In this document: positions 1 through 64,000 of the stretch, in pieces | Layout: each line of letters opens with the position of its first letter | How positions within the stretch are numbered: the first letter of the stretch is position 1 | Source of the DNA: Haliotis rufescens | Taxonomy: Eukaryota | Direction: 5' to 3' | Assembly (NCBI RefSeq): GCF_023055435.1 | Contig: NW_025963824.1 | Span: 22,134,001 to 22,198,000, forward strand | Length of the DNA stretch: 64,000 nucleotides | Translations under genes and position numbers: made by a program | Notes under the pieces: model-generated | Database searches by the model: none | Told to the model about the DNA's origin: nothing | What the model saw: only the letters and a program-made list of their open reading frames with translations

Positions 1-2120
1 TTACCCTGGAATAATTGAGGGTGACCATGTCCCAGCTCCGTGTGAAGTCCGATGACTGTATATTATCTTGTTTTGGAGATTGCATTCAGGTTGGTGTTGA
101 ATGAGGTCTGTACAAAATGTGGCGTTCCATTACTGACAGTATTAATGGCAACTCATATCAGTCACCAGCTAATATGAAATTAAATGGCTGTTATTTGTCC
201 GGACGAGGGAATAAAAACTAAGCTCCCGGACCCCCGCACCCGGCGACCCTCGTCGCCCCGTGTGTTGATGAATCAGCTGTCGCCCTGCTGTAGACGTACT
301 GTCGCTCGACGTGTCATAACGACCATCACTGGGACCTGTTGTTTTTACGCTTGTCTTAATATCCCCACCTAAGCCTATTTATCCACAATATCGCCTCGCA
401 GGCGTTACTCTTTAATGACGGCAACCGTTACCCAGGGGAGGTAATTAATCCCAAGGGAGACAATCAACTAGTGATTAATTCATGAACCACTCGATAGTGT
501 CATTGTAATGCACACATGGAGCTAATGAGCATATTTGTGTTTGATAAAAGAAATTAATAGGATGGTTTTTTTCTCGTTTTTTAAAGCAACCACATGCTCT
601 ATTTATACGTAATTATAAATGTTATAAAATGTTTTTTCAAGCAAATGCTAATGCCACAAATGCCATTTTCCTTTAACCCTCCAGGGAGCTCATCCGTCTT
701 GTTTTTGTAAATAGTAAACTATAGTAGAAATACTTGAAGACTTTCATATACCAGTAATTCATACTGACGTCTGCCGCTGCCCATCACCATATTTTGTTCT
801 TTTAGGAACAACCGAATGTAATTGTAAATATTTTAAATAATAATTGAAAAAAAATCTTTAAAAAAACAACAACGTTGACAACAACAATGGCTCTTATTTC
901 CCTTACAGCTATGACATTAAAAGAAATGCTAAGTTTGTTTGTGTGTTGAAACGAAAACAATGTCAGACAGTTTCATAAACTAGTAACTCAAGCTGTCCAG
1001 ACAGCAGGCGAACACGCTTACATCACACTTGGTTAATTAATAGGAGTAATTATTTAAATCTTGTTAACAAACGTTGCCTGAAAGGCGGTAAGTTGAGAAC
1101 ACTGTCACGGCTCAGGCTAGATAAGCGGTAATCCCCTTAGACTAGATAATCTAGTCAGCTACATTAGCAGGTCCTCGAGTCGCCGGTCTATCTGGACTGG
1201 CGCCCTGTCCCGCTTGCGTATTCTCTTTCATCTACAATTAATATTATGTTATCCGTAGAGCTGTGAAATTCGGCTCCAACCACAAATTTTGCAGACCTAC
1301 TGGCATTGCTGAATCATTTGACGTTCTTTGATGAATGTTTGATGACCGACGCGGAGTGCCTGGTGTTCAACGACGATTCAAGCGAGAATTCATGTTCAGG
1401 TTGTTTCTGGTGCTAATTGAAGGCTGGGATTTGCCATTAAAAAAAATCACACATATAACTAACTGATATAGCAACGATTTATTTTCGAAGGAGCACACTG
1501 TAGACTTTTCTTATTATAGATGAATTAGTGCACTGGGGAGTGTGCTGCACGTGCTACTGGGTCGAGATGTCGCTAAATATGAAATAAATGGACCACATCA
1601 GTTACCTCCCTTGTTTCTTACTACCCGTTTGAAATATTAATCCAAGTGCAAGATATTATCTTTGTTTATTTTATATTTTGAAACAAGACCATACACGTGG
1701 TCGTGTGAACAGCGCGCAGGTCAACGTTGCGGAGAGTAGTTCGATGGGTTCCGTGGTCGGCAGCTTGGCTTCAGGGAGTTTCTAGGGCTTAGGTCCTGCC
1801 CCACACTGCAGTACATGTAGTATTATGGTGTATCCTTAGGCAAGTGGCTTCGAAACATTTTTATCCATCTTCAGACAATATCTTTTGTCACACTGTTGTC
1901 TGAAGTATGGTGAGTATGGTGCAAATGCAGTCTGTGAACATGGAACGTGATGTTAAGGGTGGACTTCGTGGATGGACGTTCCAGCCCCTGTATGCCTCAG
2001 ATAATGTTTATATATAATTTTGGAAACTAGTTCCAGTCTACGTCAATGACTAGGTACGTCTGTTTACTGATTCCTACAAAAGTGGCGACACTCCTCGAAA
2101 CTTAACCGACAAATAGAAAA

Positions 2121-3747
2121 CAAATTGATAAATGTATGTTCAAAGACTTTCGGCGAACCCCAAGCGTGTTGTTGATGAGCCTGGCGACACAGTACGTGCA
2201 GGTCTGAGGAGACCCGACACGAGTAGCCTCGGAACACACTCGGAAAATATCGGGCATTTGACGTTGGAATACGCCTGGGAAGTGATTATTAATTGTGGAC
2301 TGCCATATATACCAGTATTTGTTCTTTAGAAGGATCGGAAGATGGGCATTTGAAGTTCGATAATTAACTATGAACCCGATTGTACTGGAAGCTTGGTACG
2401 ACACCTGTCTCCATTTCTTTTGACCGCCGTCATATAGCTGGAATATTGCTGAGTGCGGCGTTAAACAACAAACCAAATCCAAAGTATTTCCGACTTAGTT
2501 CGAAGCCGTTTACGGCCTTGATGAACGTTAAGGGTAGAGTTCAAATTTTGAAAAACCACGAATGATAATATGGGCGAATCTGTGATAGGATTCTGGCACG
2601 GCGAAGAGGACAGCTCTTCAATATAATATAATTGTTAATGCAAAATTATAACCAATGGCCCAAAGTGAAAAATAGCTGCGAAGTATATGAATGGACCAGT
2701 GCTGACACAAGGTGTTCGGGAGAAAGGGTAAGCAAGACTACCGATGTATCCCGCTATATGCTCTCTGATTCACTGAGACCCAGGAGGTCGTCTCACTACA
2801 TCCCTGGCTCCACGTCTAACCAGTTCCTATCGTATAGCAATCAACATACATAACTTAATAAGTCCTGGCTGGTTTCAAGTCTCTTCTTCAACCAGAATGA
2901 ACAGCTTTAAGCAAAATCGTCCCATCTGAATCTAACAGGCGCCATTTTCAATGGAAACAGACGATTGGAAATGAAAGGGCTTCGGTTCTCACTATGAATG
3001 AATAATAAAACTATTATTAGCATTACACGGCGCATAATGAACCTTTGTGACTCGGCAAGATCTAATTAACCAACAGTATTAGTGGTCATTAAAGCACGTG
3101 GGGGACTGACCACTTGTAGTCGCCCCTACATCGTCCTCCCGCCGGGGTCGGTGCCAGGTCCACCTCACAAATCCGTTATTATGAATGGCGTGTTAGATCG
3201 CCTGCTGCAGGGAAGAGGTCGATTGTTTTTGTGCGGGGGTTGGCACTGGTTGCGTTTTGGAGAAACATTTTTTTTAGAAATAATACGTTTGTGTCTGTTT
3301 CAAAGAACATTATACAGTCTGTTTTTCATATCCTATTTCATAGGTGGTGTTTAAGGGGACGTTATCATGACGCCGCGGGTCCTGAAGAAATGAGCTGTTG
3401 TTTGAATATTGGCAGACAAATTGGTAAATGTATGTTCAAAGACTTTCGGCGAACCCCAAGCGTGTTGTTGATGAGCCTGGCGACACAGTACGTGCAGGTC
3501 TGAGGAGACCCGACACGAGCAGCCTCGGAACACACTCGGAAAATATCGGGCATATGACGTTGGAATACGTGATTATTAAGTGTGGGCTGCCATATATACT
3601 AGTATTTGTTCTTTAGAAGGATCGAAAGATGGGCATTTGAAGTTCGATAATTAACTATGAACCCGATAGTAAAGGAGGCTTGGTGCGACACCTCTCTCCA
3701 TAGTATTTCCGACTTAGGTCGAAGCCGTTTACGGCCTTGATGAACGT
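2121..3747 (+). repeat. Local direct duplication: 2121-2528 vs 3417-3747
   Basis: ~330 bp of high similarity; copy 1 carries an extra family B tail (~2421-2478). Confidence 0.9.
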
Positions 3748-4066
3748 ACCTGACACAAAGAGCAATCGATAGAGTTATAGGCAAACAATCAGCGCAAATA
3801 TCAAGCGTCACTGCATTTGTCTACACAAAAGTCTTAACTACAAATTATAACACTGGTGTCTGCAGAAAGGGAATTTCATGCAGTCACGTGTTCAGGTCTA
3901 CACTTCATCGTGACAAGAGTGATGCCGAAATCACGTATTCCTTCTGTACGTTCCGTGAAGGTGTATTTTCTTCCATCACACTAAGATGCTATAACATAAG
4001 TCAGCAGTGTTATTTAGAGCATAACGCTGGAAGAATGTCGCCGCAGTAATGCTAGACGGTCTGTTA

Positions 4067-4326
4067 GTTTGTTTGTTTGTTGTTTAACGCCGCACTCAGC
4101 AATATTCCAGCTCTATTACGGTGGTCTGTAAATAATCGAGTCTGGACCAGACAATCCAGTGATTGATATCATGAGCATCCATCTACTCAAATGGGATACG
4201 ATGACATGCTTCAACCAAGTCAGCGACCACACGATCCCGTTAGTCGCCTCTTACGACAAGATTAGTCGCCTTTTACGACAAGCATGGGTTGCTGAAGACC
4301 TATTCTACCCCGAATCTTCACGGGTC
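4067..4326 (-). mobile_element. SINE-like family B (gacccgtgaaga head, (AAAC)n tail)
   Basis: ~260-bp element recurring about 10 times in the window; TSD ggtctgttagt/ggtctgtaagt. Confidence 0.88.
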
Positions 4327-6160
4327 GGTCTGTAAGTAGAAGTCTTTACTAAAAGGATCGTTTACGCCTCTCTCTCTATATAGTGTGTTACTGTTCCCAA
4401 ATGTTTAACATATTGTTACAACTGACTTTTACTGACTGTTTTTTAATCAAAATTTAATAGTTTCAGTAGTGTGACAATAGAGTATATTTTTGTAGTCCTC
4501 AACACTTGGAATCACGAAATATCGCGATAATTGATAATTATTAACGAAGACAGCTGCACGTGCATACTTATGAAATGGAAACAAGCCATTCCGAACTTTA
4601 CTTACAGCAATGACAAGAATTGCAAAGTGCGCTTTTCAAGACATCTCCATTTTTCAATCGATAAACATCAATGAGTTTTGATCACGTGGTTACAATCCGG
4701 GTAAGGGTTGGCAGTCAGGTGACTGTGAGCGGTGATACTTAGCAGTGGGTGCATCTGGAACGAGGACATATACCGATTCAAATACCACATCTGCACGGTG
4801 TTTTCTCAAATTATTGAATGCATGTTGTCCGTGTATCTATCTATCTACGTGTCACATCACAGCACTCACATTCACCAGACTGATATCGTCGGTCAGTCGG
4901 CGTGAAAACCATTAGCAGAAAGGGTCAAGCAAGTTTTCTCTGAATTTAATCTCAATCCAAAGTCAGGTGCAGCTACAACAACGGGAAGAGCACCAACGGC
5001 AGCAAATACAATCATCTCGTCTGCCGACCAAACGGGATCAATTCCACTCAGGTTATGGGTTAATGCGGGCAACAATAAATACGTGTCGTGTAAAACGTGT
5101 GTAACGCAGAACAGTTCGTTCAAACGGAACTATGTTCTGACCGCTCATGTTTTGTGGCGCGGGAAAACAAAAAGGGCGCCCCCTTTCGGCTACATGGCGA
5201 CGGACTTACGTTGAGCACGTGCAGTGTACAATTACGAGGCTCCAGATCACATTAAGTTTGACTGAAATATTTTGTGTTTATCCAGAACTGAGCAATAAGC
5301 CATACTTCATATGATGCTATTACCAGTACGTCTGCGGTCGGAGACTTGGATGTTGAGGGCAATAATTTAGTCTTGGTAGCTGATGTGCGCGGTGTTGAGC
5401 TGGCTTGTCATGCGGGCGAGAGATCGCGGCAACATCTCGCAGTAACGGACGAGAAATTAGCAATTTAAAGAAATGTGTCTACACTAAGTACACAAATGGC
5501 TTCCTCGATTGCCCCCTCTTTCACAGGCCGTGTGGTTTGGGGGAATACATGAATAGAACAACGAGACACATCGAGACTTGGGGTCGGCACAAAACGAGAG
5601 TTTGTTAAATCATAGCTTGCAGATTATACTCAAGATGGTGATATTTAACACTGTGTTTCAGATTAAACGCCATCAAAGGAAGTCCCACTAATGAATGATC
5701 GCAGGCCATTGAGCTTTCTGTTGGCTGTACGAGGACGATGTTAAAGCTTCTGCTTGCTGTAGGCGAGCGACGCCGCTGGGACGATATGGCGTCGCTCTGT
5801 AGGATCAGGTGTATGATGGGTAACGTAACCCAGTAATTTGTACGGAGCAAGTGACAGAGGTTAAGCACTGCCCCGGTAATGACGTTCAGTTGCACCTGGT
5901 CGGCCAATCTTCAAGGTCAAGGGGTGCACGGACACGACACTTCCTGTACACCTTCGAGGTCAAGGCTCAACGTGCTCAATGCGTTGTTGGTGCTCACGAC
6001 CATGGTAGTTCATATATATTAGTGTAGAGCTCCGGTCGACTTGTGCAAACTGGTGCCAGAGCTCCGATCATCAAATTTCTAAGATCGCTTTTGAAAAAAA
6101 GTGTAATGGAAGCATCATTAGCGATCGATACATATCAGTGACTTTTCAATTCTGTAAACA

Positions 6161-6427
6161 GGGGCGCCGCTGGCCCGGCCAGTTCGCTGTACAGAGTTAC
6201 GTCCCCTAGGCGCACCAGAAACCTATGATCGTTGGTTCCAAATAGATCGCCCTGATTATGATTCTAGGTTTACCAGTACCATACCTGTGCTCATGGGTTA
6301 CACCAAAGTAGTAAACGTTTGAGCCCTCAGGCCTGCAACACTTCTGGCTTTCCTCCCACATTAAGCTGACACGTCTTGATATAACTGGAACACTGCTCAA
6401 AGGGGCGTTAACCCCGACTCACTCGCT
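6161..6427 (+). mobile_element. SINE family C copy
   Basis: Reverse-complement match to 47299-47580. Confidence 0.8.
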
Positions 6428-6807
6428 ATTATTTAAATTGACAATCTGGGATTCCGTCCAAGTGGCTCACTCTTGTAAGATCGTGTGGTTACAATGTGGG
6501 ACCTGACAGAGAGTGTGTGTCATCGTAGTCCACGGTGTGGGCCGTTGTTCACGATACCAACCTCAATTAATTATAGTTTATAACAGTATAATACTGCTGA
6601 CTGGTACGTAAAACAACATTCACTTACGCCCTGACCCCACCGTGACACGGGGATTCTCTATGAAATGTATGTGACTTTCGAACTTGACATGTTGTTAATG
6701 GGGGACTACTGAATACCATAGTTGTTTTAATCCTCCAGAAACCATGACCAGACCCACTTGCACAGAATGGCCTAAGCGTAAACACTACTTTGTAGGTCCT
6801 ATAGCTT

Positions 6808-7290
6808 CACATGACCTGAGAGCACCAAGATCTCTTTGTTGGTATAGTCGTATATCCATGCCAATTCTAGACTGGTCATATGACCTGAGAGCACCAAGAT
6901 CACTTTGTGGTATAGTCGTATATCCATGCCAATTCTAGACTGATCACATGACCTGAGAGCACCAAGATCACTTTGTTGTTATAGCCGTATATCCATGCCA
7001 ATTCTAGACTGATCACATGACCTGAGAGCACCAAGATCACTTTGTTGGTATAGTCGTATATCCATGCCAATTCTAGACTGATCACATGACCTGAGAGCAC
7101 CAAGATCACTTTGTTGGTATAGTCGTATATCCATGCCAATTCTAGACTGGTCATATGACCTGAGAGCACCAAGATCACTTTGTTGGTATAGTCGTATATC
7201 CATGCCAATTCTAGACTGATCACATGACCTGAGAGCACCAAGATCACTTTGTTGTATAGTCGTATATCCATGCCAATTCTAGACTGGTCA
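6808..7290. repeat. 69-bp minisatellite, ~7 copies
   Basis: Unit acatgacctgagagcaccaagatcactttgttggtatagtcgtatatccatgccaattctagactgatc. Confidence 0.95.
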
Positions 7291-7381
7291 CAAGACACTT
7301 GACATATAGAACTTGGCCTGCTTTATTGTGGGGCTTTTCAAAACAAAAGTAGGTTGACAATTGTCGAAGTTCTCGTCCAGA

Positions 7382-8178
7382 GGCAACCCATGCTTGTCGT
7401 GAGGGGCGACTAACAGGGTGGGGTGGTCAGGCTCGTTGACTTGGTTGATACATGTCATCGTTTCCCACTTGCAGAGATCGATGCTCAATTGCTCATGATG
7501 TTGAAGGCCGACCACGAGTGTCGTGGAAAACGGCATAGACCCTCTCCAGACTGTAATATATCTATTACTATATATATTAGTAATATTAATAATATATCTC
7601 TTCCGCTTGTCATCACACTGTCTCCAGTCATGCCGGTAACGTCTAGCACTATTGTGTCGTAGGGGAGTTGAATATAGATTACCATAATAAAAAACTAAAG
7701 ACGTCTTGCACATTATTTCTTCCTAAATAGTCGTTATAGAACACAGCAGCCTATATAGATACATGTATAATCAATATACATGAACTTCATTTGAGAAGTA
7801 CCTGTTTGGTTTAATAAGCAACAATATCATATATAGTTTATATTGGGTATTACACATGCCATTAACAATTCATTATTAGGGTTTTTAAGTTCACATATTC
7901 TTTAAACTTTCTTCTTGATGGTAGCAAAACCACAGAACGAACCAGCAGTTGACACTATATTAAAGAGGGACATTCCTGGAGTTGACAGGGCTCATTGATA
8001 CATGTAAACAAGGAGCCTTCTGTCTCAAGATAATACTGATAACACCAGCTGGCTACAGACGTTGGAAAGTTACACCGTGACTGGCCTTTGATCACTAGAT
8101 TGTCTGGTCCAGACTCGATTATTTACAGGCCGTCATTAGCTGGAATATTGCTGAGTGCGGCGTTTAACAACAACAAAT
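7382..8178 (+). mobile_element. Family B copy split by a MITE insertion
   Basis: 5' part 7382-7504 and 3' part 8088-8178 are contiguous in the family consensus. Confidence 0.8.
7505..8087. mobile_element. Non-autonomous DNA transposon (Kolobok-like MITE)
   Basis: Imperfect TIR aggccgaccacgagtgt / acaccgtgactggcct; 4-bp TSD ttga; AG termini. Confidence 0.65.
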
Positions 8179-10972
8179 ATCGTCCGGAAACAGGAAAGCG
8201 AAGACCAACGTTCATGCCACTGTATAAGCTTCACTGCCAGTTGAACTAATCTTAGGAATCCAAAAGGACTCAAAAAAGTTATAGGAGCCACATCATAAAA
8301 AATACCTGAATATTCTCTAGTTCTGATTTGCACATATCCTTTTTCTACCCGAAAGACGAATATTTTTCGTCGATAAGGCATCACTGAAACAGTTTGTTTG
8401 TCTGTGTGTCAGTTGCAATAAGGATATGTCTGTTGTTTTTCAGAAATTAGTTTCTGCACCATATTCATGAAAATAGTGCCGACTTGGGTCTATTGGGTGT
8501 GCCAGAAACATATGGGTTCGTGAGGAACGTGGATTCCAATACCAGATTCGTCCTGATTATGTTTCTAGGTTTGTTAGCATTATATCAATGTTCGTGGGTA
8601 AAGTGGTAAAGGTTTAAGTCTTGCATGACTTCGGGTTTTCCTCCTACACCAAGCCGACACGCCGTGAAATAACGTTACTACTATTCAAACATTTCAAACT
8701 CACTCGCTCTCATGAAAATAGTTCAAACGGTTTGTGTTTCGGAAACAAAGTAGCAGAAGGAAGGACAGAGTAACTTTGTTGACCTGAGGAAAAACTTGTT
8801 TTAGAGGTCAGTTTGGTTGTGCCTCCGATCGTGGATGTCTATATATGGTATTGTGTCAAGATTCAGCCCCACTCATGTCGAAGTAGGTGTTTTCCCCGAG
8901 CCCCGTCGCGCCCCAGAATGTCGACACGTCTAGGGGTGCATGGCCATGGCTGGGGCTCCCTCCAGCCCCAACACGGGGAGTGATTTGATATTGAACACGG
9001 CCATAGATCACCGCTGAAGTCATCGTCGGAGTAACATATGTGCGCGGAGGTGTAGACAAATAATCGTCTGCTCCCGAGTCAACGGCGTCAGCGAACGTAG
9101 TTCCCGGTCACTGAGGTGTGATTAGGCCTCGTTAAAACGTCATCGTTGGAGAGTTATTTGCCCATCAATGCGAACAACGGTGCGTATTGATCTCACTCAT
9201 CTGCAGCGCCATCTACAATCGATAGCCACTTCTAAAGGTAAACTATCGTCGAGGGTAACTGTTTTGTCGCGTATGTATTTCCGACCCGACACAGTGTCTG
9301 GCCTGGCACGTGCTCTTGACGCCGACTGATTATCCCCCGACATGGCGTTAATCTGGGGTCAATTATTGCAATGTTATACATCCAATTGTCTTCTTGAAGA
9401 ATGGAACAGCCGGCAATTTGGCTTTATTATCAAAATGTTGTTGCATGTCAAGAACAATGAAGGAACAAATCCCTCTGGAGACAGGACGGGGAAACTAAAT
9501 AGCGTCTCCGGCGGGGACTGCGACGTCAAACCACTCAGCAACATGGGCGGCACATCACTCAATCCCTGAACCCGCACAAACACACTCTGTTTCTCGGATA
9601 GATCTCGTGCTTTCACGTTCATACGTGACACGCAATCTCGCCGCTCAGTATTCATAACGGAGTGTTCTCCCATTTTAGATAGCCTATTTCACAGCGCGGT
9701 ATCGGGCAATAAAATCAGTAGTCGGATAAGAACTAGTGATATTAGACTCCTGAGGAAACTGTTGATTATTTGTTAACACGCATTATTCGAACCAGCTTTA
9801 TGAAACTAAGTTCAGAAAGTCCTGCCTCGACTACATGGGAGGTTGGGGTTGTTCCGATAGTGGTCAGTAAAGCACAAGTGTATGTAGCAGGCTACATGAC
9901 AGGGAATATGGGGATGTATGCATGCCACGCACTCTTATCGAGTGTGCGTATGTGTGTGTGCGTGTGAAGTCAGTGTCTAATTGGAGTCACAATACACATT
10001 GATCGTAAAATTCCTTCTTTATTGGACAAAAATGACTAATTCTACTTGTGGTAAAACGCAATCACAAATTCGATTTTTAGAGTTTAGATAGACATGTACA
10101 AATACTATTTTCTGTTTATTTTTCAATGTTTTTTACTTGTGGTAGTTTATTTACCGTTCATTTGTGTCAGCTGAGTCAAATCAAATTTATTCCATCCCAC
10201 TTTGTGGTTTTACTTACAAGAAATATTTGTCAAAGACACCAATGAAATTGTCAGGCAAGTTGTATTGTAACTGAAATGGACCAAGCAACTTGCGTATTGA
10301 GTGATTTTCCTCTCTGTCAGGTATTTCACTGATTGACTGGACATAGACATTGACTATAAGATATTCAGTTATCCAATCAGGACATTATCAGTACTGGGAT
10401 GTTTCACCTTAGTCTGACGCCACAGTGAGCAGTGGTCCAGTTGTAGTGTAGGTCATATACATGACGGCTGTGTAGTGTGAGAGAATTCCATGTACAATAT
10501 ACAATATAGATGTAAGTTACACAAGTCGCAGTCGCATTGCTTTGTAAGGAAAGGTAGCTAAGTTTTGGACAGTGGGTGAACTGTTGACATCAAACTATGA
10601 AACTTATATAATGTCTTCTCTCGCCACAACCCATTGTGTGTTGGGGGGTTGTTCTAACCCGGGTCCCCACAGGATTTGTAATCGAATCTTTACGTAACGG
10701 TCACATATTGTTTTGTTACGTGTAATTCTACTTTACAAACCTGATACCTCGCGTGTCGCATCTGGTCAAAGCATCTGCGAAGACTTATTCATCATCGGGG
10801 GCGGTATGCTGCTGATATGCAATGGGTTTGAATCACAATCGATTTTACGTGAAGCTAAACTTTCTTCAGATAAACTTTTAGACAAGCAACTGGTCTCTGA
10901 ACTGAACATTTTTTACAGGAAAAAACAGTTGTAAAATTATAGTTATGTAGTCATACTCCAGCGTTTTGGTCA

Positions 10973-11009
<37 letters not shown>

Positions 11010-11044
11010 GTGTGTGTAGTGCAGTAAAAAATCACCTGCGTTTT

Positions 11045-11890
11045 TAATATATATAGTCAATAATCTTCAGCGTTTTGATCACTTTATATGGTCATTTATC
11101 TCCTGCGTTTTGATATCAGTATATATAGTCATTAAACTCCAGCGTTTTGATCATCAGTATATATAGTCGTTAATCTCCAGCGTTTTGATCATCAGTATAT
11201 ATAGTCATTAATCTCCAGCGTTGTGATCATCAGTATATATAGTCATTCATCTCCCAGCGTTTTGATATCAGTATATATAGTCATTAATCCCCAGCGTTGT
11301 GATCATTACTATATATAGTCATTAATCTCCAGCGTTTTGATCATCAATATATATAGTCATTAATCTCCAGGGTTTTAATCATCAGTATATATAGTCATTA
11401 ATATCCAGTGAGTGAGTGAGTGAGTATGGTTTTACGCCGCTTTTAGCAATATTCCAGCAATATCACGGCGGGGGACACCAGAAATGGGCTTCACACATTG
11501 TACCATGTCGGGAATCGAACCCGGGTCTTCGGCGTGACGAGCAAACGCTTTAACCACTAGGCTACCCGACCGCCCCCATTATTATCCAGCGTTTTGATCA
11601 TCAGTATATATAGTCATTAATCTCCAGCGTTTGGATCATCAATATATATAGTCATTAATCTCCAGCGTTCGGATCATCAATATATATAGTCATTAATATC
11701 CAGCGTTTTGATCATCAATATAAATAGTCATTAATCTCCAGCGTTTTGATCATCAATATATATATAGTCATTAATATCCAGCGTTTTGATCATCAATATA
11801 TATAGTCATTAATATCCAGGGTTTTGATCATCAATATATATAGTCATTAATATCCAGCGTTTTGATCATCAATATATAGTCATTAATATC
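11045..11890. repeat. 38-bp minisatellite, ~17 copies, interrupted by SINE A
   Basis: Unit tccagcgttttgatcatcagtatatatagtcattaatc. Confidence 0.95.
11409..11576 (-). mobile_element. tRNA-derived SINE family A (tRNA-Asp-like head, (ACTC)n tail)
   Basis: A box tagcctagtgg, B box ggttcgattcc; TSD cattaatatccag/cattattatccag; inserted in the 38-bp array. Confidence 0.9.
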
Positions 11891-13717
11891 CCCTCTTCTT
11901 CCTCTGAAGGCTTCCCTGTGCATTCTGCAGCTATGTACATCGCCCGATGAGCACCGTTATAATTAGTAACACAGTTTGTTTCCGTAAGTGGTAAAAATAC
12001 TTTTAAAAACAAAATTTATGAAGAAAAATGTTAAAGCTTAAAAAAAAAATCACATTTTCTAGATTGATCATCCATTGCATTGGGTAATGGCATATGACTA
12101 TTAATCACTATGTCGTTCACAATAAGGAACGAATTGGCAAAAACAATAATTGGTGATTAATCATTTCCGCCAAGACACTTCCCTATGCCACTGCTGAATT
12201 AAAGTTATCAATCTTTAATTTCTGTCAAAATCAAATATCTGTTTGATACTATAGAGAATGGGCTAATGTTCGTCATCTTTTAATATATTTTTTTTCTTAA
12301 TAACACAATAATGAATATTTAAGATGAATGTCATCGAAGAGTCGCCGCCATGTTGTTCTCTTATTCCAAGCCAAGTCATCCCTCGTCGACCTGGTGACTG
12401 CAGGTAGAGCTATCGCTGTTTGATCTATAGTCGTGGTAGCGTCATTAATTGACTGCCGTATCTCTCCTTACTGCGAGGCACATCTGTGGCCCGATCATAA
12501 TAGGTTTCATTCCTCTCAGCTTTCCACAACTAATCAACATTTTCAATAACTCGGCGACAGGAATCTTCCTACCTGTTAACGGCTACGACGGAGCAGACGA
12601 CATCAAACAAACACGCGCCCTCCCGCGGATTAATAGCATTTGCACATGGCACGTGCACACCTGACGTCACGGCATGTCTACACTTCCTGTCGACTTGTCG
12701 TCTGCTTGGCGCGACAAAATCTCCTGCCGTCGTTCCGTTGACAGTTGGGGGTCTATCATCAATAGTCATAGATATGAGTTTATATATCCAGACTACCTTC
12801 AATGAGAAATATATGTCTGCCCCCAATATGTATGTTATCACGACATGGCTTTGATTAATTGACAAGATATATATACATAGCAGTTCCCGGGCGCATAGTT
12901 TATATGTTCGGCCCCGACCATGAGTTTTTATGTTAGAATCTATGGCAAGTAAGATGCAATACTGACCACTGATTAGTGGCCAGGTGTGGCGCTGACATCG
13001 CCCGGGGGATTAATCACGAGATCGGGCAGTAATTATTGAAACTGATATCCTCAAATTAAAATAGATTCAATCACCCATGTCTACAAGTCCGCGCCATACT
13101 CCTGGGCAGTGTTTGTTGTATGGCTCCACACTCTGTCCTCCCTGTAATCAGTCGGTGAATTAACTTGATATGGCGAGCTTATTACGAGCGGGACTCAATG
13201 AACCAACAATACGGAAGCTTCTCAAATATTGACGGTTACAGATATTTGTTCTGCTTGAGAAGTATCAAGATGCTGCTGTAAGGCACTAATTCCGTCTGAG
13301 GATGTGAGGAGAAACGATGGAACATGAAAAGAATTTCAAATGAAAATGTACCACCGATAGCGACATTTCTAGCCGAGGGTGTCTCCATGTGGCGGAGAAA
13401 GTAGACAAGCCATGAGATATATATGCTTTGCTTAAACAAATTTTGATTTTATTTTTTTTACTTTTAAGAGGTAGAAGGCGAAAAATATTTGCACAAGTAT
13501 CACTCTTGTCCCCAACTTGTATTTTCATGATTCAAATAAAACTGTTTTACAAAAAACAAAAAACCTGCCGGCTGGCTAACTACGGCACTGACTGCACTTA
13601 TTACAGCAACGTTTCTCATAATATTAATCACTGAACCGTTTGGTCCCGGCTCGAATATTTACAGACCGCCGTCATATAGCTGGAATATTGTTGAGTGCGG
13701 CGTTAAACAACAAACAA

Positions 13718-15882
13718 CGATACGACACCGTGATGTCAAGGAACGTACACCCTGACGTCTATCCAACGATACCACGATGTCAAGGAGAGTACACCTTGTC
13801 GTCTTTCACACGATGCCACGGTGTCAAGGAGAGGACACCCTGACGTCTATCACACGATGCCACGATGTCAAGGAGAGTACACCTTGTCGTCTATCACACG
13901 ATACCGCGATGTCAAGGAGAGTACACCTTGACGTCTATCACACGATACCACGATGTCAAGGAGAGGACACCCTGACGTCTATCCAACGATACCACGATGT
14001 CAAGGAGAGTACACCTTGACGTCTATCACACGATACCACGATGTCAAGGAGAGGACACCCTGACGTCTATCACACGATGCCACGATGTCAAGGAGAGTAC
14101 ACCTTGTCGTCTATCACACGATACCACGATGTCAAGGAGAGGACACCTTGACGTCTATCACACAATGCCGTGATGTCAAGGAGAGTACACCTTGACGTCT
14201 ATCACACGATGCCACGATGTCAAGGAACGTACACCCTGACGTCTATCTCACGATACCGCGATGTCAAGGAGAGTACATCTTGACGTCTATCACACGATGC
14301 CACGGTGTCAAGGAGAGTACACCTTGACGTCTATCACGCGATGCCACGATGTCAAGGAGAGTAAACCTTATTGTCTATCACACGATACCACGATGTCAAG
14401 GAGAGGACACCCTGACGTCTATCACACGATACCACGATGTCAAGGAGAGTACACCTTGACGTCTATCACACGATACCACGATGTCAAGGAGAGTACACCT
14501 TGACGTCTATCACACGATACCGCGATGTCAAGGAGAGTACACCCTGACGTCTATCACACGATACCACGATGTCAAGGAAAGTACACCTTGACGTCTATCA
14601 CAGGATACCACGATGTCAAGGAGAGGACACCCTGACGTCTATCACACGATACCACGATGTCAAGGAGAGTACACCTTGACGTCTATCACACGATACCACG
14701 ATGTCAAGGAGAGTACACTTTGACGTCTATCACACGATACCACGGTGTCAAGGAGAGGACACCCTGACGTCTATCACACGATACCACGATGTCAAGGAGA
14801 GTACACCTTGACGTCTATCACACGATACCGCGATGTCAAGGAGAGTACACCTTGACGTCTATCACACGATACCACGATGTCAAGGAGAGTACACCTTGAC
14901 GTCTATCACACGATACCGCGATGTCAAGGAGAGTACACCCTGACGTCTATCACACGATACCACGATGTCAAGGAGAGTACACCCTGACGTCTATCACACG
15001 ATACCACGATGTCAAGGAGAGTACACCTTGACGTCTATCACAGGATACCACGATGTCAAGGAGAGGACACCCTGACGTCTATCACACGATACCACGATGT
15101 CAAGGAGAGTACACCTTGACGTCTATCACACGATACCACGATGTCAAGGAGAGTACACTTTGACGTCTATCACACGATACCACGGTGTCAAGGAGAGGAC
15201 ACCCTGACGTCTATCACACGATACCACGATGTCAAGGAGAGTACACCTTGACGTCTATCACACGATACCACGATGTCAAGGAGAGTACACCTTGACGTCT
15301 ATCACACGATACCGCGATGTCAAGGAGAGTACACCTTGACGTCTATCACACGATACCACGATGTCAAGGAACGTACACCCTGTCGTCTATCACACGATAC
15401 CACGATGTCAAGGAGAGTACACCTTGACGTCTATCACACGATACCACGATGTCAAGGAGAGTACGCCCTGAAGTCTATCACACGATACCACGATGTCAAG
15501 GAGAGTACACCTTGACGTCTATCACACGATACCGCGATGTCAAGGAGAGTACACCTTGACGTCTATCACAGGATACCACGATGTCAAGGAACGTACACCC
15601 TGTCGTCTATCACACGATACCACGATGTCAAGGAGAGTACACCTTGACGTCTATCACACGATGCCAGATGTCAAGGAGAGTACACCTTGACGTCTATCAC
15701 ACGATACCGCGATGTCAAGGAGAGTACACCTTGACGTCTATCACACGATACCACGATGTCAAGGAACGTACACCCTGTCGTCTATCACACGATACCACGA
15801 TGTCAAGGAGAGTACACCTTGACGTCTATCACACGATGCCAGATGTCAAGGAGAGTACACCTTGACGTCTATCACACAATAC
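13718..15882. repeat. 44-bp minisatellite, ~49 copies
   Basis: Unit cacgatgtcaaggagagtacaccttgacgtctatcacacgatac. Confidence 0.97.
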
Positions 15883-15947
15883 GACAGTGTACGCCTTGAT
15901 CGCCATATATAATGTAATTTATACATTTTTATATATCACGTTGGGGC

Positions 15948-16092
15948 AAGTGTGTACGTTTTCACGCCGCTTTCAGCGATAATATAGCGAGGGACACCAG
16001 AAATAAGTTTAACACATTGTTCCCATATGTGGACTCGAACCCAGGTCTTGGTCGAGACGAGTGCACGCGTTAACCACCAAGCTATCCCCGCC
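15948..16092 (-). mobile_element. SINE family A, diverged copy
   Basis: Aligns by eye to 11409-11576. Confidence 0.75.
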
Positions 16093-17754
16093 GTTTCTTA
16101 GTAGCAAGTTTATGTCGGCAAACGAAAACAAGATTTTGGAAGTATTTCCTTAGGTCACAGATTTACTTAAAAGTTGTAAAGTGGGTAAATTGAAACATTA
16201 AATTAACTAACTAATGTTGCGTTTGTACAACATACTTGACCATAGGCATGCATATCTATTTGAAGAAATGAAAACTGTATTCGTTTTGTTCACACAACAG
16301 AAACCAATGCTCATATCCCTTTCTGTATGTTTACAGTTCACGCCCACTTCGAGGAGCGCCAAGAAGCGAGCAACCATTCTTTTCGTCCTGGTAAATTAAA
16401 AGGGGGGTAACTCCAGCAGAACGCGGGTAACGATCTCGCCGTCAATCAGCCGACAGGGGATTAGAGTGTCAGCTTGGCTGTCGTCTGCGCGTCCGGCGCG
16501 GTTCTCACTTCACACTGTATCAGACTGCCAAGCTATCTCCGGGCATCTGACCGGCGTTAGACGTCGGCAGGTCGCGCTCCGTATCTCAAGAGTCATTCAC
16601 ATATCTTCGTGAAGCACAGGTGACGGGATTACTCTCATGAATATTCTCATTAGGTCACATAATGTCTGATGAAAGGGTAGTCGGTGAAAGAATGCGGCTT
16701 TATGATGTTAATTTCTATTACTTTCCTTGAAATGTAATCACGATTATATCAAACATGGTGGTGTTTTAAGGGAAAAGAGGCATGTTTGTGTGTCGAAGAT
16801 AAAACTACATAATTACCTATAACTGCGCCTTGGAAGGTTGAAACACACGCTGACATATTCTGGTCATATACTGTAACTACTACCACTGTTAATAATAACC
16901 ATATCAGTGAGTGAAGTTTGTTTTGTGCCGCTGTCAGCTACATCCCAGCTGCAACACTGACCTCCATGTCAGTCTGATCTCACGACAAGCAGGGATGCTG
17001 ACAATATACGGCGTCTGAGAAACGCGTGTACGCAACTCTGCGTCAGTGATGTCCGAGGCAATTCCCAATGTTGACTTTTGAATTTTGATATGTTCCCGTG
17101 TTGTCTTTGTTTAGATTTGCTTTTGCATGTGTTTGTGACGGCTGCCTCCGGTGGGGCAGGATACGCTCACCTTTTCGCGAACACCTGGTATCCTCGCTAT
17201 GTGACATCACTCATGAAATAGTCGGAGTCGTACAGTGGACGCTGCTTTAAGAAGAATTTTTTATTGTTATGGAAATGTTTTTGTTTTTTTTTGTCGTTTT
17301 TATTCAACAAGAAAGTGGATGCGTTATTTCCCCAAGCCAGTTGAGGACGTTTGCAGCTATTCGAAGTCAAAGCAAGGTAGTTGGAATACTGCGAGGAATA
17401 CATGGACCAACAAATCGTCCTGAAATGTCTTCAACCAGAACAGTTTTCATCAATGTCCCTGCTGTTAAAATCTGTTCAAATGAATGTAACAGTCATATAC
17501 TAACAACCCACAACCGCGACAGTACATTTGTTCACACATCAACTGGTGCAGTTTTTGTTTTGTTATATATTTCAATATTCATCACACAAAGAAAATAGCC
17601 TCATAAAGCTAAAATTGACACACAAGTATGACACAAAAGTACGCGAGCATGAATAAATAATGTTTTCAGGCTATCGCGCCAGGTGACATAAAAAGTAACG
17701 ATAAAAATATCGAACTTTTTATTGAGTGTCGTATATAAATATTATAACGATTAT

Positions 17755-17929
17755 GTTGTTTATGTGTTGATTAACGCCGTACTAAATGATCTAGTCTGGA
17801 CCAGACAACCCAGTGATTGATGTCATGAGCATCGATCCACGCAATTGGGATACGACCTCAAAGTCAGGAGTCTGACCACCCGATTCCGTAAGCCGCATGG
17901 GTTCTTGCAGACCAATTCTAACACGGGTC
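17755..17929 (-). mobile_element. Family B, diverged/deleted copy
   Basis: gtctggaccagacaacccagtgattga core and cacgggtc end. Confidence 0.75.
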
Positions 17930-18824
17930 CTAAACCGTCCGGAAGCCCATCGGTGTATGATATATTTTTTTGTTCAAAATATTAATTAAAAGTGCTAGAA
18001 AATTTGCCGTAATCATGCTCAATGTGCTCGAGTGAAATCACATTTTTACTGACAGCGAGAAAATGGTAGTTGCTACCTTCAACTTCCGGTTTGGCATGGA
18101 CAGCGCTTACCCCTTGTGTCACATGATTCTGGCTCGTTCAAGGGACGAAGCTGTGCGCAACGCATTGCCGATTCTGAGGCGATCTGGTAACCTGTGCCAC
18201 CCCTGGTGGAAGTTTACAATTCAAAATCATAAAACAACATTTTGACACACATATTTTGTAGTTAAGCAAACTAATATAGTTGTCTAGAATCGGTGGTTGA
18301 TGATAGGAGACAAAAATATATTAAAACCAAGCATAAAATCTGCATCTTAATCCCAACATAGTTGATACCACCGCTTCAATGAGTTTGGATTAGAAGTATG
18401 TTTCTTTTGCACACGGTGTCGTGATTTCGACGCTGATATAGACCTATATCACTGAAGGGTAATAACGGACGCTAGTCCGCTAGTCCGGGACTAGTGGCAG
18501 ACTAACAGGGCTACATGTTGTGTCCCTGAACCTAGTTATGCTACATCAAAATACTGCTGAACTAGTTCCTGTCTTAGTTCCGCTGAAGAGAACAGTATGC
18601 AGTGCTGCTCCCCTTAGCAATGTCAGGATGCGCTGATTAATAATCACTAGCTTGACAGTTGCTTCCCGATTAGTCAATATGTTGTAGAAGGCATTAGCGA
18701 TTTGTGTGATAAGTGACCGACATCATGCATATTTGCTTCATTTAAAAATGAACAATTCGGAATTGCAAAAGGTGTCTCTGGAGTATATATATACTGTTTA
18801 GAATAAGTAAGCTGACGAATCTCG

Positions 18825-18950
18825 CCGGCTCCCCAAATAGCACAAGGCACTTCAACCCCTGGTTACAACCTGTACCAAGTGGATGAAAATTCTTTCGCGC
18901 TTTTCAAGTTATGCTCCGGAAACGAAATACGGACGACAGACAGACCAGAT
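18825..18950 (+). mobile_element. Possible Helentron-associated (HINE/DINE-like) fragment
   Basis: aagttatgctccggaaacg followed by a (gacg/gaca) microsatellite; pattern recognition only. Confidence 0.35.
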
Positions 18951-19559
18951 GATGACTTTATACGTATTTAAGCCATTGGGTTAACAATGAGTTGTGCTGT
19001 CATATCAACAGATAAACACTCATTATAAATGATAAATCTACCATGACACTGAAGAAATCTTCGTTCTGATTGGTCAAAACAGGATTAAGATAAAACGGTT
19101 TCAAATTCCATTTGCTACCTCTAAATTAACAAGCTTATTCACGCAAATTAACGTGCGTATGAATACATCTATCGATAGCCTACATATAACAATGGCTGCC
19201 GATAACCAAACGGAACTGTATACGTTCGGAACATTATCGGATGTTTTTGTCACTATTACTGGTACATCAAAAACAACAACATAAACACACAAAGAAACCA
19301 GATTGTATTAGATACATCTTCGTTTATAGCTAGAATAGAGTTGAAGCTGGACGCACGTGCGGTTACCGAACACCTCAAAGATATTTTACGTGCTCTTCTT
19401 CCACGTATCGAAAAAGAGGAAAAGGGAGCAGTAGAAGAAGATGTATTGTACATAAACACCCACAAGGGGGGGGGGGGGGGGGGGGTGTAAAAACATGAAC
19501 AGGACTTATAATGGAAAGTTACAAACATTGACATACACAATGGAAATACATAATTGCTA

Positions 19560-20400
19560 TGGTTAAGGTCTAGAGAGGAGATGCAGATTATCTTTGCATG
19601 AACATTTTGTAAATGAAGTAGGAGATACTTTTTGCAGAAGCCGCTGGTGGATTTGGTAGTATTGTATTTTAAGTGGTATTTGGTGCAAAGCTGAGGCGGT
19701 TGATGATATTAGTTCCAGTCTCAGATCTTTGTAGAGAGGGCTTTTCAACAGAAAGTGTTCCTCATCTTCTATTTCGTTTGTTTAACAGAAGGTACATATT
19801 CTTTCTGCTGATGGAGTGTTCAAGCATCTTCCTCTCTAAATTTAAAACCCGTGAGCACGGAGCCTTGTAGCCGCTTTGCGGTGTTCTAATGAGGTGGCTT
19901 CATTTCCAGTTTGTTTCCTATTGTCTGAGCTGATTGTCAGTTTCACTGAGGTATACGCAGTTGAACTTTTCATGCACAGTTTCCTTAAATTTTCCAGGAT
20001 AAATGTTATAGTGAGCCGGATCAGAGAAAAGATAGTTGAGTAGAATTTTTATTGAAGAGGTCCATGGGTTCACTAATCTTGTCTTCGTTGAAGGCGACAG
20101 TGAGTAATCTGCCATTCTTCAAATCTAATAGCCGAAGGTAATAGTTGTACATTGATAAGAATATTGTAATGTTCAGGGGATAGAGTCCGTGTTCTGCCAG
20201 ACAGCCGATGTTATACTTGTTCTCCGAGGAACTTCTAAATTTCCCTTTACAATGTTGAGAGTGAATGGATTTGCTTCCTGTTAGGCCAGTTTTGTAGAAC
20301 GTCCAGTGTTTGACTTGAGTGTCCAACACCTCCAAACCATGTGTTGCTGCTATTGGCTCCACCCGTGCTTCATGTAGACGTAATAAGGATATAATAGACG
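19560..20400 (-). mobile_element. Decayed non-LTR retrotransposon ORF2 C-terminal fragment (RTEX/CR1-L2-like)
   Basis: Translations CLAEHGLYPL..YYLRLL and GRCLNTPSAERICTFC*TNEIEDEEHFLLKSPLYKDLR (degenerate CCHC knuckle), with stops and frameshifts. Confidence 0.75.
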
Positions 20401-20423
20401 AAGAGGAATCCGTTGTAATATTA

Positions 20424-20677
20424 GGTTTGTTTGTTGTTTTAAGCCGCACTCAGCAATATCCAAGCTATAAGACGGTGGTCTGTAAATAATCGAGTCTTGA
20501 CCAGACAATCCAGTGATTGACATCATGAGCATCGCTCCACGCAATTGGGATCAATGACATGCATCAACCAAGTCAGTGAGCCTGACCAACTGATCCCGTT
20601 AGTCACCTTGTACGACACGCATAGTCGCCTTTTACGGCAAGCATGGGTTGCTGAAGACCTATTATACATCACGGGTC
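20424..20677 (-). mobile_element. Family B copy
   Basis: Full-length match to 4067-4326. Confidence 0.88.
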
Positions 20678-21231
20678 GCGGTAACAAGGGGAATATCTAG
20701 TTCCTGAGGTGAGGTGAGGTCAGGAGAAGTGGGGTTTAACGTCGCGTTGAAGATTATTGCACTTATTTTGCGACGTGCATGCGCGTATACAAACACTGTA
20801 TACTGACTCCGAGCCGACCAGTCCTTGTTTTATTCCCTTAATGCCGAGCGCCATCAGGGTAACAACAAGTACCATATTTATAAATGTGCATTAATCTTGA
20901 ACGCGACGTTCAATCCCACTTCACTTCACCTCACCTTTGTGTACAGCTACAGCTCCAACTCCAAATGCATCTTCCTGTATAGAGTCGCTCTATATATTAC
21001 TCCTGGTATACCCCAATAGCAGTTCGTATACTTTTGAGATCACACGACGTCATTACTGTTTCCAGGTATACCCAAGAATGCCTAGTTGGGGACACGTGAC
21101 AGTAGGTTGTATAAGCAGAGGTATATATCAGCTTGGCAGCTCGATGCACGTGCATTCCATGCATATCCAGGAACTGAACAATAATCTGTAACCACGGTCA
21201 GCTGGCTCAGAGCACAAAGACAAATCCAAAG

Positions 21232-21305
21232 CAGGTGAGGTGAAACAGGGTTTAACGTCGTGTTCAAGATTATTGCACTTACATCGGGTCGTGCATGTGT
21301 TTGTG

Positions 21306-21337
<32 letters not shown>

Positions 21338-21600
21338 TACGCCTACTCTTGTACTAGTCCGGACGATTGCCGGTTCTATAGTGCTTGCTCACTGAGATAC
21401 CATGCAGGAGTTTAACATGGATACCTCACTCAGAAACAGTATACTGACTCCACCCAACCAGTACTTTCAGCCCCTTAATGCCAAGCGCCAGACAGGGTAA
21501 CACGTACCATCGTTTAACGTCTTCTGGTATGATGTGACCGGGATTCTAACAACCGACCTGCTGCTCTCAGGGCAAACACTCTATCCACTAGACCAGGGAG
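21232..21600 (-). mobile_element. tRNA-derived SINE family D, Meta/MESC-domain-like, (ACCTC)n tail
   Basis: The tRNA-like head is followed by cataccagaagacgttaaacgatggtac...ctggcgcttggcattaagggg...ggagtcagtatactg, resembling the Meta-SINE central domain (from recall); internal (GCAC)n. Partial copy at 20705-20885. Confidence 0.7.
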
Positions 21601-22181
21601 GCTCAACGGTTTCTTTTAAGTTTCCGCGTTAATTCAAGCAGGTGAGGCGATATGAATTGTCTGGCAGGATTATATATGCTTGTTTTGTGCAACAATTTTA
21701 ATAGTCTGAGCATCCATCCACTCTGGTAGAACCATGGCACACAAGGTCGCAGTTGAGTGTTGGTTCTCAGTTAGGTTATCCACAATGTAGTGTAGTTTAT
21801 ATTCAACCTCATGATTCTGTTCTGATCAATTTCCTGGACAGGCTAGACGAGCTTGGGTTTGAGCCCCATTACACAATACTGAAAATAGCTGTCCACTCCA
21901 ATTACTCATGAGCAATGCTGGGATTGTGTATCAAAAGCATATATTCATTTCAGCTACAACTACCAAACCAGATATATTTTTATATTTAAAATTTGGGGCC
22001 TGGATTTTCAGTCTGGTACAGTGACACACACTGAGCCAGGTCACAGTTGAGATTTGGTTCTCATCAAGTCTTTCACTGGAGTATCCACACACCTTGGTTT
22101 AGCCACCATTCCTTATGGTATTGAACAATTGAGTAAACTACTTCAAGTAATCACAAGACAGGGCTTCTACGGGATGTACTG

Positions 22182-24819
22182 TTTATTACCAGTTAGATGC
22201 ATACTGTAGAAGGTACTTTACATTCAGCACAACCATTGGCAAGAAAACAAAAAGACTTCTAGCATATGTAGACTTGAGATGCATTGGACACCACACTCAG
22301 GGTGCAGGTAACAACCATCTTGGCCATCTTCCGCATGCCATTCAAAAAACAGTCACATATATTTCAGGCAAACCTTTTTTCCACAGGTGTTTGGTTGGAA
22401 GAGTAGCCTCATTCCACAGTGTCTTTCAACAAGCAATTTGAGATACCAAATTGTAGAATGATTTTTTTGTGTCAATAGTCATTCTATGATTGTTATAACT
22501 CCCAGCTCCAGGCCAAAAAACAAAAAGCAATGTTCCCCTATGTCAACTGACAAGGGCAGATAACTCAGACTGACTTTGGCCACGACAAACTGACAGTCTC
22601 CAACATTGCCATATGAAGCACATTCTACAATTGACAGCCAGAAATAATCATTGTAAGCCTTAAGTCTTTTGTTTTCTTAAAATCATACTTCTACAGAAAT
22701 GGTTTTGAGATTCTAAAAGAAGAAAGCATGTCTACAATAGGTAAGAAACATCAGTCAATACTCTTGATCTGGGCCTGTACACTTAACTGGAAGGCCCTGA
22801 GTATGGATATAACATGGTTTAATGAAGAAATGATAATGGTGAAGACAGCAAGTGAAGGGCGGAGTGATCTAATACTAAATATTCATCATCAGAACCCGAG
22901 ATCTCTGCAAGGCCAGTTCTTGCTACAGTGAAGTGGCAACCTGCACATTTGCTAAACTCTGTGACCACACATTCCACAGCCACACAACTTCTGGAGATGT
23001 TTCCAAAATGGTGGCACCAACATGCTACTCTGGAAAGTCAGTGCTGTCTACATATCTTCTTAAATATACTGGCTTTCAAAACCAAACACATACCCAGAAA
23101 TGTTAAGCAACATTGTTTTTCATGAAGGTAATACAGATATGCCAAGCGTAAAAAGAGCAAGAATGAGAAAACCTAACAGTACATAACTGTTTCTTCATCA
23201 CAGAGAAAACATGAATGAATATAGAGATACTTAACTCACAGACCAAAGACAGCTTAATAATGTAGAGTCAATATGAAAACTGCGTATTTACTGTTCAACT
23301 TGTGTTGATTGCACTATCCATTGCACTAAGAACCCTGATGGTGAGCTGGTGTGGGCAGGCCCTGCCCCGCCTTCAACACCACAGTCCGCCAGCACATGTA
23401 CAGTACATTAGGCAGTGCCACACCTCACTACATTTCCTTAACAGTGAATAACCTCATAATTTTGACATGAATTTTGAAAAAGAAAGAACTGAAAACGTAT
23501 GCTTGGTGTCATGGTTGGATTCATATGAAATTTATTTATAAAATATATAAAAAGTTGAGAAAGTTCATCAATTATGCCTATTGTAGTCTGTCATCATGCA
23601 TTGCACGTAACTGTACTGCTCTCCCCAGACCTGCCCACGCCGAAGGCAGCCAGACACTTCAAACACACTGACACATCAATGACATGGGCTGTCTGAAGCT
23701 TTGTATACACCAATACAAGTGGTTTGGACAGGCAATAAGCATGCATCATGTAAAATACATTATGACCTGTAGCCCTTGCGAGGAAACAGTTGGGTGTTAA
23801 AGTGGTTGGATGCACACATACACATAACTCTGTGTACAAAAAGTATTCATTTCTGTAACCAACATTTAATCACAAATGTATAATTTTAAAAATAGTTACA
23901 CATTTGTTTTATCTGTGTACACGCAATTGAGTAAATCATTACTAGAAATCGTCAAATAACATTAAAATTGTAAATAATAAAACATGCTGAACCTCTGGTT
24001 GAGAATAGTATCATTAGCATGATTAGAATGTTATTTTCTAATAAGTAAACAAAGTTTAAAAAAACAATTTGGTTCAAACGACATCCTATGCAACAATTGT
24101 AAAAGCTTAATATATGTAATATCTATGTACAGATATTGAAATGACCACAGCGCTCATCAGCTGTACCACACACGGCATTGGTCAGGGTTAAATCAAAGTC
24201 GCTATCACATTGTCATCACTGCTGCTAAATACTAAAAACAGCCTGATCCATGCCTATCTGAGATTAAACAAATTCCCAGGAATATCAGTAAGTTTGAATA
24301 TTAGATTATTTAGAGTGTGACTTCATAAATAAAGGCCGAAAATCATGATCTTCAAATACAGAACATCTTTCTTCTGGTTTAACAAGGTCTTGTTCAAACT
24401 CAAGACATAACCTTATTGTAATACACATAGCATGGCAATGGCTCAGCATTAGCATGTATAAATGAAAAATGATATCTACAAATCTATGCCCTATACAGAA
24501 ACTAATGAAGCAAATAAATAAAGTAGGCAGCAGGTAATATGAATAAAGAAATCCTCACAGAATCCTTCTTCAACAATGTTCAATGGGAGGTTACTCCAGA
24601 AAATCATCCAAGGGAGGGAACTCTGCACAATGCAAGCATGGTCGCACACAATCTACGAAGCATTACATAAAGTCTGAACATTCCTGTAATAGTGTGGTCA
24701 GGAACTGTTGTGAAGAAACTTGACTTTGTAATTCTTTTCTTCAAGAGTCTATCTGAATAGCCAATTTCTTTTAGGTTCTGGTCAATGACACCCTCTGGGT
24801 GTTCAGGCCGGTGAGGGCT
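22182..24819 (-). other. Probable tropomodulin 3' UTR with candidate poly(A) signals
   Basis: Unique AT-rich, CpG-poor sequence after the stop; AATAAA on the minus strand at 23531-23536 and 22182-22187. The true end is unknown. Confidence 0.45.
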
Positions 24820-24848
24820 TCATTCCTTTCCGGCACGTTTCTTACGTA
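24820..24848 (-). CDS. TMOD: Tropomodulin last coding exon (LRKKRAGKE*)
   Basis: Acceptor ttttgcag at 24849-50; the phase matches; basic RKKR C-terminus typical of Tmod, followed by TGA. Confidence 0.88.
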
Positions 24849-27800
24849 CTGCAAAACAAGACAGCAAAGATGTCAAGTAAGATTAGTTGCCAGCAACTGT
24901 AGGGATGAAGTATTCAAAACAAATAAGAAACAGAGATCCACTTGTTGCACAACAAGGGGTACTGTTGTCCTGAGGGCCGATCTCATACATTTGTTTGGGT
25001 GTGGGCTATTACCATTATTACTTGTGAGTGACCCCCATCTCAGTTGTCTCCCCATTGGTCACACTATGTTAACATCACTGATTAACTGTTGATGTCACAC
25101 AATGTTAACATCACTGAATGACTGATGATGTCACACAATGTGAATATCACTGAAAAATGTTTGTTTGATGTTTATCGCTGCACTCAGCAATATTCCAGCC
25201 ACATGATGGTGATCTGTAAATAATGGAGTCTGGAGCAGACAATCCAGTGATTGACATCATGAACATCTATCTATGCAATTGGGGTAAGATGATCAAGTCA
25301 GCAAGTCCAACCACCCTAATGGGTTGCTGATGATCAATTCTAACCTGGATTTTCACCGGTACACAGAATAACTGTTATCACACACACTGGAGATGTAACT
25401 GATATCACACATTGGAGATGTAACTGATATCACACACTGGAGATATATAGAATACTAAACGAGCTCCCATGTAATACCAATTTTATGAAACGAGTGAGTA
25501 GTTGTGGTATGTGACGAGCAAAAGTGAGTCAGATACCACAACTATTTACGAGTTTCATAAAATTGGTTTTACACGGGAGCGAGTTTAGTATTATATTTAT
25601 TACTTGCCATTTATAACGTTTTTAGAATTATACTGTTGAGTATGAATAGGCTGACACCTACACGATCCACGGCATAGTCAATTTGAGTTTAACAGAATAA
25701 TACTTCAAACACGTCAAAAGTTGAAATGTATGAATTAAATACCATACAACGGTCCTACTTTAGAATTCAGGCAGCCGTTCAACAAAATTATCGTAGGGCT
25801 AAGTAAGTGAGTGAGTGAGTGAGTATGGTTTTACGCCGCTTTTAGCAATATTCCAGCAATATCACGGCGGGGGACACCAGAAATGAGCTTCGTAGGGCTA
25901 AGACTATTGCAACTCACATACTTTAACTTAGACTAACGATTGTCGTTGTGCTACAATACGATCGCCTTGTGGAACAGGCCTTGTACCTCAAAGTTTACAA
26001 TCACATCACAATACTCGATGACGTAAATTGTGGAATTTTGTTGCACGATCCATCGGCGAAACAATGCCATGTGACATCAGCCTAGCAACAAGGTTGCTGG
26101 GGTCATAGAGTGTGCATAAGCTCCTCTCAGTGATATCAACTCCACACACAATGTTGTTGAATAAGCCAAGGGATGTTGAGAGCTTTCAATATTTGTTTGT
26201 GAAACGTGTTTCGAGAGTAAATAAGCACGCGTTTTGGTATTACACAATGTGTAATACAGCTGTATGTTTATTAAACTGGTGATCTCTTCAAGGGCAAGTA
26301 ATAAATAACTGATATCACACACTGGAGAAATAATTGATATCACAAACTGGAGATATAACTGATATCACACACTGGAGATGTAACTGATATCACATGCTGG
26401 TGATACAACTGAATAACTGATGATGTCAAACAATGATCACATCACACAACTGCGACATTAATGAACATTTTGACATTGCCATACACATTTGACATGTTTG
26501 TTTCAATTGGAATCTTGGCATATTTTGACAATGACTAACTGGCCGGTGCTACTCACAGGCATCATAGTTGGTCTTCAACTTGTCTATGACCCGAAACCTG
26601 GGGTCAGGGAACTCAAAGGTTAGACCAAACCGAAGTAGGGTGTTGTTCGCCAGGATCAGCTTCAACAGGTTCATCTCCACCTGGTTGCCAAGCAGCTCAG
26701 GTTTCTGGGGAAAAAAGGAGTAGATTCAAGAAAGGATCCTGATATTTAAGGTATGCTGCTCTTTAGTGTTCCTTTGTGAGATGTGTAATGACTGTCCACA
26801 CCCACATCACCTACTGTCTCCACCCTCATCACCTACAGTCCCCAGCCCCATCACTTACTGTCCCCTCCCCTCATCTCCACTCACCTGGTTGGCGACTCTC
26901 AACTCTGTGACGACCTGGTTGGTGTTGATTGCCCGCATCAGCCCCACCAAACACTCCCCGCTGATGTAGTTGGATTCCACATTCACTGTCCGCAGTGTTT
27001 TGTTCTCGGACAGTGCTTCTGCTAATTTCTGGGAACAAAATTTCAGAAATTTATCAATTTCAACAATTACAACAATTCCAGGTTAAGAGATAAGGGCTGG
27101 AAGAACACTGACATTACTTGAGAAAAAAGCACTGTGTCATTGGTCTTCCCCTTCAGTAGCATTAGGGGATGAATGGGGAACTGGTTACAATTCATCATAA
27201 ACCTTCAGAGACAACAACACAGCTACCATTACTCACGTACCTTCAGAGAGACAATAACTCGGCTACCATTACTCATGTACCTTCAGAGACAATAACCCGG
27301 CTACCATTAATCATGTACCTTCACAGAGACAATAACTCGGCTACCATTACTCATGTACCTTCAGAGACAATAACCCGGCTACCATTACTCATGTACCTTC
27401 AGAGACAATAACCCGGCTACCATTAATCATGTACCTTCACCGAGACAATAACTCGGCTACCATTAATCATGTACCTTCAGAGACAATAACCCTGATACCA
27501 TTACTCATGTACCTTCACAGAGACAATAACCCTGATACCATTAATCATGTACCTTCACAGAGACAATAACTCGGCTACCATTACTCATGTACCTTCAGAG
27601 ACAATAACCCGGCTACCATTAATCATGTACCTTCACCGAGACAATAACTCGGCTACCATTAATCATGTACCATCAGAGAAAATAACCTGGCTACCATTAA
27701 TCATGTACCTTCAGAGACAATAACCTGGCTACCATTAATCATGTACCATCAGAGACAATAACCTGGCTACCATTAATCATGTACCTTCAGAGACAATAAC

Positions 27801-30800
27801 CCTGATACCATTACTCATGTACCATCAGATACAATAACCCAGCTACCATTAATCATGTACCTTCAGAGAAAATAACCCTAATACCATTAATCATGTACCA
27901 TCAGAGACAATAACCCTGATACCATTACTCATGTACCTTCAGAGACAATAACCCGGCTACCATTATTCATGTACCTTCAGAGACAATAACCCTGATACCA
28001 TTAATCATGTACCTTCACAGAGACAATAACCCTGATACCATTAATCATGTACCTTCAGAGACAATAACCCTGATACCATTAATCATGTACCTTCACAGAG
28101 ACAATAACCCGGCTACCATTATTCATGTACCTTCAGAGACAATAACCCTGATACCATTAATCATGTACCTTCAGAGACAATAACCCTGATACCATTAATC
28201 ATGTACCTTCAGAGACAATAACTCGGCTACCATTACTCATGTACCTTCAGAGACAATAACCCGGCTACCATTAATCATGTACCTTCAGAGACAATAACCC
28301 TGATACCATTACTCATGTACCTTCAGAGACAATAACTCGGCTACCATTAATCATGTACCTTCAGAGACAATAACCCTGATACCATTAATCATGTACCATC
28401 AGAGACAATAACCCGGCTACCATTACTCATGTACCTTCAGAGACAATAACCCTGATACAATTAATCATGTACCTTCAGAGACAATAACCCGGCTACCATT
28501 ACTCATGTACCGTCAGAGACAATAACTCGGCTACCATTAATCATGTACCATCAGAGACAATAACTCGGCTACCATTAATCATGTACCGTCAGAGACAATA
28601 ACTCGGCTACCATTAATCATGTACATTCAGAGACAATAACTCGGCTACCATTAATCATGTACATTCAGAGACAATAACTCGGCTACCATTAATCATGTAC
28701 CGTCAGAGACAATAACCCGGCTACCATTAATCATGTACCTTCACCGAGACAATAACTCGGCTACCATTAATCATGTACCATCAGAGAAAATAACCTGGCT
28801 ACCATTAATCATGTACCTTCAGAGACAATAACCTGGCTACCATTAATCATGTACCATCAGAGACAATAACCTGGCTACCATTAATCATGTACCTTCAGAG
28901 ACAATAACCCTGATACCATTACTCATGTACCATCAGATACAATAACCCAGCTACCATTAATCATGTACCTTCAGAGAAAATAACCCTAATACCATTAATC
29001 ATGTACCATCAGAGACAATAACCCTGATACCATTACTCATGTACCTTCAGAGACAATAACCCGGCTACCATTATTCATGTACCTTCAGAGACAATAACCC
29101 TGATACCATTAATCATGTACCTTCACAGAGACAATAACCCTGATACCATTAATCATGTACCTTCAGAGACAATAACCCTGATACCATTAATCATGTACCT
29201 TCACAGAGACAATAACCCGGCTACCATTATTCATGTACCTTCAGAGACAATAACCCTGATACCATTAATCATGTACCTTCAGAGACAATAACTCGGCTAC
29301 CATTACTCATGTACCTTCAGAGACAATAACCCGGCTACCATTAATCATGTACCTTCAGAGACAATAACCCTGATACCATTACTCATGTACCTTCAGAGAC
29401 AATAACTCGGCTACCATTAATCATGTACCTTCAGAGACAATAACCCTGATACCATTAATCATGTACCATCAGAGACAATAACCCGGCTACCATTACTCAT
29501 GTACCTTCAGAGACAATAACCCTGATACAATTAATCATGTACCTTCAGAGACAATAACCCTGCTACCATTAATCATGTACCGTCAGAGACAATAACTCGG
29601 CTACCATTAATCATGTACCTTCACAGAGACAATAACTCGGCTACCATTAATCATGTACCATCAGAGACAATAACTCGGCTACCATTACTCATGTACCGTC
29701 AGAGACAATAACTCGGCTACCATTAATCATGTACCGTCAGAGACAATAACCCGGCTACCATTAATCATGTACCGTCAGAGACAATAACTCGGCTACCATT
29801 AATCATGTACCGTCAGAGACAATAACTCGGCTACCATTAATCATGTACCGTCAGAGACAATAACTCGGCTACCATTAATCATGTACCGTCAGAGACAATA
29901 ACTCGGCTACCATTAATCATGTACCGTCAGAGACAATAACTCGGCTACTATTTGAACCTGTGGTGAGGGGGGTATACCTTGGCTACTTTGTCGGTGGCTG
30001 CCACACCTGCCATCTCGAAGATCTTCAGTGTATTGTTTGTTTTCAGGGCCTCGCATACATTAAGTAACTGCTCGATGGAGAGATTCTGGAACAAAGTTAC
30101 ACACGCGACTATTGATTTGTTTCAGTTTCAACACTCCTGGCTCTCCATGAACATCCTAATCAAACCCTCAAAACACGTATACAATAGTTGTTATAACAGC
30201 CACACAAAGTCTTCATGACACTTCTTAAATAGTTCTTAAGACTATTTTATCATAGTTCTTAAAATGATTGTGTCATTATTTCCTTTAAGCTAATAGTAAA
30301 CAGTTCCAAAAAACAGAGCAGACTAATTCACAGGTAGGGCCACACAAACCAGTTTTGTATAATACACACTGAACATGGACTGTCCAGCTGATCTCACCTT
30401 GATATTATTGAGGTTAAGGTGTATAAGCTTGGCATCATTGCTCTTCAGCTGCTCTATGCTCTTCTCAATGTCGGTGTCATTCAAGGGCTCGTCCGGGACG
30501 GCCTTGAACTGCTGGGCTCGAGCATGACCTGCATCCAATGCACTTGTATTAAACACGGACTGAGAAACAATGACCAGAACAACCGGGGAGCATAGTCTTG
30601 CACAGGAAGACCCCCACTCACACAGACTGTCCTCCAAACAGAGAGATTTGAAACAAAACTAAGAGACATTACCATTTTTATTCATGTGGACTTGACTTTG
30701 CTCCTAAATTATGGTTCCATTGAAAGAGCAACCAAGAGCAAGAGTCCAGTGAAGACAATAGCAGTCTCTGAGACCTGTTAAAACTTTAATCTAGTCCTTT

Positions 30801-33800
30801 TGCTTCAATATTAGCTAATGTGATAAAGTGTGTATGGCTTAATTAGGAGAAAAACTTACTCGGTTTCTAAATTTGATGTAGTCCCAGTGTCGGGGGTCAA
30901 AAGGATAATGGATACCTCTGTTTAACCAATCAGAATTACGGATTCTTCAATATCATAGTAGAATGCTGGTTAATGTGTAACTATATGACGGCAGCCTGTT
31001 CATAATCAATATTTACCAGACAAACCAGTGACTGATACTATGAACAAACATTTCCCCATTGCCGGGTACAATGACATGCAATGAACCAAAGCAGTGAGTC
31101 AACTGCTTCATTGAACTGCTTGTACAAGCACAGGTTGGTAGGGATTCTGCCGTATGATGAGTCTATGTGAAGCGATTGAGTGTACGAGGGTAACCTACCT
31201 GTGAAGCCGCCCTCACTGATCTTTTCGTCCTGCAAGGAGGCGTAGTACTGAGTCTGGGTCAGCATACTGTGGAAGCCCAGAACAGCTGCAACACATGGAG
31301 TACACATGTAGGAAACGCAATAACTCTGGACACTGAAACATATTGATCTGTAGAGCAGTGTGTCGACACAAACACAACACACGGAGACGTAGGAAGGGAG
31401 GTAACTCTGCACACTGAAACATACTGATCTGTAGAGCAGTGTGTCGACACAAACACAACACACGGAGACATAGGAAGGGAGGTAACTCTGGACACTGATA
31501 CATATTGATCTGTAGTGCATTGCGTCGACAAAACACACTGAGACATAGGAAGGGAGGTAACTCTGGACACTGATACATATTGATCTGTAGTGCATTGCGT
31601 CGACAAGACACACGGAGACATAGGAAGGGAGGTAACTCTGGACACTGATACATATTGATCTGTAGTGCATTGCGTCGACAAAACACACGGAGACATAGGA
31701 AGGGAGGTAACTCTGGACACTGATACATATTGATCTGTAGTGCATTGTGTCGACATAGGAAGGGAGGTAACTCTGGACACTAATACATATTGATCTGTAG
31801 TGCAGTGTGTCCACAGAAAGAATACATGGAGATCTAGGAAGGGAGGTAACTCTGGACACTGATACATACTGATCTGTAGTGCAGTGTGTCCACAGAAAGA
31901 ATACATGGAGGTCTAAGAAGGGAGGTAACTCTGGACACTGATACATACTGATCTGTAGAGCAGTGTGTCGACCCACAAACACAACACATGGATATATAGG
32001 AAGGAAGGTAACTCAGTTTGTTTGTTTGTTTAACGCTGCACTCAAAAATATTTCAGCTATATGACAGCGGTCTGTTAATAATAAAGTCTGGACCAGCCAA
32101 ACCTGTGATTGAGCATCGATCTACGCAATTGTGATCAATGACATGCATCAACCAAGTCAGCGAGCCTGACCACTAGATCCCGGTAGTCGCCTCTTACGAC
32201 AAGCATAGTCGCCTTTTATGGCAAGTATGGGTTGCTGAAGACCTATTCTACTCCGGGATCTTCACGGGTCGAAGGTAACTCTATACACTGATACATACTG
32301 ATCTGTAGTGCAGTGTGTCGACAACACATGGACACCTACCGTAAGGGAGATAACTTCTACTACAAGGCAAGTGCCACATGCAAAATATGGTGGGCGTGTA
32401 CTACGTGGTTAAGTATGGTTGGAGCGTACCACATAGTAGTTATGGCGAGAGTGAACTCCGTGGGAGCGTAGGGTGGGAGCGTACCACATGGAAGTTATGG
32501 TGAGAGTGTACTACGTGGGTAAGTATGGTGAGAGTGTACTACGTGGCTAAGTATGGTGGGAGCATACCACGTGGAAGGTATGGTGAGAGTGTTCTACGTG
32601 GGTAAGTATGGTGAGAGTGTACTATGTGGGTAAGTATGGTGAGAGTGTACCACATGGAAGGTATGGTGAGAGTGTACTACGTGGGTAAGTATGGTGAGAG
32701 TGTACTAAGTGGGTAAGTATGGCGAGAGTGTACTATGTGGGTAAGTATGGCGAGAGTGTACTACGTGAGTAAGTATGGCGAGAGTGTACTACGTGGGTAA
32801 GTATGGCGAGACGGTACTACGTGGGTAAGTATGGCAAGAGTGTACTATGTGGGTAATTATGACGAGAGTGTTCTACGTGGGTAAGTATGGTGAGAGTGTA
32901 CTACGTGGGTAAGTATGGTGGGAGCGTACCACGTGGAAGGTATGGTGAGAGTGTACTACGTGGGTAAGTATGGCGAGAGTGTACTACGTGGGTAATTATG
33001 ACGAGAGTGTACTACGTGGGTAATTATGACGAGAGTGTTCTACGTGGGTAAGTATGGTGAGAGTGTACTAAGTGGGTAAGTATGGCGAGAGTGTACTAAG
33101 TGGGTAAGTATGGTGAGAGTGTACTACGTGGGTAAGTATGGCGAGAGTGTACTACGTGGGTAATTATGACGAGAGTGTACTATGTGGGGAAGTATGGTGA
33201 GAGTGTACTATGTGGGTAAGTATGGTGAGAGTGTACCACATGGAAGGTATGGTGAGAGTGTACGACGTGGAAGGTATGGTGAGAGTGTACTACGTGGGTA
33301 AGTATGGTGGGAGCATACCACGTGGAAGTTATGGTCAGAGTGTAGTAGGGGGGTAAGTATGGTGAGAGTGTATCACATGGAAGGTATGGTGAGAGTGTTC
33401 TACGTGGGTAAGTATGGTGAGAGTGTACTACGTGGGTAAGTATGGTGAGAGTGTACCACCTGGAAGGTATGGTGAGAGTGTACTAAGTGGGTAAGTATGG
33501 CGAGAGTGTACTACGTGGGTAAGTATGGCGAGAGTGTACTACGTGGGTAAGTATGGCAAGAGTGTACTATGTGGGTAAGTATGGTGAGAGTGTACTACGT
33601 GGGTAAGTATGGCGAGAGTGTACTACGTGGGTAAGTATGGCGAGAGTGTACTATGTGGGTAAGTATGGCGAGACGGTACTTCGTGGGTAAGTATGGCAAG
33701 AGTGTACTATGTGGGTAAGTATGGTGAGAGTGTACTACGTGGGTAAGTATGGTGAGACGGTACTACGTGGGTAAGTATGGTGAGAGTGTTCTACGTGGGT

Positions 33801-36800
33801 AAGTATGGTGAAAGTGAACTACGTGGGTAAGTATGGCGAGAGTGTACTACGTGGGTAAGTATGGTGAAAGTGTACTATGTGGGTAAGTATGGTGAGAGTG
33901 TACCACCTGGAAGGTATGGTGAGAGTGTACTACGTGGGTAAGTATGGCGAGAGTGTACTACGTGGGTAAGTATGGCGAGAGTGTACTACGTGGGTAAGTA
34001 TGGCGAGACGGTACTACGTGGGTAAGTATGGCAAGAGTGTACTATGTGGGTAAGTATGGTGAGAATGTACAAAGTGGGTAAGTATGGCGAGACGGTACTA
34101 CGTGGGTAAGTATGGCGAGAGTGTACTTCCAGGGTAAGTATGGAGAGAGTGTACAAAGTGGGTAAGTATGGTGATAGTGTACTATGTGGGTAAGTATGGT
34201 GGGAGTGTACCACATGGAAGGTATGGTGAGTGAGTGAGTGAGTATGGTTTTACGCCGCTTTTAGCAATATTCCAGCAATATCACGGCGGGGGACACCAGA
34301 AATGGGCTTCACACATTGTACCCATGTCGGGAATCGAACCCGAGTCTTCGGCGTGACGAGCGAACGCTTTAATCACTAGGCTACCCGACAGCCCTGAAGG
34401 TATGGTGAGAGTGTACTACGTGGGTAAGTACGGTGAGAGTGTACTACGTGGGTAAGTATGGTGGGAGTGTACCACATGGAAGGTATGGTGAGAGTGTACA
34501 ACATGGGTAAGTATGGTGAGAGTGTACTACGTGGGTAAGTATGGCGAGAGTGTACTATGTGGGTAAGTATGGTGAGACGGTACTACGTGGGTAAGTATGG
34601 TGAGAGTGTTCTACGTGGGTAAGTATGGTGAAAGTGAACTACGTGGGTAAGTATGGCGAGAGTGTACTACGTGGGTAAGTATGGTGAAAGTGTACTATGT
34701 GGGTAAGTATGGTGAGAGTGTACCACCTGGAAGGTATGGTGAGAGTGTACTACGTGGGTAAGTATGGCGAGAGTGTACTACGTGGGTAAGTATGGCGAGA
34801 GTGTACTACGTGGGTAAGTATGGCGAGACGGTACTACGTGGGTAAGTATGGCAAGAGTGTACTATGTGGGTAAGTATGGTGAGAATGTACAAAGTGGGTA
34901 AGTATGGCGAGACGGTACTACGTGGGTAAGTATGGCGAGAGTGTACTTCCAGGGTAAGTATGGAGAGAGTGTACAAAGTGGGTAAGTATGGTGATAGTGT
35001 ACTATGTGGGTAAGTATGGTGGGAGTGTACCACATGGAAGGTATGGTGAGTGAGTGAGTGAGTATGGTTTTACGCCGCTTTTAGCAATATTCCAGCAATA
35101 TCACGGCGGGGGACACCAGAAATGGGCTTCACACATTGTACCCATGTCGGGAATCGAACCCGAGTCTTCGGCGTGACGAGCGAACGCTTTAATCACTAGG
35201 CTACCCGACAGCCCTGAAGGTATGGTGAGAGTGTACTACGTGGGTAAGTACGGTGAGAGTGTACTACGTGGGTAAGTATGGTGGGAGTGTACCACATGGA
35301 AGGTATGGTGAGAGTGTACAACATGGGTAAGTATGGTGAGAGTGTACTACGTGGGTAAGTATGGTGGGAGTGTACCACATGGACGGTATTGTGAGAGTGT
35401 ACTACGTGGGTAAGTATGGTGAGAGTGTACTACATGGGTAAGTATGGTGAGAGTGTACTACGTGGGTAAGTATGGTGGGAGTGTACCACATGGAAGGTAT
35501 TGTGAGAGTGTACTACGTGGGTAAGTATGGTGAGAGTGTACCACATGGAAGGTATGGTGAGAGTGTACTACGTGGGTAAGTATGGTGAGAGTGTACTACG
35601 TGGGTAAGTATGGTAAGAGTGTACTACGTGGGTAAGTATGGTGAGAGTGTACCACATGGAAGGTATGGTGAGAGTGTACTACGTGGGTAAGTATGGTGAG
35701 AGTGTACTACGTGGGTAAGTATGGTAAGAGTGTACTACGTGGGTAAGTATGGTGAGAGTGTACCACATGGAAGGTATGGTGAGAGTGTACTACGTGGGTA
35801 AGTATGGTGGGAGTGTACCACATGGAAGGTATGGTAAGAGTGTACTACGTGGGTAAGTATTGTGGGAGTGTACCACATGGAAGGTATTGTTAGAGTGTAC
35901 TACGTGGGTAAGTATGGTGGGAGTGTACTACGTGGGTAAGTATTGTGGGAGTGTACCACATGGAAGGTATGGTGAGAGTGTACTACGTGGGTAAGTATGG
36001 TGGGAGTGTATCACATGGAAGGTATGGTGAGAGTGTACTACGTGGGTAAGTATGGTGAGAGTGTATCACATGGAAGGTATGGTGAGAGTGTACCACATGG
36101 AAGGTATGGTGAGAGTGTTCTACGTGGGTAAGTATGGTGAGAGTGTACTACGTGGGTAAGTATGGTGAGAGTGTATCACATGGAAGGTATGGTGAGAGTG
36201 TACCACATGGAAGGTATGGTGAGAATGTACTACGTGGGTAAGTATGGGGAGAGTGTACCACATGGAAGGTATGGTGAGAGTGTACCACATGGAAGGTATG
36301 GTGAGAATGTACTACGTGGGTAAGTATGGGGAGAGTGTACCACATGGAAGGTATGGTGAGAGTGTACTACGTGGGTAAGTATGGTGAGAGTGTACTACGT
36401 GGGTAAGTATGGGGAGAGTGTACCACATGGAAGGTATGGTGAGAGTGTACTACGTGGGTAAGTATGGTGGGAGTGTATCACATGGAAGGTATTGTGAGAG
36501 TGTACTACGTGGGTAAGTATGGTGAGAGTGTACTACGTGGGTAAGTATGGTGAGAGTGTATCACATGGAAGGTATGGTGAGAGTGTACCACATGGAAGGT
36601 ATGGTGAGAGTGTACCACATGGAAGGTATGGTGAGAGTGTACCACATGGAAGGTATGGGGAGAGTGTACCACATGGAAGGTATGGTGAGAGTGTACCACA
36701 TGGAAGGTATGGTGAGAGTGTACCACATGGAAGGTATGGGGAGAGTGTACCACATGGAAGGTATGGTGAGAATGTACTACGTGGGTAAGTATGGTGAGAG

Positions 36801-39800
36801 TGTACTACGTGGGTAAGTATGGTGAGAGTGTACTACGTGGGTAAGTATGGGGAGAGTGTACCACATGGAAGGTATGGTGAGAGTGTACTACGTGGGTAAG
36901 TATGGTGGGAGTGTATCACATGGAAGGTATGGTGAGAGTGTACTACGTGGGTAAGTATGGTGAGAGTGTACTACGTGGGTAAGTATGGTGAGAGTGTATC
37001 ACATGGAAGGTATGGTGAGAGTGTACCACATGGAAGGTATGGTGAGAGTGTACCACATGGAAGGTATGGTGAGAGTGTACCACATGGAAGGTATGGTGAG
37101 AGTGTACCACATGGAAGGTATGGTGAGAGTGTACCACATGGAAGGTATGGTGAGAGTGTACCACATGGAAGGTATGGTGAGAGTGTTCTACGTGGGTAAG
37201 TATGGTGAGAGTGTATCACATGGAAGGTATGGTGAGAGTGTACCACATGGAAGGTATGGTGAGAGTGTACTATGTGGGTTAGTATGGTGAGAGTGTATCA
37301 CATGGAAGGTATGGTGAGAGTGTACCACATGGAAGGTATGGTGAGAGTGTACTATGTGGGTTAGTATGGTGAGAGTGTACTACGTGGGTAAGTATGGTGA
37401 GAGTGTATCACATGGAAGGTATGGTGAGAGTGTACCACATGGAAGGTATGGTGAGAGTGTACTATGTGGGTTAGTATGGTGAGAGTGTACTACGTGGGTA
37501 AGTATGGTGAGAGTGTATCACATGGAAGGTATGGTGAGAGTGTACCACATGGAAGGTATGGTGAGAGTGTACCACATGGAAGGTATGGTGAGAGTGTACC
37601 ACATGGAAGGTATGGGGAGAGTGTTCTACGTGGGTAAGTATGGTGAGAGTGTACCACATGGAAGGTATGGTGAGAGTGTACTACGTGGGTAAGTATGGTG
37701 AGAGTGTACCACATGGAAGGAATGGTGAGAGTGTACTACATGGGTAAGTATGGCGAGAGTGTACTACGTGGGTAAGTATGGTGAGAGTGTTCTACGTGGG
37801 TAAGTATGGTGAGAGTGTACTACGTGGGTAAGTATGATGGGAGTGTATCACATGGAAGGTATGGTGAGAGTGTACTACATGGGTAAGTATGGCGAGAGTG
37901 TTCTACGTGGGTATGTATGGTGAGAGTGTTCTACGTGGGTAAGTATGATGGGAGTGTATCACATGGAAGGTATGGTGAGAATGTACTACGTGGGTAAGTA
38001 AGGTGGGAGCGTACGGTGCGAGTGTATGTGGGAGCATGGGGTTGGCATGTACAGTGTGAGTGTACTCACCGGCCAGGTCTACCAACTCCTCCTCTGAAGC
38101 CTCCGTAAGGATGTCGTCCCACTCTGTGTCAATGTTGAAGTCACCATCATCGTTGCTCTTCTTTGGCTTCTCCTCCTCCTTCTTCTTGAACACTTTGCCT
38201 GTACAACAACCAGACACAGGGCAAAGTCAGCATTCATTGAAAGCAACAAATAGAAACCAACAAACATAGATAACTTCTTTGTCCTCCAAAATCTGACGCC
38301 ACCATCCGCAGCATTACTGAACACCAACGTAATGGAGACAAAACGTCATGTCCTTGATTCATTGATCCTGAAAACTGTTACTACAGACAAAGAAGGTTTC
38401 ATTGTTAAATCTCTAAGTCGGTGGAGATCTAACCTCTTTCAACAAAGTATGCATGACTTCTTACAAGTTAAATGACTGGCCTGTCTTTTAAGCCTAGTTT
38501 GCAATACATTGAAATGAGTGTTTTTGAAACCAAACTTAACCCCTGGCAGGGAATGGTAGCAGGTTACCTCGGGTCTCCTTCACATAGCTCTTGTTCTGCT
38601 CCCAGTCCTTCTCCTGCTTGGCCTGGTTCTCGATGAACTTGAGCAGCTTCTGGCGGTTGAAGGGTCCAGTCGGCTCCTTCGACGTCTGGTCCCTGCATCT
38701 CAGGCCAGGGGGCAGCAGGGAGTTCTGACAATAGAAGGTGATTGTAGTAGTGTCAGATGATGACAGAGGGTGATTGTAGTAGTGTCAGATGACAGAGGGT
38801 GATTGTAGTAGTGTCAGATGACAACAGATGATGATTGGAGTAGTGTCAGATGACGACAGAAGGTGATTGTAGTAGTGTCAGATGATGAAGGTGATTGTAG
38901 TAGTGTCAGATGATGACAGAGGGTGATTGTAGTAATGTCAGATGATGAGGGTGATTGTAGTAGTGTCAGATGATGACAGAGGGTGATTGTAGTAGTGTCA
39001 GATGATGAAGGTGATTGTAGTAGTGTCAGATGATGACAGAGGGTGATTGTAGTAATGTCAGATGATGACAGAGGGTGATTGTAGTAGTGTCAGATGACGA
39101 CAGAGGGTGATTGTAGTAGTGTCAGATGACGACAGAGGGTGATTGTAGTAATGTCAGATGATGAAAGAAGGTGATTGTAGTAATGTCAGATGATGACAGA
39201 GGGTGATTGTAGTAGTGTCAGATGACGACAGAGGGTGATTGTAGTAGTGTCAGATAATGACAGAAGGTGATTGTAGTAATGTCAGATGATGACAGAGGGT
39301 GATTGTAGTAGTGTCAGATGACGACAGAAGGTGATTGTAGTAATGTCAGATGATGACAGAGGGTGATTGTAGTAGTGTCAGATGATGACAGAAGATCATT
39401 GTAGTAGTGTCAGATGACGACAGAGGGTGATTGTAGTAGTGTCAGATGACGACAGAGGGTGATTGTAGTAGTGTCAGATGACGACAGAGGGTGATTGAAG
39501 TAGTGTCAGATGACGACAGAAGGTGATTGTAGTAGTGTCAGATGACAACAGAAGGGGATTGTAGTAGTGTCAGATGACGACAGAAGGTGATTGTAGTAAT
39601 GTCAGATGACAACAGAAGGGGATTGCAGTAGTGTCAGATGATGACAGAAGGGGATTGTAGTAGTGTCAGATGATAACAGAAGGTGATTGTAGTAATGTCA
39701 GATGATGACAGAGGGTGATTGTAGTAGTGTCAGATGATGACAGAAGGTGATTGTAGTAGTGTCAGATGATGACAGAAGGTGATTGTAGTAATGTCAGATG

Positions 39801-41264
39801 ATGACAGAGGGTGATTGTAGTAGTGTCAGATGATGACAGAAGGTGATTGTAGTAGTGTCAGATGATGACAGAAGGTGATTGTAGTAATGTCAGATGATGA
39901 CAGAAGGTGATTGTAGTAATGTCAGATGATGACAGAGGGTGATTGTAGTAGTGTCAGATGACGACAGAAGGGGATTGTAGTAGTGTCAGATGATGACAGA
40001 AGGGGATTGTAGTAGTGTCAGATGATTACAGAAGGTGATTGTAGTAGTGTCAGATGATGACAGAGGGTGATTGTAGCAGTGTCAGATGATTACAGAAGGT
40101 GATTGTAGTAGTGTCAGATGACGACAGAGGGTGATTGTAGTAGTGTCAGATGATGACAGAAGGTGATTGTAGTAATGTCAGATGATGACAGAGGGTGATT
40201 GTAGTAGTGTCAGATGATGACAGAGGGTGATTGTAGTAGTGTCAGATGATTACAGAAGGGGACTGTAGTAGTGTCAGATGATTACAGAAGGTGATTGTAG
40301 TAGTGTCAGATGATGACAGAGGGTGATTGTAGTAGTGTCAGATGATTACAGAAGGTGATTGTAGTAGTGTCAGATGACGACAGAGGGTCAATTCAGTAGA
40401 GTCATATGACGCTTGAGGTCATTGTAGTAGAGTCAGATGATGACAGGGTGATTGTAGTAATGTCAGATGAAGACAGAGAGTCATTGTAGTAGAGTCATAT
40501 GACGCTGGAGGTCATTGTAGTAGTGTCAGATGACGACGGAAGGTGATTGTAGTAGTGTCGGATGACAACAGAAGGGGATTGTAGTAGTGTCAGATGACGA
40601 CAGAAGGTGATTGTAGTAATGTCAGATGATGACAGAAGGTGATTGTAGTAGTGTCAGATGATGACAGAGGGTGATTGTAGTAGTGTCAGATGACGACAGA
40701 GGGTGATTGTAGTAGTGTCAGATGATGACAGAGGGTGATTGTAGTAGTGTCAGATGACGACAGAGGGTGATTGTAGTAGTGTCAGATGGCGACAGAGGGT
40801 GATTGTTGTTGTGTCAGATGACGACAGAAGGTCGATGAAGTAGTGTCAGAGGATGACAGAGGTGATTGTAGTAGTGTCATATGACGACGGAGGTCATTGT
40901 AGTAGTTGTGATAATTACCCTAGATCCATTCACTAAATTTGCTCGGCTTTGGGTTTCAATTTACATTACACTGAAAATAGCTTTTCATCCAAATTACACT
41001 TCTGGGCGAGAAAGTCTCTTTGAAAATCTTTTGAGGGGATGATATAGTGATGACACCTCTAAAGCGGAGGTACAATTGGGACATGGGACAAGACAAGTAC
41101 ATAGCCAGCCTTGGTGACAGGAACAAGACACTCACATCGGGGTCAAAGTCTCCGTTGAGTTCCTCCAACTCCTCGGTTGTGAGCTGAGTCAGGAGATCGT
41201 CGAGGTCCTCCAACTCGATGTCCGGGACTTCCTTGTCCTTGTCCTTGTGCAGAATAGCCGACAT
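24820..41264 (-). CDS. TMOD: Tropomodulin (actin pointed-end capping protein), spliced CDS of 9 exons, 353 aa
   Basis: Manual splicing of 41264-41136, 38724-38568, 38198-38070, 31285-31199, 30528-30398, 30085-29978, 27028-26885, 26704-26557 and 24848-24820 gives 1062 nt in frame with all introns GT..AG. The protein has tropomodulin motifs (LLTQLTTEELEEL..DPDNSLLPPGLRCRDQT..PTGPFNRQKLL; ASEEELVDLAAVLG; LRR domain LNLNNIK, NVESNYISG, ELRVANQ, LGNQVEM). Confidence 0.96.
25159..25360 (-). mobile_element. Family B, diverged copy in the last Tmod intron
   Basis: Match with many CpG>TpG changes. Confidence 0.8.
25445..26306. mobile_element. Foldback non-autonomous DNA element with nested MITE (~25768-25983) and SINE
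   Basis: ~65-bp-arm hairpin at 25445-25597; tttattacttgcc / ggcaagtaataaa inverted pair; interrupts a ~25-bp minisatellite. Confidence 0.65.
25804..25889 (-). mobile_element. SINE family A, 5'-truncated copy
   Basis: 3' half only; perfect 13-bp TSD tcgtagggctaag (25791-25803 / 25890-25902). Confidence 0.9.
26557..26704 (-). CDS. TMOD: Tropomodulin coding exon 8 (KPELLGNQVEM...TNYDA)
   Basis: Acceptor ttccccag, donor gtgagt; 148 nt, ends phase 1. Confidence 0.95.
26885..27028 (-). CDS. TMOD: Tropomodulin coding exon 7 (KLAEALSENK...ELRVANQ)
   Basis: Acceptor ttcccag, donor gtgagt; 144 nt; LRR. Confidence 0.96.
27199..29950. repeat. 38/40-bp minisatellite, ~70 copies, fills Tmod intron 6
   Basis: Unit cagagacaataactcggctaccattaatcatgtacctt. 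Confidence 0.97.
29978..30085 (-). CDS. TMOD: Tropomodulin coding exon 6 (NLSIEQLL...TDKVAK)
   Basis: Acceptor ttccag, donor gtatac; 108 nt; LRR. Confidence 0.94.
30398..30528 (-). CDS. TMOD: Tropomodulin coding exon 5 (GHARAQQFK...LNLNNIK)
   Basis: Acceptor atgcag, donor gtgaga; 131 nt, phase 1-0. Confidence 0.94.
31199..31285 (-). CDS. TMOD: Tropomodulin coding exon 4 (AVLGFHSMLTQTQYY...GGFT)
   Basis: Acceptor gttgcag, donor gtaggt; 87 nt, phase 1-1. Confidence 0.94.
31300..32345. repeat. ~75-bp (60-81) minisatellite, ~10 copies, Tmod intron 3
   Basis: Unit ggaagggaggtaactctggacactgatacatattgatctgtagtgcattgcgtcgacaaaacacacggagacata. Confidence 0.93.
32015..32270 (-). mobile_element. Family B copy inserted in the 75-bp array
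   Basis: Perfect 11-bp TSD gaaggtaactc (32004-14 / 32271-81). Confidence 0.9.
34231..34395 (-). mobile_element. SINE family A inside the 27/28-bp array
   Basis: Full length; TSD gaaggtatggtgag. Confidence 0.9.
35051..35215 (-). mobile_element. SINE family A, duplicate of the 34231 copy
   Basis: Identical sequence and flanks at +820 bp. Confidence 0.9.
38070..38198 (-). CDS. TMOD: Tropomodulin coding exon 3 (GKVFKKK...EEELVDLA)
   Basis: Acceptor gtacag, donor gtgagt; 129 nt, phase 1-1. Confidence 0.96.
38568..38724 (-). CDS. TMOD: Tropomodulin coding exon 2 (NSLLPPGLRCRDQT...YVKETR)
   Basis: Acceptor ttgtcag, donor gtaacc; 157 nt; not in the ORF track but translates to the conserved Tmod motif. 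Confidence 0.96.
38727..40905. repeat. 32-bp minisatellite, ~68 copies, fills Tmod intron 1
   Basis: Unit gatgatgacagagggtgattgtagtagtgtca. Confidence 0.97.
41136..41264 (-). CDS. TMOD: Tropomodulin coding exon 1 (MSAILHK...GDFDPD); exon begins at 41278
   Basis: Acceptor gttgcag at 41279-80, ATG at 41264, donor gtgagt at 41135; 129 nt, ends phase 0. Confidence 0.92.
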
Positions 41265-41432
41265 CGCAGAGGTCAGGTCTGCAACATACAACACATCATG
41301 TTATACATATTTATACATTGCTAATTCCACACAATACATGCCAATAGGAAATACAATTATGTAGAATAATGATGCCAATACAACTGTGGTTTGATTCTGA
41401 TCATTAGAATCATGGACCAACCTGTGTCTTAA

Positions 41433-42930
41433 GTCTAGACCACCCACCATCAGGGTGGTCTGTGTCTGGACCATCCACCATCAGGGTGGCCTGTGTCTGG
41501 ACCACCCACCATCAGGGTGGTCTGTGTCTGGACCATCCACCATCAGGGTGGCCTGTGTCTGGACCATCCACCATCAGGGTGGTCTGTGTCTAGACCATCC
41601 ACCATCAGGGTGGCCTGTGTCTGGACCATCCACCATCAGGCTGGCCTGTGTCTGGACCATCCACCATCAGGCTGGCCTGTGTCTGGACCATCCACCATCA
41701 GGGTGGCCTGTGTCTGGACCATCCACCATCAGGGTGGCCTGTGTCTGGACCATCCACCATCAGGGTGGCCTGTGTCTAGACCATCCATCATCAGGGTGAC
41801 CTGTGTCTGGACCATCCACCATCAGGGTGGCCTGTGTCTGGACCATCCACCATCAGGCTGGCCTGTGTCTGGACCATCCACCATCAGGGTGGTCTGTGTC
41901 TGGACCATCCACCATCAGGGTGGCCTGTGTCCGGACCATCCACCATCAGGGTGGTCTGTGTCCGGACCATCCACCATCAGGGTGGTCTGTGTCTGGACCA
42001 TCCACCATCAGGGTGGTCTGTGTCTGGACCATCCACCATCAGGCTGGCCTGTGTCTGGACCATCCACCATCAGGGTGGCCTGTGTCTGGACCATCCACCA
42101 TCAGGATGGCCTGTGTCTGGACCATCCACCATCAGGGTGGTCTGTGTCTGGACCATCCACCATCAGGCTGGCCTGTGTCTGGACCATCCACCATCAGGGT
42201 GGTCTGTGTCTGGACCATCCACCATCAGGGTGGTCTGTGTCTGGACCATCCACCATCAGGGTGGTCTGTGTCTGGACCATCCACCATCAGGGTGGTCTGT
42301 GTCTGGACCATCCACTATCAGGCTGGCCCATCCACCATCAGGCTGGCCTGTGTCTGGACCATCCACCATCAGGCTGGCCTGTGTCTAGACCATCCACCAT
42401 CAGGCTGGCCTGTGTCTGGACCATCCACCATCAGGCTGGCCTGTGTCTGGACCATCCACCATCAGGCTGGCCTGTGTCTGGACCATCCACCATCAGGCTG
42501 GCCTGTGTCTGGACCATCCACCATCAGGCTGGCCTGTGTCTGGACCATCCACCATCAGGCTGGCCTGTGTCTGGACCATCCGCCATCAGGCTGGCCTGTG
42601 TCTGGACCATCCGCCATCAGGCTGGCCTGTGTCTGGACCATCCGCCATCAGGCTGGCCTGTGTCTGGACCATCCACCATCAGGCTGGCCTGTGTCTGGAC
42701 CATCCGCCATCAGGCTGGCCTGTGTCTGGACCATCCGCCATCAGGCTGGCCTGTGTCTGGACCATCCACCATCAGGCTGGCCTGTGTCTGGACCATCCAC
42801 CATCAGGCTGGCCTGTGTCTGGACCATCCACCATCAGGGTGGCCTGTGTCTGGACCATCCACCATCAGGCTGGCCTGTGTCTGGACCATCCACCATCAGG
42901 ATGGCCTGTGTCTAGACCATCCACCATTAG
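41433..42930. repeat. 31-bp minisatellite, ~48 copies
   Basis: Unit tggaccatccaccatcagggtggcctgtgtc. Confidence 0.97.
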
Positions 42931-43159
42931 GACACAATGACACAAGATTGTGTGAGTCACAGAGGCTGACGATCTACATGATCTAGTCTGATGTTGGGTT
43001 ACTGGGATCTTCCAATATCTAAATGTATTTCTGTGTAAACTTGCAAGGGAACACATGCCACATCACCTACAGCCACTGATGATGGGGGTGTAGGATTGGG
43101 CATACCATGGTGACTGGGACTGTTCTTCATACCTACCATTGCAGACCTCATTGTCCCTT

Positions 43160-43535
43160 GGCATGTTTAGAGAGGGTAGGAATGGAGTGTTTTCAGGGCA
43201 GGGCATGTTTAGAGAGGGTAGGATGAAGTGTTTTCAGGGCAGGGCATGTTTAGAGAGGGTAGGAATGGAGTGTTTTCAGGGCAGGGCATGTTTAGAGAGG
43301 GGAGGATGGAGTGTTTTCAGGGCAGGGCATGTTTAGAGAGGTTAGGAATGGAGTGTTTTCAGGGCAGGGCATGTTTAGAGAGGGTAGCGTGAAGTGTTTT
43401 CAGGGCAGGGCATGTTTAGAGAGGGTAGGAATTGAGTGTTTTCAGGGCAGGGCATGTTTAGAGAGGGTAGCGTGAAGTGTTTTCAGGGCAGGGCATGTTT
43501 AGAGAGGGTAGGAATGGAGTGTTTTAAGGGCAGGG
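43160..43535. repeat. 41/42-bp minisatellite, 9 copies
   Basis: Unit gggcatgtttagagagggtaggaatggagtgttttcagggca. Confidence 0.95.
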
Positions 43536-44908
43536 TACTAGTCGGGACGTTTAGGTGTGCCCACAAGAGGAACGTTTTTTTTAGGAAATTTTAAATTCTG
43601 TTGATTAATTGGTTACCCATGTTCATATTTTCACATGTTTTTGAACAGTCCATCACTGGCTTCACATAATAAAAGTTGTCACAAGGCATATATACATTTA
43701 TAAAAATGTGATTTTGTGCTTTTTAGCATGTTATTGTCAAAGCATTGAGAATGTATTTTAACCGTGTGATCATGTTTTTAAGCTTGCCAATAGGCACTTT
43801 TATAAGGAATTTTGAACCGTGAAGAGTGTTTCTACATTTCCTATGTTAAAGCAAATAGAGTTTGAGCGAGTAGTTTAATGCTGTAATTAGTGATATGAGC
43901 GAGTAGTTTAATGCTGTAATTAGTGATATGAATGATGAAACACAATCCTAGAAAACAGTGGACCAGCCCTAAAGAACATTCTATGATGACTAAGACAACC
44001 ATACTGACTGACAGTACCTGACAAGGTTCACTAAGTTCATCACGGAACACAAGTACCTGCTGCTGAAGACAGTACGAGGTAACTGCCTCTCACCATGTCA
44101 CTCACTCAAACATGTCACATAATGATGAGAGTATAAAAATTGTTGTGAACACTGTCGTCAAAATATTACATAAAACTCTCCACCCCTCTCTGTGCCAGTC
44201 TGCAGTAATCCAATCCCTAATACAATCTAAACGATTCCAAGGACAAATGGCAATACTGGCCATGATGATGAGACACAGGAAAATATCCAAACTTACCGGC
44301 CATTTTGAAAGTTTGCTTGTTTATCTGTGTTGATGTATAATTCTATAAGCCAGGGGAGAGGTAAATCCACCAGAGTAATGGAAACACGACAAGAGTTTGG
44401 TGCGCTACCTATGATGTAAAGAATAAGCCACACACTGCCGGTGCAGTTGGGCTGAGTATTGAGGCTCCCCACCCGTGGGGGAGCACAGCGTAACTTACAC
44501 AATTACATTCTAGGGTTACAAATCTATTTCCACTACCATAGACCCATGAAATAAAAGGTATCATGTTTTAATGTTTAACATGTGATAAAAACATAGATAT
44601 GAACATAAACCGTTGGGATGACCACTTTGACTGTAAGCATCATTAATACCATAGTTACTTGCAATTAACTCTCCATCTCATTTACTTTGAAAAAGCCTTA
44701 CAATTCTTAGATCAGATCAGGGGTTTTGACCAAAGAATCAAGAAAAATTCGTTCAAAGTGTTGACAGTATTTGTGTTTAAATATTTTAAGTACATGTACA
44801 CAAGTGTTGTGGTCCATTGACATGAATAAGCACTGGGCATGAGTTGCATCCACATTGTCTATTATTCAAACAAAGTGAAAAAAACACCTGATTTTCTCAT
44901 AGGACTAC

Positions 44909-45270
44909 TAGGGGTGAAACAATACACCGTTGCATTGAGAGTTTTCATGCCACGATACGATACACAATACGCCTTTTCAGTATTGATACATGACAATACA
45001 CTTGCTTAAGTAAATAACTTCCTCATTGAATGACCTGGAGCAATTTTGTCAGTGAGATATTGCAAAATGTGCTGAAATTAAGTGTTTCAAGTTCAGTAGA
45101 GAAAATAGCTGCTTTCCTTTTGAACCTGCTCGGATATATTTATAGTCAATCCTTGTGATTTGATGTAAATATGCATATCGCAATATGTATCGTATCGTGA
45201 CCTATGTATCGCAATATGTATCGTATCGTGACCTATGTATCGCACTATGTATCGTATCATGACCTTCCTG
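44909..45270. mobile_element. Degenerate hAT-like MITE with gatac/gtatc subterminal repeats and a 31-bp x3 repeat
   Basis: taggggtgaaacaatac start; cgatacgatac versus gtatcgtatcg inverted motifs; right TIR not clear. Confidence 0.45.
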
Positions 45271-45811
45271 TATTGTATTCATTGCCATGACAGATTAACT
45301 CGTCATATGAACAAATCAGGTGTTGTTTAATTCTTTTGAGTAGTAAACATGCTGTAGCAAGAACATGAAGAATGAAAACAACCATCCCAACACATCCAAT
45401 GACGTCCACAGAGCTACGGATAAGCTGCGTATTTGCGTAAAATACACCCCAAAACTAATCAAAACCCAATTACTTTCAATGAACTTGCGTAGAGAAACAC
45501 ATGAAAAAAATGAAAAACTCAATTGTTTGAAAACAGCACACGTAAATACCCAATGAAGCTTTTTCAGCATGTGGAGCTAATTTCCGTAACTTAGTTACGT
45601 GCTAATTTACTTTCTTACTCATTTAGGGATAAAAACCAATAGAGTGATGAATAGATAAGTGAAAAATCCAATGAAAAATGTAATCATGGTAATAACCCAA
45701 TTAAAATAGAAACCTTCAAGTAAAAACTCAATTGCTCAAAAAGTTAGCTGGAGCTCTGCGTCCATCAAAAAGGGAAGGTTTTGTGACACGTCCACAAACC
45801 AATTACCAGCT

Positions 45812-46079
45812 GTTTGATTGTTTGTTGTTTAAAGCCACACTCAGCAAATGTTCCAGCTATATGATGGCGGTCTGTAAATTATCGAGTCTGGACCAGACAA
45901 TCCAGTGATTGATATCATGAGCATCAATCCAAGCAATTGGAATACGATGACATGCATCAACCAAGTCAGCGAGCCTGACCACCCGATCCCATTAGTTGCC
46001 TCTTAGGACAAATATAGTCACCTTTTACGGCACGCATGGGTTGCTGAAGACCTATTCTCTACCTGGGTCTTCAAGGGTC
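45812..46079 (-). mobile_element. Family B copy
   Basis: Full length; imperfect TSD caattaccagctg/caataacgagctg. Confidence 0.88.
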
Positions 46080-46201
46080 CAATAACGAGCTGGCCAACAT
46101 TGTAGCAATGTGAGAATTAAGTCCACATCTTAAGAGTGATGATTAAGCAGATGACCAGGGTGAGATATTATTGTTTGTTTTCACTAGAGCACATAACTGA
46201 T

Positions 46202-46680
46202 CTGCTACAGAGTTGCCATCTACCCAATGGTGAAAGTGGCAGTCCGTAAGAAATATCCCTAGTCCTGCTACAGAGTTGCCATCTACCCAATGGTGAAAGT
46301 GGCAGTCCGTAAGAAATATCCCTAGTCCTGCTACAGAGTTGCCATCTACCCAATGGTGAAAGTGGCAGTCCATAAGAAATATCCCTAGTCCTGCTACAGA
46401 GTTGCCATCTACCCAATGGTGAAAGTGACAGTCCATAAGAAATATCCCTAGTCCTGCTATAGAGTTGCCATCTACCCAATGGTGAAAGTGGCAGTCCGTA
46501 AGAAATGTCCCTAGTCCTGCTACAGAGTTGCCATCTACCCAATGGTGAAAGTGGCAGTCCATAAGAAATATCCCTAGTCCTGCTATAGAGTTGCCATCTA
46601 CCCAATGGTGAAAGTGGCAGTCCGTAAGAAATGTCCCTAGTCCTGCTATAGAGTTGCCATCTACCCATTGGTGAAAGTGG
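46202..46680. repeat. 63-bp minisatellite, ~7.6 copies
   Basis: Unit tgctacagagttgccatctacccaatggtgaaagtggcagtccgtaagaaatatccctagtcc. Confidence 0.95.
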
Positions 46681-47298
46681 TTAATTTTACTAGTCTCAGA
46701 CCAGTGGACTTGTTACTTTTGAAGCCGGTCATGACCTGTCTGTGTTGTTCTTGGATTACATTATACGCCCCTTATTTACATTGTACGTTTTTATGCCATT
46801 TTCAACTGCGTACTTATCAGAAAAGGGAAAAAAAACCAAAACATTTCAAATTGTCCGTCCTCTTAATTAAATATCACCCTCCCCCATGGAGAGCCTCAAA
46901 ACTGCCAAACCATCTATATTTACCTAGGAATCAGTCATATGTACTCATTACTCATTAACCTCATTATAAGGTCACAACTAAAATAAACCCATGTCCTCCC
47001 ATCACCACCCTCAACAGACATTGAGGCAGCAGTCTCCTTCCTCATTGCTACTCATGTTCCTAAATCCCTGGTAAGGAAAATCTTAACATCAAATTATCAA
47101 TTTAGTTCCCATTTTTCCCACTATAGTGAGGAGGCTGAGAATACAACTATGGAGTAGGACATCTCAAAACCATATGTTTAGGTTTAATGTTATAAACAAG
47201 GTGCTCCCTCTCGTCAGTAGTGATGGTTGGGGGGCTCCTGAGGGGGGGATGACTGATGAGAAACATCACCATGTTGTCACAGAGTCTTGCAACAAAAG

Positions 47299-47580
47299 TG
47301 AGCGAGTGAGTGAGTTGGGTTTAACGCCGCTTTTAACAGTATTCCAGTTATATCACAGCGTGTCAGCTTAATGTGGGAGGAAAGCCCGAAGTGATGCAGG
47401 TCTCAGACGCTTACCACTTCAGTGAAACCCACGAGCACGTGTACGGTGCTGACAAACCTAGAAAAATAATCGGGGGAAACCGGGATTCAAACCCACAATC
47501 ATAGGTTTCTGGCGTGCCCAAGGGACGCAACTCTGCACGTCGAATCGTGGCGCCTTAGACGACTGGGCCACCAGTGCCCC
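47299..47580 (-). mobile_element. tRNA-derived SINE family C ((ACTC)n tail)
   Basis: Perfect 13-bp TSD cttgcaacaaaag; A box tggcccagtcgtctaagg, B box ggtttgaatcc. Homologues at 6161-6427 (+), ~8490-8708 (+), 58510-58578 (-) and ~63700-63780 (+). Confidence 0.85.
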
Positions 47581-48935
47581 CTTGCAACAAAAGACAAAAC
47601 AGAGATCGATATAAAGCATGAAAGTCAAGCGGTCCCTGGCATAACCCTGATTTTAACTGCTGAAAACTCAGAGGGTTTCTAGATTCAAATATGATAGGAG
47701 CAAACATCAAGGATCCTAGGAACCCCTTAATTTAAAACCATAACGTACCTTGGAGGCAAATGATAATTTATGACATAGCCTGTTACAGTTTGAGATGTTA
47801 GGGTTGTTTCTGGGTTAGAATTCTAATTTAAATAATATCATTCATTACCAGGGTTACATTTTTTCCTCTTTCCTCAGTATCAAAAACAAGGAACATAACA
47901 TATAGCGACAACACAAGATGTTGTTGTGTTCTGGCACAAGTTACATTGCTTAGGACGCCGAGATGATGAAAACAAATCACCAATTCACAACAAGAGCATG
48001 ACAACAAGCTTTACCTCTGAGAACCTTTTATAAGTTTAGTTAAATACTATCATGACCATATAGACACTATAGAAAATCATCAAATTTTGACATTTTACTT
48101 TACTTTTACAAAATTGAATCTGAATGCACAATAAATAGGTAAGGATTTGACAAAAAAGATTCCTGCTGTCATAGTTTATGGCTAATTGGAATCGAACAAG
48201 ATTTAAACTAGAAATTTGAAAGTCATTACAGATTGAGTGGCACATCTGTGCAAAGCCCCAAATTATTTTTGGCAGTTCTTGCCAAGATAGCATCATGCAT
48301 AGAAGTCTGCGGAGAAACCTGAGCTCGGGCACAGATCACTCAGAAAGCTCTGGTAACGGCTGATGATGATCTCACATCAGCTGCACTTGCTTCAACACCA
48401 AGGACAGTTTGGAGTTCTGAAGGTTTAAATATTGACGGAGGGGATTCACGTTTGGATACATCAAAATGCTGATGGATCTGACATTGCTGGGGACGCCTCT
48501 CAGGTTGGTCAATGTTGTGTTTGTAATGACTAGAAGCCTTGTGTGATAAGATGTCATGCAGCACTCTCCTCACTGGGCTGGGTGCTGTGATGTAAAACTG
48601 TGCAGCAGCAGGTACGAGCAACCACCACCTCTGGGGACACACATCCACTCCTCAACTGTTGTCCAGCAGTGTCAGTACATGAGGGCGTGATTGGGCGAAG
48701 GGGTATGTAACTACTGCAGTTACATCACAGCGGGATCGATCCTGGCCCCGGCAAATCACACCGTATCACGTCATCACAGAATCAGCAAGTCACAGTCGAC
48801 ATGTGTCTCCTGTTGAGTCACCTCAACCATGTCCATCTCAGATATGAGCAAAATGAAGACACATGACCAATAGTCACAACTCATAACTGTTTTAAGTAAC
48901 TGTCTTTGGTATTTCTTGCCGAAAAGATCAGAGTA

Positions 48936-49322
48936 CCGTATATCGCTGTGTATAAGGCAACCCCACGTATAAGACGACCCCCCTGTACACGCCTTAAAAA
49001 TCAACCCAAAATCCTACCGTGTCAGCTGGTTTGACAATCTGCATCGAGGAGAGGGTCATTTCAACTTTATTTGCAGAAATTATTAAACTTTATTCAAGGA
49101 AAAGAGATACAAATAATGTTTATGTATGGAAATAGTTATTGGAACAGTTATTTAGGACGAAATGCGAAGTTTTATTGTCAAATGCTGGGCTGGCTATCGG
49201 ACGCCGGTTGACATCGCCAGTGGGAAAAAAATGTGAGATCTTCGACTCCGTGTATAAGACGACCCCCCTTCTTAGCCCCCTCATTTTAGGTACGAACTCG
49301 CCTTATACACAGCGATATACGG
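48936..49322. mobile_element. Tc1/mariner (pogo/Tigger-like) MITE
   Basis: Perfect 23-bp TIR ccgtatatcgctgtgtataaggc, TA TSD on both sides, internal gtataagacgacccc repeats. Confidence 0.92.
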
Positions 49323-50153
49323 TAGGTAAAAAAATAATTGATTCTTGATTATCCTTATAACATGTATAATTATGGAGTTACTGTTGTTTTACAAAGGGTA
49401 ATACTAGAGCCTTGACCATGCTTTGGCTTGTGAATAATCTTGTTAATGGAGTCTGGTACAGACAAACCACTACTCAAGTGAACCAGTCTATGTTATAGGG
49501 GTAGTGGCTCTCAGTATGGCCACACACTGTAACCACTTGATTTTATTTCATTATAGCTCAGCCAGCATGAGGTACAGTGGCCTATTCTACACCAGTCTAT
49601 ACACTGAACTCTATGACTATGAGGAGTTATCATGCCCAGCATGTACAGATAGTAGTGCTGTTTAACATGTCCAACAGGAGCAGATAGGTGTGTCCCTGTC
49701 TTCACCTTTATCCATTTCACAACAAGACATTTACCAATAGCTTCAGGAAAAAAAGACTTGATTTCTGGTGTCGAAGGAACCTGTTTTAACGATGTTAGGT
49801 GTGCCATTACAGTTTAAACCCCGTTGGAACCCCAACACAAGGAATACAGGTGTTCATGATATACAAACTGCTGTACACACAAATGTAGAAGCTTCACAAC
49901 ACCGCACTACTTTTAATGTGCCTTCTTCCATCGAGACAAACTCCACTGATTCATCGTGATTATCAAATCATAACCATGATAAATCAAATGTAAAATACCA
50001 TAATATCTACCAACGACGAACAAGTTATAACCATTACTAAGGACAAGACAACTGACCCTCCTTGAATTCCTCCATTGCGTCGAGTATACCAGTGTCGCGT
50101 CCGAGCGTCCACACAGGTGGACAGTGGTGGGAGAGACTGAAGGCCACGCTCAC

Positions 50154-50166
50154 CGGAATGTCCCAT
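50154..50166 (-). CDS. Candidate upstream/alternative first coding exon of tropomodulin (MGHS-)
   Basis: aaacATGGGACATTCCG|gtgagc; phase 1 joins in frame to the exon at 41278 to give MGHSDLTSAMSAIL; local CpG retention. No transcript evidence. Confidence 0.3.
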
Positions 50167-52905
50167 GTTTACTCTTAATTACAAAGGCCATTGATGAGGG
50201 AACTGAGTGACCCTTTTACACTCAACAATACAAAGTGAAATTTCCCACAATGAGCCTATTCTTAAACCAAATTGGGTGATTGTAAGGATAATATCATTTG
50301 AGCTGATTAAGTTATTTTCTCACGAGTCACATATATAACTAATGAAACAGGGAAATGTATTCTAATCAGAGAAATGTATTGCAATGTGGACATGTCAGTG
50401 TAAGTAATTTCTTTCAAAGTAGGTGGATGTGATATAGCATAAGTTGCCAATGGTTATACTGTTATATGCATGTTAATAATAATACGCAGAAAAGTAAACA
50501 ACTGGCATGTAAGATTTGATAAGTATTTAATTTATACAACCTTTATATTTCTTTTCAGACTTTGGTACAATGAATATTATTATCCTTGGGAGGCAATATT
50601 TTTTTCTCTGTGCCTGTTCTATACATTTGTAAGAAGTGGACGCACATTTCTGCGCCATGTAAAACCCTACATATAAATTATAGTATGTATGAAACTATCC
50701 CTCATCATGATGCTATACTTCTTGTGAAATACTGAAGGTAGACCAACATATATAGTCTCTGAAATAAAGTTCTCTAGACAAGCTAGAAGGTTAAATATCA
50801 ATAATTCTATACACACAATGAGGGAACCTTCGAGTACAAAGGATTCCTCCAGTCTCCTGATGTCAGACCAAGAACTGAGGATCAGGGAAGAGCACTGGCT
50901 GCGTAGAGCTGAGAAGGGGTCAGAGCGGAATTTTCAAGGGTGTTCACTGTTTTATTAAACATATATCCGATATACTCTCTGGTTCTGTAAGAAGGGATAC
51001 ATAGAAGGCTGCTGAATGGCATTAGCATCACAAATATTGGGATCATGATCATGACTCCTTATCTGTTCTGAAGGGGGACATAGGTGTATGGTCGACAGAA
51101 CCAAATAATATATATATCATGAAAACAGTAATATCTTGTATAAATGCTGTAATATAATATGTCTGTTTAAAAAGGTTATTAATACCTATGCCGTTTACAT
51201 AACACGACATATCGCAACATCATCAACAATGACAGACCATATGCCCACATTGTGTGAACTATTTATGCCAGAATCATGACTTGCATCACTACGGATACAA
51301 TCAGGACATTTAATTGAATATTTTCAACACAAAGTACATCAAATACACAGTTTCATTAATTCAGGGGAAGCCCATTGTTCCCCCTACCATCTCACAAAGA
51401 CAAAAAAACAGCAGCAAGTTTCTTTGCTATCACTGACTATGTGAACCCTTAAAAACAATTGTCAATCCTTACCAGCTGAGAAATCCTGGTATTGTAGTAG
51501 TGATCTACCCACGTCCACTAGCTGACTGACCACCTGGGCCGAGGCCACCCACTATTTACATAAGGTAGGTAACATGGGGCGGCTGATTCAACATTACATA
51601 ACACCATGCTGTGTGCAGACTCCCAGGAGAGTGGGGCACAGGGCTGCTCTCTCACTGGTCTCACAGTATGTCTGTAATGTTAGTCTGGACATGCTCTGTT
51701 ACATCCCCTCAATGAATAGGAGTAATTACTGGATGTGTGGATGCCCAAACTTTACACCAATGCCTTTACATCAACCTTGTTTAGTCAACCAACATGCTTT
51801 TTAACATTTCTTGGTGTGCTGATCTTATCACGCTTATTGCAGAACTTCCTGGTTTGTGCACTTTGTGGTCATGGTGGTTGGGAAAATGTAAACATAAAAA
51901 GACAATTCAGATGTTTTCTTTTGTTCTTTAAAGACTTACTAGAATCTGTTCCCATGGGAGCAGCGTTAGTTCTGAAAGCTTGTCTTGTCTGTCTTAAAAT
52001 TTAACTTATTGTAAGAAAATGTTTTTGTGGTGAACATAACATAAGTGGAATAATATTTGTTGTACTTTTCAGATTTATTTTATTCCTACCGTTCATTATC
52101 TTAGGGGTGTTAGGATTAGTATACCAAGCTTCATCCTGTGCCACATATCACTGTGACTGAACTTGACTTGTTGTCAGGGTATTAGCAGCTGCACTTGAAG
52201 CTGCTTGGTTCTAAGCAGTTTCTATTGGGGGTTACAGGGTTAATTAACTGGCACATTCCAGGCTGAATCTCCCTGTGTGTGATGAGACAACACACTGGCC
52301 ACCAGGCCCCTCCCAGGCTTGTGTTTGCAGGGACCACAACACACACCTACTTTCAACACCCTCGTGCCCCACAGGCTGGTGTCTGCACACATCTCTGTCA
52401 TCATAACATGTCATCACTGTAGCCTGCACTCTTACAGCCACACATTCTTATTGACATCCTCGTGTTTCTTGCACTGCCAAAAAAGCTTTCGTGTTAGGAT
52501 ATTCAATTGTAACAAATCTAACATCAGATATCGGGGCTTTACCTTGACTCACACAAGTGGGGTCCAAGATACCCCCAATACTACATTCTAAGGGTCCTCT
52601 CAGGCAATATGACGGTCCTGTATACCCGGTAGTAATGAAATGGTGTAGTGTACGGTAAGTTTTGTTAATTACTTTAGAGCCTTGAATGAATCAATGAAAA
52701 TGATCATGTTGACAGTCAGGTCAATGGATGAAATGGCAGATACCCATAACTGCCCCTGATGTGATGTAGGTCCAATGAAGAACACTTGTGATTCATCTTC
52801 CAACTGTCACCAAGGCTAGATAATAAGCAGTAATATAGAAATCTAAATTTGAGCTAGCCCCCTTCCTTTTCACCCATAATTGATAATACCCAAAATAATT
52901 GTGAG

Positions 52906-53070
52906 CGAGTGAGTGAGTATGGTTTTACGCCGCTTTTAGCAATATTCCAGCAATATCACGGCGGGGGACACCAGAAAGTAGCTTCACATATTGTACCCAT
53001 GTCGGGAATCGAACCCGGGTCTTCGGCGTGATGAGCCAACGCTTTAACCACTAGGCTACCAGACCGCCCC
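52906..53070 (-). mobile_element. SINE family A
   Basis: Full length; TSD caaaataattgtgag/caaaatcattgtgag. Confidence 0.9.
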
Positions 53071-53734
53071 CAAAATCATTGTGAGCCTATACTGTGCATT
53101 AATCACATGTTCATCATTTTCCACGTGTTTGTCACACTTATCTGTGACCATGGGTATCACAGAATAAACATCTCACAAGATACCATATTTAAGTCTAACT
53201 TTCAGGCCCTGGGAACTTATAATAAGCCTGTCATATTGATTTTAACCATGCCTTTGCACTAAAAAACACAAGGAATTTCTAACCATGAACATTGTCTAAA
53301 AATATCCTAATTTTCATTACCCAGAGACCATATAAAAAATACCCAATGTCCAAGTTCCTGCAGTTTGCCAACTGGATGACCTTTAAACATGCCCAAGGTC
53401 TACTGACTGAGACTGCAACTTGGACAAGCATGATGGGAATAAGCATGATACCGAGAAGATGTGTGACATGAATACATCATCCAAGGCATGATCATGTTTT
53501 AGTTACGTTTGGCAATGATATACAGTTATATACAGGGGATATACACAAGTTCGATTTTTTTTAGTTAAAATGATGAACATGTCTTAATGACTTTTGTCTC
53601 TTCCAAAATCTCTGGACATATATCTGTGTATGTTATCATCCAAAACCAAAATGGGACTAATAAATTCCAGGAGGAATTTATCATACATATATTGTCACTT
53701 CATTTGTTGAACGTTTCTGTCAGCTCATAAGATG

Positions 53735-55860
53735 CAGTGCCAGAAACTAACAGTTTGAGCCCACTAGTCCTTGTGATGATATAGCAAAACCCTTAACAAC
53801 CTAGGCACATTTCTACTGGTCCTTGTAATGATATAGCAAAACCCTTAACAACCTGGGCACATTTCTACTGGTCCTTGTAATGATATAGCAAAACCCTTAA
53901 CAACCTAGGCACATTTCTACTGGTCCTTGTAATGATATAGCAAAACCCTTAACAACCTGGGCACATTTCTACTGGTCCTTGTAATGATATAGCAAAACCC
54001 TTAACAACCTAGGCACATTTCTACTGGTCCTTGTAATGATATAGCAAAACCCTTAACAACCTGGGCACATTTCTACTAGTCCTTGTGATGATACAGCAAA
54101 ACCCTTAACAACCTAGGCACATTTCTACTGGTCCTTGTAATGATACAGCAAAACCCTTAACAACCTGGGCACATTTCTACTAGTCCTTGTAATGATATAG
54201 CAAAACCCTTAACAACCTGGGCACATTTCTACTAGTCCTTGTAATGATATAGCAAAACCCTTAACAACCTGGGCACATTTCTACTGGTCCTTGTGATGAT
54301 ATAGCAAAACCCTTAACAACCTGGGCACATTTCTACTAGTCCTTGTAATGATATAGCAAAACCCTTAACAACCTGGGCACATTTCTACTAGTCCTTGTAA
54401 TGATATAGCAAAACCCTTAACAACCTGGGCACATTTCTACTAGTCCTTGTAATGATATAGCAAAACCCTTAACAACCTGGGCACATTTCTACTAGTCCTT
54501 GTAATGATATAGCAAAACCCTTAACAACCTGGGCACATTTCTACTAGTCCTTGTAATGATATAGCAAAACCCTTAACAACCTGGGCACATTTCTACTAGT
54601 CCTTGTAATGATATAGCAAAACCCTTAACAACCTGGGCACATTTCTACTAGTCCTTGTAATGATATAGCAAAACCCTTAACAACCTGGGCACATTTCTAC
54701 TAGTCCTTGTAATGATATAGCAAAACCCTTAACAACCTGGGCACATTTCTACTAGTCCTTGTAATGATATAGCAAAACCCTTAACAACATGGGCACATTT
54801 CTACTAGTCCTTGTAATGATATAGCAAAACCCTTAACAACCTGGGCACATTTCTACTAGTCCTTGTAATGATATAGCAAAACCCTTAACAACATGGGCAC
54901 ATTTCTACTAGTCCTTGTAATGATATAGCAAAACCCTTAACAACATGGGCACATTTCTACTAGTCCTTGTAATGATATAGCAAAACCCTTAACAACATGG
55001 GCACATTTCTACTAGTCCTTGTAATGATATAGCAAAACCCTTAACAACATGGGCACATTTCTACTAGTCCTTGTAATGATATAGCAAAACCCTTAACAAC
55101 ATGGGCACATTTCTACTGGTCCTTGTAATGATATAGCAAAACCCTTAACAACCTGGGCACATTTCTACTGGTCCTTGTAATGATATAGCAAAACCCTTAA
55201 CAACCTGGGCACATTTCTACTGGTCCTTGTGATGATATAGCAAAACCCTTAACAACCTGGGCACATTTCTACTAGTCCTTGTAATGATATAGCAAAACCC
55301 TTAACAACCTGGGCACATTTCTACTGGTCCTTGTGATGATATAGCAAAACCCTTAACAACCTGGGCACATTTCTACTAGTCCTTGTAATGATATAGCAAA
55401 ACCCTTAACAACCTGGGCACATTTCTACTGGTCCTTGTGATGATATAGCAAAACCCTTAACAACATGGGCACATTTCTACTAGTCCTTGTAATGATATAG
55501 CAAAACCCTTAACAACCTGGGCACATTTCTACTGGTCCTTGTGATGATATAGCAAAACCCTTAACAACCTGGGCACATTTCTACTGGTCCTTGTGATGAT
55601 ATAGCAAAACCCTTAACAACCTGGGCATATTTCTACTGGTCCTTGTGATGATATAGCAAACGATTAACAACCTGGGCACATTTCTACTGGTCCTTGTGAT
55701 GATATAGCAAAACCCTTAACAACCTGGGCATATTTCTACTGGTCCTTGTGATGATATAGCAAAACCCTTAACAACCTGGGCACATTTCTACTAGTCCTTA
55801 GGTTACCATAACTATGGGGCTGTTTGGTAAGGACTAGAGGATGTGCCAATTTCTAACATG
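53735..55860 (+). mobile_element. MITE with internal 52-bp unit expanded to ~39 copies
   Basis: Ends cagtgccagaaact / aatttctaacatg; both flanks are homologous to the monomer at 59884-60028. Confidence 0.85.
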
Positions 55861-58800
55861 TGTCTAATGCTGAGATGCCCTAAGTGCTTGAAAAGAAGCA
55901 CACCTATGCACCACCATTTAAGTCCAATAACTTAGAATACGCTGCTAAACCCCATTTAACCTCACCTCATCATACAAGGGAAATAAAGAAGACATATTTC
56001 TTCTTTCTACATGATATATGTCCTTGAACTACAATAGTCTGTTCCTGCTGCAGCTACTGAGCTAGTCATGCTATTCCTAGCCAATCAATTACTCTGCAAT
56101 ATTATTTTGAAGACACAAATCCATGATGTGAAGAATGAAATCCAGATGTCGTGGAGCCATGGTGGACATAAATCAGAGCAATTCCACATCCTTAATTGAA
56201 CCCGTGTGATGATGATAATATAGCAATGACCTGCAGTCTTCATGTAACAGGTGTGTTATTACTGAAGATGAAACAACATATGTTGATATCCCAGGTTGTC
56301 ATGGTAACTGTTAATATCTTACATTACTGACATGCATGAGAATCTTCCAGGAATAATTGGTTCCACGCTGACGTACAGGAAGAAGAATGTTCATGATATA
56401 TGTACCGACTGCACACGTATGTGCATGTCTGATGTCAGTAGGCTGTCTTTACATCAGCAGGCTGTGCCTGGGGAGGGTGGGCTGTACAACACCACCCATG
56501 GTTCTACTAACGTTTTTAAATTGCTGATCTTACAGATCCTGAAACAAATATATATCTAATACAGTCTATGCAAGCCTATAAAAGTTGGTAAGACTACAAT
56601 ACTGCAGTTCAGTCTCTGGGCTCCTCTTCATTATATTTTATTAAGATAATTTAACATCTGCTTTTTTCTGTAAAATATATTTTCAATTCCGAGGCTATAA
56701 TGTTAGCCTAACACATGGTCCTAACCGACTGGCAGCAAATTAAAATACTGGTACTGGCAAATTTATTCCCTGTCCATTTTCAAAATTTCATTTCAGAAAA
56801 AAACCCACTAAATAGGCACTATTAGGCCTTTCCTTCATCATTCTTATCAATACTAAATACTTTCTGTGCTTTAGCAAACAAGAGAGAATCGACTGTCAAC
56901 TGCTTGATAACCTTGTCATTTCTAAGTATGTATGATAGTCTCAATTAAGTTTGCCTTTAAACAACCGAAACAATTCAAGAGTACATCAGCCAAGGGCAAA
57001 AACCCTCAGTATGAAATGAGAGACGACTAACTTACAGATTGATACAGGGAAACGTGAGAAATACACCATCGTTTGTAAGGAAAAACAAACACTGAGAGGT
57101 CTGTGCTAATATTAATATTTTACATGGTGTAATGCTATGAAAATGCAGAGTTTTCTGTTCTCAGTTCAATAACAATGGTGCAGGTCTAAACATCGGAATT
57201 TCCTGGTCCAAGTTCTCTTTTACGACTCAGAAATCAACAATAACTGGAAAACAGTAACTGTGATCAGTCTTTGGCAAGTTTGGGGGTGAGACCTGGCAGA
57301 GTTTCAGGGTCGCTGACAAGCAGTAGCCATGTCTAACCCTGATTGTGTGTCAAGTTGAGCAACATTCCTCATGATCAGACAGATAGTTGTAAACTGTTTC
57401 CTTAGAACAGAGTCCGGAACCTGTCTCGGTTCGGTCTCATATTACAGGTTGGTTGGTTGGTTTGTTGTTTAACGCGGCACTGGGCAATATTCCAGCTATA
57501 TACAGGACTTCCTAGCTTCCAAGCAGCTAAAACTCCAAAATTATACTTAAAAAACAACCATTTACCCTCACAGATTTAGTTAAATTCATTTTTTGTTAAC
57601 TCTAATCCAAATGAAAAAAACCAAAACAAAATAATTCCCAAACTGTCATCATAAACAGTCATCATTGGAGAAGACATATAATTATGCAAACAAAATTGCA
57701 GTCTTCAAGGAAAGCTGGTCTTACACCTGACATGCTACAGAGAGCTACACAATATGCTGACTTGAAGATCTCGGGAGTTCAAACATGTCAAACTGTGTAC
57801 TTTATTGCAATAGTATCTAACCTAGAAACCTGTTCAATCTTCATTTTCAAACACTAAGATGAATATAACAAGTGCCCCTGAAGTGGTAACTAGCAAATGC
57901 ACTGCAGCAAATGTAAATATTACCATATTGGAACTAAAATTTTCTAAGTTCTTGTTAATAATGTTAAACAGTAACTAATGTTATTGCTTTTTGGGGGTGA
58001 CTTGTATATCACTGATAACCGGCTTTAAAGTAGCTTTAATACTTAATTCTACATTATTGCACTGAATGTTATATCAAAATATCTCAGAATCTAGAAAAAT
58101 AAGAACTCTGACAAAATAAAAATTTCCAATTTGTTGCTAAGGGCAGTGACTTAGTTTATAATTCCACTTCTAAGGTAAATCCCTGTATGGGGGAAGTGTC
58201 AATACTACATGTATGAACATGGTTAATGCTTCTGACTTGTACTGTTGTGAATAAATGTAGATTTGTCCCTGTATATTATGTCTCATATGTCATATTATAT
58301 AGCATGATATACATGATATAGTAAACATGGTCAAATGTGAATATATTACTAAAATAGTGAATCTAAATCCTAGAGAGGACTACAACCCTGACAACTACAC
58401 AACAAACAGGTGAGCCATCATGGCCACCGACATCGCTACTGTCCACAGAAAGTATGTTGGGACTCAGCGCAGTAATGCATTAGGCCTTAGTTGTTTAGTC
58501 GGCATCACAGTGAGTGAGAGAGTGAGTTGGGTTTAATGCCGCTTTTAAAAGTATTCCAGTTATATCACGGTGTGTCGGCATGACAGATTAGCTATAGTAA
58601 TAAGAAAGAATTGGGTGTTCTGTAACTTCTTTTGAGTAGTATATAAATAAAAATAAAAGGCCTTAGCATAATAAGTAACAAAAAAAAATGACGGTGTTAA
58701 AGTATGATTAGATAATAACCATTCAACAAAAATGAAAACTCTATTCGTTGAATCAACATTATCACAAGTCCTGCACCATGACTGTGGAATATATTTACTT

Positions 58801-58949
58801 TATGAAAACTTAACCAATCTACATATATATATATATGATGATGTTAGACATCAATTGTTAGTCTACGTTATCACCTAAATTCAGGCCAAATGAAACCTTG
58901 ATATACTTAAACACGTTATGCCTGATCCCAACCTGTAGTTTACTCATTT

Positions 58950-59201
58950 CAACAGCCAGTGTGACTACTTCATCTGTCTATATCTCACCTGCCCTGCTAC
59001 AACTGAACACCCAACAGCCAGTGTGACTACTTCATCTGTCTATATCTCACCTGCCCTGCTACAACTGAACACCCAACAGCCAGTGTGACTACTTCATCTG
59101 TCTATATCTCACCTGCCCTGCTACAACTGAACACCCAACAGCCAGTGTGACTACTTCATCTGTCTATATCTCACCTGCCCTGCTACAACTGAACACCCAA
59201 C
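58950..59201. repeat. 62-bp tandem repeat, 4 identical copies
   Basis: Unit caacagccagtgtgactacttcatctgtctatatctcacctgccctgctacaactgaacacc. Confidence 0.95.
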
Positions 59202-59883
59202 TGACAAGTGGGATTCAATAAGCGTCCTGTCCAGAAATAGATAGCCAATTTGAACCAAACTACCCCGGTAGTCCAACATAATCTGGGTAATGTGTGGTGA
59301 ATGAAAATTAGATTTCCTATCGCCTTTATCCAATGTGTGTTTTCAACAGTGCAGTGAACGGTATTGAGCAGCAAGGCAAGCCCTGACCCTGTTTGTTGAC
59401 CGACCTGTTCAGAATGGGTGACTGTGAGTTAGATAGCTACCTAGCTGTGGCTTAGCAAACATTGCATGCAGACAGCAGGCACTGTCAAACAATCCCACCA
59501 TTTACAAAAATCATTAATGAGGAATTCCGCTTATTGATAGTGTATTCAGTGGCTGAGATCCTTTATTTCTGGATGCAAGGGTCTATTAGTTTTCATGATG
59601 TAAACATCGCAGTTCAACATGTTCATGAGTCTATCCAAATATATTTCTGAGTTGAGTCTTTCCATCTAAATATATCTGATCATTACTGTATAATACTGAC
59701 TGGGCATGGGACATGTAGTATTTCTTTAGGTGCAATTCTTCAAGAGTTAACATCCAACTTTTCAACTTTCATTCCAAATTTTATTCTAGACCCTTGTGTT
59801 TCCATGGCAACAAGAGACGCCAATCATAGGTCGATACAGTTTTGAATATATTTCAACATGTGTAGAGTTACACTTTGCAGATG

Positions 59884-60028
59884 CAGTGTTAGAAATTGGT
59901 ACTAGTCCTGTAGTCCTTGCCAAACTGCCTAATCATAAGGACTAGTAGACGTTTGCCATTTTTAAGGGTTTTGCTATATGTTATCATTTTAAGGACTAGT
60001 GGGCTAAAACTGTTAGTTTCTACCGATG
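59884..60028 (-). mobile_element. Monomeric copy of the same MITE
   Basis: The reverse complement aligns to the left flank, a single unit and the right flank of 53735-55860. Confidence 0.85.
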
Positions 60029-60784
60029 AGATGACTGATTATACATATGGCTTCACATACTGATCTATCCGCCACAATTAGATATCCTTTGGTTTGGGTG
60101 AGTTAGGGTAAAAACCTCGTGTGAGAGGCCTGGATTTCTTGAAATGCAACTATGTACCATCATCAGATGTGTCTATCGCATCTAGTCTGACCTCTTTGGA
60201 ACAATTCTTCAAACACATGTGAAGATAGTGACTACTGACAGTTCGAGGGACTGGTCAGACAAGTTTAAGTTTTCACTCCCATGGGAACTGTGTCCATGGT
60301 GACCCCTTTTTCATGCAGAACACACGACTCAAAATTAACAGTACAAATTATATCCAGGAAAGAATTAGTTTTAGAAAAGATAAATATATCCAAGCATTTA
60401 TCTGAGCCGTTTTTCCCTTTTAGGGGTTTTCTCATCCCAGTGTCAAAGAGGTAAACAAAGACAATTGGAAAATGAGTATCAACATGATGACGGTAATATC
60501 GTAAACATCCCTGATCTCATTTTGAAAATGACCTTCAGTTGTTCTAACAGGCTACTTGTATTACTCTTCCTCACAAGATCAGGATATATGCACCAAAACA
60601 GAATAATTAAAGGCAAAGAGATATAGTGAAAGAAAGTGTAGGTTTGTATTTCCAACTGCAATACAAGATGTCCGTGGCAAGTCATCCAAGACACTGCAGT
60701 AGTGTTACAATGACTGTGTAATGATCCACTGCCTTCAATACTGTGGCGGGCCACAAAAACATGGGTTTGGTACCCACTCTTCCA

Positions 60785-60918
60785 ATGTCGGTATTCAATG
60801 CGGGTATTCAATTCAATATGGGTATTCAATGTGGGTATTTAATTCAATATGGGTATTCAATGTGGGTATTCAATTCAATATGGGTATTCAATGTAGGTAT
60901 TCAATTCAATGTGGGTAC
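60785..60918. repeat. Short 13/18-bp alternating repeat
   Basis: gggtattcaatgt / gggtattcaattcaatat units. Confidence 0.85.
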
Positions 60919-63232
60919 CTGAAAAACTAGTTATGAAAAGAACTGGGCCTCCCCAAATCTCACCAGTCAACAGGGACATGATATTGATAGGAGCATGATG
61001 AATGGCAGTAACCCTGTTGATGGACTACAGCATACATCATCACATGTGAGTGTAGACTATCAACTGGGTCACTGATTCCAAATTATAGCCAGGCCTCTGC
61101 TATTTCTACAGCTAGTACTGACCATGGTTATGTCGATCTCTGGTGAAACCTAGATGTTCTGTTGGGCTAGGTAATGGCTATACCATGTATACCATGTCAT
61201 ACTAGGTCGAGTTCCACACTGCAGTCTTAGTGCTGTGATTGTCATACCATGATACATCTATGTTAAAGTATGGGAGTTATGGTCGCTTTGTGTAACAGAG
61301 TTCTGGTATAGAGCACATATAAAAGATTCCAATATGTGTGTTGTAAGACGACAAGTGGTAACAGTGAGGATGGTACATCTTCCCGAGGCAAGAGAGTTAA
61401 CTGACCATTAAGTCCAGTTTCCACCCTTGCCGAACTAGGCTGGGATTATGGAATTATAGTTATGGTATGGCAACATGAAAACCCAACCAACTGTCACCAA
61501 GGTGACACATACTTAAGATGTAGAAATGTATCTTCTAAAGCAAAAGTTAAATAATATTACCATGCAATCACTGAATAAGTAAAAATGTATAGAAACATTT
61601 CTTGGAAGGTTACGTATGCGTGCCAGGAAACCGAGAACATGATAATTTTGTGTATTATCTGGTAAAAACCTGGATTTTATATCTGTTCTATGAACGTCAA
61701 GACAGTCTTATCAATGGAAGAGTTATCTTTCCTTGCCCGAGCCATGTAAACTATGCTGTGAGTATCCACGCTTGCCTGCTGAGGGCCACCCAGTAACCTG
61801 GGAAATCATAACAACAAGCTACAAGTCAACTAGTGTGTGCACATGGTACAGGTAATACACATGATAAACAAAGAGTCTAGAAATAACACTGTCCTACAAC
61901 TGGACATCAACAAAAGTGATAGAAATTTGCACAACCTGAGACAATTTTTGTTAACATTTATACTGGTATTCTTTGGGCTGTAGAATTTTGAATATTTAGG
62001 GCATGTCAGGGGCTGTTTCCATATGTTGCCACTATTCAGGTTAGTAGACTTCCAGCATGTCCAGGGTAAATTTCCTTCCTTGTTAAAATACATAGATCAT
62101 TAACTCTCAAAACACACAATAAAATCAATATCTCTCTGTGTCATTGTTTACCTGGAGAATTCGCTGAATAATGTTGCCCCCTGATGAGTAAGTGTGTCCA
62201 CCAAGTCTTATAGAACAGCAGCACAGACACTGGCTTATTACTGGGTTTGTTGGAATGATGACACAATTTTATATGACAGAGTACTGCCATGAGGTGAAGC
62301 ACAGCTCATAAAGAAACTAGTAATGACTGTCACTGTCAGCAGAGGACTCAAGGGTAAAGACGGTGTCATTGTGCACTGAGGCGGAACTGGAACCACACTA
62401 TCGACTGTTAACATTGAAAGTAATGCTGATAGAAATAGATTGAATAGAAATAATCATATACTTGAATTGGCATACCCTTGCTTGTTACGACACAACATGT
62501 CAACTTCACAGCAAACAGCAGTGTAGCTTAAGGTGAAATATAGCCTGAATCTGTGCTTGAGTTGGCTTGACAAACATTTAAAATGAGAGACTATGCCCCA
62601 TGGCCTGGTGCGAATTTACAGTTTCAGACTAGATATTGTTATAAATGTGTGAAATTGACCCATTTTCTCAGTGTAATTATTTTAATCACTCAGAATTGAT
62701 CTCCAACATGCACAAAATCTATGTTTGCAAACAAAATGCCATTGGAAGAAATTGAACCAAACTTGCTAGCACTGAGCCTAGTGCCCCTTTAACCCAAAAA
62801 TTCTACTTTGTCTACAGGGTTCACTAGCACTTTGTCTACAGGGTTCACTAACATCAATGAAGTTAAAATTCTTGCACTTTTCAGTTTTGCACATGTTGTA
62901 AGGACTTAAAGCTCATATTGTGGAATTGCTTTTATTAATCCAAATAACAAGTCAATCAACCATCTGGAAGTTCAGGTGAAACACTTCCAACTTGAATATA
63001 ATCAATTTAAGAATATTAGAGCTTAATTATTTCCTTAAACCAGTGACCTCATCCTAAACAATTTCCTTCCTGTAGCAGAAGAAAGAAACTTATATATATA
63101 TATATATCCTTTGTGATGTGCACCCATTTGCAGAGCGCACAACATGCATGGTTAAACATGGTATACAAGGAATTCTTATCCGAAACAAACTTACTGGGTG
63201 ACAGGGAACATACAGCCTACATTTATTGCTCT

Positions 63233-63470
63233 GGTTGTTTTTTGTTAAATGCCACACACAGCAATATTCCAGCTATATAATGGCAGTATGTAAATAATCA
63301 AGTCTGGACACGACAACCCAGTGATTGACATAATGAGCATGACTCTAAGCAATGATGACATGCATCAACTGAGTCAAGGAGCCTGAATTCCCCATCCTGT
63401 TAGTCGCCTTGTTGCCTTTTACAGCAATTATGGATTGCTGAAGACATATTCTAACCCAGGTCTTCATGGT
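63233..63470 (-). mobile_element. Family B, diverged copy
   Basis: Full-length match with CpG decay. Confidence 0.8.
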
Positions 63471-64000
63471 GCTCTATTGCCACTTGCAAAACCAAACCAA
63501 AGCCAATGATGGTACTCTCAATAACATCATCATGAGATTACTATATGAGACAAGAACCCAGTTGTAATGTTGCTCAATCTCTTAAGTGACAGGGAAGTAA
63601 AATGAACTTGATTTGAGCAAGTGAGTCAATGGTGGAAGATGCTGCAGTTCACTGAGTTAGTATGTCCCTTAGCATGTGTTGTCACACTAGATTCCATTCA
63701 TATCCCAGATTCGCCCTGATAATGATTCTTGCTTTATCAGCACCATACATGTCTGTGGGTTTCACTAGAGTGGGAAATGTCAAATCATGCGTCATGTAAT
63801 ATATTTCCAATCATAAAATCATGTATATCTTATACAATATCCCGGAAAAAACTAATATGCATGTAGGGCATTGTAGACCTACATAAATTGGGTTCTACTA
63901 CTATGATAAGTGAATATATCTTAATGTGTCAATTATTCCATGGCAAAGTGCATAACTATCCATATGGAATTCTCTCTTAAGTGCAAAATGTTTACTGAGG

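Follow-up and report, generated by a model that had tools for sequence, protein, structure and literature searches.

A 32-bp minisatellite adjoining the acceptor of a tropomodulin intron in the abalone Haliotis rufescens, and tandem copies of splice junctions in the same genome

A tropomodulin intron of Haliotis rufescens carries, directly upstream of its acceptor, a 32-bp minisatellite which probably arose when the final 32 bases of the existing intron were amplified in tandem, up to one base before the acceptor G. The RNA is spliced at the normal acceptor, likely via the branch point of the last copy. Rather than a special splicing device, the array is probably a copying error without harmful effect, one of many of its type in this genome. 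The absence of AG dinucleotides from much of its length is inherited, not required, and the use of distant branch points would be unneeded. All coordinates refer to the analysed window, a stretch of 64,000 nt (contig NW_025963824.1, positions 22,134,001 to 22,198,000), and all features described lie on its minus strand.

Structure and origin of the array

The array-bearing intron (41135-38725, 2,411 nt) separates exon 2 (41136-41278, 143 nt), with its donor GT at 41135 and its end joined to 38724 in RNA contigs, from exon 3 (38568-38724, 157 nt). The Pfam profile PF03250 runs gap-free across the two exons, positions 3-38 falling in exon 2 and 39-90 in exon 3. A first-pass annotation, made from the sequence alone, had numbered this intron 1. 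Since the exon upstream has an acceptor of its own, and a first coding exon piece with an in-frame ATG is predicted at 44297-44303 (ATG GCC G followed by a donor, yielding a 360-aa open frame), it is likely coding intron 2.

The array was called by TRF at 38733-40906, with a period of 32 and 68.6 copies, and its units remain in phase as far as the acceptor A at 38726. The minisatellite, of about 68 copies, is therefore reported as 38726-40906; it occupies 90.5% of the intron and touches the acceptor, in agreement with the first-pass annotation. Each unit is composed of a branch motif, a weak pyrimidine tract and the CA of CAG. Units end in CAT, the last one alone in CAG, and the G of the acceptor AG (38725-38726) is the first base not common to the units. 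The unit thus corresponds to intron positions -33 to -2, taking the acceptor G as -1, and the array probably consists of copies of the former intron end.

The motif CTGAC is found 64 times in the array. Computed AG positions confirmed that no AG occurs on the sense strand from 40262 down to the acceptor, which leaves an AG-free zone of 1,536 nt (38727-40262) containing 48 of the CTGAC motifs. The zone falls entirely within the array, and is explained by an AG-less repeat placed directly upstream of the acceptor. Three AGs, the only ones on the sense strand of the array, lie in its distal part between 40263 and 40506 (at 40506, 40413 and 40264). Their acceptor scores are weak (-1.4, -5.5 and -2.6, versus 3.6 for the real site), and all are out of frame. 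The last CTGAC (38752-38756), the predicted working branch point, has its A at 38753, i.e. at -29, close to the 28 nt or so originally estimated and inside the CTRAY peak of the genome, which 388 array-free acceptors place at about -21 to -30. The unit does therefore hold the likely branch point of the intron, as had been proposed. The last 176 nt of the intron fold weakly (-20.5 kcal/mol, a value without shuffle control).

Other origins were evaluated and discarded. A genome search, which skips common words, detected no array of the same family elsewhere; the best outside matches reach 68-75%, with periods of 10, 29, 30 and 35, and argue against a dispersed minisatellite family or a mobile element, within the limits of such a search, which does not prove absence. 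An assembly artefact was rejected, since the array end is also present in an independent DNA run from another organism, where it touches the same acceptor. A coding repeat was rejected as well, the period of 32 being no multiple of 3 and the RNA contigs skipping the array.

Splicing of the intron and alternative explanations

Sequencing runs were classed as RNA-like by their spliced contigs, none being on record as RNA. In three of three such runs, from three organisms and three studies, the exon 2-exon 3 junction is normal and the acceptor at 38726-38725 is used; run contigs lose rare isoforms, so that minor use of the in-array AGs, or intron retention, could escape. The suggestion that expansion of the array is neutral for splicing appears to hold on this evidence. 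In the preferred reading two features, a branch motif and the absence of AG, would have passed to each copy, since both are usual in sequence close to an acceptor. Copies further upstream lack their own AG and have only short pyrimidine tracts; they would be mostly passive, so that exon-anchored recognition would pick the branch point at -29, and the number of copies would be free to drift.

It is improbable that selection has kept the array as a bank of branch points, with distant copies in use and the spliceosome searching as much as 1.5 kb of AG-free RNA for a single acceptor. The 48 CTGAC motifs of the zone and the confinement of the three in-array AGs to the distal third would suit such a bank, and human genes include AG-free zones of as much as 1,126 nt whose branch points are distant (PMC1431707). 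Against it, a candidate exists at the usual distance, a long pyrimidine tract is found in no copy, and an equally long zone is generated elsewhere by an array without branch motifs. The absence of AG also fits neutral expectation: shuffled versions of the G-poor unit are AG-free in 50% of cases, and the 48 proximal units have 0 AG-making substitutions where 1.4 are expected (P=0.25), no significant shortage in what is a low-power test.

The array might also tune splicing or intron retention by protein binding, with YCAY clusters as putative sites for Nova-type proteins, CU tracts for PTB-type proteins or many candidate SF1/U2 decoy sites, and with copy number as a dial, though this too seems quite unlikely. 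YCAY occurs about three times per unit, a density found in only 6 of 234 sampled arrays, and low-depth contigs with array sequence are present in two RNA-like runs; their depth (2-4 versus 130-160) is, however, what pre-mRNA or DNA carry-over would give. Tandem repeats near human 3' splice sites can alter splicing (PMC10078293), but in each of the three abalone runs the dominant contig contains exon 3, whose skipping would shift the frame.

There is very little to recommend the reverse order of events, in which the array came first and a T-to-G change in its terminal unit created the CAG of the acceptor. The unit ends do differ from an acceptor by a single base, and the sites hypothetically obtained in this way have a median score of 1.65 and a maximum of 3.9, against 3.6 for the real one. 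The uninterrupted Pfam profile across exons 2 and 3 tells against this order, and vertebrate TMOD genes probably have an intron at this position too. The unit, moreover, has no family elsewhere in the genome, by the search described above, and in dozens of other surveyed arrays an origin from adjacent exon or junction sequence is obvious.

Arrays at splice junctions in the genome

In order to place the tropomodulin array, 845 predicted introns of the genome were surveyed, 151 of an initial 996 having been dropped for weak flanking alignment. Arrays are present in 198 of them, about a quarter. The median AG-free zone is 30 nt, and 1 of the 845 introns has a zone above 1 kb. A length like that of the tropomodulin zone is thus rare, but it goes back to the repetition of one 32-nt event. 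The survey yielded a second long zone, of 1,620 nt, made by a 20-bp array without branch motifs.

Thirteen arrays abut an acceptor, ending within 15 nt of it. Nine contain AG and four are AG-free, compared to 5.6 expected from plain local duplication. Together with the 1,620-nt zone, and with 16 arrays in which the complete acceptor, AG included, is repeated in up to about 30 copies, these figures indicate that AG absence is inherited and not required; they lend no support to the idea of an array that builds its splice site or has to be AG-free. AG-free units also occur in mid-intron arrays (15/133 on the sense, 11/133 on the antisense strand), and abutting arrays are not enriched in branch motifs relative to mid-intron ones (YTRAY 4/13 versus 45/133, CTRAY 0/13 versus 26/133). 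In favour of the first-pass reading, abutting arrays are AG-free more often on the sense strand (4/13) than on the antisense strand (0/13; Fisher p=0.069 against mid-intron arrays), and acceptor-spanning arrays are about three times rarer than donor-spanning ones.

The combination of an AG-free unit with a branch motif in every copy does not recur among the 13 abutting arrays. Among the last 32 nt of 784 array-free acceptors, 315 (40%) are AG-free, 7.8% are AG-free with CTRAY and 21 are AG-free with CTGAC, and the combination is expected in only about 3-8% of 32-nt seeds.

Two further arrays of the window served as internal controls. The first, a 42-bp array at 43160-43535, lacks AG on the sense strand and lies about 1.9 kb away from the closest predicted acceptor. 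The second, an AG-rich array (31321-32014) with 4.6 AG per unit over 31321-31755, stops 36 nt short of the acceptor of exon 5. That acceptor is used, exons 4 and 5 being joined in all three RNA-like runs.

Tandem self-copies were found at 60 of 1,690 sampled splice sites, the largest sets comprising about 70 extra donors or 30 extra acceptors. They involve 44/845 donors versus 16/845 acceptors, or 40 versus 12 after merging paralogs. The one acceptor-repeating array tested is joined at its exon-proximal copy in an RNA contig (of four runs, two gave no contig and one only a paralog-like piece, blanks that carry no weight either way). The donor excess hints at stronger selection against spare acceptors, and the rarity of acceptor-spanning arrays makes some selection on upstream AG copies plausible. 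In the preferred reading the tropomodulin array is one case of a genome-wide habit, in which locally seeded arrays cluster at splice junctions. A further reading holds that abalone introns throughout the genome have been seeded with duplicates of their splice signals, which in the sample affect about 5% of donors and 2% of acceptors. The roughly threefold shortage of such arrays at acceptors would reflect selection against upstream AG copies, and arrays stopping one base before the G, like the tropomodulin one, would be favoured survivors; this reading is tentative and rather doubtful.

Known systems and significance

Repeat-made AG-free zones and donor-junction minisatellites are already known in human genes. 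The human exon IDB1079466.8106 has a repeat-caused AG-exclusion zone of 369 nt and an ordinary branch point (Gooding et al. 2006, PMC1431707). There as here, a repeat lacking AG precedes the 3' splice site and makes a long zone, with a candidate branch motif at ordinary distance; the abalone zone is longer (1,536 nt), and its unit is the intron end itself, with a branch motif per copy. Distant-branch-point exons, such as alpha-tropomyosin exon 3, PTB exon 11 and GABBR1 exon 23 (PMC1431707), likewise have a long AG-free stretch ending in the acceptor, and the abalone zone falls in the range of at least 100-150 nt that defines them. They are also defined by the lack of a candidate near the acceptor, whereas here CTGAC lies at -29 and in unit after unit. 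In such exons a single candidate and a pyrimidine tract sit towards the zone's 5' end, and regulation is frequent; in the abalone 48 equal motifs precede a frame-shifting exon included in three of three runs.

Minisatellites repeating a donor across the junction are described for human F7 IVS7, 6-16, CBS IVS13, lamin B2 and PDGF (Borensztajn et al. 2006, PMC1557585). As in these, tandem splice-site copies lie inside the abalone intron and the exon-proximal site is used. The tropomodulin array differs in lying at the acceptor, with a unit that stops at -2 and copies ending in CAT, and does not span the junction; since the unit excludes the acceptor G, amplification multiplied the branch motif but not the acceptor. 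Direct members of the F7 kind did turn up in the survey, as 44 donor-spanning and 16 acceptor-spanning arrays. The array also resembles human splicing-associated tandem repeats (PMC10078293) and internal tandem repeats at exon-intron boundaries (PMC2812944) in adjoining a 3' splice site with a possibly variable length. In NARS2, expansion of such a repeat moves the branch site away and lowers splicing (PMC10078293); each unit added in the abalone brings a branch motif of its own, so that the distance between the last branch motif and the acceptor stays fixed.

The mechanism at the tropomodulin locus is thus ordinary, and the locus carries a caution: kilobase AG-free zones, often taken as signs of distant branch points, can be produced by duplication of a single 32-mer. 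The broader outcome lies in the survey, with its asymmetry between donors and acceptors, for a layout which human genetics covers in a handful of genes. If the sampled rate holds genome-wide, the choice among identical splice sites would be measurable at thousands of loci with existing kinds of data. Should the reading of seeding followed by selection be true, these loci would form thousands of natural decoy ladders, and the abalone would offer a ready means of testing spliceosomal choice between identical sites.

Anatomy and splicing of the tropomodulin array intron

The tropomodulin intron occupied by the 32-bp array extends from 41135 to 38725 on the minus strand (2,411 nt), and is probably coding intron 2, since an ATG exon is predicted at 44303-44297 on the same strand. 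Ten predicted exons yield an open frame of 360 amino acids; three consecutive exons match the Pfam Tropomodulin profile, at 3-38 (below the curated cut-off), 39-90 and 92-131, and no match to this profile was found in the four other exon pieces scanned. An exon at another locus of this genome shares 99% identity with a Haliotis rufescens protein, which identifies the genome as that of an abalone.

The array was placed by TRF at 38733-40906 (minus strand, 68.6 copies) and makes up 90.5% of the intron, counting its in-phase extension to the A of the acceptor. Its unit corresponds to the stretch of the intron from -33 to -2. CAT stands at the end of the units and CAG at that of the final one, whose G is the first base beyond the repeat. 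When AG positions were computed, sense-strand AGs were found within the array at 40506, 40413 and 40264 only, with none between 40264 and the acceptor, which is preceded by an AG-free zone of 1,536 nt. CTGAC occurs 64 times in the array, 48 of them within this zone, and the A of the final copy lies at -29 from the acceptor. The description of the array in the first-pass annotation was accurate. Scored with an acceptor matrix trained on this genome, the AGs at 40506, 40413 and 40264 reach -1.4, -5.5 and -2.6, respectively, against 3.6 for the true site, and each is out of frame. In a genome search that skips common words, no array elsewhere belonged to the same family, the best look-alikes reaching 68-75% with other periods.

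Three out of three RNA-like runs, each from a different organism and study, have contigs in which exon 2 is joined by its end to 38724; since the contigs break at 38724 and then carry the exon 2 end, the tropomodulin acceptor is used. As contigs drop rare forms, this normal junction is that of the dominant contigs, and minor use of cryptic sites may occur beside it. An acceptor 36 nt past an AG-rich array, that of exon 5, is also spliced in the same three runs, to exon 4. The array is real and common to a second organism, because in a DNA run from the latter the sequence crosses the edge from exon 3 into the array.

Other introns of the gene are filled by large arrays, 28 bp x 203 (32386-38014) and 38 bp x 72 (27186-29952), beginning 56 and 26 nt downstream of their donors, respectively. 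Elsewhere in the window, a perfect 62-bp x 4 array (58950-59201, minus strand) has a unit including a donor-like CAG/GTGAGA; no host exon was identified for it. About three YCAY motifs per unit are found at 38726-40906 (minus strand), a density equalled by only 6 of the 234 arrays sampled below; putative Nova-type binding, suggested by this sequence feature, is possible.

Arrays at intron ends in dynein heavy chain and ABCC genes

The survey drew on 1.8 Mb of sequence surrounding 35 gene regions, 14 of dynein heavy chains and 21 of ABCC; its rates are approximate, because the sample consists of two large-gene families with related paralogs. Introns were placed by a profile-guided spliced aligner, whose matrices cover positions -16 to +1 only and take no account of AG-zone length or branch motifs. 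Of 996 predicted introns 845 were retained, 650 of which are strongly supported on both flanks, and 234 arrays were found in 198 of the 845. The AG-free zone has a median length of 30 nt and reaches at least 100 nt in 14 introns; one zone of 1,620 nt, in a dynein heavy chain gene (region L077, contig position G000:C68:4554202, minus strand), is due to a 20-bp array that lacks branch motifs and exceeds the zone of tropomodulin in length. In another dynein heavy chain gene (L085, G000:C79:4607375, minus strand) a 16-bp array is laid out like that of tropomodulin, with units ending in CAT and the last in CAG. About 20 myosin-head genes form a large tandem cluster at G000:C113:12.85-14.29 Mb.

As suggested in the first-pass annotation, arrays abutting an acceptor were tested for AG depletion and YTRAY enrichment on the sense strand. 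Thirteen arrays stop 0-15 nt upstream of an acceptor. Four of these are AG-free, against 5.6 expected from duplicating equal-sized pieces of 784 array-free acceptors, and nine contain AG; the four are AG-free on the sense strand, against none on the antisense, a mild bias, as expected from the seeds. For mid-intron arrays the corresponding AG-free counts are 15 of 133 (sense) and 11 of 133 (antisense; abutting versus mid-intron, Fisher p=0.069). No enrichment of branch motifs was found, YTRAY being present in 4/13 abutting versus 45/133 mid-intron arrays and CTRAY in 0/13 versus 26/133. The tropomodulin combination of AG-free unit and branch motif did not recur among the 13. By expectation, 7.8% of 32-nt intron ends are AG-free with CTRAY, and 21 of 784 are AG-free with CTGAC; shuffling the tropomodulin unit gives AG-free sequences in 50% of cases, and AG-free sequences with CTGAC in 1.9%. 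The 48 proximal units show 16 distinct substitutions; by expectation 1.4 would create an AG, and none does (P=0.25).

Arrays repeating the splice junction

Arrays spanning the splice junction itself are common in the 845 introns. Sixteen copy the acceptor together with its AG, so that absence of AG is not required; in several of them 17-26 copies score at least as high as the true acceptor. By score, this holds for 17 copies in a 44-bp x 30 array that copies a complete acceptor in a dynein heavy chain gene (L090, G000:C334:4425821, plus strand). One 94-bp x 10 acceptor array lies in an ABCC gene; there, the copy next to the exon is the one spliced to the preceding exon in an RNA contig (depth 6.9), which continues for 83 nt and so extends beyond the 49 exon bases that are duplicated. 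The informative run, one of four, comes from the second organism, the array from this genome. The annotated protein of this gene aligns without inserted repeat peptides, an observation on the annotation rather than independent RNA proof. On the donor side, a 64-bp x 73 array (ABCC gene L191, G000:C268:1432568, plus strand) carries 69 spare donors whose scores equal or exceed that of the true one; several further junction arrays are present in this gene.

Donor-spanning arrays outnumber acceptor-spanning ones by 44 to 16 in the 845 introns (35 gene regions, L036-L135 and L144-L223). Under uniform seeding, 10.7 to 19.5 arrays would be expected on each side; the donor count exceeds this (Poisson p ~1e-6 versus 19.5), the acceptor count does not (p=0.25). 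The asymmetry is found in both families (dynein 11 versus 4, ABCC 33 versus 12); merging paralogous arrays leaves 40 donors and 12 acceptors, of which 35 and 10 enter the exon by at least 8 nt (binomial p=2.5e-4). It may reflect polarity, in that spare donors fall downstream of the true site and lose, whereas spare acceptors fall upstream of it and can win. This part of the logic of the first-pass annotation survives. A mutational bias may also lie behind the asymmetry.

Origin of the tropomodulin array and significance

The tropomodulin array is best explained as a real, normally spliced, copied intron end. The simplest reading of its sequence is that the intron end would have been duplicated locally in tandem to give the array. 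The predicted branch point at -29 would be the one used, because this position falls within the CTRAY peak, about -21 to -30, of 388 array-free acceptors; the upstream copies would be passive, and copy number may drift neutrally. U2AF links branch choice to the adjacent pyrimidine tract and AG.

Gooding 2006 (PMC1431707) describes a repeat-made AG-free zone of 369 nt, whose branch candidate lies at -17, and AG-free zones as long as 1,126 nt. Donor-junction minisatellites of F7, 6-16, CBS, lamin B2 and PDGF are treated in Borensztajn 2006 (PMC1557585), and repeats influencing human splicing or gene structure in PMC10078293 and PMC2812944. In the literature searched, which includes few subscription journals, no publication was found that deals with acceptor minisatellites carrying a branch point or with how frequent junction arrays are in abalone. 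The main value of this work lies in the survey result, rather than in the tropomodulin locus.
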